From: Octopus vulgaris
Lineage: Eukaryota
Assembly (NCBI GenBank): GCA_951406725.2
Contig: OX597819.1
Location: 127,162,001-127,226,000, forward strand
Reading direction: 5' to 3'
DNA: 64,000 nt
Part shown: piece by piece, positions 1-64,000 of the stretch
Layout of the letters: the number at the start of each line of letters is the position of its first letter
Position numbering within the stretch: position 1 is the stretch's first letter
Made by a program: the position numbers and the translations under genes
Notes under the pieces: generated by a model
What the model was told of the DNA's origin: nothing
The model's input: the letters and a program-made list of their open reading frames with translations, nothing else
Databases searched by the model: none

Positions 1-1022
<1,022 letters not shown>

Positions 1023-1049
1023 AGTCAATAGTTGTTTCTATGTGAAGTC

Positions 1050-1400
1050 ATACCTAAAATAATTCGACTTTACACGAAACAATCCAGTTTCAATTTCTGG
1101 CCTCTTAATTCCCGAGATTGTAATCTCACAGATTACAATATCTCAGCAGCATTTAATTCAAGATGTTGGCCAACATCGAAGGAGTATTCGAAGATTTTAC
1201 TGCGAGGAATGCATGCGTCAGGTTCCAGAGCTGTCTTCAGTCTGTGGCGAAATCTGAGGGTGGTTCCTTTGAGTAAAGCATTATCCTGCAGCCACAATGT
1301 ATTTCATATTTGATTGTTTTTAAAATTATATTTATTTTTGGATGAGATATTGTGTTTTCTTTCTCTTTTATGCCAGCTATCAAATTTTCCCGATCACTGT
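1050..1400 (+). pseudogene. maT/Tc1-like transposase 3' remnant
   Basis: FWPLNSRDCNLTDY is a degenerate WPPNSPDLNPLDY. Confidence 0.6.
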
Positions 1401-1444
1401 GTGTGTACTACGTACATACATACATACATATTCATTCGCCATGA

Positions 1445-1623
1445 TAGATCGTTAGCCGCTACACACATTTTTTCTCTCCTTCTTTTTTCTGTGTCACTTT
1501 CTGTAGAAGAGCGTAGGCTCGAAACGTAAAAGACTTTTTCTATTCCTGAGCGTTATACTAATACATCTGTTTGTTTTGTACACCACCTGCCTTCGTCTTT
1601 TGTTTTTTTTAGTAAACTCTCCC
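1445..1623 (+). mobile_element. About 170-bp dispersed element with a hammerhead-like motif (CUGUAGA core), copy 1
   Basis: CTTT-CTGTAGA-A-GAGC-gtag-GCTC-GAAA-CG-TA-AAAG at 1497-1532; four near-identical copies in the window. Confidence 0.7.
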
Positions 1624-1624
1624 T

Positions 1625-1637
1625 ATATATATATATA

Positions 1638-1669
<32 letters not shown>

Positions 1670-2060
1670 CATATATATATACATGCACGTCGCATACGTA
1701 TATATACACATACGTATATATACATACATACACACACACATACATACACAAATGCACACACACACAAACACACGCATATGTATATATCTTCCCACAAACA
1801 GATAAATTGTGTAATCACATACAAATAGTAATGTATTAATCTAAGATCGAATATTTTCAGTGTTTGGCAGAACCTGTTGTAAATCATCACACTGGATGGT
1901 CATGAATAGGAGAAAGATACACTTGCCTAACGACCAAAGACTAGTGAGGCCATTGGGAAATAGAGAGAGAGAGAGAAGCGAGAGAGAAAGACAGGGTGAA
2001 AGGAATAGAGTTAGCGAGAGAGAGAGAGAGAGAGAGAAGGTGAAAGAGGGAGAGATGGAG

Positions 2061-2108
<48 letters not shown>

Positions 2109-2462
2109 GTATATATATATATGTGTGTGTATATATATATATGTATATATATATATGTGTGTGTATATATATATACATATATATACATGCACGTCGCATA
2201 CGTATATATACATACATACTCACACAAATACATGCACAAATGCACACACACACAAACACACGCATATGTATATATCTTCCCACAAACAGATAAATTGTGT
2301 ACTCACATACAAATAGTAATGTATTAATCTAAGATCGAATCTTTTCAGTGTTTGGCAGAACCTGTTGTAAATCATCACACTGGATGGTCATGAATAGGAG
2401 AAAGATACACTTGCCTAACGACCAAAGACTAGTGAGGCCATTGGGAAATAGAGAGAGAGAGA
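1625..2462 (+). repeat. Local tandem duplication, period about 488 bp
   Basis: 1680-1970 recurs at about 2185-2460. Confidence 0.9.
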
Positions 2463-2464
2463 AG

Positions 2465-2613
2465 CAACAGCAGTAATAGTAGTAGTAGTAGTGGTGGTGG
2501 TGGTGGTGGTGGTAATAGTAGTGGTGGTGTTGGTAGTAGTAGTGGTGGTGGTGGTAGTAGTGGTGGTGGTAGTAGTAATAGTAGTGGTGGTAGTGGTAGG
2601 AGTGGTAGTGGTA

Positions 2614-2657
<44 letters not shown>

Positions 2658-2902
2658 GGTGGTGGTGGTGGTGTGGTGGTGGTGGTGGTGGTGTTGGTGG
2701 TGGTGGTGTTGGTGGTAGTAGTGGTGGTGGTGGTGGTGGTAGTAGTAGTAGTAGTGGTGATGGTGGTGGTGGTGGTAGTAGTAGTAGTAGTAGCAGTAGT
2801 GTTGGTGGTAGTAGTGGTGGTGGTGGTGGTGGTAGTAGTAGTAGTAGTAGCAGTAGTAGCAGTAGTAGCGGTTGTAGTGGTGGTAGTAGTAGCAGCAGCA
2901 GC

Positions 2903-2949
<47 letters not shown>

Positions 2950-2970
2950 CAACAACTACTACTACTACAG
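2465..2970. repeat. Compound (GTA/GTG)n microsatellite
   Basis: Direct reading. Confidence 0.98.
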
Positions 2971-3360
2971 CAACAAAAATAATTTCCTTATTTACCAGAA
3001 AGCTGATGACTATGGCAAACACTGAAAATGAAGTTACGAGCTATGAGCATAAATATATTCACAATCATGAACGAGAAATGCGCTTATGTCCATTCGGCAG
3101 TTTGCCAGAACTTTCTATCTTAACATAACCTAATTGGTTGAACCTTATTCTAGCAGTTCCATCAGAGAGCAACAGAGGTGCAATGCTTTGAGACATTCTT
3201 GCATTACTTATAAATTTTGATTCAAATAAAGGTGTGCAACCCGGATAATATTCTTAAAGAAAATCAAGAAAAATTATTGTTCCTCTTATTCCAATTTTTT
3301 CTTTTTTTTCTTTGAGGGAAACGACCACAAAATTACTTACATAGGTAAAATAATATCAAC

Positions 3361-3560
3361 CTATTTCTTTACTACCCACAAGGGGCTAAACACAGGGAGG
3401 ACAAACAAGGACAGATAAACGGATTAAGTCGATTATTTCGACCCCAGTGCGTAACTGGTACTTATTTAATCGACCCCGAAAGGATGAAAGGCAAAGTCGA
3501 CCTCGGCGGAATTTGAACTCAGAACGTAACGGCAGACGAAATACCGCTAAGCATTTCGCC
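3361..3560 (-). mobile_element. SINE family A
   Basis: Reverse-complement match; TSD-like ATAATATCAACC on both sides. Confidence 0.9.
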
Positions 3561-4050
3561 ATAATATCAACCGTGGAAAACTGAAAGAGAATGTGTGGGA
3601 AATATCAATTATTGATTGGGGTTCTCAGTATGATAAATTCACATGAGCAAAGGCAGCTATTGACACCAATGTTCTTGACGTCACGCACGCACTGGAAAGA
3701 AAAAAAAAAAAGATTTGCACACGAGTGGGCCAGCATCTGTGATATGCTCGATCGCTATAACAAATCAGAAATATGTTAGTATGTTTACTTGTTTTTTACA
3801 AGGATAAATGTTGTTCAAAGAAATGAACCTAAAATGTAAACAAATAGGATAAAATAAACAGGATAAATACCAATACGAAAGAGCGAGTGTTGGTGCGTCA
3901 CATACGTGAGATAAAAATATTAATAACTTCTACAGTACCCATCCATAAGCGTCAAAGAGTAAAGCCTGCAAGTGATCATTTGACTTGTTAGAAATAGCAG
4001 TCAAAGACTGACGAAATGCTTCTAGGCATTTTACAGGCCGTGCAAACGAT

Positions 4051-4275
4051 TCTATTTCTTTACTTCCCACAAGGGGCTAAACACAGAGAGGACAAACAAG
4101 GACAGACAAACGGATTAAGCCGCTCACATCGACCCCAGTGTGTAACTGGTACTTATTCAATCGACCCCGAAAGGATGAAAGGCAAAGTCGATCTCCGCGG
4201 AATTTGAACTCAGAACGTGAAAGAGACGAAATGAGGCTAGGTATCTTCCTCCGTGTAAAGGATTCTGCCAGGTCA
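4051..4275 (-). mobile_element. SINE family A
   Basis: Reverse-complement match. Confidence 0.85.
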
Positions 4276-4283
4276 CTAGCTTC

Positions 4284-4332
<49 letters not shown>

Positions 4333-4337
4333 CAACA

Positions 4338-4416
<79 letters not shown>

Positions 4417-5361
4417 CAACAACAGTAATAATAATAATAACAACAACAACAACAACAACAATAATAATGCTACAGCAAATACTCTGCTCAAAACCACAGA
4501 TTTGCTTGTCAGTTGTTTGGCCATAACTAGTTGAGCATGTCCCTTAGTGGGACAGCATCATGTAGTTTATTAACTGCAGAGTAATTTCCGATCTCAGCGC
4601 GCCAAAGTGAAGGCATTTGAAAGATACACATAAATATAATTTGTGGAACTCTATACAATGCTGGATTTCGGTCGAGAGTCCTGTATCTAGTTCTAGAAAT
4701 TGTATTTCATAAATGCTGATTATCTTGCAGGTGTTTATGTATTCATATACGTAAATTATTAACAAGTGAAACTAATTAGTACATGGGTAATTGTTTTTTA
4801 TTTCGTATATTTTCATTTGTCTTGCTTATTTTTACGCTTTGGTTTTTTGCTGAATTTTTTCTTGAGAACACATTCTCCGTGGAAAAAGGCGATTTAGACG
4901 TCTATATCTAGCATACAGGGTGTCCACGTTTAGTGGTCAATCCTCTAAATTTTGTATATACATATATACATATATACATATATATGTATATATACATACG
5001 TATATGTACGTACTTACATCTTTACGTATATATGCATATGTGGTCACTGGACGTCACGAAACTTGTTCAACAAAAGAGTACAATTTCGAATAACGAAAGA
5101 CACAAATGGAAAACAAAACAAACAACATAAAGAACGACTCTTCATCAATTGTGTGTAACGCCACGCATCCTCTTCTAAGTAAGTTTTATCTATCTATCTA
5201 GCTAGCTATCTAGCTATCTAAGCATGTATGTATGTATGTACGTATGTATGGATGCATATATGGATGCATGTGTGTATGTGTGCGCGCGTGTATGTATGTA
5301 CAGGGATATGTATATCTACGTGTTACATGTTTGTGTTTAGTGGGGTGCGTGCGTGTGTGTT

Positions 5362-5415
<54 letters not shown>

Positions 5416-5831
5416 TGTGTGTGTGTTTGATATGGTCAGCTATTATATAAATAGGTACGAAATTTGAGTATAATTGATCTGTTGTTATCATCTATTATGG
5501 ATCATTGGCATAGCTATGCTTAATTTCTGCGCACGAAAACTAAACCAGAGAAGGGAGTGCTTAATTAGCAACATGCAAGTCTTTTTTTCTTCCTCTTTTC
5601 CCTTCTTCCTTCCTCTCTTTTTATCATTCTTTCTTTCTTTATTTCCTCTTTGATCCGCTTTCCTTTTCTTTTCTATTTGTTTTAGTTTTAGAAAATGGTC
5701 TAACGCTTCATTTAATCACGATATATACACTTGCATCTGTGTGTATGTGTTGTTTGTTTTAAGTAGTAATAATTGCGTATAAGTATATTCGTGCATTTCA
5801 ATGCTTATATTTAAACTCTATGTACGTATAT

Positions 5832-6063
5832 ATTTCTTTACTACCCACAAGGGGCTAAACACAGAGAGGACAAACAAGGATACACAAACAGATTAAGTCG
5901 ATTACATCGGCCCCAGTGCGTAACTGGTACTTAATTTATCGACCCCGAAAGGATGAAAAGCAAAGTCGATCTCGGCGAAATTTAAACTCAGAGCGTAACG
6001 TCAGACAAAATACGTTAACGCATTTCGCCCGGCGCGCTAACGTTTCTGCCAGCTCGACGCCTT
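5832..6063 (-). mobile_element. SINE family A
   Basis: Reverse-complement match, full length. Confidence 0.9.
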
Positions 6064-6835
6064 GTACATATATTTTACTATTTATCAGGATATTGGGAAT
6101 CGGTCATGCCGAGGCATCACTTTGGGGGGTTAAGTAACCCCAATATAAATATATTTTGTTTGGTACTATTTTATTTCATCTTTTTACCAAACTGCTAAGA
6201 TATACGAGAATGTAAACACACAAACAGCGGTTATCAAGCAGTGACAGACAAATAAGAGCGCGCACACACTAATACATATATTTTCCAAAATGCATGCACC
6301 CACACACACGCACACAAATACACCCACCCACACATGTATATATGCGTGCGTGTGTGTGTGTGTATGTGTACGTGTGTGAGTATATGTGTGTATGGAAAGA
6401 GAAAGATGTGTTGCGGTATATATGAACGAGTACATGTTATTGTGTGCATGTACATACATATACGTGTATGTACATGTATATAGTTTGTATATGTATATCA
6501 GTCTATCTCTCCTTCTCTCTCTCTTTATATATATGTATGTATAGTTAAACACAAACCTCGAATCTGCTACATAAATTCCCTTCTGGGAAGGATCAACTTT
6601 AAGAGAATCTTACATTGCTTATAAATTCTACATCTGGAAGGACTCATATTAAACTCTGTTGGACTTTTGGATTTTACTCAAAGGATATTGGAATATAACA
6701 CATATATACCATTATGCCTATAAAACGGATTTACGAACTCAATACCCATACATATCTTACATCTATTTTCTTTCCTCCACCTCACTCTCTATTTGTATCA
6801 CATCGAAACTATGACTTAATTTTTCCTCTCACACC

Positions 6836-6890
6836 GTCTCCGATGAAGGGATATTATTATTAATTAATATTCTAGAAACAGCTGTAAGAC
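6836..6890 (+). ncRNA. Minimal hammerhead (U4C variant)
   Basis: GTCT-CCGATGA-a-GGGATATTA-loop-TAATATTCT-a-GAAA-CAGCTG-TA-AGAC; palindromic ACAGCTGT. Confidence 0.75.
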
Positions 6891-7751
6891 CTTCTATCTA
6901 TAAATGCTCTAATATCTATACAGCCTTGGTTTTTTATCTCATTACGCAAAGAATTCATATATATACACGCTGACATAGAACCAACGTTGAACCCTTTATT
7001 CGCAATATTACCAAATCTGGAACTTAACTATGGTCTGTCTATAGCATTTATTCAGCATTACCTGACACCTTTGGGTCTCAATGGCACCATTATCTCTCCT
7101 AACCTCAACTGTATGTATATTTATATAGAGAGAGTGGGGGGGGGGGGAGAGCGATCACATCACTGAAGGAGGTGTGTTACTGAGCAATCAGCCCTCTGAT
7201 GCAACTCCAAAAATCTTGGTAACATGGCTCATGTTCAACTTAAGCTTTTGTAAATCAATGCTTTTTTGAAAAGGAGTGAGAATTTCAGAAGGGTCGGATC
7301 TTAGTTATGAAGGCTAATATACAATATTTAACGTAGGGCTCGGTTAATGTTTGGGAAACAGGAGGTATTACGAGCGATGAAAGGTGGTTGTATCGATCAG
7401 AGTTGCTATGGTTGGTCAAGTGTAGTTAACTATTTTAGAAGATAAAGAGTCACTGTTGAAGAGTATCAGAGTGAAGAAATTAGGGGTCTCTCTGATTACA
7501 GTAACTACCTGTTACTCAGTATAATGGTGAATGTATGTGTATGCGTGCGTTTGTGTGTGTGTGTGCGCGTGTGTGTGTTGTGTGTGCGTTTGTGTTTTTG
7601 TCTCTGTGTTAAGTAGTATCAAAATTAGGTCGCACATGTATGAAGTTGGTAATTCAATGTGATTCATAGATGAACTTTGTAAAGGGTTAACAACTAGTCA
7701 AAACCGAAGAATTTTCTCACCCTGAAGAGGCAGCCAATGTCTTCGTATCCC

Positions 7752-8562
7752 AAAGACTGAAATTCTTAACTAACCACACAGTGATACGGAAAATTACTTA
7801 GGTTTCGCTTTGGATGGGAAATTTCTAAAACCAGAGACTCTGACCAAGCATAAAAACGACAAAACCTTATAGTCCTATAATTATATATACAAATACTTAA
7901 GTGTAATGTGTCTGTGTGTCGGGCACAACATTATTACAATTTTGTTGTTGTTTCAAATCATATACACCGTACATAGATCATATTAAACTAAATTCTTCAT
8001 TAAACTGCATCGTAGTGTGCGTTTACGGAGTTGGTGATTTCATAAAGAAGCCGTTGCCATGAGTATTCTCTCGACATTATAAGGTTTAGCATTTTGTCAC
8101 CTCTACGTCTTTAGTTTCGGGATATTCCTGCGTGAGAAAGCGTAGGGTTGTACTGCAAGATCGCTCATTGGCCTGCTGTAGTAATTGTGACGTCATGACA
8201 TTGCAGATGCCTTCTTTTGTCTTCAGTCCCGGTTGCTTTGTAGATTTGTCGTCAAATAAGAGCAGTTCTGATGTGTAGGTTACGGGTGAATGAGGTCTGT
8301 ACGATGCAGTTTAATGTAGAATTTAGTTTGATATGATCTATGTATGGTGTATATGATTTGAAACAACAACAAAATTGTAATAATACTGTGCTCGACACAC
8401 AGACACATTACTCTTAAGTATTTGTATACATAATTATAGGACAATAAAGCTTTGTAGTTTTTATGCTTGATCAGAGTCTCTGGTCTTATAAATTTCCTAT
8501 CCAAAGCGAAACCTAAGTAAGTTTCCGTATCACTGTGTGGTTAGGGAAGAATTTCGGTCTTT
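7752..8562. repeat. About 260-bp imperfect inverted repeat with a 285-bp spacer
   Basis: 7752-8014 is the reverse complement of 8300-8562, with scattered substitutions. Confidence 0.92.
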
Positions 8563-8970
8563 TTCCCTCTTCCAATTTGCTCTACACTGTTTGCTATCTT
8601 TGCACTTCCTTCTCTAAATAATAATAATAATAAATTACCTCGCCATGTCTGACTTCGGATATTAGATCTTTGTAACAGAATGGAATAAAGTGTTCCCAGG
8701 ATGAGCCCCTGCGGTCAGGCATCCTAAGCACTTGGAACATTCAATACTGAGTTCCAAATGACTCCAATGGTGAAACGTACGGTTTTTATACTTGTGTTTA
8801 TGTTAACTTCCACTACATATGCTTTGTATATCATAATTAACACTGTTAACTTCAGTGGGTGAAGAACCGCTACAGTGGAAGCTTGGGTTAATGGTAATCT
8901 ACGTAAAGTTCTAATACAATTGTAGACGTACATCTAACTGTACTCGCAACACACACACACACAAACACAC

Positions 8971-9014
<44 letters not shown>

Positions 9015-9074
9015 CGATAAATTGATAGATAAATAAATAGATCGATCGATCGCTAGATGGATAGACAGATAGAC

Positions 9075-9121
<47 letters not shown>

Positions 9122-9151
9122 AACAAAGAAAGAAAGAAATAAAGAAAGATT

Positions 9152-9197
<46 letters not shown>

Positions 9198-9227
9198 AAC
9201 AAAGAAATAAATAAATAAAGAAAGATT

Positions 9228-9273
<46 letters not shown>

Positions 9274-9290
9274 AAGAAAGAAGAAAGAAG

Positions 9291-9359
<69 letters not shown>

Positions 9360-9445
9360 TGATAAATAGATAGATAGATAGATAGATAGAAAGAAAGAAA
9401 GAAAGAAAGAAAAATAAGGAAAGATAGATAGATAGATAGTGATAA

Positions 9446-9509
<64 letters not shown>

Positions 9510-9852
9510 GTAGTTAGATAGATAGACAGATAAATACATACATAGATACATACAATACACAGATACAAAGAGAAATGTAAGTTAGTAAGAATAGGCCGTA
9601 ATTGCTCGAGCAGTACAACTTCTCTGCATTGTGAGGGTTCAAATAGTTAGATTAAATCGTATAGAGAAACTTCCAAATAATGTTTGAAAATATGAAAATG
9701 CTAAACTAAATTCAGGCTTATACACGACTGAGAAACGATAGAATTATTACTTTACGGTCCATTTTGGCGCCCAGTTGAAGCACCAATGTCAGGAAAATAT
9801 CTTCTTTGTTGTTTAAAGATTGGTGCAGTCATGCTTATATTTCTCTGTATAT

Positions 9853-10444
9853 TGGCGGTGAGCTGGCAGAAACATTGGCACGCCGGGCGAAATGCGAAGT
9901 CGTATTTCGTCTGCCGTTACGTTCTGAGTTCAAATTCCGCCGAGGTCGACTTTGCCTTTCATCCTTTCGGGGTCGATAAATTAAGTACTAGTGACGCACT
10001 GGGGTCGACGGAATCGACTTAATCCGTTTTGTCTGTCCTTGTTTGTCCCCTCTATGTTTAGCCCCTTGTGGGTAGTAAAGAAATAGGTATTTCGTCTGCT
10101 GTTACGTTCTGAGTTCAAATTCCGCCGAGGTCGACTTTGCCTTTCATCCTTTCGGGGTCGATAAATTAAGTACCAGTTACGCACTGGGGTCGATAGAATC
10201 GACTTAATCCGTTTGTCTGTCCTTGTTTGTCCCCTCTGTGTTTAGCCCCTTGTGGGTAGTAAAGAAATAGGTATTTCGTCTGCCGCTACGTTCTGAGTTC
10301 AAATTCCGCCGAGGTCGACTTTGCCTTTCATCCTTTCGGGGTCGATAAATTAAGTACCAGTTACGCACTGGGGTCGACTTAATCCGTTTGTCTGTCCTTG
10401 TTTGTCCTCTCTGTGTTTAGCCCCTTGTGGGTAGTAAAGAAATA
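9853..10444 (+). mobile_element. SINE family A (Meta-domain-like core), head plus three tandem body units
   Basis: GGCGGTGAGCTGGCAGAA head; three copies of GTTCAAATTCCGCCGAGGTCGACTTTGCCTTTCATCCTTTCGGGGTCGATAAA. Confidence 0.9.
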
Positions 10445-10777
10445 TATATATCGTCTGTATATTATTTGGTCAGTCATTAGAAACGCATGTTTTGAACCCA
10501 ACAGAGTCATACAATGAAATGGTTAATAAAGATTCCCATGTTTGTTTGAACCTGTAAATAGTAATTACCAGCCAATGCTGATCAGATAGCAGGTAATGAA
10601 GCTATTTTTCCCAGGAGGACTCTGGTTGCTTTTCTTTGTGTTCATAATGAATGAGGATACGTTTGAAAGAAAGTTGCTTCGTCTATTCGTCTACCGGAAA
10701 ACGTCAAATAATACACACATAAATATATAGATATATAAAAAACCCATTTACACACACACGCAAACTCATACGCATAA

Positions 10778-10824
<47 letters not shown>

Positions 10825-11703
10825 TACTCACATATACACACGCACATTCATACATATACGTGCATACAAATGCACAGACATATATCTAAGATATCACACT
10901 GTTATGTGAAGCGTAAAGTAATAATTTTTTTCTGAATCGAGCATAATCTGAATATAGCTTGATATTTTCAGAAAATAATGATGAATGTTCTTAAAACTGT
11001 CATTTTGCATAGTTTATTATAAGAGTTAAACAAACAAGCAAACAAAATAAATAAACATTGAAGACAATAACAAAAACAACGACGAGGATAAAAACAGTAA
11101 CAAGACAAAAAGTAAGCGAAATATAAAATATAACACTGATGCTTCTTTCACAAACGATAAAATTTAACGATTTTCTTCTTAAGCTTATCCGTTCTTCTAC
11201 ACTTTTCTACAGGTTGTAGATTTCAGATAAAGAGACAAAAAGAAAGACAGAAAGAAGGAAAGAAGGAAGGAAGGAAAGAAGGGAAAGGAAAAGGAGGCAA
11301 GCAAGGAAGGAAAAAGAAAAGCGAGAGAGTAAATAGATAAGATGCTGGACAACAAATCTGGAGCTCAGTGGTTGGTGTACACTCATTTAAACGGGTGTTG
11401 TATACGTAATTAACGTACGAAACACTCAACCGGTTTAATGTAAATGGTTACAGAAAGGTTTCACTAGATGTAATACTGTAAAATCTTTAATAATTTTTTT
11501 TTTGTTGCTACAGTTGCCCTCTTCTGGGTTTCTTTCTCGCATCAGAGATTTTCACTCAGACCATTGATCGAGAAAGTCACATTACATGGCCGCTCGACCT
11601 GCAAGATGTAGCAAAGAAGTCTCCCTCAAATGACACCTTAGCGTTTTAAAGTTGGAAAAATCACTGATTATTCAATCCTACAAATAATCATACGCGCACA
11701 CAT

Positions 11704-11761
<58 letters not shown>

Positions 11762-11764
<3 letters not shown>

Positions 11765-11985
11765 GGTCATCGTCAACCACTTCACCGAGGTATCCATACA
11801 CATGGGCCTGACCATCAGCCTTGGGGAGACGAAGGTCCTGATCCAGGCAGCCCCGAACACAACAAAACCTATGCCAGCATTCGCCATCGATAAGGTCACT
11901 CTGAATTGTGTCGAATGTTTCAGGTACCAAGTCAGAACCATCTCTGCTGTCGGTTCACTGGATAAAGAGTACTCCATCTGGCGAG
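11762..11985 (+). pseudogene. RTE-type LINE RT fragment
   Basis: QVIVNHF..MGLTISLGETKVLIQ..P..I..LNCVECFRY..TIS..SLDKE. Confidence 0.75.
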
Positions 11986-12199
11986 AGGAAAAATATTGAC
12001 ACACCTGAAGAACGTACTCGAGTTTCCATCTACGTGAAACTATTAGTAGCGTGTGAGGTGATCGTATAAAACAATACATATATCTATACTCTCTCTTTCT
12101 CTCTCTCTCTATCTCACACACACACACACGCACTCGCATACGCACATGTATATACCAGAAATTTTGAAAAGACATGCCCTACTGCTTGGCATTCGCGCC

Positions 12200-12732
12200 A
12201 AATTCTCCAATACGAACATGTGTCTGGGTGTCAATTTGAGGACAGTGCATATACCGAGACGGATAAAAATCAAAGATCCACTCAACATCATGGTGTTTAG
12301 AATGATAACTAGTGGTGGTGACGTTATGCCTCCATTCATCTTCCCGCACGGCTTCAAACTCAACACGGTGGCCTACATCAAGTGACTGGAGGAGGTTGTA
12401 CTGACCTGGGCGAAGAGGGTGCCTGCCTGCTAGAACACCCTATGTCTGACAAGAGGACTCTGCACCATGCCACACAAGCGGGAGAAACCAGTCATGGTTG
12501 TCAGACAATTTCTGCGACCACATTACTCCTAACACCTGGCCACCTAACTCCACAGACTGCAACATCCTTGACGTGTGGGGCACAGTTGAGCTAGAGACCA
12601 ACAAAACACCTTGTAACACAAAAGATGAACTGCAGGCAACGATTATGGCAGCATTCACCAACTTAAACAAGGAGACGGCTCAAAAGAGTTGCAAGAGATT
12701 TCGAAATCACCTGGAGACCGTGGTTAAAGCCA
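12200..12732 (+). pseudogene. Tc1/mariner (maT-like) transposase remnant
   Basis: MVF..ITSGGDVMPPFIFPHG, QEDSAPCH, WPPNSTDCNILD.WGTVELETNKTPCNTKDEL. Confidence 0.85.
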
Positions 12733-12747
12733 TATATATATACATAA

Positions 12748-12903
12748 ATTTTTCTCTCACCTTGTTTTTTCTGTGTCCCTTTCTGTAGAAGAGCGTAGGC
12801 TCAAAACGTAAAAGATTTTTTTCTATTCCTGAGCGTTATACTAATACATCTGTTTGTTTTGTACACCACTTGTCTTCGTCTTTCGTTTTTTCGTAAACTC
12901 TCC

Positions 12904-12904
<1 letters not shown>
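12748..12904 (+). mobile_element. Same 170-bp element, copy 2 (GAAA mutated to AAAA)
   Basis: Direct similarity to 1467-1623. Confidence 0.75.
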
Positions 12905-12941
<37 letters not shown>

Positions 12942-13144
12942 CTTAAGCAATGGAGTTAAACACAGGTGTTATTCAAATCTTTATACTTCCAACATATGTT
13001 TCGAAGAAAACATTGGTATTATTCCCGAGGGAATAAAATGATGCAAAACAATGTAATTATTTCAAGGAAAAAAAGGAGAAACAAGACACTTCAATAAGCC
13101 ATTTTAACAGAATGTGATTACCCATGGGTAATCCCATTCCGTAA

Positions 13145-13175
<31 letters not shown>

Positions 13176-13462
13176 CATATATATACACACATATATATAC
13201 ACTCATATACACATACTATGTATACTAATATATATGGATACACGCACAGACACACACAAAGCAGAGACCTGTTTTAATGGGAACGATTCACTTATGTCCT
13301 AAAAAATTGTTCCGATGATATATAATTGCAAATGAATGCGCACATTTATTCATAATTACCGCTTTTGCATATTAATGTTATTTTTCTTTGTGTTCCAGTA
13401 CTCTTGCGATTATCCGTTATCTTGATTATCTCATTATTATCAATTTTCGGAATTGAGTATAT

Positions 13463-13532
<70 letters not shown>

Positions 13533-13573
13533 GATTAGCTATATATATATCTATACATATAGTTATATATATG

Positions 13574-13641
<68 letters not shown>

Positions 13642-14059
13642 TAAATAGATAGATAGAGAGAGAGAGAGAGAGATGGATAGATAGATATCTACTTATATAT
13701 ATATTCGTATATATGTGCAATATACATATATAATATGTCATATTATATATGTGTGTGTATGCGCACACACACACATACACATGTATGTTTGTGTGCATAC
13801 ATACATAATTCTTCGTTGTTGACTTTCAAATGTTTGTGAGGATAATATCATTCTGGCAGATCAATTCCTGTTCACACTAGATGGGTCCCTATCCCAAAAG
13901 GGTAACTCCTCTCACTCGAGTGGGAGAGGGAGAAGCGGTAGAGGGGGAAAACGACAGTGAAACAGTTACACAAGCAGAGAGATGGACAGAGGGATGTAGG
14001 GAGGAAGAGAGAGAAAGGAACAGAGAGAGATAAGCTCTCTCTATAGGCGATGGACCCCT

Positions 14060-14560
14060 AATCCCAGAGCTTCTAATCTTCAGAGTAAAAGTGCCTTGCT
14101 TCATGCCTCTTTTATTGGTTTTTCGGATTATTTTTGGATCTCTTTTTGATCGACTGAGGGAATCTAATGGCCTTCTCATAACACTGTCAAGAGGGCGGCA
14201 CAATCGTAGAATTGTTTTATGATGTAGCGGTGTCAAGCGGTCTTGCATATACATCGTATCTCACTTGATCACATATCGACGAAACATACATCAATGCTGA
14301 GACCTCACCATGTTCCACGAAAGTGACAATGAAACAAGGGGCGATGTTGTCACCATTGTCTCTGTCGGTGATCCTTATCTTTCCCCTCTCTAAATATTTT
14401 TGGATTAATATATATGACAGATAAGTAATATTTACCTCACTTAAATGTAGATGTTCTATACTGTGGCAGACACCATGAGAGAAACTCACATACTGGCTTT
14501 TGGTGTAAAATGTACTCTTGCTTATATTACTAGTGGGGAAATGAATCCCTGCTATCTCTG
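14060..14560 (-). pseudogene. Possible highly decayed PLE thumb/endonuclease fragment
   Basis: HFPTS..YTKSQYVSFSHGVCHS..KYLERG, MYVSSICDQ..RPL and KRHEARHF loosely follow the PLE motif order. Confidence 0.4.
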
Positions 14561-14676
14561 GTGCTGTGGTATCAGTTTTTAAGCTGGTCTCGCGTAATTT
14601 GGACTTGGGGTCACGCCACATCTTTCATAAAAAGTTACGCACGTGCGGCCTTTCCCAATATGATATTTTACTTAAG

Positions 14677-14908
14677 AAGGCGGCGTGCTGGCAGAAATGT
14701 TAGCACGCCGGGTGAAATGCGTAGCCGTATTTCATTTGACGTTATGTTCTGAGTTCAAATTCCGCCGAGGTCGACTTTGCCTTTCATCCTTTCAAGGTCG
14801 ATAAATTAAGTACCAGTAACGCACTGTGGTCGATGCAATCAACTTAATCCATTTGTCTGTCCTTGTTTGTCCTCTCTATGTTTAGCCCCTTGTGGGTAGT
14901 AAAGAAAT
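14677..14908 (+). mobile_element. SINE family A
   Basis: Full length; flanking ATATTTTACTTAA-like TSD. Confidence 0.9.
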
Positions 14909-16399
14909 ATATATTTTACTTAACGTTCCCGCCAAGGACTTCTCTAAGACCTCATTGGATGAAAGAAAGGAAATATCTGCAGACTTGGCAAAACAGAAGT
15001 TTGCTACTTTCATCCTCTTGAGTACCTCAGTGATAGACAGTGGAATGTTGGTAACATTCAATAAAATATTTATGTAGTCAGTGTTTCCTTATTCGAAAGC
15101 ATAATTGAGAACGAAGGGGTCAGGCTGGTGTTCGTCAGAAATTCCATTCGAATATATATCTATGTCTAATGATGTTCTCATGATTGTGGTTTTAGTTGCT
15201 GTCAAACCTGTCTCTTTTCCTACGTTTTTGGTTTTGTATTAGATGAAATGTCACTTTATTTTCTCTAATTTGCTTGATTTTTCAATAATTGCTTTTTCAC
15301 ACACATAAACGCACACGCACGAACACACATACGAACACACACACACATGCATAATACCCAGAGTTGCCCAGGCGAGAAAATAGCTATAAATAGCTCAGAA
15401 TTGTTCTTAATGAAGTTACGGTCAATTTAATTTCTCTTTAAAAGTTATCGTTCGTGTAGGAAACAGAGCCATTTCCCAATATGTTTAAACAGTCCAGTGT
15501 TAATGCTTTTGCTACTTGTAGGCATTCAGTATTGACAGAGCATTTCGTAATTTAACTATTCGAAGGACATATTTCTAATTCAAACATATCATTAAAATAA
15601 GTGTGACTACACGTTTATTTCACTTGAAATTTGCTGAACATAATATACGATTTTTACCCTAGAAATTTGTTAATTCATGAAATATTTTGAGAAATTTATA
15701 GAATCTGCAGCGTCGGTAAGTAAATCATTGTCGGAAATAAAGTTTATGTGCAAACATGGGATGTCAAAAGGAAATCCACACATCCAAATTCTACAATTGT
15801 TATATACTCATAGAGAAATTTTACTGAGAGTTGTAATGCATCCCAGCCTATATGAGGAATTACAACCGTGTTTCGTGGTCTGCTACCACAACAGCTCCTT
15901 TCTAGGATCCAGTTAGCTCAAGACATCATCAGGAGGAACCACGTCCGGTTTCGGCCCCTACTCCTCTACCGTTTTGACGTGGCAGGGCCCCTACCTTTCG
16001 GAGGTGTCTTCAGCTCTGGTGTTGGGTGCATGTCTTCTTTCTTCTTCTTTCTTCTGTTTCTTGGCCTCTTCGATGTATCGTCAGCGAGTGTCAGCCGGTG
16101 ACTGACTAACTTGTCAAATATTTCTCTTCAAATACCTGCCGCTAGGCTCCAGCAGGCAGCCCCAGCAAGTTGTCACGTGACAATGTCTCACCTTAACTGA
16201 CTAGTGAAGGCGCGTAGTTTTAGCCCCAGTTCTAAACATTTTGGTGTCAGTACATCAAATTGTTTCATGTTTTTGGTTTTCGCTACCAAATAGTTTAGAA
16301 AATATATGTGTGGTACTTCTAAAATTTGCTCATCCTACAAAAAATTGACTATTAGCCAAGAAATATTTATCAATATACATTTACTACGTCAGTCAATAA

Positions 16400-16920
16400 A
16401 ATAATATTTGCCCTACGGATTTATTGACTGTAGCAAAGCATTTCCGAGTAAATTGTAAATATGGGAAAATTTTTAATCGACAGAAATTCCATACAGCTGC
16501 TGCTCCAATATGAAAGACATTAATCACTCGCATGCTACATTAAGAGGCAACACCTAGTTGTAACTGTCGTGACACTAAAGCTTATCCATTCGATCAGGCG
16601 TGTTTGATAAACTTAGTCGTCAATGACGCCAAAGTCACAGCAGTGGTCCAAAATAACATATTGGATTTGCAACGAAAATTTTAAAACACGATATGTAAAC
16701 CACCAGTTTTCTTTCCGACACATCGACAAATATAAAGCCACTAAGTTAGCTAGCCATGTATGGAATCTGAAGATCAACTGCACAACACATACAATCAAGT
16801 GGAGTATCGTGGAGAAATCTATGTCATATGTGAATGGATAAAAGAGATGCAAGCTAAGTGTAGCTGAAAGTTCGCACATTTCTTTTACATCCAGATGCGA
16901 AATTTCCTGCAAAAATTTAC
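16400..16920 (+). pseudogene. Decayed PLE C-terminus (CNCR-type GIY-YIG, Naiad-like)
   Basis: KHF..KIFNR, SCCSNMK, CNCRDTK, FKTRYVNHQFSFRH..TKLASHVWNLK..IKWSIV..KRCKL, with stops and frameshifts. Confidence 0.8.
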
Positions 16921-17494
16921 TTTTTTCGAATTGGAAGACACTACCCTTTCTGAATTGAGCACCTGTTTGGCAGACTTTACCTCCTCCCCATTGAATTACT
17001 GATCGACTTACAGATCGTGATGTATGAATTAGCTGGTTGATTATATTTATTAAAAACAGTAGCCATTTCAGATTGTCTCTTAAGCGTTTACTCACAAAAC
17101 CAAGTAAACAAAGTTTTATTGGTATAATTGTAAATTCATAATCTGGATATAGAAACTGGAGGTTTCGAAGCAGTTATCTGCAATTATCCTCTTCCTCTTT
17201 GATTTTCGAAAAGATATTCACCTCAGGACAGCTTTCTCAAACAACATTGCGTGAGATTGTGTGAAGACACATGGCCTCAGGGCTATGTGATCGGTGATCA
17301 TTAATATGTGGAGTTTGTGTACCAGTTAAGTACATGTTGGGTCACTGACACAAGGCAAGACAACGAAGTATTCATATATTTTCTTTTTTAAAATGAGTAG
17401 TTTTTATAAATATTTATTCCTAATTGGAGATGTGTATTTTTGAAAGAATACTGGAATATTAATGAACATGTCTGTATACAGAAAAAGAAGTAGA

Positions 17495-17790
17495 CTATCC
17501 TATGGCACTGTTTTGATACTTGCTGTAAGATTACATCCTGGTTTTGTTCTAGCTTCGCGAGAATTCTAGTTCTAACTTCTGCGTCCTTTTCGACAATAAG
17601 TCCCTGTGTGAAAATCAGGCATTTCGACATATCTGGCCTTAATTCGTCCAGCTTGAACTTCTTGCATTCCTTGTTTACTCTACCAACGTATGCGATGTAG
17701 TTCTCTTCGTTGGTTTTTTTTTTTTCTATGTTCAGACACTTCCAACGTGTGTTGAACAATGAGGTTTTTTTCACTGAAAATAAGGTAGGT
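17495..17790 (-). pseudogene. Ty3/gypsy gag fragment
   Basis: TSLFNTRWKCL..YVGRVNKECKKFKL..KCLIFTQGL..DAEVRTRILAKLEQ resembles invertebrate gypsy gag. Confidence 0.7.
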
Positions 17791-18069
17791 AACAGTTGAG
17801 CTGTGCGCACACGCCTTCGAGTTAAAACGAAAGATTGCCAAAATGGTTATTGCCAAAATTTTAAAATAAGATTTTAATTTTTTTAAATTTTTATGATGTA
17901 ATTGCATTAATTAAAACAGATGATGCAATTAAACTCTCTGCAAATTAGCGGTGTCGTTGATAATTTTTCCTTACCTCAATGATGCCGGTGACATATATTA
18001 AAAGTCCCCTTATAGAACTATAGTCATAAAAAAAGTATAATACTATATTATCACTCTCAAATTTGAAAT

Positions 18070-18306
18070 GCTTAGTGTTATTTCGTCTATCTTTACGTTC
18101 TGAGTTCAAATTCCGCCGGGTCGACTTTGTCTTTCATCTTTCGACGTCGATAAAATATGTACCAGTTGAGTACTAAGATCGATAAAGAAAGTATCAGTTG
18201 AGTACTGAAGTCAATAAAATAAGTACCAGTTGAGTGCTGGGGTAGATTTAATCGAGTTAACCCCTCCCTCTAAACTACTGGTCTCGTGCCAAAATTTGAA
18301 ACCAAT
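18070..18306 (+). mobile_element. SINE family A variant (alternative tail GTGCCAAAATTTGAAA)
   Basis: Same core; internal triplication of GATAAAA..GTACCAGTTGAGT; related copy at 37433-37642. Confidence 0.75.
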
Positions 18307-18557
18307 ATCTTTGTTATTGCTATTTACCTCACCATCTTAATTTAATGATGTAAATTCCATTAGTGCTTTTTTTTTTAACTCTTTTTGCTTTTGGTATTAT
18401 AATGTTATTTTTCCAACATGCAGAATTTGATAATTTCTTAGTAAATTGTCTATTAGTCTACATCTTATTTTTCTTAGTATTGTTTATATTTTTTCCTTCT
18501 TCCATCATCGCAAATTTAGCGATTTGATTGTAAATGATATTTTCCTTATTATTATTA

Positions 18558-18603
<46 letters not shown>

Positions 18604-19039
18604 CATTGCTCGTGTAATTCTGTTCTATTTCGGTTCATTGCATTTATAGATTTTAGTATAACTTGCATAATAAACTAATACCGAAAACATTTACAGAAGA
18701 AAATAAATACTAGAGTTTCCCTCGTAGAAAAGTTACTTGAATTTCTGAAGAAGCGAATACGTGTGGGCGCACATTCCAGCACCTGTAACAAAACACTAAT
18801 AACATCTCGTTAGCTTCTCTTGTTCTCACCTTTATTACTGTTAACGGGTTTCAGTTTTCGTTCTTTTAGTAAATAGGAGATAGAAAGAATCATATTCTCT
18901 CTCGCATTTGTTTGTTTGGCTTCCTTTGATGATCGTGTTCGACATTCTTGCCGCTTTCTGCTCAATCTGAAAAACTTACATTACAATGATGTAGATGCTG
19001 CTGTTGTTGTTGTTGTCGCCGTCTTCTGCGGTGGCGGCG

Positions 19040-19043
19040 GCGG

Positions 19044-19096
<53 letters not shown>

Positions 19097-19665
19097 CCAT
19101 CATCACCATCATCATCACCATCATCATCACCACCACCACCATCATCACCATCCTCCTCCTCATCATCATCATCAATATCATCTTCATCATCATCATCATC
19201 ATCATCCTCATCACCACCACCACCACCACCACCACCACCATCATCATTATCATTATCATCAGAATCATCAGCATCATCATCATCATCGTCATCAGCAGCA
19301 GCATCATTGCCGTCGTCGTCCTCGTCATTGTCGTCATTTTCATCATCATCATCTTCATCATCGTCGTCGTCATCATCATCTTCATCATCATTATCATCAT
19401 CATCACCATCATCATCATCACCACCATCATTATCATCATCATCATCATCGTCATCATCATCAGCAGCAGCAGCATTGTCGTCGTCGTCGTCGTCATTGTC
19501 ATCATATTCATCATCGTCGTCATCGTCATCGTGTTAGTTATCATCGTCGTCGTCGGTAGCATCATCATCATCATTATCATCATCATCATTATCGACATCA
19601 TCATCGTCATCGTCATAATCGTCGTCGTTACCATCGTCGTCATCATCACAATCATCATCATCAAC
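19040..19665. repeat. Compound (CAT/CAC/CGT)n microsatellite
   Basis: Direct reading. Confidence 0.98.
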
Positions 19666-20688
19666 CTAAAGGCCCGAGCAGAAGAATTCCTTTTGAAGTG
19701 ATTTTCTAGGCGGAAACTGTACAGAAGCCCGTCTGTGCATGTATATACCGTATTTGATGGCCTATAAGACGCACGAGAGCATAGGACGCACCCTAGCCTT
19801 GGCTATTACGTTTGCAAAATAAATCACTGAAAGGACGTTAGGCAAAGTCAACCTCGGTGAAATTTAAACTCAGAATATGATCCAACCTCTATACATATGT
19901 AATAACTAGTGAGACTCGTTATTATGTAATAACTAGTGGGACTTGTGGAAATTCCACGAAATGGAAAACATTAAGAGGACTTACTAAAGAAATAAAGGAG
20001 GATTTGCATTTTTATAGCATTCATAGTTCTGAAACCCGTTAACAGTAATAAAGGCGCAGGAGTGGCTGTGTGGTAAGTAGCTTGCTAACACGCATGCGCA
20101 GTTAGTCAGTTGCTTCCTGTTCAGCCAGAGTGGACGCGAGTCAACCAGCTCCGTCCAATTAAAGAAAAAAGACCAAAAACGGAAAGTTGTCGAGGTAAGT
20201 GATTTTGTTTATTGTGAGTTGGGCATAATTTATTGCGTGCCAATTATTATTTCAGTAAGTTGTGTCCAACTCTGAGACAATTTCGCCTGCTCTCGGCGGC
20301 TGCTGTTTTTGTGTTTATTGAAAAAAAAACAGTGGAGGGGCGTATCCGTCTTCGATAAATTGAGTGAATATTTTTTTCACGTAATTGTGAGAATAGTATT
20401 GTGCTGTAAAGAACTTTTTGTGAAAACTGCTATATAGGGGAGTATTTTGCCTCCGAAGTTTGAACAATTTTTGCCAATTTTACACCAAGTTTTGTGGAAG
20501 TTGTGCGTTCCTGGTTCAATTTAGGCCGGGAGTACCAAATGGCCAGAAGGTTTTTGCTGTGTTATTGACTTTCTTTTTAACTTTATTTGACTCTCTCCTT
20601 TTTCACTGTGACTTTCTTCGGATTTTCTTTTCCTCTCGTTTTTTAGTTTTATTCTGAATACATTTAAAAAAAAAAAAAAAAAAAGAAC

Positions 20689-21555
20689 ATGGCAATGAAA
20701 AATAACAAACTTTTGGAATGGGAGATCATACCGCCTAAAAAGTGGTTAAAAGACCGTGAAGATAGGACGGTGGTGTTGAGAACCTACTCCAAGGCACTCG
20801 ACACCATCGCCCTATTCGAAAAGACGGCAATTGAAAAGGAGTTGGAAGAGTATCTGCCAACAATTAAATTCATTTCCAGGGGTGTCAAATATGCAACGGT
20901 GTGGTTGCTATTTGACACCCCTGAAGAGGCTTGCAAATTTGCTAGCAAACCCCTGGAGGGTAAGGAAATCTTATTCCTGCCCACGTACAAAAAAAAGAAA
21001 TTGATGAAAGCTTGGATTTGCGGTCTGCCACCCGACATAGAACCCGAGTGGATAGAGGAGACTATCCGCCGGGGTCTGGGTGGCAGCGAAACTAAGCTCC
21101 TTAATGTAAAAGTTCTTCCTGCGGCTGCTTGGGTTGGGTCAAAAGCAATTTTGACCCTGTGGACCCAATCAGCCAATCTGGTTCTTCCAGATTTTTTGAA
21201 AATGGCCGGGTGCAGGTACCCGGTGATGCTTGAGGGTCGTCCCCCTAAGTGTCATCGGTGCTTGGAGTCCGGCCACATAAAGAAGAACTGTCCCCGGGAA
21301 CAAAATAGGATCCCGGAACAGTTAAGTAAAACCCCTCTAGAAGAGGGAATGATAACGGCCGAGAAAGCAGAGGACTCCTCAAACAGAGGCCGAAAGAGGA
21401 AGGTGAGCAACAATGGGTGCTCACCAAAGGATAACAGGGATGAGGAGAGGAAGGCGAATCTTCCAGCCACGGAGGAGACGCACCCTCCCTCAGTTGAAAA
21501 GGGAAAAAAAAGAAAAAGAGGAAGAAAAACGGGACATTACCGACTGTCAGTGTAG
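20689..21555 (+). CDS. Gag-like ORF1 protein with CCHC zinc knuckle (L1/Tx1-type ORF1)
   Basis: 288 aa; RRM-like segments (VWLLFDTPEEA; AWICGLPPDI), knuckle CHRCLESGHIKKNC, basic disordered tail. Confidence 0.8.
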   Translation: MAMKNNKLLEWEIIPPKKWLKDREDRTVVLRTYSKALDTIALFEKTAIEKELEEYLPTIKFISRGVKYATVWLLFDTPEEACKFASKPLEGKEILFLPTYKKKKLMKAWICGLPPDIEPEWIEETIRRGLGGSETKLLNVKVLPAAAWVGSKAILTLWTQSANLVLPDFLKMAGCRYPVMLEGRPPKCHRCLESGHIKKNCPREQNRIPEQLSKTPLEEGMITAEKAEDSSNRGRKRKVSNNGCSPKDNRDEERKANLPATEETHPPSVEKGKKRKRGRKTGHYRLSV

Positions 21556-21926
21556 CACCGGAATGTCCCGGAACTTCGTCGGTTGGGGTTGTGCCACCGA
21601 CAAGAGAAGGAATACCGTTGGCGGGAACTGTGCCGCCACCGAAAGAACTGAACGTATTGGTCCTCTTCTATAGAGGAGGAGAAATTGAAAAAGTGATGGA
21701 AGAGCATCACAAGGGAGCACCTTTAGCCTTCACACAGGACCCCGAATGGCCTCCACAGGTAGCTGTGGAGGCCGTGACGTTCGACGTGACGCTTGGGCTA
21801 AAGGAGCTCAAGGAAGACTATAACTTGGTCCCGGGCGACGCTGACTCGGGACTTGATTACGTTCTGAGGGAGGCGTGGTTGATGGTGGAGGGCGCGGGCA
21901 CAAGCGACTTCGAGGACGATATGTAA
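21500..21926 (+). pseudogene. Probable frameshifted C-terminal continuation of the gag-like ORF
   Basis: Overlapping ORFs 21413-21673 and 21591-21926 can be linked through the A-run near 21505 and the G-run near 21585; coding-like GC content runs to TAA 21926. Confidence 0.55.
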
Positions 21927-22255
21927 TTATTGAACTGTTATTATTAGTAATGGACTGCTAACTCCAAAAATTGAAAAATTGTAAGAGGTTTAATACCTCG
22001 TTTTGTGTTTATTTTTATTAATAATGGACTGCTAAATCCAAAAATTGGAAAAATTGTAAGAGGTTTAATACCTCGTTTTGTGTTTATCCTTAAAAAGAAC
22101 AATGTTTTAGAGAAGCGAAAGTCGGCGGGCGCTTTTTGTCTTCTCCCATCCTTATCATCTTTCTTTCATTATCATTCACTTCATTAATGTTCCTCGTCCA
22201 GCCCGCAAAGCTAACTTAATCTGTGTACTGCCTTTATGGCAAATGTTTTGAAATA

Positions 22256-22636
22256 AAGTAGCTTGTTTACCAACCACATGGTTCCGGGTTCAGTCCCACT
22301 CGTGGCACCTTGGCAAGTGTCTTCTGCTGTAGCCTCGGGCCGACCAAAGCCTTGTGAGTGGATTTGGTAGACGGAAACTGAAAGAAGCCCGTCGTATATA
22401 TGTATATATATATGTGTTTGTGTGTCTGTGTTTGTCCCCCTAGCATTGCTTGACAACCGATGCTGGTGTGTTTATGTCCCCGTCACTTAGCGGTTCGGCA
22501 AAAAGAGACCGATAGAATAAGTACTGGGCTTACAAAACAATAAGTCCCGGGGTCGAGTTGCTCGATTAAAGGCGGTGCTTCAGCATGGCCGCAGTCAAAT
22601 GACTGAAACAAGTAAAAGAGTAAAAGAGTAAAAGAG
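22256..22636 (+). mobile_element. SINE family C (5' end displaced to 20053-20086)
   Basis: GGTTCAGTCCCAC..GGCAAGTGTCTTC..GTGAGTGGATTTGGTAGACGGAAACTG..(GTAAAAGA)n tail. Related copies at about 23590-23745, 27345-27780, 35970-36140 and 63540-63945. Confidence 0.9.
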
Positions 22637-23141
22637 TTCAGCCTTATTATTATATTCTTGACGTTCGTCTACATTCATTTCCTCGCATCTGCATCGTTTT
22701 CCTCTTTTTATTATATCTTCTCGCTGTTCCTCTCTGATCTTTTCAGGAGCAGCTAGCAACTGTGTTCCTTGTGAATCCAGAGTTTAGGCTAAAGCAAAAA
22801 ATGATTTAGACCATCTCTAGATGGAACGTTGTCAAGAGGCACTGATGCACTTGTCAACACTTACATTAAGTGTGCCCTCTAGCAACAAGTTGTTCGGTTT
22901 CTTTGTCCGGCAGAATTAACATATATCGGATAAGTTGGTAAATGCCGAAGAGATAATTCACTAGTTGTTAACGCTCTTACCTTTTTAACAAATATATTTA
23001 ACTTGTATAGAAGACCGACCTGATGGTAAACATTGTCTTGAGTCCAAATTAACTGATAGTATTATATCTTCATGCATGATTTTTTTTATATTTGTTTGTA
23101 TGTGGGTGACAATACTAAGCAGTATCTGTTATATATCTGCT

Positions 23142-23478
23142 GTGGAGGCGCAATGGCCCAGTGGTTAGAGCAGCGAACTCGCGGTCGGAGGATCGCGGTT
23201 TCGATTCCCAGACCGGGCATTGTGAGTTTTTATTGAGCGAAAACACCTAAAGCTCCACGAGGCTCCCGCAGGGGGTGGTGGTGATCCCCGCTGTACTCTT
23301 TCAACACAACTTTCTCTCACTCTTACTTCCTGTTTCTGTTGTACCTGTATTTCAAAGGGCCAGCCTTGTCACATTCTGTGTGTCACGCTGAATCTCCTCG
23401 AGAACTACGATCACGAGCAAGCTGTTCCGTTAATCGTATCAGCTGGGACCCTCATCGTCGCAACCGACGGAGTGCTCC
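23142..23478 (+). mobile_element. tRNA-derived SINE family B
   Basis: GGCGCAATGGCCCAGTGGTTAG (A box) .. GGTTTCGATTCCC (B box), then the conserved body. Confidence 0.9.
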
Positions 23479-23849
23479 TATATATATCTGCTATGTGTGT
23501 GTGTGTGTGGGGGGGTGTTTTACATAAATATGGATACAACAGATATATAGATGGATGGTAAAAGTAGATAGATAGATATAGATGCAGTTGTTGGTGAGTG
23601 GCAAGAAGTTTTCTTCTCAACAACATGGCACTGGGTTCTGTGCCACTGCAAACCACCTTAGGCAAGTGTCTTCTACTATATCATCAGACCGATCAAAGGC
23701 TTATAAGTAGATATCATAGACGGAGACTGGAAGTAACCCGTCGCATGAGTAAGTATCATGTTTTCCATTTTTTCTCTCGTTGTTTGCGTATTTAACTCGT
23801 TTGTTTTCGTACTTCATGTTGTTTACACAATTGGTGACGTCCTGTACAC

Positions 23850-23889
<40 letters not shown>

Positions 23890-24034
23890 ATATTTCGGAA
23901 TGGTCATATTGCCAGTTTAGCCAATAAAAACACACGCACTATATATTTGGTGTTATTATGACCATTCCGAAATGTAACAATATCTGTTTCAACACACGAC
24001 TTCACATAAAAAATCTTGCACAACAAATATTTAA

Positions 24035-24080
<46 letters not shown>

Positions 24081-24109
24081 TTAATTGAACGCCACGTATC
24101 CATTTCCAA

Positions 24110-24159
<50 letters not shown>

Positions 24160-24571
24160 CCACACCATCGCTTGACAACTGGTGTTGGTGTGTTTCTGTA
24201 CTTTTAACTTAGCGTTTCGGTAAAATAGAATGGTAGAATAAATACCAGGCATAAAAAAAAGTATTGGGGACGATTTATTTGATTAGAAAAGCGGTGCTCC
24301 AGCATAGCCGCAATCAAAGATACATATACATGTATGTATGAAAGTACATGTTTTTGTCTTAAGTTGTTATTTGTGTGTTAGTTTTAGACATCATTTTATG
24401 CACTATATATAACCAACGTTTTATATATGCTCCTTTCATTGACTGCAAAACTGACGTTATTCTATTATAGATACGTCTTAACTATGTTAAAACTGATTAT
24501 CACTGACAATTGCGAAACTCCAAGATGTAACAGAGATTAACGTCAGCACTACAATATATTCGTATGTATAA

Positions 24572-24662
<91 letters not shown>

Positions 24663-24705
24663 CGTCTATCTGTCTATCTATCTATCTCTGTCTCTCTCTC
24701 TCTCA

Positions 24706-24746
<41 letters not shown>

Positions 24747-24851
24747 CATATATATTTATTTATATATATGTAAGTATATGTGTGTGTGTGTATGTATATA
24801 TATATATAATACATACATACGTACATACATACATGCATACATATATACATG

Positions 24852-24888
<37 letters not shown>

Positions 24889-26299
24889 CATGTGCGTATA
24901 ATGCGTATGCGTTTGTGTCTTAAACTGGTGTGTACACTACTGTAATATATCTTGCATGTGTGCTATGAGAGTGTATATCTTAAGAATGCTAGTAAAGCAA
25001 TGTAAAACAAATGAATATAAAAGCAAAGATGTAGAAAATAAGTAAAACGAAAACAGAAGTAATACGAATAGAAATTACATTGTACGACTAGATCTGTAAA
25101 GTTGGCGAAGCGTTTCAACTTTGTAGCTATTGCATTAAAGCAAGGCCTGAGTAATATTACAATTACAGAAAGATTTATACCTACAGAGAAATACAACTTT
25201 ACGTGTTCAGGGAGGAGTTTTAGCGAAATCTTGATATAAACACCCACCTTGAGAAGAAATATAGATATCCTCGAATCAAATAGTACAAGTGAAACGGAAG
25301 GCGTTATTAGAAGAAACTACGATTGTTCGAAAATCATATCAGTGAAAGCAAAATAATACCCTTGAGACATAAATGAATTTACATCGATATTTTGCTCAGT
25401 GATTATGAACAGGGAGAGTTAAAACAGTTAGGGGCGGCACGCTTAAGTGGATTTTTTTCATCTTGTTTTCATTTTATGATTGTGTGCAGAGGTCGTGGAA
25501 GAGTGAACGAGACAGAGCGAGGAGAAAGACGAAAAGGAAGACGGCATCAACGTACATGAAGATGCACAGAGATACTCTTCATTGACGGCCATTTCACTTG
25601 GGGATATATGTAATGTGGTTCTGATTAAATCAACGCCAGTTGTTTATGAAATTTTACAACAAACACTGTTAGCATAACCCAAGTCAGCGTATTTCACTTT
25701 CTTTTTAATATGGAGGATAATGCAAAGAATCACGCACGCACATACATACACTCACCCATAGACACATGCACGCACACACACACACATGCGGACACAAGTA
25801 TATATGCGCATGAATGTTGGTGTAAATAAATATATGCATGCGTGTGTTCTTATACAGAGAACACACTTATGTATGTTTAGATGCTTTCTAGTTCTGTTCA
25901 AACATTACCTATATATATGTATGCATGTGTGTGTATATGTATGTATACATCTATGTATGTATGTATGTGTGTACGTGTTTGTTTGTTTCTTTGTATGTGT
26001 CTATGTTTGTGTGTCTGTCTGTCTTTCTGCCTGTCTGTCTGTATAAAATGATTGTTGCTTCACCAAGAATCGAGAAATTTCAGAACCCAAGGCGTAAATG
26101 TGCAGTATTCTTTCAGGAAGCGTCAAAATTGGAAATACTCTGAGTTTCACGTTACCGCATTTTCAGCTGTAGATCTGGGCATGTTTCCTCTTAATCTGTC
26201 TGATATTTGTATATATTTTGAAATATCATAAAAAGCTTTTAATAAATGCTTATCATTGTTTGAAATTCACGTTTTCTATTTCATTCTTGGCCCCCGTGG

Positions 26300-26940
26300 A
26301 AATTCGTTTTAATCAGAATTTAATCTTCTTGTAAATGAGTATATTGTTTCTTCCCAGGCAAACTGACATCTGACTGTTTAAAGACTTCAAATGTAACTGG
26401 TAGTGACTTCTCTTGAAAATGGACAAAATTTGGTATCGTGGTGGTATCAAGCACCTGCAGAAACAAGGTTTAGTTTCCAAGGAGATTCACGATGACACGG
26501 TTGCTATATTAGAGATGATTCTCCAATGTTATGAACAACGCACAAGTGGGCAACTAAATTTAGGAGGAGAAGGGAGAGCCTTGATGATGACTCAAAATCT
26601 CGATGACCTGCAATTGCCACCTCCGAGAAAAACATTGATCGTGTTCATCATATGCTGATGGATAACAGGCGATTGTTTATAAATCAAATATGCAATGCAA
26701 TTAGCATATCTCTTGAGAGAGTTGGGAATATTCTTCACTGTGAACTTGGCATAACGAAGGTATCTGCACAGTGGGAGCCAGATCTCAAACCTGATCAACA
26801 GCGCATCAGGATGATTACATTACGGGAAACCTGACATTGTTTGAGGCAGATCAAGCCTTGAACGTTTCGTAAGTCAGGTTGAGTGTTGACTTCATCAGTT
26901 TGAGCAAGACACAAAGAAACAATCTATTCAGTGAAAGAGA
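26300..26940 (+). pseudogene. mariner transposase N-terminal remnant
   Basis: MDKIWYRGGIKHLQKQGL..KEIH; MDNRRL..ISISLERVGNILHCELGITKVSAQWEP (WVP motif). Confidence 0.85.
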
Positions 26941-27016
26941 TATTTAGCAGAGAGTGGAGTCCTTCTTGTGGTGTGGTTCAAGAACAGCATTTCATTCTAT
27001 TTAATTCTCTTGTATC

Positions 27017-27063
27017 GTCTCTGGTGATGGGATACGTTTACATCTCTGAAACAGCCGTAAGAC
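27017..27063 (+). ncRNA. Degenerate hammerhead, same family as 6836
   Basis: GTCT-CTGGTGA-t-GGGAT-loop-ATCTC-t-GAAA-CAGCCG-TA-AGAC; the following 190 bp are homologous to 6890-7095. Confidence 0.6.
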
Positions 27064-27297
27064 TACCTTTCTCTTTATAAATGTCCTACAAATTTCAGAC
27101 TGCCTTGGCTTTGTTGTCTCATTTAACAGATACACGGTCACACATGACTCACGTTAGACTCCTCGTACTATTAGCAAGCCGGGAGTCAACACCGGTCCTT
27201 CTGTAGCACTTACATAGCCTTACCTGCCTTTTGGGTCTTCTGGATACCAAAACCTCTCATATATATATATGTATGTATGCATGTATGTGCGCGCGCG

Positions 27298-27338
<41 letters not shown>

Positions 27339-27493
27339 ATGTATATGTGGTAAAAAGCTTTCTTACCAGTCACAATGTTCTGGGTTCAATCACACGGTGT
27401 GAGCTTTGCTCAAGCGTCCGCTACTATTATCTGAGGTCGACCAAAGCCTTGTGAGTGGATTTGGTAGGTAGAAACTAGAAGAAAGAAGCCCAT

Positions 27494-27558
<65 letters not shown>

Positions 27559-27793
27559 GATGGGCTTCTTTCTTCTAGTTTCTACCTACCAAATATATAT
27601 ATATATATATATATATATTTTCTACCTACTATATATATATACACATCACCACCACCACACACACACATTTTGTGTTTTTACGTTCGCGAACCGTGGTGGT
27701 TCGGCAAAACAGAGCTAGAATAAGGAATGGGCAGTCCCCCTGCATAGCTGCAGTCAAATGACTGAAACAGATAAAAGATTATTAATACATACA

Positions 27794-27834
<41 letters not shown>

Positions 27835-27877
27835 ATGTGTGTGTGTGTGTGTATGTGTGTGTGTGTGTGTGTGTGTG

Positions 27878-28010
27878 TATAGTGTCATCCCATAAACAAT
27901 ACGGTTTTTTTTCAATTGCATGAACTAAAATCGGAGGAGGACGGGATAAACTACCTGCATCAACTTGCTATAAAAGCAGGTAGTAATTTTACCTTGTCCA
28001 TTTTCTTAGT
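27878..28010 (+). mobile_element. mariner-like terminal fragment
   Basis: TA-GTGTCATCCCATAAACAATACGGTTTTTTT resembles a mariner TIR and is followed by TATAAAAG. Confidence 0.4.
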
Positions 28011-28541
28011 GTATATCTATATATATATATATATATATATACATATATGCACACACACATATATATTTATACACTTACCACCCACACACACATATGTATA
28101 TATTTATAAGCAAATATGTAAGCAAATATATATATAAGCAAATATGTAAGTCTTTCCCCACTACTGTGTCTATTACAGGCAAGTACATCTATATGTGTTG
28201 ATGTGGATGCTAGTGTGTGTCAGTGTGTCTGTGTGTCTGTGTGTGTGTGTGCGTGTACGGATTCAGTCAATGCTAAATATTTCCCTGATATCCAGTTTCC
28301 TGGCCTTATTAATAAGACGAAAGAGAGTCACCTGGCTGGCACGCCAGTCTGGCGTAGTTAAAGCGCTGTTCTGATTGTTGGTGAATGAACTGAATTGCAT
28401 CAACTTAAGAATCCTTCACAGAAAAAAAAAAGTCCGAAAGCGCCTGGAGCGAATTTGAACTCGATATATGGATGAGTAGTTCGGTATCTCATTCACAAAC
28501 TCATTTCCCATAGTCGTTTTATATCTTTGTATATACGTATA

Positions 28542-28732
<191 letters not shown>

Positions 28733-28741
28733 ATGTGTATA

Positions 28742-28811
<70 letters not shown>

Positions 28812-29201
28812 CATATATATATACATACATATATATATGCATATATACATGTACACACACACACACACACACAGTCACATATACTAACATACACAGGCGT
28901 GCACACACAGACTTGTAAAGAAACTGATAAAGTTGAATTCAAAGGAATTTCATTAAGATATTAATTACAGGATTTATCAAGTCAGTCGCTGATGTGTAAA
29001 TAATAATCGGACTTGATAGCGTTGCATTTTATATTTGTTTATTTCTTTGTATTTCTTTGGAATCCTTTTCTGTTTGGAGCCAAGACCAATGTCTAAGTTT
29101 GGCAAATTATTTGAAGTAGCAAGAATTTGTATGTATCTGTCTGTCTGTATGTATCTATGTATCTAAGTAAGTGTTTATTTATATATATATATATATGTAT
29201 G

Positions 29202-29322
<121 letters not shown>

Positions 29323-29916
29323 GTATATATATATATATATGTATCAGCATGGCCGCAGCTCTGAGCTGAAACTAGAAAAAAAAATGTTTGTGTGTGTGTA
29401 TGTATGTATATATGTATGTGTGTGTGTATGTATGTAAGTGTGTATTTATGTATATATATATATATGTGTGTGTGTATGTGTTTCTGTTTGTGTGTGTGTG
29501 TTTTGTGTAGAGATGTACAGATATAAATAAATTCATATATATGTGTGTGTTTGTGTGTGCGTCGACCTATATGTATGCATTAAGTAGCCCATCGCTATCT
29601 CATTACAATGTTATAAAGCAAACTCCGCCAACTGTATAATGTAATCAAACCAAGAAATGATCGCAAAGGAAGAGAGAAGAGACCGAAAAAAAATGAGGAT
29701 GACGTGGAATGAGGGAGTGGTGGTGGAAGGATATATCATCATAGGAAGACGGCTGCGAAACAGAGAGGAAGAGAGAGAGAGGGGGAGAGGGGGAGAGGGT
29801 AGAGAGAGAAATAAATTTAGGAGGAAGCGACTGTCGTTTTTTGATTCTTGCTTTCGCTCGGAAGACAATTCATATGACACATGCCAAGTAGGAGAGACTC
29901 ATCCTACAGAAAAAAT

Positions 29917-29975
<59 letters not shown>

Positions 29976-30027
29976 GAGAAAGAGAAAAGAGAGAGAGGAT
30001 GAGAGAGAGAGAGAATGAGAGAGAGAG

Positions 30028-30063
<36 letters not shown>

Positions 30064-31312
30064 TTATACCTACTCAATTTCCGCCAAAATACTCCCAATT
30101 AAATACTCCATATCATATTTTGGAAGAATTATATTTTTTACACGTATTTTTTTAGTAAATATCTTATTTTGATACACCTACTTTTGTTGTGGTTTCGCTA
30201 ATAATTCCTTTATCGTTACCCTGAACTCAAAACATTTCTCTCCACTCTTTTTCCGTGTCTGTTTGTCTTTTTTATTTCATTAAAAAAAAATCTTACCTTT
30301 TTTCTTACTGCCCTTTTTTTATAACTATTTTGTTTCATTTCTTCAATCATTCGTTTAGTTGAAGAAGTAATTAAGCGAAGAACACTCTCCATTATACTAT
30401 TTAAGCGGATGTAAGGTGGAAGAACCCTGCTATGTTTTAAGTTCCCTCATTTTAAAAATATTTTTTTCCCTTTTTCTTTGTCGCTTTTGCTTTTGTTTTT
30501 CGCCGATCCTTAGTGTCTTCCTCTCCCTATTTTCACTCAAATAGTAATAAAATACAAAGCAACTTAAATGGATTTGACAGGATTCGGACCCCATCTCAAA
30601 TATGTTCTCTTTTTTTCTTGAGGTATTTCTAGTTCCTTTGGTGCAGTGAAGTTTCCAGTCGCTGGCGAATTTTTCAAGAAGAAAGAGTGGTCGCACAAAT
30701 GATATGGTCGGGCAACAGTTGAATATATCAAACATCATGAATGTTTTACGTTTGAATTGTGGTTTTAAGTGTTTCAGACACGAAGAGACGAAATGGCCAA
30801 GCGGAAAGAAACGGACACGAGAAAAAGAACAAAATAACAAAAAGAAAGAAAGAAAGAATAAAAGGGAAAAGGAAAGAAAGGAAAACGGCAGAGAAGTAGA
30901 AATGAATAAAGGAAAGAAAGGAAGAAATGAGTATCAAATATGTCCGTACTTTGAAGCGTGAAGGATGCTATTTCGCTCATACATTAACTGGTGTCTCGAA
31001 AACCTAGAGTGTATGTTATAAATGCACACTACACAAAAAACAAGAGCACCGTTTTTTTCAGATCGACGTAAATGTAAACACAGACACGGGAAGAACATAG
31101 AGGTATATGTCTCTGATAGGTGATACAAAGAAACTATACTGAAACCCGTATGTATATACATACATATGTATATATACGGATGTATGTGTATACATTCATG
31201 CATACATAAATACATACATGCATACATACATACATACATACATACATACATACATACATACATACATACATACATACATACATACATACATACATACATA
31301 CATAGAGATATA

Positions 31313-31585
31313 CAGTAGTACCTCGGTTTTCGAACAACTCTGATCGCGAATAAATCAGGCTTCATATATATATATATATAATACAAATAAGAAAATGGAG
31401 AAACAAATTTAGTTTGTTCATCAACTTACGGATATTTTAATGTTATATTATCTATTCATTTTACAAATGAGACCATCAAAAGCATACAAAATATTATATA
31501 AATCAATAGATAAGATAATAATACAAATATATATATAGCACAATTTATTCGTGATCAGAGGCGTTCGTAAACCGAAGCACTACTG
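31313..31585. mobile_element. MITE with about 43-bp TIRs and TA TSD (Tigger/pogo type)
   Basis: ta-CAGTAGTACCTCGGTTTTCGAAC..GATCGCGAATAAAT and ATTTATTCGTGATC..GTTCGTAAACCGAAGCACTACTG-ta. Confidence 0.85.
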
Positions 31586-32278
31586 TATTAAATGAATATG
31601 AGAAAGACAGGAGATAAAGTACGATGTATTCGTGGACAGAGTTGTTCGAAATCCCATTGTCTATTGTAAATATACGTTGCCCCTATGTTGGCACCCCGTC
31701 GGTTACTACGCCGAGGGTTCCAGTTGATCCGATCAACGGAACAGCGTGCTCGTGAAATTAACGTGCAAGTGGCTGAGCACTCCACAGATACGTGTACCCT
31801 TCTCGGGGAGATTCAGCGTGACACAGAGTGTCAGACAGAATGTTGGGAGTTGAGAAAGATTTGGTTGTTATTATTACAAGTAAGTCCAGCAACCAAGTAG
31901 AAGCTTCCTCATTGTCTCGTATCAATATTTGATTTATGCCTTTATGTTTATTAACCAATAGTTTACCTCCGATGTTTCTATTAATGTCACAGTAAACTAA
32001 GGCGCGTCCATTGCAGATTCGGTAGTATTACGTCCCTTTAGATTCTTTGTCAGAAACTTACTAGGGTGGACTTTACTTTTCATCTTCTCCTTATACTATA
32101 CTGCAGGTTGTTTTTTAAGCTTTAATTTGTGGGTGAAAGATACAAATATGGTTTTGTGTTTAAGAAGTTCACATTTAAGCTACATTCTTTCTGGCTTCAT
32201 CAAAAGCACAACACTAGAACTGGTAAGCGAAAACTGTGTGGCAGATCATAGGATGGATCGTTCTGGTTTTGGAATGGT

Positions 32279-32663
32279 GGAAGCACTCCGTCGGTTACGA
32301 CGACGAGGGTTCCGGTTGATCCGATCAACGGAACAGCCTGCTCGTGAAATTAACGTGTAAGTGGCTGAGCACTCCACAGACACGTATACCCTTAACGTAG
32401 TTCTCGGGGATATTCAGCGTGACACAGAAAGTGACAAGGCCGGCCCTTTGAAATACAGGTACAACAGAAACAGGAAGTAAGAGTGAGAGAAAGTTGTGGT
32501 GAAAGAGTACAGCAGGGATCACCACCATCCCCTGCTGGAGCCTCGTGGAGCTTTTAGGTGTTTTCGCTCAATAAACACTCACAACGCCCGGTCTGGGAAT
32601 CGAAACCGCAATCCAACGACCGCGAGTCCGCTGCCCTAACCACTGGGCCATTGCGCCTCCACT
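32279..32663 (-). mobile_element. tRNA-derived SINE family B
   Basis: Full length; TSD TTTTGGAATGGT. Confidence 0.92.
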
Positions 32664-34916
32664 TTTGGAATGGTACTCGTAATACGCAGCGCCACCACCT
32701 AAACCGATAACGACAAATAGTTTTGGCTCAGCATGTCAAAATTATAAGTTCTTTGATAATTGGAGAGACACATATCTGTATATACATGGAGTTTAGTTTC
32801 AGATAAATGCTTATAAATAAACTTTCATAGCATGATATTGCAGGAATATATTTACCAAAGTCCATCGGGTATCACCTAAAACCCAAGACCATGCAACATA
32901 TCACTACTTTCAAGCATGTCAACGGTTCAACATCACTGAACTAACCCTTGAGTACGTTTAAAAGAGTACATTCTGTTGTAAGCGACCAGATTTGGAAACT
33001 GGACTGAGGATAGCCTCCTCCTATCTTCCCAGGAGTAATGGATTCTCTAAAGAATGCCAAAGACACAAATCTTGTTCATTTCATTAAGCCAGTAAAAAAG
33101 GAAGAAGCCAGGAGTCGCGAGGTGGTGTACCATATTAGCCTTGATCGTTTAAATCTATGATCAAAGGCTTTCCAATCTTGATTACCCTGTATTATTGTCT
33201 GTTTTGAAATAATGTCTAATGTATTATTCCTGTCTGAAGAAAGTAGGACAGGTGTAATTGAGGTAATTTGGCTGCTGTTCCTGGCAAACTGAGAGGCTGA
33301 ATAGAGGCTACCGCGTGGGTATGAGGTTCCCGGAACAGCCCATCAAGCTATCCGGTTCTCAGATTGAAGACAGTCCAAATATTTGCCAAAGAGTGGACGT
33401 AATAAAGACGCTTGTGCGCCGAGCCAGATGCTGATGTTGAATTGGGCGACATTTGGTCTGGTACTCATTAATTCTTCATATTTTCACAAATCTGTAATCA
33501 GATGCATATATAAGAAGAAATAAACATATTAACAATAGTCGATTTTACCATATTTTATTATTATTGTTTGTTAAAGATTTTGACTACTTTTATCAATATA
33601 TTCCATTCTTTGACAGTGCATGACTCGTTATTATGAAAGCACCTGATTATGAGTAATTATTTGTCTAGGTTTCATGCTAAATCATTTAAATTTATCATCT
33701 ACGTGGTATAATAATAAGCAAATGACGGCTGGACTTAAGCTTTTTACGTATACTTGGTGCTTTCACTGTTAATATCTCTCACACAAAACTCATTATTATT
33801 TATGTCTATCTACAAAGAATGTTTGTCTGTCTTTCGTCTAATGTTATCTGTAATTTCTCATGATATTTTCTAGTAATCTTCTATTATTCCGTTTGTTTTT
33901 TCATTCTTATCTCATAAGATGAAATCATAAAAAAGGATGTTCACCTAAAACTGTAATAACACGTAAGTACTAAGCTCTGTTATCTCTGCGATGTTTTGTT
34001 GGTATTTCTTTCTTTCAGATCTTTCCAGGGTGTTGGCGATGCTAAATTACTCGCTAGACTATTACTGCTTTTTAAAACTAAACATACACATTTCTTTAAG
34101 CTTTTTTTTTAATGCAAGATCCTCCGAATGTGCATCCTTATGGTATTACAGTTTTTAAAAAAAGCTTCTCCGAATTACTATTTCTATGTAGTCAATCTGC
34201 TTGCATACATGCAGACGTTCATATATTTAAGTACACACATATGTATGTATGCATGTGCTTAAGCATTATATTTGTCTATTTTATCATCATCATCATCATC
34301 ATCATCATGTATATATATATATATATTATATAATGAAATACACAGGAGGTGTCTTCTACTATGGTCCCTAGCCGACAAAACCCTTGTGAGTGAGTATTGG
34401 TTGACAGAAAGTGAAAAATATAACCTTTGTGTGTACATGCAATAATGTAAATTGAAAGTTTCAGTAAAGTGGAGTTATCCAGACAATTATCACATTATAG
34501 CTCTATCTAAGGATTGTATCTAAAATCAACTGGTTGGGAATTAACTCTAATAATGTCAGTAAATGTAATTCTTGGGAAATAATGACGTTACAGAATATGT
34601 GAGGACAGTTTAAAGGCAACCGGTTAAAACCGGTATTTTTCAACTAGTATGTTTTGATTTTATTACCCTTTCCCCATATATATAAGTTCAGCAAAATTTA
34701 GATTCAGATGAATATGGTACTTAAGTCAAAGGCACCAGAATTTTGAATGGTATTATCCATATAAATCCATGGTGTGATTATAATCAAAATAAGCAACGAG
34801 ATCGCTCGACATTTTAAAACTGATGTAAATCTTACAGTGTTTAATAAAATGAAGTAGCATGAAACGATTGTACCACATTGCCTCGGATATACTTGTTGCT
34901 TATTTTGTTTATTAAT

Positions 34917-34952
<36 letters not shown>

Positions 34953-35930
34953 ATTAATAAACAAAAAGATGGGCAGAACCAATCCTAATTGAATACGGTA
35001 TCAATGCATACATGGCTTCGTAATTACCCAGTTCGGTCCCATATACCATCTATCAATTTCAATCAATTCTAATGTATACATAACTTTTGTCTAGTATCTA
35101 TATTTATAAATTTGTAAACAAACACGAAGGCTGTAAATTACAGAGTAGAGTTGCGCACATATGTTCTTTTTAATGATCATTATAGTTATATATTATTTGA
35201 TAATATATGCTCCATTTAAAATGACTGAACCTAAACAATTGTCGAAAAAAGTTTATATATATATATATATATGTACATATCTACATATATATGTACATAT
35301 CTACATATATATGTATGTATATATACATGCATATATGGGTACAGGGCATCAATAAAACGTAGACAGAATGAGAAACGAGAACCTAAAAATCAAAAACATA
35401 GAAAACGAACTTATTTCGAACAACGAACAAAAAACAGAGAAAGGAGACATGCAACATAAAGAACATTCCCTTCATCAGTTGTCCCCGCTCATCTCCTTTT
35501 TTGTCTCCCTTCCCCTCTACATGTTGTTTACATGTGACTACAAGCTATTTTTCTCGACCTTATCTCTTCTGGACAAGACGTCGATCGCGCTGGACGTCAT
35601 TTCTCTCGCCTCCTGAGATTATTTATCTTCTACTATTTTCTTCTCTCCTATTTATTATATTCTCCTTTAAAAATTTCTTCCGGGCGTTACCCATTACAAT
35701 TCGTTTTGGCCTAACGGCCCTTAATATTTCTCTTCGTCGATAGTTTACTTTCGAAGTCCACTTTGTTGTTGTGTGTTCGTTCGAAGCTCTAACTCGTCAC
35801 AAATTTTATATTTTAAAAATTTCTGGATGCTACTGTGTTATGAAATTTTCCTATCTTGTCGTTAAAAGCACATATCTCTCGTGTGTTTACATATTTTTCA
35901 CTTGTTGGGGATACCCTGTACTTTATGTGC

Positions 35931-35971
<41 letters not shown>

Positions 35972-36301
35972 GGTGCAGGCATGGTTGTGTGGTAAGTTTA
36001 CGTCCCCGTAACTTGGCGATTCGGCAAAAGACCGATAGCATAAGCACTGGGCTTGCAAAGAATGATTTGTTGGACTAACAACTTGGTGGTGCTTCAGCAT
36101 GGTCGCAGTCAATAGACTGAAACACGTAAAAGAATAAAAGAGGCTCATTTGACAGGCCACAAAAGTGACTTAAGAGTGACTTTAGCGCATGATGCTTATC
36201 AAACTTTAAGTTTCTGAAACGCCATGATTCACGTGGCTATCAAAACTAGACAAATAATTCTCTTTCGTAACTTTTCAGAAGATTAATACATCTAGTATCT
36301 A

Positions 36302-36407
<106 letters not shown>

Positions 36408-36409
36408 AC

Positions 36410-36470
<61 letters not shown>

Positions 36471-36565
36471 TTATTTATCTATCTGTCTGTCTATCTATCT
36501 ATTTATTTGTCTATCAATTTATCTATCTATCTGTCTGTCTATCTATCTATCTATCTATCCATCTT

Positions 36566-36617
<52 letters not shown>

Positions 36618-36707
36618 ACTATTTATCTATCTATTTATCTATCTGTCTCTCTATGTGTCTATCCATTTATCTATCTATTTATCTTTCTATCTGTCTATCT
36701 ATCTATC

Positions 36708-36768
<61 letters not shown>

Positions 36769-37361
36769 CATACATACACATACACACACACACACACACA
36801 TATCATATACGCACAGACCTTTATGTATGTATACGTTTAGGAAATGTAAAAGGAACGAATAGAAAGAGAGACTAGAGTAAGCAAAATAGAAGCAGAGTAT
36901 AAAAGTGTAAGGAAGAAGGAAGGTAGGGGGGAGGGGGAGATGCACAGGAAGGGAGTCAGAGACAGAGAAATAAACAGATAGAAAGAGAAAGAGAAAGACA
37001 GAGAGGTATGTTGCAGAAGGAATAGTAAAACATGTCGGCCGTATGTTAAAGAGGAGAGATTGCTACAAGATTATTGGTCGCTTCTTCCGACTCTTCCAGC
37101 TTGAAAAAGATCTGCGCGAGTTAATGATGCAGAACAAGACCCATATCAAACAGTTTTGTCGGTATATTATATCTATAGCTGCTTTAACATACAGGAATTC
37201 TGCTTTTCTCGTTGACCAAAATATCTCTCTTAAAGGCAAAATATCTTTCAATTTCCCATCATCTTTGCAGGAAAATATATACTCTATACATCTCCGATCC
37301 TTTCGAGTTTCTCGCACATTCACCACTATTATTCACTTCTTATCCGTATATTATTGCTGTA

Positions 37362-37428
<67 letters not shown>

Positions 37429-37644
37429 TAATAGCGGAGAGCTGGCACAATAGTTTGAACGGCGGACAAAATATTTACCGACATTTCGTCCGTCTTTATG
37501 TTCAAAGTTCAAACTCGGCAAAGGTCGATTCTGCCTCTCACCCTTTCAGGGTCGATAAAGTAAGTACTAGTTCAGCACTGAGTTCAATGTGGTCGACTTA
37601 ACCTCTCCCCCAAATTTCTGGCCTTGTGCCAAAATTTGAAAACA

Positions 37645-37720
<76 letters not shown>

Positions 37721-37745
37721 CATCATTATTATTATTATTATTTTG

Positions 37746-37786
<41 letters not shown>

Positions 37787-37789
37787 TAA

Positions 37790-37823
<34 letters not shown>

Positions 37824-37880
37824 ATAATAATAATTATTATTATTATTTTTTATTCATTCATTTATTTATTTATTTATTTA

Positions 37881-38455
37881 TTTATTACCTCTGTTTTCGC
37901 CAATGCAGAGGTATTGTTACCTTTGCGTTTGCTTGTTTGCTTATCCGTGGACAAGATATCTCAAGAACCGCAGGATGGATTCGGATGAAACTTCCAGGGA
38001 TGTTTGGCCTTGTAACTGGCAAGAACTGATTAGATTTTGGAATCGATCCGGTAGCAGACAAGGATTCTGAATTATTTATTATATTTACTTTTCTTTACTT
38101 GATGACGATCTTACGTTAACTTTCAAGTCTTTCTCAATTATCTCCCTTTCAGGTTGTTACTATTTTGAATGATGGATTTGTTAACTTTGGCTTATATTAG
38201 ATAAGAATAAACTATTTATTACTGTTACTAAATGTTCTATAACCATCTTCACATTCCATGACTACCATTCGGATCGATCAGGTACCAGACAAATATTCTG
38301 GATTATTTTTCCGGTTTTTAAACTTAAGTTTTGAGAGGGGTCGGATTCATCTTTAATATTTTCGTTTGTGAGAGGAGTCGTGTTTATTTCAGATATTCTC
38401 ATTTTAAAAATCATTTCTGGCTAATCGTTGAGAGGACGTTGGCTGGTGGATTGAG
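37881..38455 (+). mobile_element. Helentron-associated (HINE/DINE-1-like) element
   Basis: TTATTACCTCTG..GCAGAGGTATT subterminal inverted repeat, GTTT-type tract, internal duplication (GATCCGGTAGCAGACAA / GATCAGGTACCAGACAA). Confidence 0.55.
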
Positions 38456-39024
38456 TTCTAATCTCGCTAATGTAAAGTTTCTTTTCTCCATCTGAAATGG
38501 ATAAAATAAACATCTATCAAATAAACATTTATCAATTGCCCTAGTTTCTATTTATTTTTTTACTTGATTCTCTATCTCTTTCCATGTACAGTATCTGTTG
38601 TTTCGATGAAAGCGTCTTTCGATTCTGGGAAATCGCCTTGATATTATGCTGCAGGTAAAGGCTGATAAGTTCCCTTTATTTCATTAGAAACATTGTCGAT
38701 CGTACTGACGACGAGAAGTATGGAAAATGTCTTATTAATACGAATGGGGTCATTTCGCAGCTACATCGAAAAAAATAAGCATAACATTAATCGCTTCGAG
38801 TTCGATATAACTACCTGTTACTCCTCTATCATCAACATTACTCTCGTCATACCAATCGTCGGTCAATAAATTAAAATTATCCTTTTTCAACGTCAACTTC
38901 CCTAAGATCAATAAACATACCTTAGTGTCTCTGTATCAATATCGAATTTATGAGCTAATTCGTTTGTAATCATCCCTTGTTGATTGACCAGTAAAAAAGT
39001 GGTAGTATTTCCAATGGAAACGAA

Positions 39025-39400
39025 TGGAAGCACTCCGTCGGTTACGGCAACGAGGGTTCCGGTTGATCCGATCAACGGAACAGCCTGCTCGTGAAATTAA
39101 CGTGTAAGTGGCTGAGCACTCCACAGACACGTGTACCCTTAACGTAGTTCTCGGGGATATTCAGCGTGACACAGAGAGTGACAAGGCCAGCCCTTTGAAA
39201 TACAGGTACAACAGAAACAGGAAGTAAGAGTGAGAGAAAGTTGTGGTGAAAGAGTACGGCAGGGATCACCACCATCCTCTGCCGGAGCCTCGTGGAGCTT
39301 TAGGTGTTTTCGCTCAATAAACACTCACAACTGGGAATCGAAACCGCGATCCTACGACCGCGAGTCCGCTGCCCTAACCACTGGGCCATTGCGCCTCCAC
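39025..39400 (-). mobile_element. tRNA-derived SINE family B
   Basis: TSD GGAAACGAAT. Confidence 0.92.
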
Positions 39401-39742
39401 GGAAACGAATAACATTCCTTAATAACACTAAATTGCAGGTAAAACGATGATGTGAAGTCAACAAACTTTCGCCAACGTAATTTGGACATTGGCTCAAGTG
39501 AGAGATATATTTGTATGAATGCATGTTTGCGTGAAAGAAAAGAAAAGAAATGAAATACTAGTGTTGCAATTTGGGGTTTCCAGTTTGGTGTCTCTATCAT
39601 GGAATTTAAATCACGCTATGTTCAATGCGATATTTTATTGCATTTCCATGTGGGTGTCAGAATATTCAAGGAATGGAGAAATAAAGGTTGAATTAGAATA
39701 AAACATGTGGTGAAGATAATTATTAGAATAATATTATTAACT

Positions 39743-40037
39743 GGTGGAGGCGCAATGGCCCAGTGGTTAAGGCAGCGGACTCGCGGTTGTAGGATCGCGG
39801 TCTCGATTCCCCCAGACCGGGCGTTGTGAGTGTTTATTGAGCGAAAACACCAAAATCTCCACTAGGCTCCGATAGGGGGGGGGATCCCTGCTGTACTCTC
39901 TCACTCTTTCTTCTGTTGGCCTATTCGCTTAACCAGCGGGGTGGCATCATTTGAAGGTTAAAACAATGCGAAGCGCATTGTGACCAGCGATGTGTAGCAA
40001 CATCTGATAACCTGGTCGGGCACGGTGATCACGGTGA
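39743..40037 (+). mobile_element. SINE family B head with a different 3' tail
   Basis: TSD ATTATTAACTG; tail ends CACGGTGATCACGGTG. Confidence 0.85.
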
Positions 40038-41444
40038 TTATTAACTGATTAATATTTCTAGATTTCACAAATAAATACAGGTGTCCATATTATGAACTAT
40101 ATTCACACACCTGCCTCCCAAAAATGTTTGAATTTAAATGAGTAGTGAAAATAGCATATTAGAACACTGGTAAAATTCTTCGTAACTCTCAATAATCTCC
40201 TTGTATGTCTAAGTTTTAAATTCTACGCGGATCTGTAAAAAACAACCACTGAACAGCTGGAGACAATATGATCGAATGCACCGGCAAAGTGATAGCCTGG
40301 CACCTAAATTAGGGCTTTCTACTTCATTTTTCTTTTCATGCCCTTTATCATTTTCCTCTTACTCTTTACGTTGTTGTTCTTCTTGTTTTATACCCCGTTT
40401 TGCTTTCACTTCGTCTTCGACTTTTTGTCCCCCCTTCATTTCTGCTTTATGTCTCTGTGGATGTAATACGGTCTCCCCACGCCTTCTTGTTCCTCCTTTA
40501 TCCTTTATGTTCGTTCTGTTTTTGCATGTTAGTCAGAAGCGTCTGAGCTAACAAGTTAGTTCTCAGCACAACAGGAGTTCAGCTTAAGTTATTCAAAATT
40601 GCTTTTCGGAAGCCGAAAATATAGCTGAGTTGTTTCAAATATTTTGAGCGTGTGGGTGGTTATGTATGTATATATGTATATGTATGTATGTATGCATGCA
40701 TGCATGTATGTATGTATGCACGTATGTATGCATGTATGTATGCATGTATGTATGTGTATGTATGTATGTATGTATGTATGTATGTATGTATGTATGTATG
40801 TATATATGTATGTATGTACGTATGCATGGTTAATCACCATACAGGCAACCAGCCAGCACACACACACACACACACTCACACCTATGACAGTGATTCAATA
40901 AATACTGTTCAATAAAAGAAGTAATATTCTCAAAAAATTCTAGGGCTGGAATGATCGAGTGCTGGAATAACAGACTGTGAGGATATATATATACAAATAC
41001 AGGTATAAGAACAGACAATGGATAATAAAATAAAGGGAATGTTACGTTCAAAAGTAAAATTCAAAGATGTTAACGAGTCCTGCAAAGCAGAGATATACAG
41101 TCAGCCATGCGAAATAATATGTATATAAACAAGAATGAGCTTAAAAAATAACTCAGAGTGGCCTGCGGCACATTATACGAACAACATAGCTAAATGCAGT
41201 TATAGTAAATCATACAATATAAATTGTTGATTTATTAGAATTGTCTCCAATTCTGAAGGGTGTGTCACAATTACTAAACGACAATTAAGAAACTGCACCA
41301 TATACAAAAAAGGGAGATAATCTGAAGAATTAAGTATTCCTCGGAGTTGACATAATATTAAGTAAAAGGACAAAGCTTATTGTCTGGAGATAAGAGGACA
41401 GTCGTGGACATGTGTTTCTACTTCAATAGGTAACCATATGTAGG

Positions 41445-41514
<70 letters not shown>

Positions 41515-41744
41515 AGGGCGGCGAGCTGGCAGAAACGTTAGCACGCCGGGCGAAATGCTTTGCGATATTTCGTCCGCCGCTGCGTTCTGAGTTCAAATTC
41601 CGCCGAGGTCGACTTTGTCTTTCATCCTTTCGGGGTCGATAAATTAAGTACCAGGCACTGGGTTCGATGTAATCGACTTAATCCGTTTGTCTGTCCTTGT
41701 TTGTCCCCTCTGTGTTTAGCCCCTTGTGGGTAGTAAAGAAATAG
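41515..41744 (+). mobile_element. SINE family A inserted in (GATA)n
   Basis: Full-length match. Confidence 0.9.
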
Positions 41745-41756
41745 ATAGATAGATAA

Positions 41757-41982
41757 TTTCTTTATTGGCCACACAGGGCTAAACATAGAGGGGACAATTA
41801 CAATGTAGAGTTTTTTTCTTTTCGAGGGGGCGGAAAAAAAGGGACAACTATCAAAATGGATCGAAATCGTTGGGAATATATGCAAAAAATGTCGAAAGAG
41901 TTCAAAAAGTTCCCAAGAGATGGGGAGGTTTATCTGTGGAAAGAAAAACCTACGAAAAGACCACAGTAACCTCGGGCAATTA
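41757..41982 (-). mobile_element. Probable LINE 3' UTR fragment sharing its tail with SINE family A
   Basis: Minus strand ends TTGTCCCCTCTATGTTTAGCCCTGTGTGGCCAATAAAGAAA. Confidence 0.55.
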
Positions 41983-41994
41983 CGTCAAATTTGT

Positions 41995-42217
41995 TTTTTA
42001 CTTGTTTCAGTCATTTGACTGCGGCCATGCTGGAGCACCGCCTTTAGTCGAGCAAATCGACCCTGGGACTTATTCTTTGTAAGCCTAGTACTTCTTTTGT
42101 CTCTTCTATCAGTCTCTTTTGCCGAACCGCTAAGTGACGGGGACGAAAACACACCAGCATCAGTTGTCAAGCAATGCTAGAGGGACAAACACAGACACAC
42201 AAACACACACATACATC

Positions 42218-42267
<50 letters not shown>

Positions 42268-42408
42268 TACGACAGGCTTCTTTCAGTTTCCGTCTACCAA
42301 ATCCACTCACAAGGCTTTGGTCGGCCCGGGGCTATAGCAAAAAACACTTGCCCAAGATGCCACGCAGTGGGACTGAACCCAGAACTATGTGGTTGGTTAG
42401 CAAGCTAA
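41995..42408 (-). mobile_element. SINE family C
   Basis: Reverse complement of 22259-22620. Confidence 0.9.
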
Positions 42409-42442
42409 ATAAGTAACTCTCTGTATTAAATAGATAGATAGG

Positions 42443-42537
<95 letters not shown>

Positions 42538-43343
42538 GTAGAGGGAAGAATGGATGGTTTGACTGTCACAGTGGATGTACAGGGAAAAACACAAGAATTG
42601 CTGAAGGTAAGCAGACAGACAAGTTTTATTTAGAACCGTGTTATGCTTGTGCGTGTTCTTGTATGTGTATAAATAAATATGTTGATAGATATTTACGTGG
42701 GGAGAAAGAGAGAGAGACAGACGACAGACAGAGACAGAGGGAGAAACAGGCAGACAGACAGACAAACAGTCTGGCAGGCAGAAATGCTGACAACATGAGT
42801 GTAATGAGTGGTGGTGTAGAAGGAGAGAGAGAATTTGCAAGAAGAATATTTAATTGCAACATATGCGCGCGCGCGCGGTTGTGTGTGTGTTTGTAGCACG
42901 AACAAGAAAATTACGATTAAGTAAAAGAAGAAACGCCGTCCAACTGGCGGCTCTTTCAGATATTCACAGATGGTAAAATACTTTTCTGTCTTCGGCAGAA
43001 ACATCTAGGAAACTTTCTCAAAGAACGCCGTTATTGAAATTATCGCTTGATTAACGAAAACGGTTTAGCTTTGTGGTGGGGATGATAGAACAGTGAGGAT
43101 AGAACAGAGGTGTGGAAGACTGCAAGAATTCGGTGGGAAATAAGCAGACACTTATTTCAGTTATGGTGTCTCTCTCTCCCTCTCTCTCCCTTCTCTCTCT
43201 TCTTCCTCTCTCTCTCTCTCTCCCTCTCACTCCCTATCTTCGTCTCTTACTTTCCTCCCCCTACACACAGTTCACATTCTCATCTTACTTTCTCTATTTT
43301 GTTAACTCATTTTCTCCGTCCACCACTTTTGTTATATACCATA

Positions 43344-43740
43344 CTAGCAGTATCGCCCGGCGTTGCTCGGGTTTGAAAGGGAAATAACTATATAAGCATT
43401 TTTAGAGAGTTATAGCCAAAAAATAGCAAAAAAATGCATTAAAAATGGGAAAAAAATGATGGTAATTTTTTTTTTAAATCGTTGACTCATCGTAGACATT
43501 TTTAGAGTGTTACCTCCCTTATATAATAGCGAAAAATGCATTAAAATGGATAAAAATGATGGTAAATATTTTTAAAATCGTAGACTCATCGTAGACGCGC
43601 GCGAATACCCAGAAGGGTTCGATATGAATCACGACTATAAGATACCCGGTTTTGGTTAAACTGCATCGCAAAATGTGGGAGTAGTTAGGAAACTAAATCG
43701 TAGGAGACAGACAGCACACAACCTCCCTTTTATATACTAT
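43344..43740 (-). mobile_element. Non-autonomous Helitron
   Basis: Minus-strand 3' end CCCGAGCAACGCCGGG hairpin followed by CTAG|T; internal subrepeats; 5' end blurred in (TA)n. Confidence 0.75.
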
Positions 43741-44253
43741 ATATATATATATGTGTATATCTTATACACTTCAGAGTCTTTTAATCTGTTGTACTCTTCA
43801 CTGTTTTTCTTCATTATTTCGTTTATTTCAAGTGTATTTCTTCCTTTACCCACACCATTCTGTTTATTATTCTCCCTTATATTTCAGTGCACAAACGCAA
43901 ATATAAATATGCGTGAGCCTGCAATCTCATTCATTACCATTCGAATACAAGTATGCAGATAAGTTTTTGACGCTTCATATGAATTCTATAAGATCCATAA
44001 CAGTTGCTCAATCTGCTAGAAATAAGAGCCAAATAAGTTTCAAATCACACTTTGTTGTTTTTAATAAAGACGTAAAGGCACACTAGAAAATGTAGTTCCT
44101 CTCATAAAAGGAACTATTGCTCGGAAATGTAGCTTGCAGTAGCTTCCATAATATGAGGCGAAGTAAATGATCAGTGTGCCTGTCTGTCTGTCTTTGTCTC
44201 TCTCTCTCTCTCACTCTCTCTCTCTCCCTCACCCCCACGCAAACACACATATA

Positions 44254-44668
44254 TATTTCTTTACCACCCACAAGGGACTAAACACAGAGAGGACAAGCAA
44301 GGATAGACAGACGGATTAAGTCGATTATATCGACCCCAGTGAACTGGTACTTAATTTATCGGCCCCGAAAGGATGAAAGGCATAGTCGACCTCGACAGAA
44401 TTTGAACTCAGAACGTAACGGCAGACGAAATACCTATTTCTTTACTACCCACAAGGGGCTGAACACAGAGAGGACAAACAAGGACAGACAAACGGATTAA
44501 GTCGATTATATCGACCCCAGTGCGTAACTGGTACTTAATTTATCGACCCCGAAAGGACGAAAGGCAAAGTCGACTTCGGCGGAATTTGAACTCAGAACGT
44601 AGCGGCAGACGAAATACCGCTAAGCATTTCGCCCGGCGTGCTAACGTTTCTGCCAGCTCGCCGCCTTA
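44254..44668 (-). mobile_element. SINE family A, head plus two body units
   Basis: TSD CAAACACACATATAT. Confidence 0.9.
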
Positions 44669-44912
44669 CAAACACACATATATTCGCGATGACTTCTACT
44701 GTCTTATGTGTTTTATATGTGAATGGTTGTTAGTTAATAACTAGCCTTCTCTCGCTCTCTATGTATGTATTATGTATGTATGTATGTATGTATGTATGTA
44801 TGTATGTATGTATGTATGTATGTATGTATGTATGTATGTTTGTATGTATGTATGTATGTATGTATGTATGTATGTATGTATGTATGTATGTATATATGTA
44901 TGTGTGTGTATG

Positions 44913-44946
<34 letters not shown>

Positions 44947-44982
44947 TGTATGTATGTATGTGTGTGTATGTATGTATGTATG

Positions 44983-45031
<49 letters not shown>

Positions 45032-45399
45032 AAATATAACCCACAAGGAAATAAATGATACAAGACAGAATCAACCGCAGAGAATAAAATGTTATTTATT
45101 AAACGACTTGTGACAGTTGGTTGATCTGTTTCGCAATCGAACCTTCTGAAATGAATGAACAATAAATATACAATTAGTATAAAATAGAAAGTTCTGGAAT
45201 AAAAGAGATAATTTAAATATTTGGGAATGATTTTTGTATTGGAGAGCTTTCGTTAAATAGTCCTATTGAACAGAAAAATGAATGGAATAAATTCATATAT
45301 CAACATAAAGGAAACAGACAGATAGTAAAACATACACGCACACATATGTCATTATAGGATAGGAAAAAACTCACCAGTCTCAAAGAGAAAATACTAAAA

Positions 45400-46000
45400 C
45401 CTATGACTCTGAGTCATGGTTACAGTGTCTAAAATGCAATAATCTAGAGTGAATGAACAACTGAAAGAGCAAAGAGGTAGAGATGGGGAGTATGGAAAAA
45501 TGTGGAGCGAAAGCCACTGAAGCGAAAGTTTAGTGGTCGTTGTTTGGAAATATAGGTAGAAGCGAAGAAACCACAAATGTTCAGACAATGATATAGTATA
45601 CCAATGCAATGTTACCAGCAATAAGTTTGCAAGGTCATACTCGCATTTTCCGCCCCACCTTGATTCCGTGTGCTCCAATTCAACTGACCTTCATTTTTAA
45701 TAGAGCGTTCTTTTTTAACAGCATCAACGCAAATCGTCCTACATTTTGTGTTTTTAGTTCAAGAATTCAACTGATTTGTGCTTTGCTACTAATTTTAATC
45801 ATACAGTAAATCATATACCTCTCACCATTCCTTCACCCCTTTCATTTTGTCATTTCCATTCTTCCAACCGAAGCAATTAATTCTCAGTTTTTTTTGCTAA
45901 TTTTGTGGGCTGGGGCTGCCGACTTCGAACAAATTCTACTCTCCTTGAATTCTGTTTTACAGTTTTAGTATTTTCTTTTTTATCGTCACCGCTACTTCAT
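45400..46000 (-). pseudogene. Possible old L1/Tx1-type LINE ORF2 end and 3' UTR
   Basis: LKMKV..ESRW..ASM-like remnants, followed by TTGTCTGAACATTTGTGGTTTCTTCG, similar to TTGCCCGAGGTTACTGTGGTCTTTTCG at about 41955-41980 (minus). Confidence 0.35.
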
Positions 46001-46415
46001 TCAGATTTAGTATAATGCCTAATCTTTATTCAGCTTAACCAAAAAGTCACCACCAATTGAAATGAAGACTAGTGTGTAAAAAGTAGTCGTAAAGGTATGT
46101 CCTGAGACGATGAAATTGATGTTTTACAATGATTTGATGTGAGAGAAAAGCTTAGCCATATTGCACGAACATTTGACTTGATAGCGTCGAATGTGGGAAC
46201 AATACGTAACAATAAATACTAAATATTCAAGCAGCTGTTTCGTTTACTGCTCTGATATTGTTTATTCATAGATCTCATATGATTCTGAATACAGAACGGA
46301 TGCCAAGTAAACAGATGACAACTGAAGTGGTGGTAATACATACAGTCAAAGTTTATTAAGATTTGAAGAGGATTATGTAATTTTTTTAATATAAATAGAC
46401 TTCACTGAAATTTAG

Positions 46416-46721
46416 ATATATACATTGCGAGTCGAGACAGATATCCTCAGCTGACCGGTGTCTGCTAGTCTAGGCCGACGAAGGACAATCATCCTGAAAC
46501 ACGTGTCGCTAGATGCAGCCCGGGCGGCTGGGGGTGTTTGTCTCCCCTTCGTAAATGTATATAAGGACACAGGAAAAATGTGTCAAAGCCATCAGGAGGC
46601 GTCGATGCTTCCTAGGGCTAAACAGCGGTGGTGTACCCCGCTACTGTCACGTTCGTGTTAGATTGACAGTATACAACCATTCTATCGCCCCACCACCGTA
46701 CATGTCTCTACGAGAGATTTA
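46416..46721 (+). mobile_element. 306-bp hammerhead-bearing non-coding insertion (solo pseudo-LTR or retrozyme-like)
   Basis: Flanked by the direct repeat GAAATTTAG (46407-15 and 46722-30) and interrupts a Tigger remnant. Confidence 0.7.
46445..46533 (+). ncRNA. Minimal type I hammerhead ribozyme (U4C variant, GUC site)
   Basis: TCTAGg-CCGACGA-AGGA-caatca-TCCT-GAAA-CACGTG-TC-gCTAGA, with an extended stem CCTCAGCTG..CCGG..CTGC / GCAG..CCGG..CGGCTGGGG. Confidence 0.8.
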
Positions 46722-47252
46722 GAAATTTAGTATTTCTGATTTATATAAATGTTTTTTCTGGTTAATAAAGGCTGGTTTGAAAAGTTAAAAAAAACCTTCT
46801 TGATTTGAACATAAAAATGTAATTTTAATCTGTGTTATCACTGCTGATAACTAAGAAGAGCTGAACAAAATGATTGCTAAAAGAGGCAACACAGTAAAAC
46901 AAGCGTACAATGGTGATGAGATTTGACTTTTCAACACCCACATGCCGGCTGGTTCTTATATTTCTCGCGAGGAGGAATCACTGTTTGAAGCTTCGCGAAT
47001 TCGTCTGATGCTGCATACATAATCTATATATCGATTTCCAACCAAACTTTCCTTACCCACGGGAATACTCGACGCATTTTAGCCGTATTGATTTTATGTC
47101 AATGACATATACTCGCTAGTCACGTGCCTAGACAAAATCTTTCCCCCCCATTATATGGGTAACAATGAATAATCCATTCACTAACATTTCAGCCAAATAC
47201 CCTACTCCATAGAATCTTGGGTACGCTATAAAAACAGCGTTAAAATACCCCC

Positions 47253-47310
<58 letters not shown>

Positions 47311-47409
47311 TGATGTGTCTGGGGAGAGTCATTTTCTTTTTGTGCCTTATTTTTTATTTATTTATCACACTCACCGGTAAAATTTCCACTGTTTTATTGT
47401 TTTATTTTC

Positions 47410-47446
47410 CTAAAATTTTCGTTGCGTCTTGCAACCTTTTCAATAG
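47410..47446 (-). ncRNA. Minimal hammerhead (U3-A8 variant)
   Basis: Minus strand CTA-TTGAAAA-G-GTTGC-aagac-GCAAC-GAAA-AT-TT-TAG, within a repeat-like segment 47305-47452. Confidence 0.65.
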
Positions 47447-47912
47447 TCTTGCCTCTGTCCGTTATTTACACTGCTTTCTTTTTGTTTGTTTGTGCGCATG
47501 TGTGTGGGTCAGCGCGTGTGTGTGTGTGCATATGCATGCATGTATGTATGTATGTATGTATGCATACGTGTGTATGTATGTTTGTATATATATGCATGTG
47601 TGTGTATGTATATATGCGTGTGTATGCCTATGTATATATGTATGCATGTGTGTGCATCTGTATGTATGTATTCTACATATTCATACGCTTGCGTGTCCGT
47701 GTTTGTGTGTGTTTTTATGCATGTTTTATATATATATGTGTATGTATGTCTGTATGTCTGTATGTCTGTATGTATGTATGTATGTATGTATGTATGTATG
47801 TATGTATGTATGCATGTATGCATGTGTATACATACATCGACACGCTTGATGCTGTGGTTTTGACTGAGAGAAAATCCCTTCATTGTCATTCTGTATGAAT
47901 ATATATATATAC

Positions 47913-47969
<57 letters not shown>

Positions 47970-47974
<5 letters not shown>

Positions 47975-49281
47975 AAACAAACTCAACTTAACACCTCGAC
48001 CTTCTACACAAACTAACGAGGAAACCGAATCGAATAAAACACCCTCCGAAATATTCGAGAAAGTTGAAAATCTATGCGATACAATGACGACATTCTTCAC
48101 AAACTTTACGAAACAAGAGCAACAAAAAGAAGGAACACATGAGAAGAACCGAGCAACTTCAACATTACAAATAAAGAACCAAGTCCTCCCCCAATGGAGA
48201 ACACTACAGCGAAACAGAAAATTCGCTTTTTGGAAAATGATACAAAATCAGAATAAAGCAGAGATTTACCAAAAATGGCTAGACTCAACACCCCTAGTCA
48301 TACCCCGTAAATTACAAATCAAACCCATCTCGGAAGAACCAGAAGAACAAAGAAAACTTTGAGAAAAAAATGTCATTAGAAAAAATGAAGCTGGAAATAG
48401 AACTACTTAAGCTGAGAGCTAAAACGAATGAAGAAAAAGTAAAAACCATAGACGAGGAAATCATCGAAGAAGTCATCAAACTAATAGACGACAACAATAC
48501 TGAAACATTAACAGCACTATGGAATGAAGAATGTGAAAAAGAGGAACTTAAGTCCCTCCAACGATGGGAAAAGAGCGTCATCTGGTTTCTAGATTATGAA
48601 ACCAACTTCAAAAATGAACACATATCCAACAACCCCTTCATAAAATTAAGCAAATCAAAACCAAATACCAATAGAACGGAACAACCACCAAGAAATCCTA
48701 CCACACTCTACACCAGAAAAGTACACCTAAAACACACCCCACACTACCTACACCAACCCCAAAACACCTACAGAGGCCCACCACACCAGTTCGAAAATAG
48801 ACATACCAACAGAGCAGAACAACCACCAAGAAATCCAAACACACTCTACACCAGAAAAATGCATTTAAAACGCACCCCACACTACCTACACCAACCCCAA
48901 AACACTTATAGGGTCCCACCACACCATTCCACGAACCTAAGAGCCACAACATACAATACTATAAAATACAACCCACATAACCAAACCAAAACGCTACTAC
49001 CAAACATCCACCCCAGGAACCAACCATACAACCATAACAAACAACAAATGCACTACGGAGGAAACAACTACCAACACAATACACCTGAGGAACTAAGACG
49101 TAACACTAGGTTCAACAACAGACTCCAGAACAGAGCACCACAAACTCACTCTGACAATTATAACAACATGAGACAGATAAATAATAGCTTTGAACATAAC
49201 TACACCAACCATTTTTTAGACCCCACACACAGGAACAGGGACACACGATGGCAAAGGACAAACAAAAGAAACCTCAGGTAA
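47970..49281 (+). pseudogene. ORF1 of the PLE: predicted helical/coiled-coil N-half and N/H/Q/P/R-rich low-complexity C-half; 5'-truncated
   Basis: ORFs 47883-48362 and 48370-49281 join into one (..EQRKL[R]EKMSLEK..) if TGA 48360-62 is a decayed CGA and one A is removed from the 7-A run. Same A/C-rich strand bias as the RT ORF, which it overlaps. Confidence 0.75.
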
Positions 49282-51546
49282 TTAAGATAATCAATCTCTC
49301 AAACAAAGAACTTACACCTAACGAAATAAGCATACTCTCCAAAGGACTTAAATTTACACCCACCCCACAACGTTCTAATTATTATGAAATGAAAGATGAT
49401 ATTTCGGAATTTTGCAGAAAACTAAGACTCACCGAGGCATTTCAAGACAAACAAATAGAGGAGGACTCAATAGCTAGAAACAAGAGCAATTACACCCCCA
49501 CCAAAGGTAAGAATAAAGCCTTAGACCGCTATTGTGACTACATAACTAATTTCCCGTTTCAATTCATCAAGAAACAAAAACACAGCCCTAACTTCAACAA
49601 AAGAGAATGGAACGACCTCATCAAACTAAGAGAAGACAAAACAATAACAATTAAGGAGGCAGATAAGGGCAACGCGATAGTAATAATGAATACAAACAAT
49701 TATAAAAATTTAGTGCTATCCCTATTAAGAGATGAAACGTATTATGAAAGGGCCCAACAGTATAACCAGCAAAAAATAATGCATAACCTTAGGACATTAA
49801 TCAACACATACCAAGAAGGACTCACGAACAAGGAGTATGAATACATCACTAACTTCAAATGCAAATCGAGTTTGTTCTATGGTATCCCTAAGGTACACAA
49901 AAGCCAAACCATTAGAGAAACGTGCAAAACATCCACCGACACACTCATCAAAATCCCTTCACCAAATGATCTTAAACTAAGACCGATAATAGCAGGGCCA
50001 GCATGTGAAACTCACCGCCTCAGCAATTTCTTAGACACACTTCTTAAACCTTTCCTAAAACACATCAAAAGCTACGTAAGAGACGATATAGATATGCTCA
50101 ACCACCTCCCTAAAACAGTCAATGAGAAAACCCTTCTAGTATCATTCGACGTAGTTAATCTTTATTCTAACATCCCTCACAACCTAGGAATAGAAGCAAT
50201 CACCTTCTGGCTGAATAACTACCCCTTTGAACTCCCAACTCGCATAAACAAAGACCTTATAATAGAAGGACTTAGATTCATTTTAGAGAACAATTATTTT
50301 ATTTTTGACAATGATTTCTACAGGCAAAGATCGGGAACAGCGATGGGCACGCGCACTGCACCATCTTTTGCCAACCCAGTGATGGGATACCTCGAGAAAA
50401 TACTATACCGGATGACACTCGAGAAATATGGAAACACCTTCGCCACCTATATCCATAACAACTGGAAAAGATACCTCGATGACTGTTTCATCATCTGGGA
50501 CAAAGGCATAGAGAAACTTGAGGAATTTAAAATTCTATTAAATGGAATAAATGACAATATACAATTCACGATGGACCACAACGAAAAAGAATTACCATTT
50601 TTAGACATCCTCATTAAGAAAACCGGCAACAAAATAGAGACAGATATCTACTATAAACCGACAGACTCTAAACAGTACCTACCCTTTGATTCATGCCACC
50701 CACGACACACTAGAATGAATGTCCCTTTTTGTTTAGCTAGAAGGATTTGCACCATAATATCAGACACAAACACCCGACACACACGTCTCCAGGAACTTAG
50801 AACCACACTCACAAATAGAAACTATCCACAGCCCCTAATAGACAGTGCAATCCAACGGGTACTTAAATTAAGTATAGAAGACCTGAGACAAACAAAACCA
50901 AAAAAGAAAGAACAATTAAAAACCCTTCCCTACATCTCTACACACAACCCACTCAACAATGAGGCCTTCAACACCATACTACAAAGCACAGCCCTACTAA
51001 AGGGAGACCCAAAGATGAACCGGATCCTCGAAACACACACCATCATTAAAAGTAAACGGCAACCAAAATCCTTGAAAAGGATTTTAACCCAAGCTACGCT
51101 GCACTCAACAGCAACCACAAAACCAGCAGTTAGAAAATGTGGAAGGCCCAACTGCGGAATCTGTGTCATCTTGAAAGAAGGATCAGAATTTATACTGGAA
51201 CAAGGCCACCAGTTCACCATTAGAACAAACTTCACCTGCGCATCAGAAAACTTAATTTACGTCATAACATGCGCAGGCTGCAATAGGCAGTATATAGGCC
51301 ATACAAAAAATAGCTTACGTAACAGGATGGCGGTGCATAAATCACAAATTAGAAACCCTGATTACCGCAAAATACCGGTCAGCGGACACATAGATAGATG
51401 TGCTGGAAATGTAAATCCGAAATTTACAACTAACCCGCTCTATAAATTCAGTGACAACGCAACCTTCACACAACGCCAAAATAAAGAACTATATTTCATA
51501 AAAAAAATTTAGACCAAGTTTAAACACCCTGGGCCAGGAATACTAA
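49248..51546 (+). CDS. Penelope-like element polyprotein (reverse transcriptase, Cys-rich linker, GIY-YIG endonuclease), Neptune-like
   Basis: 754-aa ORF with PLE motifs IINLS, LSKGLKFTPTP, IKEADKGNAIV, FYGIPKVHK, LRPIIAG, SFDVVNLYSNIP, QRSGTAMG, RYLDD and DIYYKPTD. Linker CGRPNCGIC; endonuclease LIYVITC..C..QYIGHT..LRNR..H. One extra A in the A-run near 51500 truncates the natural end FIKKFRPSLNTLGQEY* (stop ends 51546). Confidence 0.95.
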
Positions 51547-51699
51547 AACAAAAGATAAGTCCTCCGAAAAGGAGAACCAAATTTCACCACGGCCGCTACT
51601 TCAAACAGACACTCACTCTGATGGAAATATGCCTTAGTAAAAAAGGAAAAAAATTATTTCGTGCAAATCTGACCCTGATACATACGATACAGCTAAGGG

Positions 51700-52165
51700 T
51701 CAGACCCGATTCTGATTGGTCAACAAGTTGATTACGTCTAGCTCTGCTAGAATGGACAGGATACAAACAGGGGACAGTCATTAGTCAGAATATTGATGAC
51801 GTCCTTTTCTGCTTGAATAGTCACCTAACAAGTACAGACAGGGGGCAGATCTAATGTAGCTATAAGTCGTGATTGGGCAGAATCTGGATGACGTCCCGCT
51901 ATGCTTGACTAACGAAGCGACTGGTCAAGACAGGAAACAAACAAGAGGGAGTTATAATGCAGCGATTGGTCAAAATAATGATGACGTCCCGTTCCACTTG
52001 ATTAAAGCCACCTAACGAAACGATTGGTCAAAACATTGTTGACGTCACGCTACGCTAGATTGACCACCTAACAGGCATTATAAAACCGAGCATTTCACAA
52101 AAACTCACTAGAACCACCCAGCGAACTTCCACCATGGGTCATCACAATTGCTTAAGGTAAAAATG
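51700..52165 (+). promoter_or_regulatory. PLE pseudo-LTR promoter: five CCAAT/CRE modules, TATA, Inr, mini-exon and splice donor
   Basis: ATTGG/ATTAG at 51715, 51780, 51872, 51965 and 52023, each followed 12 nt later by T(G/T)ACGTC. TATAAAA at 52079, TCACT at 52105, ccaccATGg at 52134, AG|GTAAAA at 52157. Confidence 0.7.
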
Positions 52166-52409
52166 AATTCCTCGCTCTTTCGGAAACATCAATCTTCTGT
52201 ATTGACCGCTTTCCACCACTTTGATCTGTTTTTTGTATTGAATACGTATCGCCACCGTGGGCCACTGCATCGAACACTTTGAACATATACTTCAAACTAT
52301 ATATCAACTATACATGAAATATATATCAACTATACATGAACTCTAAGATGTCTGACTCCGTTGTGTATTATAAATGAATTTCTTGTGTTTGACGGCATGA
52401 GCTGTCTCT

Positions 52410-52478
52410 TTTTATATATAACTTTTTTTGATAAGGTTCATTTCAGGAACTGAAACATGTTATAATGTATATATAAAA
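52410..52478 (+). ncRNA. Minimal type I hammerhead ribozyme (U3-A8 variant) in the PLE pseudo-LTR
   Basis: TTGATAA-GGTTC-atttcag-GAACT-GAAA-CATG-TT; palindromic ACATGT stem III; imperfect AT-rich stem I. Confidence 0.65.
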
Positions 52479-52524
52479 ATTAAAAATTGTATAATACAGC
52501 AGCATTTTCGAACTTCATTTTTTT

Positions 52525-52628
<104 letters not shown>

Positions 52629-52639
52629 GTTTAAATATT

Positions 52640-54022
52640 TGTTGTGCAAATGTCCATCAGGTAAAGAAAATGATCGCACATGCACTAGGAGCTAGTATAA
52701 GAGTTACCCTAAAAGGCCACACATTTGAATTTAATAATATAATATATGCCCAGGACGAGGGGGCAGCCATCGGTGTTAGTATCGCTGGTGATGTGGCCAA
52801 CCTCTTCATGGTATGGTGGGACAGAAGGCTTAAAGAATGCCTACTGCAGAAATCCATACTCGTAAACATGTACTCTCGCTATGTTGATGATATCAATATA
52901 GTAGTAAAGGCACCCCCACAAGAGAGTAATGTTGATATAGTAATAGAAACTAATACTATGGAGAGCATCCAGCAAATAGCTAACTCCATCCACCAGAGTA
53001 TTAAGGTCACAATAGACTACCCCACTAAACACCCCAACCATAGACTACCAGTACTAGACACTGAACTCTGGCTAGAAATTGTGAAAAATAAAACCCAAAT
53101 CCTTCATTCATACTATGCAAAACCTATGGCCTCAAAATACCTGATCCACCGGAACTCAGCCATTGCGGGCAATGCCAAATTCAATATTTTGATGGCAGAC
53201 CTCGTCAGAATAATGAGAAATGTGTCACGCATGTGCGAGCCTACAGAATTAAAGAGACACATACAGTATTTCATTCACCGCATGCAGTTCTCAGGTTACA
53301 GCCATAAAGAAAGGGTCAGAGTATACAAAGGAGCCATGAAGAAATTTGATAATATATTATGTAATGATAGGAATGGGATTTGCCCACTCTATAGGAACAA
53401 GTCATGGAACACTATAGAAAGGACAAAAAAAAAAAGAAAATAGGGAAGGCCAACTCTTGGTATGATAGCCATAAATACCAGAGTGCCATGTTCGTTGACA
53501 CCACCCCTGGAGGTGAACTGGCGTACCGCTTTAGAAGGACCCTAGATAAACTTAAACTAAGAATTAAGGTTGTTGAAAAGCCAGGCAACCCTATCAGATC
53601 TATAATTGGTAGAAGCTATCCCTTTAGTAGAACTCTCTGTACGGATAACTATTGCACTGTATGTAGATTTAGCCCACAAACAAACTGTAAAGCCAAAAAT
53701 GTGGTCTATAGTATAAGATGTATAGAGGGACGATGCAGTAACAAGACAGTAACATACGTAGGGGAAACAGCAAGAAGCATTGGTGAGCGGGTGAATGAAC
53801 ATTGGAGACAACTCAAGGAAGGTAAAAGCTCATCGATTCTGTACCAACACGCTCAACAAGAACACGGGGGGATCAATCAATAACATAGAGATTAAGATAT
53901 TGTCCACACATAGAACAGATGCAACATTTAGACAAATTACAGAAGCTACACATATAAAAGAAAATAAACCTAGCCTGAATAGAAAACTAGAATGGAGCAA
54001 TAGCGCACACCACAACATATGA
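52640..54022 (+). pseudogene. Second PLE (5'-truncated RT and GIY-YIG), distinct lineage
   Basis: YAQDEGAAIG..VANLFM, YSRYVDD, LPVLD, YAKPMAS, RMQFSGYS. After a frameshift in the A-run near 53430: CTDNYCTVC, NVVYSIRC..TYVGETARSIGERVNEH. After a second shift near 53868: [22 protein letters not shown]. Confidence 0.92.
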
Positions 54023-54240
54023 CGATAGTGGATCCAGCAAACATAATAAATACACAGATAATTAAAGAAATAGAAATGAATAACTATATATATGTATATG
54101 TGTATGTATATGTGTATATGTGTGTGTATGTGTGTATATATATGTGTATGTATATGTATATGTGTGTGTATGTGTATATATATGTATATGTATGTATGTA
54201 TATATATATATGTATATATATATGTATATGTATGTATATG

Positions 54241-54283
<43 letters not shown>

Positions 54284-54329
54284 TTTTCAATTAGATTTAT
54301 TATTATTATTACTAATATTGTTGTTATAC

Positions 54330-54760
54330 ATACATACAAGCATATGTAATGATAATAATAGGTGGATGTAAACACATGAACAAAATTAGAACAAAAGCAA
54401 CAACAACAAAAACAAAATACAAATTACAAGAATGTATATAACCAGAAGATACAAATATTACAAGCATCCCCCTCACACACACACTAAATAAACATAGACG
54501 CACATAGAGATATAAGCATGCGCAAATGAAGACATACAATAGAAATACAAAATGGCTGACGGTTAGTAAGGAGAGACACAAGTAAGTGAGAAGAAAACAA
54601 AGGACCACTGATGTGGTCACAGGAGTGTGACGAAAGAACTTTGGCCGAAATAAGATTAAGATTAATGTAAAAAATAAATATCACTGAAGCAAAATAACAC
54701 CAAATATATAGTGCGTGTGTTTTTATTGGCTAAACTGGCAATATGACCATTCCGAAATAT

Positions 54761-54770
<10 letters not shown>
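54330..54770 (+). mobile_element. Pseudo-LTR/3' region of the second PLE
   Basis: Follows the ORF after a microsatellite. Contains a GTAAGT donor (54582) and a hammerhead-like motif; its last 80 bp recur in inverse orientation at 23884-23956. Confidence 0.65.
54602..54646 (+). ncRNA. Degenerate minimal hammerhead (A9U)
   Basis: CCA-CTGATGT-G-GTCAC-aggagt-GTGAC-GAAA-gaac-TT-TGG. Confidence 0.6.
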
Positions 54771-54819
<49 letters not shown>

Positions 54820-55164
54820 GGTCATTCAACAGAAGATTCTCCAAGGCAGTGCCCCAGCATGGCCGCAGTCTAATGACTGAAAGAAGTAAAAGAGATCGGG
54901 GTGATACATTTTCTCTCAGACAAGAAGCACAAGATTACACCTGTTAACGGTGTATATAAGTTAAGCTTGATATATAGATAACTATTTTAATCTAATGCTG
55001 TTTCATTTGCGTATACTAAGGATCGAATAGAAGAGGTTCGTACATTATTTGTTCAGTAGTGGAGGAAATATTTCCCTCGCAATTTTAGAGAAAATTGTAG
55101 TATTAGTAGCAGAAACAGAATGAAGGATTACTGTGTATATGGCCTAGTGGTTATAGCATGGTAG

Positions 55165-55558
55165 AACAGTTAGCACATCGGGCGAAATGCTTAGCCGTAT
55201 TTCGTCTGCCGTTACGTTCTGAGTTCATATTCCGCCGAGGTCGACTTTGCCTTTCATCCTTTCGGGGTCGATTAAATAAGAACCAGTTACGCACTGGGGT
55301 CGATATAATCGACTTAATCCGTTTGTTTGTCCTCTCTGTGTTTAGCCCCTTGTGGGTAGTAAAAAAATAGGTATTTCGTCTGTCGTTACGTTCTGAGTTC
55401 AAATTCCGCCGAGGTCAACTTTGCCTTTCATCCTTTCGGGGTCGATTAAATAAGTACCAGTTACGCACTGGGGGGTCGATGTAATCGGCTTAATCCGTTT
55501 GTCTGTCCTTGTTTGTCCTCTCTGTGATTAGCCCCTTGTGGGTAGTAAAGAAATAGGC
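55165..55558 (+). mobile_element. SINE family A, two body units
   Basis: TSD TATAGCATGGTAG. Confidence 0.9.
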
Positions 55559-56077
55559 TATAGCATGGTAGTGAGTATTTGAACATCTTTTAGTGGGGGG
55601 TTACGGTGTTCGTATCAGAAGCAACATCTCATCAGGTAGCTCGCAGTGTTCCAATGTGGATCGCACTTAAACTTTGTAGAGGTTCAACAACTGAACAGGG
55701 TTAAATTATTTTCTTTTACGGTTTTAATGCTCTTTTACTAAGAGATAGCTGTTACCCTTTATTTGCCTAGTAACCGCTGATATTTTCTTAAGGCTTCATT
55801 TGTTATTTCTAGAGGTTTGTGGGCGTTGTTGTTGTTATACCTTTCGGTTATTGTTGTTGTTTCTGCTGTTGATGCTGCTTTCGATGGTGATGGGCTTAAT
55901 GATGATGTTAATGTCCTTGTTGTGTTTTTTATTTTTGTTGATTTAGCTGGCATTAAGCGGGAATAGAAAGTTTCTATCCGTGGTAGATTGAGTCCACGGA
56001 TTATTTGACGATTATCTTACTGTTCCTGCCTTTACTGTTGTTGCTCTTTTAAGGCTGCTGCTACAACTACCACCACT

Positions 56078-56912
56078 GAAGAAGAAGAAGAAGAAGAAGA
56101 AGAAGAAGAAGAAGAAGAAGAAGAAGAAGAAGAAGAAGAAGAAGAAGAAGAAGAAGGGGAAGAAGAAGAAGAAGGAGAAGAAGAAGAAGAAGGAGAAGAA
56201 GAAGAAGAAGAAGACGAAGAAGAAGAAGGAGAAGACGAAGAAGAAGACGAAGAAGAAGAAGAAGAAGAAGAAGAAGAAGAATACGAAGAAGAAGAAGAAG
56301 AAGAAGAAGGAGAAGAAGAAGAAGAAGGAGAAGACGAAGAAGAAGAAGGAGAAGACGAAGAAGAAGACGAAGAAGAAGAAGAAGAAGAAGACGAAGAAGA
56401 ATACGAAGAAGAAGAAGAAGAAGAAGAAGAAGAAGAAGAAGGAGAAGACGAAGAAGAAGAAGACGAAGAAGAAGAAGGAGAAGACGAAGAAGAAGACGAA
56501 GAAGAAGAAGAAGACGAAGAAGAAGAAGAAGAAGAAGAAGGAGAAGAAGGAGAAGACGAAGAAGAAGAAGACGAAGAAGAAGAAGGAGAAGACGAAGAAG
56601 AAGACGAAGAAGACGAAGAAGAAGAAGAAGAAGAAGAAGAAGAAGAAGAAGAAGAAGAAGAAGAAGAAGAAGAAGAAGAAGAAGAAGAAGAAGAAGAAGA
56701 CGAAGAAGAAGAAGAAGAAGGAGAAGACGAAGAAGAAGACGAAGAAGAAGAAGAAGAAGAAGACGAAGAAGAAGAAGAAGAAGAAGAAGAAGAAGACGAA
56801 GAAGAAGAAGAAGACGAAGAAGAAGAAGAAGAAGAACAACAACAACAACAGCAATAACAACAGCAGCAACAACAAAAACAACAACAACGACGACGACGAC
56901 GACGGCGGCGGC
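56078..56912. repeat. (GAA)n tract with GAC/GGA variants, grading into (CAA)/(CGA)/(CGG)
   Basis: Direct reading. Confidence 0.98.
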
Positions 56913-57387
56913 GTTAATAATAATACTGTTAATGACAAAAATATAAAGAAAACATACATAAAAGAATATAAAAAACCCTTACCTACACAGGAACACGAAC
57001 ACGTAAAAAAGTAACGAACAGAAAAATAAAGGAAAAGGCGAGAGATAAAAAAAAATGTCTGCAGAAAACTCGCGAAAGAGAAGAAACAGAAATATTTTAG
57101 GCCATAAAGCAAGTCCTAAAAGGAGAGAAAATACGAATCAAATGGTCTTAAAGAGATGCTAATATGAGCATCTCGGTAAGGTCAAGGAAATATGAACGAG
57201 TGTTGGACTGGATTTATAGCATGCTAATGTTTACACAAGCGTCTTTTCGTGTCGGAGGAGAAAGGAATATTATTGCTGTCGTTACTTCCTGTATTTAAGA
57301 CAACCAAACCATGGCACAGTGTTTTCATACGGGTAGTGGTGAACAAATAAGGCATAGATAGCAATCTTTATACGAATACACACACAC

Positions 57388-57459
<72 letters not shown>

Positions 57460-57463
<4 letters not shown>

Positions 57464-57676
57464 ACACGTACCCGTACAGACACAAACACTCATGCAGAAA
57501 CGGACACACGTACCCATTCACATACACATACATATACACACGTATACACACACACATACACACACACTCACACACACGTACCCGTACAGACACAAACACT
57601 TATGCAGAAACGGACACACTTACCCACTCACATACACATACATATACACACGTATACACACACACACACAGACACA

Positions 57677-57711
<35 letters not shown>

Positions 57712-57784
57712 ACCCGTACAGACACAAACACTTATGCAGAAACGGACACACTTACCCACTCACATACACATACATATACACACG

Positions 57785-57847
<63 letters not shown>

Positions 57848-57927
57848 ACGTACCCGTACAGACACAAACACTTATGCAGAAACGGACACACGTACCCATT
57901 CACATACACATACATATACACACGTAT

Positions 57928-57959
<32 letters not shown>

Positions 57960-58050
57960 ACGTACCCGTACAGACACAAACATTTATGCAGAAACGGACA
58001 CACGTACCCATTCGCATACACATACAAATACACTCGTATACACACATACA
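57460..58050. repeat. Minisatellite: five copies of an 80-bp core separated by variable (CA)n
   Basis: CGTACCCGTACAGACACAAACACTTATGCAGAAACGGACACAC.. repeated five times. Confidence 0.95.
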
Positions 58051-58522
58051 TACACATATATTTCATGCGGTGCAAGAAGAACAGCGGGATTCCAAACGAT
58101 AAAGCATCCGTTTCTTCTTAACAATGCGTTCTGGCAGATTCGAACGTGAATATTTTAACCGTTGTTGATTTTCGTTGACGAAGAACATCCTACGTCCATT
58201 CAACGATGTGTGCATGTAACAGAACGTGATTCCCCAGCGTAAGAGGATTTTGAGTATCATTAAGGCTGTGTAGCATTGACTGAGGATGGAGACTATGAGG
58301 TCGAAACACTGCAGTTAATCAGCGCGCGTCGCGTAAAGAAAGGAGGCGTTTCACCCCTCCCCGAAAGAAAAATCCCCCAAAAATAATAGATATCCACGTT
58401 CCAATCTTTCAGAACGTATTAGGAATATTAAATATGTCATTCTGTTTGTATGCGTGCGCGCGTGAGTGTTTATACACATACATACTTACATACAAACATA
58501 CACAGGCGTATACGTGTGTATA

Positions 58523-58642
<120 letters not shown>

Positions 58643-58657
58643 TGATTGATAGATAGG

Positions 58658-58737
<80 letters not shown>

Positions 58738-58769
58738 CAGACAGACTGATATATATATATATATACACT

Positions 58770-58945
58770 GGGAAAGTTTACGGAAAAAACAAAAGACGAA
58801 TACAGGTGGTGTACAAAACAAACACATGTATTAGTATAACGCTCAGGGATAGAAAAAGTCTTTTACGTTTCGAGCCTACGCTCTTCTACAGAAAGGGACA
58901 CAGAAAACAAGGAGAGAAAAAATGTGTGTAGTGGCTAACGGTCTA
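58770..58945 (-). mobile_element. Same 170-bp element, copy 3 (motif intact at 58858-58899)
   Basis: Reverse complement of 1445-1623. Confidence 0.75.
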
Positions 58946-59344
58946 CTTTCACGTATACGCCTTTGTTTGTATGTTTGTATGAAAGTATGTATGTGTATTT
59001 ATCTATATAAAAATTGGAAAATATTGACTATTTTTCTAAATGTATTAAATTCATTAGTTAATCGTAAACATTTGTGATGTTTCTATAACCTCATCGTGCA
59101 GAATAAAAGCGGGTTGACCGAACTATATAGTTTGAAGTGTCTTTCGACTCTCATCGATCACCACTTACTTTAGTCTTAACTGAAATCTATGAAATTGCAG
59201 TTAACTCTACTATTGTTAATAGTATAGCTAAATCGAGTTGACTTATTTCAATACATATTTGACATCATAAAAATAAATAACTGCCTCGGCAGTTCTCACT
59301 TTCGTCGATACACAGGTACAGACACACGCGTACACACACACACG

Positions 59345-59700
59345 CACACCGGGACTGAGATGTAATTGAAGACAATTCGACGACATATTTGGTTACTTAT
59401 ACAAATCTAATCTTGCAAAAACCAAATGTATTTTCATAAAAATTTGTGAACATTTTCGATAGGTTTTCTTATGAGATTATTTTATGAACATTACTTCAGC
59501 TTCGTTGATTACTTCAATGTGCCACTGACATAATATACATGATAGCAGTAAGTGGTCCATATTCATTTATCCCCTGGATAATGGCGGCCGTCAGTGAAGC
59601 CATGTTATTGAGAGAATGTCGATTGGTCTCCCTTTTAACAAAGCTCCAAACGTAGTAGTTCGTGGCATTTAAACCTGGCGTGTTTGGAGGTCATTACTAT
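59345..59700 (-). pseudogene. maT/Tc1-like transposase 3' remnant
   Basis: Minus-strand translation PPNTPGLNATNYYVWSFVKRETNRHSLNNMASLTAAI. Confidence 0.65.
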
Positions 59701-59865
59701 TTTGGAGTTATATGATCATAAAGAATGTCTAAGACCCATTCTTGCTTGCGTGGGTTTTACGAGAAGGTGGTGAACTTTGTGGAAACATGTATGGCTTTTC
59801 ATTGCGTATTTCATGTTTACAAGACTTAACACGTGTAACATCTAAACGTATCGAGCAATAGCATT

Positions 59866-59911
<46 letters not shown>

Positions 59912-59945
59912 AACTTGCTTGGAAATGGATGCGTGGCGTTTAATC

Positions 59946-60016
<71 letters not shown>

Positions 60017-60070
60017 TATATATATATACATATCTGTAAATGCAATATGTGACAATTATTCGGTAGCCAT

Positions 60071-60131
60071 GATAAAACTCCGAGTTTCGGATGCTCCGGT
60101 GGAAATCCACGCCGCCATCTCTTCAGTTATC
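60071..60131 (-). ncRNA. Minimal hammerhead with canonical CUGAAGA core
   Basis: Minus strand GATAA-CTGAAGA-GATG..(GTGGAtTTCCAC)..CATC-c-GAAA-CTCgGAG-TT-TTATC. Confidence 0.75.
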
Positions 60132-60304
60132 CGGTCATATAACTCGGAGTTTTATCATGGCTACCAAATAATTGTCCCATATTACATTTACAGATAAATT
60201 CCTCTATTTACATAATATCGAGGTCTCTTTCATTCTTTTGTTGTCTTCCCATTTTTATCAATATATATATAGGCATATATACATACATATATGTTCATAC
60301 TGAC

Positions 60305-60393
<89 letters not shown>

Positions 60394-60804
60394 TCAGTCC
60401 TTTGACTGTGGCTATGCTGGAGCACCACCTTGAAGTGCTGTTAGTCGAACATATTTTTTTAAATCCTAGTACTTATTTTATCACTATTTATTTTATAATT
60501 GCACGCCTTATAGTTTCTTACAATATGGTATACATAACTGAAGACCGAAAAAAGTGATTGTAAATCAAATTTATCTTTTTTTAAATTGATTTATTTAGTC
60601 TGTAAATTAGTCGTGGAACTAGTTTTGTATTGACCACCGTGACTAATAAAATAGACTCCTTTTGTTCCGCCCGCCTTACAGGATTTTCATACCAAAGAGA
60701 ATATCCGTTTGAATTTTTTCATCTTTCTTTTAAAAACAACGGCCATTCAACACGTTGGAGTTCGGCTTTAACTGCTCTTTCTCCTTCTCTTTGTCTTTAT
60801 ATAT

Positions 60805-60973
60805 AGCCTCTACGCACATTTTTTCTCTCCTTGTTTTTTCTGTGTCCCTTTCTGTAGAAGAGCGTAGGCTCGAAATGTTAAAGACTTTTTCTATTCCTGA
60901 GCGTTATACTAATACAACTGTTTGTTTTGTTTACCACCTGTCTTCGTCTTTCGTTTTTTCGTAAACTCTACCT
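60805..60973 (+). mobile_element. Same 170-bp element, copy 4
   Basis: Direct similarity to 1455-1623. Confidence 0.75.
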
Positions 60974-61230
60974 ATTTTATATTCGTGTGGCATGGTCCGT
61001 TTTTCTGTCCCTGTTTCGTATACATTCGATCCTTCTTCCAAGAAATCTAATGCTCGTAGCTTAGTTTTTTCCTTGGGGCTGGCCGGATCGGAGCGATCTC
61101 AAGATTAATCAGCCGAAATTGCTAGGATGATCCGGTTCTTGACTGAAGATTGAAGGCTTCGAGTGTCCCGTCCGTGTTTTTTGTATCGTCTTCTAAATGT
61201 TTTACGTTCTTGTCCCAGTTTGTATTTTTC

Positions 61231-61316
<86 letters not shown>

Positions 61317-61318
<2 letters not shown>

Positions 61319-61880
61319 GTTATCGCCATACTAATATGGCATTCTTATAAAAATAAGAATAAAGCTGTCCGCTTATTAGCTCCATGAGGCCATCGCCTTA
61401 AGTTAGCTATTTGATACACAAACTGTATCCATATAACCTTCGAACAAGGGAGGTCAGTCGCTCCACACTACTTGACCGGCAGCTACAGACGCGTTTCGGG
61501 GTATTGCCCCTTTTCAATGCAGCGTAGCCAGACCAGTAGGTGTCGCTTCTGACAATCTTTGTTCGAAGGTTTTATTTACCTAGCTTCGGTGGAATACATC
61601 CACTTGTTTTCAATAATAGAAATATTAAAATTACTAAGTCTCTCTAAAAGAGAACAACGGTCAAGTAGTGTGGAGCGACTGACCTCCCTTGTTCGAAGGT
61701 TATATGGATACAGTTTGTGTATCAAATAGCTAACTTAAGGCGATGGCCTCAAGGAGCTAATAAGCGGACAGCTTTATTCTTATTTTTATAAGAATGCCAT
61801 ATTAGTATGGCGATAACTATTATTTTCCGGAAACGATGCAGTTGTTCTCTTTTAGAGAGACTTAGTAATTTTAATATTTC

Positions 61881-61885
<5 letters not shown>
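61317..61885. repeat. Interleaved inverted repeats around a hammerhead
   Basis: 61317-61478 is inverted at 61658-61820; 61615-61658 is inverted at 61841-61885. Confidence 0.9.
61482..61523 (-). ncRNA. Minimal type I hammerhead ribozyme (U3-A8 variant, GUC site)
   Basis: Minus strand GCTGCA-TTGAAAA-GGGG-caata-CCCC-GAAA-CGCG-TC-TGTAGC; palindromic ACGCGT; stem I extends further (61436-61571). Confidence 0.85.
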
Positions 61886-61928
<43 letters not shown>

Positions 61929-62684
61929 TATTTATATATAATACTGTACACACACACATATATATGTATATAAATACTATATATAATACTATATATATGT
62001 ACATATAAATACATACATACATACATATATACCATATATATTTAAAACCAAATTCGTTTAAACCTGAGTATTTTATTGACATCTGTCTCGATTTTTTAAT
62101 CCCTTTTTTTCTAATATATATATATATATCTTTACATTATATGTATGTGTGTTGGTATGTATGCATGTGTATGTAGTCATGTATGCTTGTGTGTGTGTGT
62201 GTGTCTGTGTGTGTGTGTGTGTATGGTAACTCGATACACCAGAACATCCTAAGAGTCGTCATAGTTCCTTTAAGTGAGATCTTTATACGCTGAGAGTGCA
62301 TAACTATTTGTATGCCATAGCCACAATATCTTTGCGTTCTTGGAAATGTTGTCTTAATCCGTTCCACGTTTCATGGAAATCATTGAATATGTTCGTCAGC
62401 AAAATACATTACGCAAGGTTTTCTGGAACGTAGCGCTAGAAGAATTAACTGGGGTGGGGAATATGTGGAGTAGATAAACAAAAGAACTGATTCTCGAATA
62501 CATCCATACAAAGACTGTTTGTATGGTAGTTAGTTGCACGCCTTAGATGTAAAGAACGTTAAGCACAAGGTTGTATGAATATATCAGCATTTTTCTGCTT
62601 CAACATATGAAGAACCTCTTATTTGCTTGAATTTCTTTTACTAGAGTATCGATTTTTATATCAAAGTAATATCCTGTATTTATG

Positions 62685-63025
62685 AAGGCGCATGGCTCAG
62701 TGGTAAGAGTGCCGGGATCACAATCATGAGGTAGAGAGTTCGATTCCTTGACAGGGTTGTGTGCTGTGTTCTTGAGCAAGGCACTTTTAATTCTCGTTGC
62801 TCCAGTTCATTCAGCTGTAGAAATTAGTTGCAATGTTACTGGTGCCAAGCTGTATCGGCCTTTGCTTTTCCCTTGGATAACATCAGTGGTATGAAAAGGG
62901 GAGGCTGGTAAACATGGGCGACTGCTGGTCTTCCTTAAACAACCTTGCCCGGACTTGTGCCTCGGAGGGCAACTGTCTAGGTGCAATCCCATTGCCATTC
63001 ATTACCGAAGTGGGATCTTTACCTC
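62685..63025 (+). mobile_element. tRNA-derived SINE family D
   Basis: GGCGCATGGCTCAGTGGTAAGAG..GAGTTCGATTCC A and B boxes plus a non-tRNA body. Confidence 0.75.
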
Positions 63026-63738
63026 TTTTTTTTACCTTTTATCTTATATTTAACTTCTTGCTATTCATGACGGGGTCAGTTGGTCCTTAAAAATACAAAA
63101 ATAGAATTCAGATATAGAATAATGACAAGCTGTGTCACAACTGCTTGCATTGACCTAATAAGGTAGTGGAATGAGTTATAGTATTTAAAGGTGGTACCGT
63201 AATTCACGCATGCGCTTAATGGTATGAGTGTATCGTTTCTTTTTCCATGTACGGCAAATAAGAATCAAGTCATAACTGGGGAATAGAAAAAAATTTTAAA
63301 TGATGAATTGAGAATATAAATTAAGCCGAATTAGCAAAACGAATTAAAACATCGCCAAAACGTATCAAAATATATGGCAACGGTATCAAACTAAGGAAAT
63401 GACGAGTTGAGGATAATAGTTCAGAGTTTATACAGACGTACAGAACTCGGCAGACTTGCTACACAGAGAGAAACACGGGCGCGTGCGCTCGCATACACAT
63501 ATTGGGTGAACTAGTTGTCACTTTATTATTTTTATTCTTATATACTTTACTTGGACTGGGGCCATGATGGGGCATAGTATTCAAGGCTTAGTCGCACAAA
63601 TCAGACCCAGAACTTAGTTTTAAGTTAGGTACTATTCTATCTTACTCTTTCGCCGAACCGCGAAGTTACAGAGACGCAAATAACCAACATTGGTTGTCAA
63701 GCGATGGTAGGGACACATACATATATACATACATGTTT

Positions 63739-63769
<31 letters not shown>

Positions 63770-64000
63770 TCAATATGTATATATATATGAGCTTCCTCAG
63801 AGTTTCTGCCCACCATATTCACTCCCGAGGCATTGGTCAGCTCAGGTCTATATTGAATACTTATATAAACTATCCAACACTAGTAATGAACTCGAAACCA
63901 CGTGGTTGCGAAGCGAGTTTCTTAACCACATATCCAAATCTGCACATGTAGTTGTTTTGCCCCACTCAGCATCAACTCTGATTGAATATATTTTTGATCA

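Follow-up and report, generated by a model that had tools for sequence, protein, structure and literature searches.

In the 64-kb window (the whole stretch of Octopus vulgaris DNA analysed here), the insert that splits a SINE head belongs to a multi-copy retroelement family that has ORF1 only and resides at a single fixed position within the head of an abundant SINE. Its insertion likely relied on an endonuclease and reverse transcriptase supplied in trans by an L1/Tx1-type LINE resident at the same base. To this reading as a whole we assign a probability of about 0.86. The system as a whole is well supported as a radiation of ORF1-only passengers on a SINE-targeting Tx1-type LINE.

An earlier note on this DNA had described a 2.17-kb insert dividing a SINE head between duplicated target sequences, and this description holds. 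The insert measures 2171 nt (20085-22255) and lies between two copies of AAGTAGCTTG, which occurs only these two times in the window when both strands are counted (Table 1). The leader of about 600 nt and the CCHC-knuckle ORF named in the note are both in place. At the 3' end the hairpin and AATAAA are as claimed, but the 3' UTR, which had been called short, is 329 nt long and contains a tandem duplication. Similarly, the acidic C-terminal domain is present, but the ORF is not continuous: the reading frame of the window copy stops after 288 codons, at 21555, and the domain is encoded in another frame, ending at 21926, the frame shifting at an A-run before the domain. The leader of the window copy is one of three common types (37, 17 and 11 copies, plus 3 others, among 68 copies with the head in range), and leaders are swapped among subfamilies. 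As the note had stated, the insert has no trace of ORF2 (tblastn with the ORF2 of the partner LINE described below, best E 0.66), and none was detected in the window either. No long terminal repeats were found in the insert, where self-comparison revealed the 75-bp internal duplication only. An LTR retroelement or endogenous retrovirus was rejected, since LTRs are absent and the 5'-truncated relatives agree with insertion by a LINE mechanism. The A- and B-box-like motifs of the host SINE are labelled by their presumed likeness to the Pol III consensus; they are visible, yet an Rfam search gave no tRNA match, and the Rfam matches returned for the sequences examined were noise.

Table 1. Positions of the features of the insert and its host SINE in the window.
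Feature	Position	Strand	Remarks
Host SINE head, left part	20053..20084	+	A-box-like TGGCTGTGTGG at 20063-20073; same head before most family copies
Left target-site duplication AAGTAGCTTG	20075..20084	+	
5' leader, 604 nt	20085..20688	+	First bases element-encoded, target-like CTAAC
ORF1-type gene, ATG at 20689	20689..21926	+	Frameshifted in window copy
Two predicted RRM-fold domains (aa 14-103, aa 104-185)	20728..21243	+	AlphaFold, Foldseek, VIA
CCHC zinc knuckle	21250..21291	+	Pfam zf-CCHC E 0.008, 16.7 bits; below 20.8 cut-off
A-run, place of frame change in window copy	21503..21511	+	
Acidic C-terminal domain, ~90 aa	21630..21900	+	Conserved in ORF1-only sister families
75-bp tandem duplication in 3' UTR	21941..22087	+	
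3' UTR motif GCAAAGCTAACTT	22205..22217	+	Imperfect reverse complement of duplicated target
Terminal hairpin TGCC-TTTAT-GGCA	22229..22241	+	TGCC-N5-GGCA common to sister families and partner LINE
Right target-site duplication AAGTAGCTTG	22256..22265	+	AATAAA (22252-22257) overlaps
Host SINE body, GTTTAC variant	22256..22640	+	B-box-like GGTTCAGTCCC at 22287-22297; AGTAAAAG tail repeats 22611-22637

Other repeats were also seen in the window. A second tRNA-like SINE head lies downstream of the host SINE (23140-23480). Long open frames of 327, 770 and 162 aa at 48298-53880 on the forward strand probably belong to another retroelement, which is unlike the partner ORF2 at E 1e-3. Tandem 184-bp units at 9902-10457 and 44254-44618 are mutually inverted and 96% identical over 277 nt, and an inverted repeat pair of 263 nt (7752-8014 and 8300-8562; 92% complementary, 285 nt apart) is either MITE-like or composed of two opposed repeats.

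In 20 other natural copies of the family, the frame is open over 412-427 aa. AlphaFold modelled two RRM folds over aa 14-185 (blocks with pLDDT 70-93), followed by the CCHC knuckle and a disordered linker. The best Foldseek matches were tandem-RRM proteins (E 1.5e-4), and VIA aligned 83 residues to La (Z 9.0, rmsd 2.8) and 72 to 4n0t (Z 8.4, rmsd 2.3). The ORF product is predicted to be an RNA-binding protein made up of two RRMs, the CCHC knuckle, the linker and a 90-aa domain. Its only near full-domain protein match was a protein of Octopus sinensis, 64% identical. The family ORF is under purifying selection: dN/dS, a check that the earlier note had proposed, was 0.10-0.46 in 28 pairs from 8 copies chosen for their open frames, with dS near saturation between families. 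In the C-terminal domain (19 acidic and 5 basic of 93 residues), a G and a W-P-x-Q motif are invariant across the ORF1-only sister families. A model built from 15 sister-family segments reached pLDDT 80 in 2/5 models and 52 in two others. No homologue of this domain was found by Foldseek at E 0.001, the best VIA Z was 4.9 and the Atlas gave no usable match, although empty searches of this kind establish neither a new fold nor an absence of homologues. Two matches among 1.84 billion representatives were discarded as repetitive, unrelated proteins, and the domain matched neither ORF1 nor ORF2 of the partner LINE.

Among 74 copies, the A-run has lengths of 5 to 11 that are dispersed over the tree, which suggests that the frameshift is likely recurrent slippage or an assembly error. 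A programmed frameshift was considered and rejected, the 16 changes on the tree giving no support for an inherited state. The ORF1 of the partner LINE is also often frameshifted at A-runs before its own C-terminal part (L221-L240). Five chimeras (L046, L050, L056, L065 and L067) combine an N-terminal half from a sister family with the C-terminal domain and 3' UTR of the window insert's family.

The family has at least 209 copies, as judged from a 33-mer free of target sequence with 209 exact matches in the genome. An exact 27-mer across the 3' joint occurs at least 207 times, compared to 0 for a reversed-pattern control. When the insert by itself was searched against the genome as DNA, 40 of 3257 candidates were scored and gave 89 matches of up to 98%, many with both ends in common. 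Each of the 30 loci fetched has the target 10-mer at its end, and in 29 the SINE body follows. The same SINE base is used at 100/100 places listed for the target-free pattern; 90 of these coincide with 27-mer junctions (compared by eye), and the other 10 were fetched and show the same base with single substitutions. The flank shares of 100/100 for the family and 30/30 for the partner LINE compare with the >20% of flanks used to define target specificity in PMC4494074. The empty SINE is represented by at least 70,920 genome occurrences of a 30-mer. The suggestion that the insert possibly targets this SINE is thus borne out at the level of distribution, and the copies, with their common ends and shared SINE position, are neither a single copy nor devoid of duplications.

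A SINE head on the left and a SINE body on the right of nearly every copy could also be produced by one insertion into a SINE master copy, followed by amplification of the SINE-plus-insert composite as a unit. The enrichment of host SINEs for the CTAAC variant (57/88 compared to 40/100 empty copies, Fisher p 0.0008, the latter a hand count over the first 100 empty copies) would agree with such a history. However, host SINE variants are random on the 74-copy insert tree (20 changes against a shuffled mean of 21.1, with 175/500 shuffles as low), which indicates that the copies were inserted independently. For the left-junction variant, the same tree requires 4 changes against a shuffled mean of 10.9 (0/500 as low). 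Among 30 sampled copies, divergence is 8.2% between hosts (120 nt compared) and 1.6% between insert ends (160 nt compared), a fivefold difference, and the two are uncorrelated (rho 0.05). The same base is used by truncated copies and by unrelated families. Amplification of a composite is therefore extremely unlikely, and independent insertion at a fixed base is the reading that we carry forward.

The structure of the left joint was examined in the same copies. Host-specific changes within the first 10-11 bases are present on both sides in L101, L105 and L021, which marks this stretch as a genuine duplication. The bases that follow (CTAAC or CTTACC) travel with the element. The earlier note had remarked that the flanks differ beyond 10 bp (GCTAAC versus GTTTAC); this mismatch is explained by the element's own 5' end, which mimics the target. 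As the note had it, GCTAAC, the left form, is matched by the SINE copy near 42400; that copy is without a head. Five sister-family copies (106-747 nt) and three LINE copies are 5'-truncated and joined straight to the SINE head; no such copy of the window insert's exact family was seen among the copies examined. L035 is truncated and lacks the head; L032 has lost its interior and is ~100 nt long, retaining both ends and an intact duplication. Two further candidates for truncation were rejected: the head at L131 is part of a SINE lying upstream, and L220 starts with leader-like sequence of its own. At L329, the left joint of a family copy carries the SINE head in triplicate (33-nt units).

A search for an autonomous partner with the same 3' end had been suggested, and a LINE that shares the site, the duplication and the hairpin was found. 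It is 5.45 kb long, with an ORF1 of 467 aa carrying a CCHC knuckle and an ORF2 of 1133 aa carrying APE, RT and zf-RVT domains. At least 104 copies are present; all 20 fetched top matches are full length and 97.5-99% identical, with ORF2 open in 6, and 30/30 pattern loci are on site. Its first bases are target-like, the same as those of the passenger. The nearest solved structure to its ORF2 is human L1 ORF2p (E 8e-67, compared to 6e-20 for R2). By the predicted domains of ORF2 (APE, RT and a C-terminal zinc domain) the LINE is a member of the L1/Tx1 group; the searches for relatives returned no named Tx1 reference, and the Tx1-type label is assigned from architecture and target specificity. 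The LINE was obtained from the junction pattern and not from zf-RVT loci, of which the 30 best were rejected as partners, being other Tx1-type families with no SINE target at the 3' end among the rows listed. Many other Tx1-type LINE families (L271-L290) have an open ORF2, a related 3' hairpin and AATAAA. Several Tx1-type LINEs have recurring downstream flanks (e.g. L274-L277, L283 and L285; an ATT run after L289) and may have targets of their own.

From the shared site and 3' end, the passenger is likely mobilised in trans by this LINE. The alternative that a different, unsampled LINE with the same target mobilises the family is unlikely in our estimation. It would account for leaders and most of a 3' UTR unlike those of the LINE found (best blastn E 0.12, with alignable DNA confined to the last ~35 nt), and for sister families that are older than the young, ~99% identical LINE family; an older subfamily of the LINE, at 87-92% identity, does exist. 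Against it, the partner LINE is the sole ORF2-bearing element among the non-family junctions that were fetched. A junction pattern that excluded the window insert's family turned up 72 further junctions at the SINE site. Thirty of these were fetched: 27 have a 3' UTR of the passengers' ORF1-only lineage, two are members of a second short lineage and one is the LINE. Moreover, family and LINE copies are both young and interleaved in arrays. The LINE and passengers are stacked in mixed arrays at L229/L335, L237, L239/L333 and L331, and five ORF1-only units from at least 3 families stand head to tail in one SINE (L079 and L334, G000:C4:151.50-151.51 Mb). We therefore retain the co-resident LINE as the likely source of the insertion machinery, with the ORF1 comparison covering 20 other LINE loci, so that another partner or a closer parent may exist.

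The passenger ORF1 and the LINE ORF1 are homologous (E 1e-22), the 3' ends match and the window copy is frameshifted, all of which would be expected if the passenger had arisen recently from the resident LINE by internal deletion and its ORF1 were decaying. However, identity is only 28-29% over 194 aa, which points to an old ORF1-only lineage with many sister families rather than a recent deletion. A tree of 37 rows, rooted at its midpoint, was built with ORF1s from 20 sampled LINE loci; in it, a long branch (100/100) separates all sampled LINE ORF1s from a clade made up of 18 ORF1-only rows, one unlabelled row and the O. sinensis protein. The C-terminal domain matches neither ORF of the partner, the passengers do not have the N-terminal extension of the LINE ORF1s, and the ORF is under selection as described above. 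A recent deletion derivative is thus very improbable, and an old lineage of passengers is preferred. The second short lineage (L117 and L214) groups among the LINE ORF1s in the same tree, which suggests two origins of the ORF1-only state. A 1.5-kb SINE-targeting element (L202:5410-6893 and L214) has a LINE-like ORF1 and neither ORF2 nor the family C-terminal domain, and likely represents the independent origin. L048, a candidate for an ORF2 end, proved to be a fragment of an ORF1-only sister family.

The earlier note had called the element HAL1-like. The logic of this comparison stands, as the element has an ORF1 homologue without ORF2 and is amplified as a unit, but the lineage does not, being Tx1-type and not mammalian L1. 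Pfam gives zf-CCHC only, and the family protein aligns with the ORF1s of resident Tx1-type LINEs; no L1 ORF1p was among the rows listed for the Foldseek and VIA searches, which by itself is not decisive. Judged by its sequence, ORF1 is not of mammalian-type L1 origin, and the element is not a HAL1 in the strict sense.

The terminal hairpin is paired in 95.8% of cells across 24 ends, with a variable loop; its 4 bp include one compensatory change, and 37/500 shuffles have as many. The 3' end as a whole folds no better than shuffles (z 0.22). In the window copy, GCAAAGCTAACTT has 6 nt of exact complementarity to the target (p 0.20). Complementarity of the 3' UTR to the target reaches p <=0.05 (7-10 nt) in 8/24 ends, which are related by descent; it extends to 9-10 nt in several sister families and 9 nt in the partner LINE, compared to 4-5 nt in 13 LINEs with other flanks. 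The second short lineage has no target complementarity in its 3' UTR. This complementarity is a lead, not a result. The SINE and LINE tails share one low-complexity match of 23 nt (E 0.006).

Target-primed reverse transcription is the established mechanism of LINE insertion, and the insertion of the passenger may be pictured accordingly. A promoter in the leader would yield element RNA, which the element's ORF1p would coat. The ORF2p of the LINE would bind the terminal hairpin and nick the bottom strand at GGT/AAG, and the RNA would then be reverse transcribed from the target, priming on its final As. Second-strand cleavage ~10 bp further on would give rise to the duplication. The target-like first bases of the element would anneal, complete the 5' joint and rebuild the landing site, and a landing site rebuilt at each joint would allow further copies to stack head to tail. 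These first bases fit annealing-type 5' joining, which has been described for LINEs (PMC4245944). More doubtful is a multi-tier parasite system with partly RNA-assisted targeting, in which the 3' UTR motif, having the sequence of the primer strand, might pair with the SINE top strand and free the primer, and the old ORF1-only lineage might have exchanged the N- and C-terminal parts of the LINE ORF1 for a new 90-aa domain by which its RNA captures the partner's reverse transcriptase.

HAL1 (half-L1) of mammals is a non-autonomous non-LTR element encoding ORF1p only (PMC5753468, PMC5786205). The octopus element resembles it in having ORF1 only and in its amplification as a unit. It differs in that HAL1 is of the L1 clade, whereas the ORF1 here has two predicted RRMs, a CCHC knuckle and an added domain and is related to Tx1-type LINE ORF1s; insertion here is single-site, and no target specificity is given for HAL1 in the parts of these two papers used here. 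ORF1-only elements are listed in the Jockey, L1 and CR1 clades (PMC5786205), and ~40% of drosophilid telomeric families are ORF1-only (PMC13534243). The ORF1-only telomeric elements such as HeT-A, and Ag-Sponge, share the ORF1-only state, and HeT-A-like elements are also targeted and form head-to-tail arrays with autonomous partners (PMC5786205, PMC13534243). In contrast to the element described here, HeT-A and Ag-Sponge are of the Jockey and CR1 clades, and the target of HeT-A is the chromosome end and not a dispersed SINE. Among Tx1 LINEs, Tx1L inserts in Tx1D, and Tx1-Mar in Mariner-N4_AMi with SINEU passengers (PMC4494074). They have in common with the octopus system a site in another mobile element, passengers with the same target and tandem insertions around the duplication. 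However, as described in that paper, their targets are DNA transposons or LTR elements and not a SINE, preference amounts to 13-90% for SINEU and insertion by Tx1-Mar is into two regions compared to one base in 100/100 listed copies here, and the Tx1-Mar passengers are non-coding whereas those here encode protein (PMC4494074). Multicopy small-RNA genes serve as safe sites for Dewa, Keno, Mutsu and Dada, and for Dada some of the duplications fall within the tRNA A box, points of likeness to the octopus system; the targets of these elements are functional RNA genes or spacers, and Dada is a DNA transposon (PMC3706591). The O. vulgaris repeat annotation reports 13 recently active L1-Tx1 families, and the words 'target', 'nested' and 'non-autonomous' are absent from its main text (PMC13282606). 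ORF1-only elements and transposon-targeting Tx1 LINEs are known; a combination of the two on a SINE was not met with in the literature searched. Nor did that literature (Repbase, subscription papers and supplements lay outside its scope) yield a description of a SINE-targeting Tx1 LINE or a Tx1-derived ORF1-only family, and these families may already be listed in Repbase or in the library behind PMC13282606.

The usual relation is reversed in this system, as the SINE is the landing pad. A host SINE copy would likely be silenced by an insert placed between its A- and B-box-like motifs, although insertions affect only a few hundred of more than 70,000 copies. Builders of site-specific insertion tools could find a two-component element of this kind, with its defined multi-copy target, of interest. 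Together, the LINE and its passengers are a young natural system whose copies can be counted, suited to asking how single-base specificity arises in an APE-type LINE endonuclease; the same system bears on why some non-autonomous elements keep ORF1 under selection.

What the first reader, a model, noticed from the sequence alone, without database searches (positions are those of the whole stretch)
51700..52165. Pseudo-LTR promoter built from five CCAAT-CRE modules with invariant 12-nt spacing, followed by TATA and Inr
Seen: ATTGG-tcaacaagttga-TTACGTC, ATTAG-tcagaatattga-TGACGTC, ATTGG-gcagaatctgga-TGACGTC, ATTGG-tcaaaataatga-TGACGTC and ATTGG-tcaaaacattgt-TGACGTCA. Spacer sequence and module-to-module distance (65, 92, 93, 58 nt) vary, while the motifs and the 12-nt gap are kept. 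TATAAAA at 52079 lies 28 nt before an Inr-like TCA(+1)CT. Established: ATTGG is the NF-Y site and TGACGT(CA) the CREB/ATF site. Inference: a selected composite enhancer that could make this retroelement, and neighbouring DNA, responsive to cAMP, stress or neuronal activity.
Basis: partly seen in the sequence, partly recalled or inferred. Interest (0 to 1): 0.75.

Follow-up and report, generated by a model that had tools for sequence, protein, structure and literature searches.

The report
Penelope retroelement carries LTR-like promoter
The end repeat of a jumping gene with hundreds of copies in this genome (probably an octopus) holds stacked motif pairs at a fixed 12-base distance that likely bind two common activators and likely start transcription, and assembled sequences that are probably RNA join this repeat, at splice-type junctions, to neighbouring DNA including a zinc-finger gene.

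Summary
Observation confirmed. The five ATTGG-N12-TGACGT modules, the TATA box and the Inr-like site lie in the 3' pseudo-LTR of a young Neptune-type Penelope-like element; other copies place this region upstream of ORF1. Tandem duplication explains why there are five modules but not the spacing. 2056 of 2220 genome hits (spacers 9-15) are N12. The gap survives spacer turnover and an inversion in a family about 42% identical in ORF2, and unselected flanks fit NF-Y and CRE consensus. TATA and a splice donor at 52156 persist across subfamilies. Contigs from two studies (RNA status guessed) leave the repeat exactly at this donor and continue at genomic AG acceptors beside other copies, one being the coding exon of a C2H2 zinc-finger gene. 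Best reading: a U3-like NF-Y/bZIP promoter, unlike the internal TATA-less promoter of fly Penelope but similar to NF-Y/AP-1 spacing in human LTRs. Not shown: start site, factor binding, cAMP or neuronal response; exonisation from an upstream host promoter is not excluded. The window copy is truncated and has no identified gene downstream. The scan's notes held no look-alike sequence.

The parts
47972..52520 (+). 5'-truncated copy of a young Neptune-type Penelope-like element inserted in (TA)n
   Evidence: copies 99% identical over the 3' 831 nt, 997 first-look candidates, 40 scored
48298..49281 (+). ORF1 remnant (the ORF1 start is lost by truncation and a small indel breaks the frame; other copies read about 466 aa)
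49200..51512 (+). ORF2: reverse transcriptase, CX4CX2C linker, C-terminal GIY-YIG endonuclease (770 aa stop to stop)
   Evidence: RVT_1 E 1.2e-5 (25.5 bits, below the 29.6 cut-off), GIY-YIG E 6.9e-5 (above cut-off); 848 homologs
51715..51737 (+). Module 1, ATTGG-N12-TTACGT (CRE damaged in this copy)
51780..51802 (+). Module 2, ATTAG-N12-TGACGT (imperfect CCAAT)
51872..51894 (+). Module 3, ATTGG-N12-TGACGT
51965..51987 (+). Module 4, ATTGG-N12-TGACGT
52023..52047 (+). Module 5, ATTGG-N12-TGACGTCA (full CRE palindrome), CCAAT about 84 nt before the predicted start
52079..52085 (+). TATA box, kept in sister subfamilies; 366 exact last-CRE-plus-TATA matches in the genome
52104..52109 (+). Inr-like site, predicted +1 at 52107 (not measured; hexamer not conserved in sister subfamilies)
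52117..52122 (+). CCCAG|C, possible cryptic splice acceptor; one contig enters the repeat here from foreign sequence
   Evidence: (X9, L034:938)
52154..52162 (+). Splice donor AAG|GTAAAA (exon ends 52156); kept 77-88 nt after TATA in subfamilies; contigs leave the repeat exactly here
52405..52482 (+). Minimal hammerhead-like motif, U3-A8 core variant with palindromic ACAUGU (by eye; activity untested)
   Evidence: no Rfam hammerhead hit
52521..52627 (.). (TA)n target tract at the 3' junction

Best explanation
The modules are tandem-duplicated CCAAT/CRE pairs in the 3' pseudo-LTR of a Neptune-type Penelope-like retroelement, and they likely act as an upstream, U3-like RNA polymerase II promoter in which NF-Y and a CREB/ATF-family bZIP are predicted to bind at a fixed 12-nt distance. 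Mechanism: (1, shown) insertions form partial tandems, so the 3' region of one copy lands upstream of ORF1 of the next. (2, inferred) NF-Y binds the reverse CCAAT, a bZIP dimer binds the CRE on its 5' side, and the array activates a TATA-directed start near 52107. (3, supported by contigs whose RNA status is guessed) a roughly 50-nt first exon ends at the donor at 52156. (4, junctions shown, start inferred) in terminal or solo copies the same exon splices to downstream acceptors, e.g. the coding exon of a 9-finger C2H2 gene, so the repeat would serve as a mobile alternative promoter. The window copy is a terminal one; its promoter would fire into (TA)n and a fragment of another element. Which signal drives it (cAMP, stress, germ line) is unknown.
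For: pLTR: 20 of 30 ORF1-selected copies carry part of this region upstream of ORF1, 12 with TATA, 7 with at least one whole module. Spacing: 2056 of 2220 GATTGG-N9..15-TGACGTC hits are N12; reversed-pattern control at N12 gives 36. In 20 distinct modules from several subfamilies and families, positions not in the search pattern fit the consensus: G before ATTGG 17/20, pyrimidines after it 19/20 and 20/20, C after TGACGT 20/20; between-lineage identity of the spacer core is 0.38 against 0.31 for flanks. In 12 loci, 27 of 53 TGACGT have ATTGG exactly 12 nt upstream and 1 at any other distance of 3-30. A family about 42% identical in ORF2 (L154; also L094, L146) has the same pair inverted relative to its ORF, which favours a double-stranded DNA function. 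TATA and AAG|GTAA are kept while the exon sequence and the upstream ATG change. Contigs of X1 and X9 (two studies) leave the repeat at L034:972 = window 52156; their next 30 letters map to C9:60907554 after tttcAG and C15:30698083 after ttgcAG, 1.1 kb and 0.6 kb downstream of same-strand pLTR copies. The C9 exon holds a 258-aa zinc-finger ORF; its paralog has an empty TA site. Four of 8 closest ORF2 relatives from other organisms have ACGTC clusters just after ORF2 (0 of 300 shuffles each). Literature passages: AP-1 10-11 bp and E box 11-12 bp 5' of CCAAT, the AP-1 case only in LTRs; CCAAT about 80 bp upstream of starts in either orientation (PMC3730095; PMC7793273).
Against: No start site, binding or reporter data. 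Each junction rests on one contig with 30 letters shown; 12 loose-end rows were hidden; no DNA run was laid as control. In the C9 gene the repeat lies in a probable first intron, so the exon could be reached from the host promoter; one X9 contig enters the repeat at 52122 after an AG, from C5:97088163, where G000 has no pLTR within 50 kb downstream. No joint removing an intron inside the element's own transcript was seen, and one X1 contig runs unspliced from L034:1159 into ORF1. The N12 count is dominated by copy number. The motif columns are selected by the pattern, and one N12 pair per locus is there by selection. Four tandem copies keep CRE and TATA but lose the last CCAAT. No CCAAT-N12-CRE pair was found in 120 related loci from other organisms. 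The Inr hexamer is not conserved.
Confidence: 0.72

Rival explanations
1. The promoter is real and additionally signal-inducible: CREB/ATF1 on the CRE array makes the element and captured host genes respond to cAMP or neuronal activity.
For: CRE core conserved in all 20 distinct modules; TATA-containing CRE promoters are the cAMP-inducible class in mammals (recalled, no call); one target is a C2H2 zinc-finger gene.
Against: No expression data by tissue or stimulus. Only one of five modules has the full palindrome. TGACGTC is also bound by ATF2/ATF7/Jun and other bZIPs (recalled); PMC7793273 reports a positional bias for ATF2, ATF3 and ATF4 but not ATF1 in K562.
Confidence: 0.25
2. The junction contigs reflect exonisation: host transcripts start upstream and pick up a short repeat-derived exon (cryptic acceptor at 52121, donor at 52156); the modules may be an enhancer or promoter for the element but do not start host transcripts.
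For: The C9 copy lies downstream of an exon-like segment ending in TAG|GTAAAT that its paralog shares; X9 has a contig entering at 52122 after CCCAG.
Against: No X1 loose end at that acceptor among the rows shown (12 rows hidden); the C5 junction is not a clean GT donor in G000 and has no pLTR downstream, so it may be a polymorphic DNA insertion.
Confidence: 0.2
3. The fixed spacing is a neutral by-product of tandem duplication and recent amplification of one ancestral 23-nt unit; no two-factor geometry is selected.
For: Modules share flanks and vary in number; modules of families A and B look homologous; copies are 99% identical; related elements in other organisms lack the pair.
Against: Spacer cores are near flank-level identity between lineages while motifs, unselected consensus flanks and the exact gap persist; hits not assigned to repeats peak at N11-13 (28 of 37, hand tally; p 5e-5) while the opposite-side control is 18 hits with no such peak.
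Confidence: 0.1
4. The repeats act at RNA level or as sites for the element's own proteins (template recognition or switching) and not as host transcription-factor sites.
For: 5' ends of upstream pLTRs cluster at 52006-52037 (6 of 20; p about 1e-5), inside modules 4-5.
Against: The pair is inverted relative to the ORF in family B, so the RNA sequence differs; flanks follow NF-Y consensus.
Confidence: 0.05

Closest known systems
Drosophila virilis Penelope pLTR promoter (Schostak 2008, PMC2377424; passages read)
   Same: Promoter in the pLTR formed by partial tandems; splice donor shortly after the start (46 bp there, about 50 nt after the predicted start here); authors predicted that a 3' pLTR could drive downstream genes or exons.
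   Different: Penelope's promoter is internal and TATA-less; here the motifs and TATA lie upstream of the predicted start, as in an LTR U3 region or HeT-A, and form a modular array.
NF-Y stereo-positioned composites in human promoters and LTRs (Fleming 2013 PMC3730095, Dolfini 2016 PMC4889920, Ronzio 2020 PMC7793273; passages read)
   Same: bZIP or bHLH site 10-12 bp on the 5' side of CCAAT; AP-1/CCAAT spacing found in LTR repeats; LTR12/ERV-9 uses tandem CCAAT-containing repeats to drive host genes.
   Different: CRE and not AP-1 or E box; an invertebrate non-LTR-type element, not a retroviral LTR; distances may be measured differently; binding was shown there and is untested here.
Neptune/Nematis-type PLEs (Craig 2021, PMC8557442; passages) with minimal hammerheads (Cervera and de la Pena 2014, PMC4209133; parts 1-2 of 4)
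   Same: RT plus C-terminal GIY-YIG, CX2-5CxxC linker, pLTRs, inverted truncated copies, 30-40 bp tail, (TA)n targets, ORF1 separated by a frameshift, U3-A8 hammerhead variant.
   Different: The passages read describe no upstream CCAAT/CRE/TATA promoter for these clades.

Membership tests
Penelope-like element, Neptune/Nematis type | RT followed by C-terminal GIY-YIG endonuclease | tested here: met
   (RT under Pfam cut-off, E 1.2e-5; GIY-YIG above cut-off)
Penelope-like element, Neptune/Nematis type | CX2-5CxxC linker upstream of GIY-YIG | tested here: met
   CGRPNCGIC in the ORF2 translation; definition from PMC8557442
Penelope-like element, Neptune/Nematis type | Partial-tandem pLTRs and inverted 5'-truncated copies | tested here: met
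   20 of 30 copies with upstream pLTR sequence; inverted pieces in L023, L030, L047, L056, L058
Penelope-like element, Neptune/Nematis type | (TA)n target and 30-40 bp tail on some insertions | tested here: met
   3' junctions in TA tracts; an extension of about 36 nt in 9 of 30 copies
Penelope-like element, Neptune/Nematis type | Hammerhead ribozyme in the pLTR | tested here: inconclusive
   U3-A8 minimal motif by eye in window and L100; no Rfam hammerhead hit; fold z -1.35 and -0.22
Penelope-like element, Neptune/Nematis type | RT phylogeny places it in Neptune and not Nematis | not tested
   no named reference set was fetched; the clade label rests on the linker motif and targets
NF-Y/bZIP stereo-positioned promoter module | CCAAT with NF-Y-type flanks | tested here: met
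   unselected positions 17/20, 19/20, 20/20; flank consensus RRCCAATC recalled
NF-Y/bZIP stereo-positioned promoter module | bZIP site 10-12 bp on the 5' side of CCAAT, side-specific | tested here: met
   12 nt edge to edge; opposite side 18 hits against 102 on this side; papers may count distance from other reference points
NF-Y/bZIP stereo-positioned promoter module | Occupancy by NF-Y and a bZIP; dependence of transcription on both sites | not testable with these tools
   needs ChIP/CUT&RUN, EMSA, reporter
D. virilis Penelope-type internal promoter | TATA-less promoter inside the transcribed region | tested here: not met
   conserved TATA and activator motifs lie upstream of the first exon; start inferred, not measured
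D. virilis Penelope-type internal promoter | Splice donor about 50 nt after the start in the pLTR | tested here: met
   donor at 52156, used in junction contigs; 50 nt after the predicted start
ER-stress element (ERSE, CCAAT-N9-CCACG; recalled) | CCACG 9 nt on the 3' side of CCAAT | tested here: not met
   the partner here is TGACGTC, 12 nt away on the 5' side
cAMP-inducible CRE promoter | Induction through PKA/CREB | not testable with these tools
   no stimulus or tissue data obtained

The most novel reading that the evidence does not exclude
An octopus Penelope-like family has converged on a retroviral-LTR-style enhancer-promoter by adding NF-Y sites to an older CRE cluster, and hundreds of its copies act as mobile, cAMP- or activity-responsive first exons that are rewiring host genes, including members of the expanded C2H2 zinc-finger clusters.
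Probability: 0.2. Interest if true: 0.8.

Novelty: new variant of a known kind. Interest (0 to 1): 0.52.

Why it matters
Only one canonical PLE promoter has been dissected, and it is internal and TATA-less. An upstream, modular CCAAT/CRE/TATA promoter would explain why this family depends on partial tandems and would show LTR-like convergence in a separate retroelement class. The junctions into a zinc-finger gene give named loci where the 2008 prediction that a 3' pLTR can drive downstream exons can be tested directly. The two-factor geometry itself is already known from human data, which limits the surprise.

Tried and rejected
No RNA holder listed: none of the runs is on record as RNA; the four laid runs are Logan contigs with guessed RNA status. 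Summed contig depth rises between L034:919 and 954 in X1 (63 to 938) and X8 (319 to 1170), less in X9 and X2; contigs cannot show starts or levels, so this is not counted as evidence. A second read-laying on the C9 locus gave no result, so the joint was not seen as a laid joint and no DNA control exists. Rfam scan of 47000-55000: only microsatellite-driven hits. The Kozak-context ATG at 52134 was rejected as functional: lost in L140, L103, L134 and the C15 copy. A signal-peptide reading of the C15 exon was dropped: the 93-nt exon is also open in another frame, and neither PDB (best E 0.47) nor Pfam named it. Whether non-repeat CCAAT-CRE pairs are host promoters is unresolved: 57 of 170 ORFs from 9 loci scanned gave one hit inside a zinc-finger coding region and one RT fragment. 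CpG content of the array (o/e 0.88) is within background (median 0.63, upper quartile 0.91). The reversed-pattern control is not CpG-matched and exceeded the filtered pattern (190 against 102), so the opposite-side pattern was used. No stimulatory structure was found after the slippery site (z 0.69). 50 of 94 other window ORFs scanned gave no Pfam hit. Paper searches: octopus+Penelope+transposable element+promoter+C2H2 gave 0; CCAAT+TGACGTCA+NF-Y+CREB+LTR gave 2 retrovirus reviews (listing only); the top 20 of 97 chimeric-transcript papers were not on PLE promoters (listing only). Supplements were not read and subscription papers are outside the library, so absence from print is not established.

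Full report
Observation. The pattern ATTRG-N12-TKACGT occurs five times in the window, at 51715, 51780, 51872, 51965 and 52023, against 0.18 expected. Module 1 has a damaged CRE in this copy only (L034 reads TGACGT), module 2 has ATTAG, and only module 5 has the full palindrome.

Context. The region is the 3' end of a Penelope-like element spanning 47972-52520 between TA tracts. [quoted passage not shown] The genome is 2.8 Gb in 227 contigs. That it is an octopus is my inference from size, repeats and zinc-finger clusters, echoed by unchecked scan notes; I ran no taxonomic test. The family is young: the 40 best-scored of 997 candidates are 99-100% identical. Of 30 copies chosen on the ORF1 5' region, 20 carry part of this 3' region directly upstream of ORF1, 12 include TATA and 7 include at least one whole module, so it is a true pseudo-LTR. 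The window copy is truncated inside ORF1 and has no upstream pLTR; its promoter region faces a TA tract and a fragment of a different PLE. No Pfam hit was found in the 50 of 94 other window ORFs scanned.

Is the spacing more than duplication? The five modules share flanks and their number varies between copies, so they are duplicates. Genome-wide, 2056 of 2220 hits for spacers 9-15 are N12, but copy number drives this. The stronger tests are these. (a) In 20 distinct modules (37 collapsed at 80% identity) positions outside the search pattern match NF-Y and CRE consensus (G before ATTGG 17/20; pyrimidines after it 19/20 and 20/20; C after TGACGT 20/20), while between-lineage identity of the spacer core is 0.38 against 0.31 in flanks (the motif columns themselves are selected). 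(b) In 12 loci, 27 of 53 TGACGT sites have ATTGG at exactly 12 nt and one at any other distance from 3 to 30 (one pair per locus is there by selection, and palindromes count on both strands). (c) A family about 42% identical in ORF2 (L154, with L094, L146 and others) carries up to three such pairs inverted relative to its ORF, which points to a DNA-level function. (d) With the main spacers excluded, 100 of 102 hits were listed; my hand tally by length is N9 1, N10 2, N11 11, N12 71, N13 9, N14 5, N15 1. After setting aside 63 hits assigned to repeats, largely by eye, 28 of 37 fall at N11-13 (p 5e-5), whereas the opposite-side pattern gives 18 hits with no such peak. I could not show that these singletons are host promoters.

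Core promoter. In window, L034, L112, L140, L103, L134 and L109 a TATA box lies 50-61 nt after the start of the last module and AAG|GTAA follows 77-88 nt later, although the exon sequence differs; L100 and L099 keep the donor without a pattern-matching TATA, and L096 keeps TATA with no family donor in the stretch shown. The upstream ATG and the exact Inr hexamer are not kept. 366 genomic sites match the last CRE plus TATA exactly.

Transcript evidence. Four runs (Logan contigs, RNA status guessed) were laid on L034. One contig each in X1 and X9, from different studies and organism labels, leaves the repeat exactly at the donor (L034:972 = window 52156). The X1 letters map to two paralogous sites on C9, both after a pyrimidine tract and AG; only C9:60907554 has a pLTR copy upstream (60905994-60906800, same strand; intron 1117 nt), and the exon holds a 258-aa, nine-finger C2H2 ORF. 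The paralog has an empty TA site, and both share an upstream exon-like segment ending TAG|GTAAAT, so the repeat sits in a probable first intron. The X9 letters map with one mismatch to C15:30698083 after ttgcAG, 595 nt downstream of the donor of a solo pLTR, with a second copy 22 kb upstream; the 93-nt exon was not identified. Against a simple promoter reading: another X9 loose end enters the repeat at 52122 after CCCAG from C5:97088163, where G000 has no pLTR in the next 50 kb; no splice inside the element's own transcript was seen; each junction is a single contig; 12 loose-end rows were hidden; and no DNA control or start-site data were obtained.

Evolutionary depth. Among 120 related loci from other organisms no ATTGG-N12-TGACGY pair was found. 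However, 4 of the 8 closest near-complete relatives examined (42-46% identity) have 4-5 ACGTC cores in the 250 nt after ORF2 (0 of 300 shuffles each), one is borderline and three have none; 0 of 7 more distant ones have a cluster. CRE clusters thus look older than the CCAAT pairing; I infer that the pairing arose in the lineage of this genome's families.

Mechanism. Shown: element type, pLTR arrangement, motif and gap conservation, inversion, conserved TATA and donor, and junction sequences at two loci. Inferred: NF-Y plus a CREB/ATF-type bZIP bind the pair, activate a TATA-directed start near 52107, and the 50-nt first exon precedes ORF1 in tandems or splices to host exons in terminal copies. 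Because the promoter lies upstream of the start, it is copied only as the 3' UTR and would be restored to the front by tandem formation, as for an LTR U3 or HeT-A. cAMP or neuronal control is a guess from the motif alone.

Comparison. D. virilis Penelope has an internal TATA-less promoter with a donor 46 bp after the start, and its authors predicted downstream-gene activation by 3' pLTRs (PMC2377424, passages). Human data show AP-1 10-11 bp and E boxes 11-12 bp 5' of CCAAT, the former only in LTRs (PMC3730095, passages; PMC7793273 and PMC4889920, passages). PMC4209133 (parts 1-2 of 4) describes the U3-A8 hammerhead variant seen by eye at 52428-52461; PMC11167929 (part 1 of 4) gave background on tails. 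So the element class, the pLTR promoter and the factor geometry are each known; their combination as an upstream modular promoter in a PLE, with junctions to a host zinc-finger exon, was not found in my searches, which cover only the open library.

Verdict. Real and probably functional; a new variant of a known kind; interest 0.52.

Noticed in passing
window 49212-49218: ORF1 and ORF2 overlap with ORF2 in the -1 frame at T TTT TTA, a canonical slippery heptamer (recalled); PMC8557442 notes ORF1 frameshifts in PLEs. No stable downstream structure predicted.
   Followed up: partly
L036, L037, L045, L047, L052, L060 (window-equivalent 52006-52037): 5' ends of upstream pLTRs cluster in a 32-nt span inside modules 4-5 (6 of 20); terminal copies end more evenly across the array. 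Unexplained: RT pause, alternative RNA 5' end or shared ancestry.
   Followed up: partly
window 51752, 51817, 51909, 52002, 52060: Each module has a degenerate ATTGG-like word 37 nt after its CCAAT box, and CCACCTAAC follows modules 2, 4 and 5; possibly a decayed second CCAAT or a third factor site.
   Followed up: no
L100, L096, L099, L109, L134 versus window: Subfamilies 90-96% identical in ORF2 have largely replaced promoter regions, i.e. promoter turnover faster than coding change.
   Followed up: partly
L207:2943-3200 and L209: Related PLEs lacking CRE clusters carry TTATGTA-like repeats (3 in L207), resembling PAR-bZIP/NFIL3 sites (recalled); the clade may switch between bZIP sites.
   Followed up: partly
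window 52630-54060: 5'-truncated fragment of a second PLE family (RT and GIY-YIG remnants) directly downstream in the same TA tract.
   Followed up: partly
G000:C9:60853000-60917000: Cluster of at least 7 single-exon C2H2 zinc-finger ORFs with an inverted paralog pair.
   Followed up: partly
L285-L324: PLE sequences occur in bacterial genome bins of genome contigs, most likely host DNA contamination.
   Followed up: no
window 56078-56836; 9902-10457 and 44254-44618: 760-nt GAA-type tract and two arrays of a 184-nt repeat.
   Followed up: no

What the first reader, a model, noticed from the sequence alone, without database searches (positions are those of the whole stretch)
52107..52480. Mini-exon in the pseudo-LTR could splice in frame to RT and leave the hammerhead in the intron
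Seen: ccaccATGg (52134) opens MGHHNCL and ends at AG|GTAAAA (phase 2), and the hammerhead lies about 270 nt downstream. The slippery site at 49212-19 (ttttttAG|A) is also a plausible 3' splice site: AG+A CCC CAC.. gives MGHHNCLR-PHTQEQGHTMAKDK.., in frame with RT. Established: PLEs are transcribed from an upstream tandem pseudo-LTR and can retain introns. Inference: in a tandem copy, splicing would skip both the ribozyme and ORF1 to give RT mRNA, while unspliced RNA is self-cleaved as the retrotransposition template. The second PLE also has a GTAAGT donor (54582) just 5' of its hammerhead. The frame match has a 1-in-3 chance expectation.
Basis: inference. Interest (0 to 1): 0.7.

Follow-up and report, generated by a model that had tools for sequence, protein, structure and literature searches.

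The report
Live splice donor before Penelope ribozyme
A young jumping-gene family has a working splice signal just after its predicted promoter, seen once cutting the ribozyme-like motif out of an RNA; it likely serves a short leader intron before the first gene, while the copying enzyme is likely made by ribosome slippage rather than by the gene-skipping splice first proposed.

Summary
All coordinates check out. The element is a young, two-ORF, Neptune-type Penelope-like family; tandem copies exist, but this window's copy is 5'-truncated and lacks the upstream pLTR. The donor at 52156|52157 is live. One transcript-type contig joins it exactly to a host acceptor 595 nt downstream of a solo pLTR, a GT-AG intron holding the whole hammerhead. 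It lies about 50 nt after a TATA/initiator, like Penelope's known 5' intron. The proposed ORF1-skipping splice to RT is poorly supported. The mini-exon ATG is confined to the youngest subfamily (3 of 14 pLTRs aligned; donor in 11). Sister families keep the same junction without ATG or donor. Across 13 relatives (29-100% identity) the in-phase T TTT TTN heptamer is always kept, but 4 lack the AG, so -1 frameshifting is the conserved role. Best model: a 5'-leader intron removes or breaks the hammerhead and most upstream ATGs; ORF1 is translated and RT made by frameshift. The element's own acceptor is not shown. Copies run through an uncut hammerhead, so self-cleavage is not needed for the template.

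The parts
47971..49281 (+). ORF1, 5'-truncated and split by a 1-nt insertion in this copy (466 aa from MPAKKDTN in intact copies)
   Evidence: no Pfam family above cut-off, no PDB hit
49212..49219 (+).
   Evidence: intact in 32 of 38 family loci; heptamer kept in 13 relatives, AG in 9
49200..51512 (+). ORF2: RT + CxxxxCxxC linker + C-terminal GIY-YIG; family-specific ATG at 49248 aligns with the ORF1 stop codon of sister families
51770..52061 (+). Four 49-nt repeats with ATTGG (CCAAT) and TGACGTC motifs, predicted upstream promoter
   Evidence: D20; function inferred
52079..52109 (+). TATAAAA (52079-85) and TCACT initiator-like motif (52105-09); predicted start near 52107
   Evidence: TATA kept in 11 of 14 aligned pLTRs; same TATA+TCACT layout in PMC3846280; not mapped experimentally
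52107..52156 (+). Predicted first exon (about 50 nt) with a young upstream ATG at 52134 (8-codon uORF if unspliced)
52157..52162 (+). 5' splice donor GTAAAA, shown used in a paralogous solo pLTR
   Evidence: 386 exact genomic copies of the donor context
52405..52480 (+). Minimal type-I hammerhead-like motif, U3-A8 variant (core 52428-52461, predicted cut 52461|52462)
   Evidence: cleavage untested; Rfam negative
52434..52502 (+). Candidate acceptors of the leader intron: AG at 52434-35 and 52445-46 (inside hammerhead), 52498-99 and 52501-02 (after it)
   Evidence: top T-rich ranks; YAG before CATTTTC in two sister families; none shown used, and all four were skipped in the one observed splice
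52630..54760 (+). Second, unrelated 5'-truncated PLE (single ORF of about 1310 aa in full copies) with GTAAGT at 54582 and hammerhead variant at 54609

Best explanation
The site at 52157 is a working splice donor in the terminal repeat of a young two-gene Penelope-like retrotransposon, and it likely starts a short leader intron that ends before ORF1, so that the mRNA would lose or break the hammerhead while reverse transcriptase is likely made by -1 ribosomal frameshifting at 49212-18. Shown: tandem architecture; donor use in one solo-pLTR locus with the hammerhead inside a 595-nt GT-AG intron; phase conservation of the slippery heptamer; unspliced form in all genomic copies found. Inferred: start of transcription near 52107; the element's own acceptor (52435, 52446, 52499 or 52502, or in the 157-nt linker); frameshifting itself; unspliced RNA as the template. 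The in-frame ATG is likely a recent uORF, not a coding first exon.
For: Donor use: run X11 has a loose end exactly behind L066:1020, the last base before GT. It maps to one genomic place with 1 mismatch (C15:30698083), directly after a T-tract and CAG, 595 nt downstream of a same-strand solo pLTR donor. Position: about 50 nt after the predicted start; Penelope's intron begins 46 nt after its start (PMC2377424). Purpose: the unspliced leader holds 9 upstream ATGs; splicing to 52499/52502 would leave 1, whose uORF ends 39 nt before ORF1. The donor outlives the ATG: 11 of 14 versus 3 of 14 aligned pLTRs. Frameshift: of 62 loci with an RT N-terminal hit, 21 have a long upstream ORF in -1 relation and 14 of these have T TTT TT[A/G] in slip phase (13 after dropping L110, same family as L099). 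Four of the 13 lack the AG, and 11 of 13 have no Met before the RT N-terminal motif. PMC8557442 Fig. 1 legend lists frameshift-separated ORF1 and conserved introns for PLEs.
Against: The element's own acceptor was not observed, and the one observed splice skipped all four in-pLTR AGs for a stronger host acceptor. It is one contig in 1 of 8 runs, from 'organism B', with RNA status only guessed; a second pLTR copy 22 kb upstream could equally be the donor source. The donor is absent in the 3 most diverged subfamily copies. Sister families L099 and L109 lack a strong donor, and L109, L114 and L119 have a TATA-like motif within about 40 nt of the hammerhead, so this intron is not clade-wide. No stimulatory hairpin follows the slip site (z +1.2), and the ORF1 stop is 20 codons away against 10 in sister families. 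Seven of the 21 -1-overlap loci lack the T6 heptamer (3 have other heptamers, 4 none).
Confidence: 0.58

Rival explanations
1. One reading: in tandem copies the donor splices to 49219, removing a 1775-nt intron with hammerhead and ORF1, to give an RT-only mRNA started at the mini-exon ATG, possibly as a minor isoform beside frameshifting.
For: Donor is live; the only AG of 99 that gives a full RT fusion, ranked 4th by T content; in-pLTR AGs were skipped in the one observed splice; AG follows the heptamer in 9 of 13 relatives; no frameshift-stimulating hairpin; Chlamys-3 has alternative acceptors within the body (PMC8557442).
Against: ATG absent from 8 of the 11 aligned pLTRs that keep the donor and from the genome's allele of the solo pLTR nearest the observed splice. 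Four of 13 relatives lack the AG. The tract is only the six T's, with 1 T in the 14 nt upstream. Sister families share the identical junction with no donor or ATG to feed it. No genomic copy carries a spliced junction (0; the 2 hits are point mutants, against 386 intact), which is weak because PLEs retain introns.
Confidence: 0.12
2. The donor is incidental: a splice-competent motif that arose in one lineage's expanded pLTR and is used only when a copy sits upstream of a host exon; the element's mRNA is unspliced and ORF1 is reached by leaky scanning, reinitiation or another start site.
For: Only a host-chimeric splice was seen; successful sister families have no such donor; contigs bridging the donor unspliced exist in X1, X3, X5, X9 and X11, though they may be DNA or host pre-mRNA; in-pLTR acceptors were skipped.
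Against: Donor kept through subfamilies whose surrounding pLTR is heavily rearranged; spacing from the predicted start matches Penelope; 9 upstream ATGs in the unspliced leader.
Confidence: 0.25
3. RT is started at its own ATG (49248) by termination-reinitiation, independent of both splicing and frameshifting.
For: ATG in good context 31 nt before the ORF1 stop, kept in nearly all family copies; 52 of 120 database homologues are called with a start upstream of the N-terminal motif (gene-caller and ranking bias).
Against: 11 of 13 relatives with DNA context have no such Met; the ATG aligns with the ORF1 stop codon of sister families, so it looks like a by-product of stop loss.
Confidence: 0.05

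Closest known systems
Penelope of Drosophila virilis (PMC2377424 passages; PMC4209133 passages)
   Same: pLTR promoter, donor about 46-50 nt after the start, retained intron in genomic copies, intron interacting with the hammerhead
   Different: Penelope has one ORF, a TATA-less promoter and a 75-nt intron ending at helix I; here the leader is about 490 nt, TATA-type, the hammerhead lies downstream of the donor, and there are two ORFs
Chlamys-3_cRei (PMC8557442 passages)
   Same: 5'-UTR intron starting in the pLTR; alternative acceptors
   Different: N-terminal endonuclease, no hammerhead in most Chlamys, introns proven by Iso-Seq; here the element's acceptor is unproven
Neptune clade of EN+ Penelope-like elements (PMC8557442 passages and supplementary Fig. 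S2 text)
   Same: RT, long CX2-5CxxC linker, C-terminal GIY-YIG, pLTR with hammerhead, (TA)n targets; the Fig. 1 legend allows a frameshift-separated ORF1
   Different: No tree was built; the figure is not viewable, so which clade carries the frameshift symbol was not seen; no pseudoknot or hairpin evident here
Minimal hammerheads of metazoan PLEs, U3-A8 variant (PMC4209133 passages)
   Same: UUGAUAA core, bulged base before stem II, palindromic helix III
   Different: Stem I has two U-U mismatches next to the core; activity untested

Membership tests
EN+ Penelope-like element | RT plus C-terminal GIY-YIG endonuclease | tested here: met
   Pfam RVT_1 E 1.2e-6 (28.9 bits, just under cut-off 29.6) and GIY-YIG E 3e-6 above cut-off
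EN+ Penelope-like element | Partial-tandem copies forming pLTRs, 5' truncation, optional tail | tested here: met
   (25 of 29 pLTR copies end at +81-83 from GAAAC, 3 at +123, 1 runs on in tandem)
EN+ Penelope-like element | Single ORF (canonical description) | tested here: not met
   Two ORFs in -1 overlap in intact copies L065 and L066 and in relatives; PMC8557442 Fig. 1 legend allows this variant
Neptune clade | CX2-5CxxC motif with long linker before a C-terminal GIY-YIG | tested here: met
   CGRPNCGIC plus long linker, compared by eye with Fig. S2 rows: Neptune-like, not the short Nematis linker
Neptune clade | Phylogenetic placement of RT | not tested
   No tree with reference sequences was built
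Minimal hammerhead ribozyme | Core boxes and helices I-III | tested here: inconclusive
   Core and stem II kept across 14 pLTRs; Rfam 0 hits; minimum-energy fold is not the active fold, z -2.0
Minimal hammerhead ribozyme | Self-cleavage | not testable with these tools
   2-3 of 24 copies begin within 7 nt of the predicted cut, a weak hint only
Penelope-type 5' pLTR intron | Functional donor shortly after the start site | tested here: met
   (one contig, host acceptor)
Penelope-type 5' pLTR intron | Acceptor within the element upstream of the ORF | tested here: inconclusive
   Candidates only; no joint seen in contigs, which cannot show absence
-1 programmed frameshift site | X XXY YYZ heptamer in phase in the ORF overlap | tested here: met
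-1 programmed frameshift site | Downstream stimulatory structure | tested here: not met
   -3.6 kcal/mol, z +1.2 in this family; z below -2 in 1 of 13 relatives; pseudoknots and protein stimulation not tested

The most novel reading that the evidence does not exclude
In the youngest subfamily the eight bases UUUUUUAG do double duty as slippery site and 3' splice site. A newly gained ATG exon lets the element make a ribozyme-free, ORF1-free RT mRNA by splicing, on top of the ancestral frameshift fusion, so one switch would separate mRNA from template and set the ORF1:RT ratio.
Probability: 0.12. Interest if true: 0.65.

Novelty: new variant of a known kind. Interest (0 to 1): 0.33.

Why it matters
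Why Penelope-like elements keep both introns and hammerheads is an open question (PMC8557442). Here is a young family with intact copies, a donor shown to work and the hammerhead downstream of it, so one RT-PCR can test whether splicing makes a ribozyme-free mRNA. The 386 donor-bearing copies can also act as alternative first exons for host genes, as seen once. The general layout, a 5' pLTR intron and a frameshift-separated ORF1, is already described, which limits surprise.

Tried and rejected
No RNA holder listed on record (23 runs, all contigs, RNA status guessed). Eight of these runs (5 studies) were laid on tandem copy L066: no joint from the donor (1020) to 2796 or to any place in the element. 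Contigs drop rare variants, so this is not counted as evidence of absence; 13 and 59 loose-end rows were not shown. A second X11 loose end, before L066:986 just after an AG, suggested a 35-nt cassette exon; it maps to C5:97088134 with no pLTR in the next 70 kb, so this was rejected and the loose end stays unexplained. Spliced retrocopies in the genome: none. Rfam: 0 hits. The pattern search for tandem copies of the second element gave only tails; a protein search found them. The host exon could not be named. ORF1 has no Pfam or PDB match. Literature searches for an ORF1-skipping splice or an intronic hammerhead in PLEs listed no such report. PMC5850863 and PMC1890498 were not held, Arkhipova 2006 was not seen, and the supplements of the bioRxiv preprint were not seen; these may describe PLE frameshifts or introns in more detail.

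Full report
Observation. Every coordinate in the finding is correct: ATG at 52134, AG|GTAAAA at 52156|52157, hammerhead-like core from 52428, TTTTTTAG at 49212-19 and GTAAGT at 54582. The splice would be in frame with RT; it is the only one of 99 AGs in an intact copy that gives the full fusion, and 1 of 3 AGs in the open stretch before RT's ATG. Unspliced, the mini-ORF stops at the donor after 8 codons.

The element. The pLTR search gave 957 candidates; the 40 scored are 99-100% identical. The ORF1 5' end gave 112 candidates. I fetched 38 long loci. Twenty-four hold the ORF1 start, 14 of these have donor plus hammerhead upstream, and 8 have the full 466-aa ORF1; L065 and L066 have both ORFs intact. 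The window copy lacks about 157 nt including ORF1's ATG, has no upstream pLTR, and has 1-nt insertions in both ORFs, so the proposed splice cannot occur in it linearly. ORF2 has RT and GIY-YIG and a Neptune-like linker by eye comparison with PMC8557442 Fig. S2. The hammerhead matches the U3-A8 minimal variant (PMC4209133); Rfam misses it.

The donor. It lies 50 nt after a TATA/TCACT pair. In 14 representative pLTRs that I chose across subfamilies, the donor is present in 11 (one as AAA|GTAA), absent in the 3 most diverged, and the ATG is present in only 3. Laying contigs of 8 runs on L066 gave one loose end exactly behind the last exon base, in run X11. Its letters map to a single genomic site immediately after a T-tract and CAG, opening a 93-nt host-like exon that ends in GTAAGC. 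A solo pLTR lies just upstream on the same strand, giving a 595-nt GT-AG intron that contains the whole hammerhead; another pLTR copy 22 kb upstream is an alternative source. The donor therefore works. Limits: one contig, another species label, RNA status guessed. In that event the four in-pLTR AGs were skipped, the mini-exon frame stops four codons into the host exon, and the genome's nearest copy has ATA in place of ATG.

The acceptor. The junction is intact in 32 of 38 family loci. Two sister families in the same genome (65-68% RT identity) have the same CATTTTTTAGAC junction, no Met before the RT N-terminal motif and no strong donor. Of 127 loci tested, 62 had an RT N-terminal hit, 21 of these a long upstream ORF in -1 relation, and 14 of these T TTT TT[A/G] in slip phase; dropping L110 (same family as L099) leaves 13, some of them related. 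Nine are followed by AG and four are not (L114, L127, L151, L191); 11 lack an upstream Met. A splice acceptor cannot lose its AG, whereas a slippery site can, so frameshifting is the conserved function. Against this, no hairpin follows the site, and 7 of the 21 lack this heptamer. The family's own RT ATG aligns with the sister families' ORF1 stop.

Mechanism. Most likely the pLTR of a tandem copy initiates near 52107 and splices from 52157 to an acceptor in or after the hammerhead. The unspliced leader has 9 upstream ATGs; splicing to 52499 or 52502 would leave one short uORF, and YAG before CATTTTC recurs in both sister families, although that motif sits near the insertion end and could be kept for reverse transcription instead. 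ORF1 is then translated and a minority of ribosomes slip into RT. Genomic copies are unspliced: 386 intact donor contexts, 2 point mutants, 0 spliced junctions. Template cleavage is not required: 29 of 29 aligned pLTR copies extend 70 nt or more beyond the predicted cut, although 2-3 of 24 copies begin near it. PMC11167929 (parts 1-2 of 4 read) found uncleaved RNA the dominant substrate. The element's own acceptor, the start site, frameshifting and cleavage are inferred, not shown.

Second element. Full copies have one ORF of about 1310 aa starting MTIPK, 164 nt after the GTAAGT, with an in-frame stop just upstream and no strong acceptor between. It offers no parallel to ORF1 skipping; its donor was not tested against reads.

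Known versus new. A 5' pLTR intron is known for Penelope (46 nt after the start; PMC2377424 passages; its end meets hammerhead helix I, PMC4209133 passages) and Chlamys-3, and a frameshift-separated ORF1 is in the PMC8557442 Fig. 1 legend (passages; supplement searches and part 54). I also read passages of PMC3846280, PMC5408684, PMC6431247 and bioRxiv 10.64898/2026.07.22.740005. Eight searches listed no report of a hammerhead placed inside the leader intron or of an ORF1-skipping splice; two relevant papers were not held. Earlier AI notes on the same frameshift were seen after my own test and are not counted as support. Verdict: donor real, hammerhead removable by splicing, ORF1-skipping RT mRNA unlikely (about 0.12); a new variant of a known arrangement, interest 0.33.

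Noticed in passing
L275:2269-3177 (G000:C15:30697268-30698176): Solo pLTR acting as upstream exon for an unidentified host-like exon; a second pLTR copy of the family lies 22 kb upstream on the same strand.
   Followed up: partly
L271 (G000:C5:97088134-163): Run X11 has a contig joining this unique sequence to the pLTR at L066:986; no pLTR within 70 kb downstream in G000, possibly a polymorphic insertion.
   Followed up: partly
L031, L065, L066, L078, L087; L067, L075, L076; L079: 5' ends of tandem copies cluster at window-equivalent 52021-52038 (5 of 24), near the hammerhead cut 52454-52465 (3 of 24), and once at the donor (52159).
   Followed up: partly
window 49248-49281 versus L099, L109: This family lost the ORF1 stop 10 codons after the slip site; the change created RT's ATG and moved the stop to 20 codons.
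   Followed up: partly
L107 (G000:C2:212133200-212140200): A sister-family copy with seven T's has ORF1 and ORF2 fused in one 1008-codon frame.
   Followed up: no
L099 pLTR: Sister family has a T-rich stretch ending TTACAG directly before its hammerhead core, recalling the Penelope intron end at helix I, but no strong donor upstream.
   Followed up: partly
window 54609-54650: Second element's hammerhead has CUGAUGC (CUGAUGU in this copy) instead of CUGANGA, family-wide; its ORF has a long Asn-rich insert and a short, Nematis-like zinc linker.
   Followed up: no
L111-L233: Many relatives sit in metagenome contigs and bacterial MAGs, likely eukaryotic contamination.
   Followed up: no
window 41527-41744, 44342-44665, 55159-55556: Copies of an unrelated SINE-like repeat in both orientations.
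   Followed up: no
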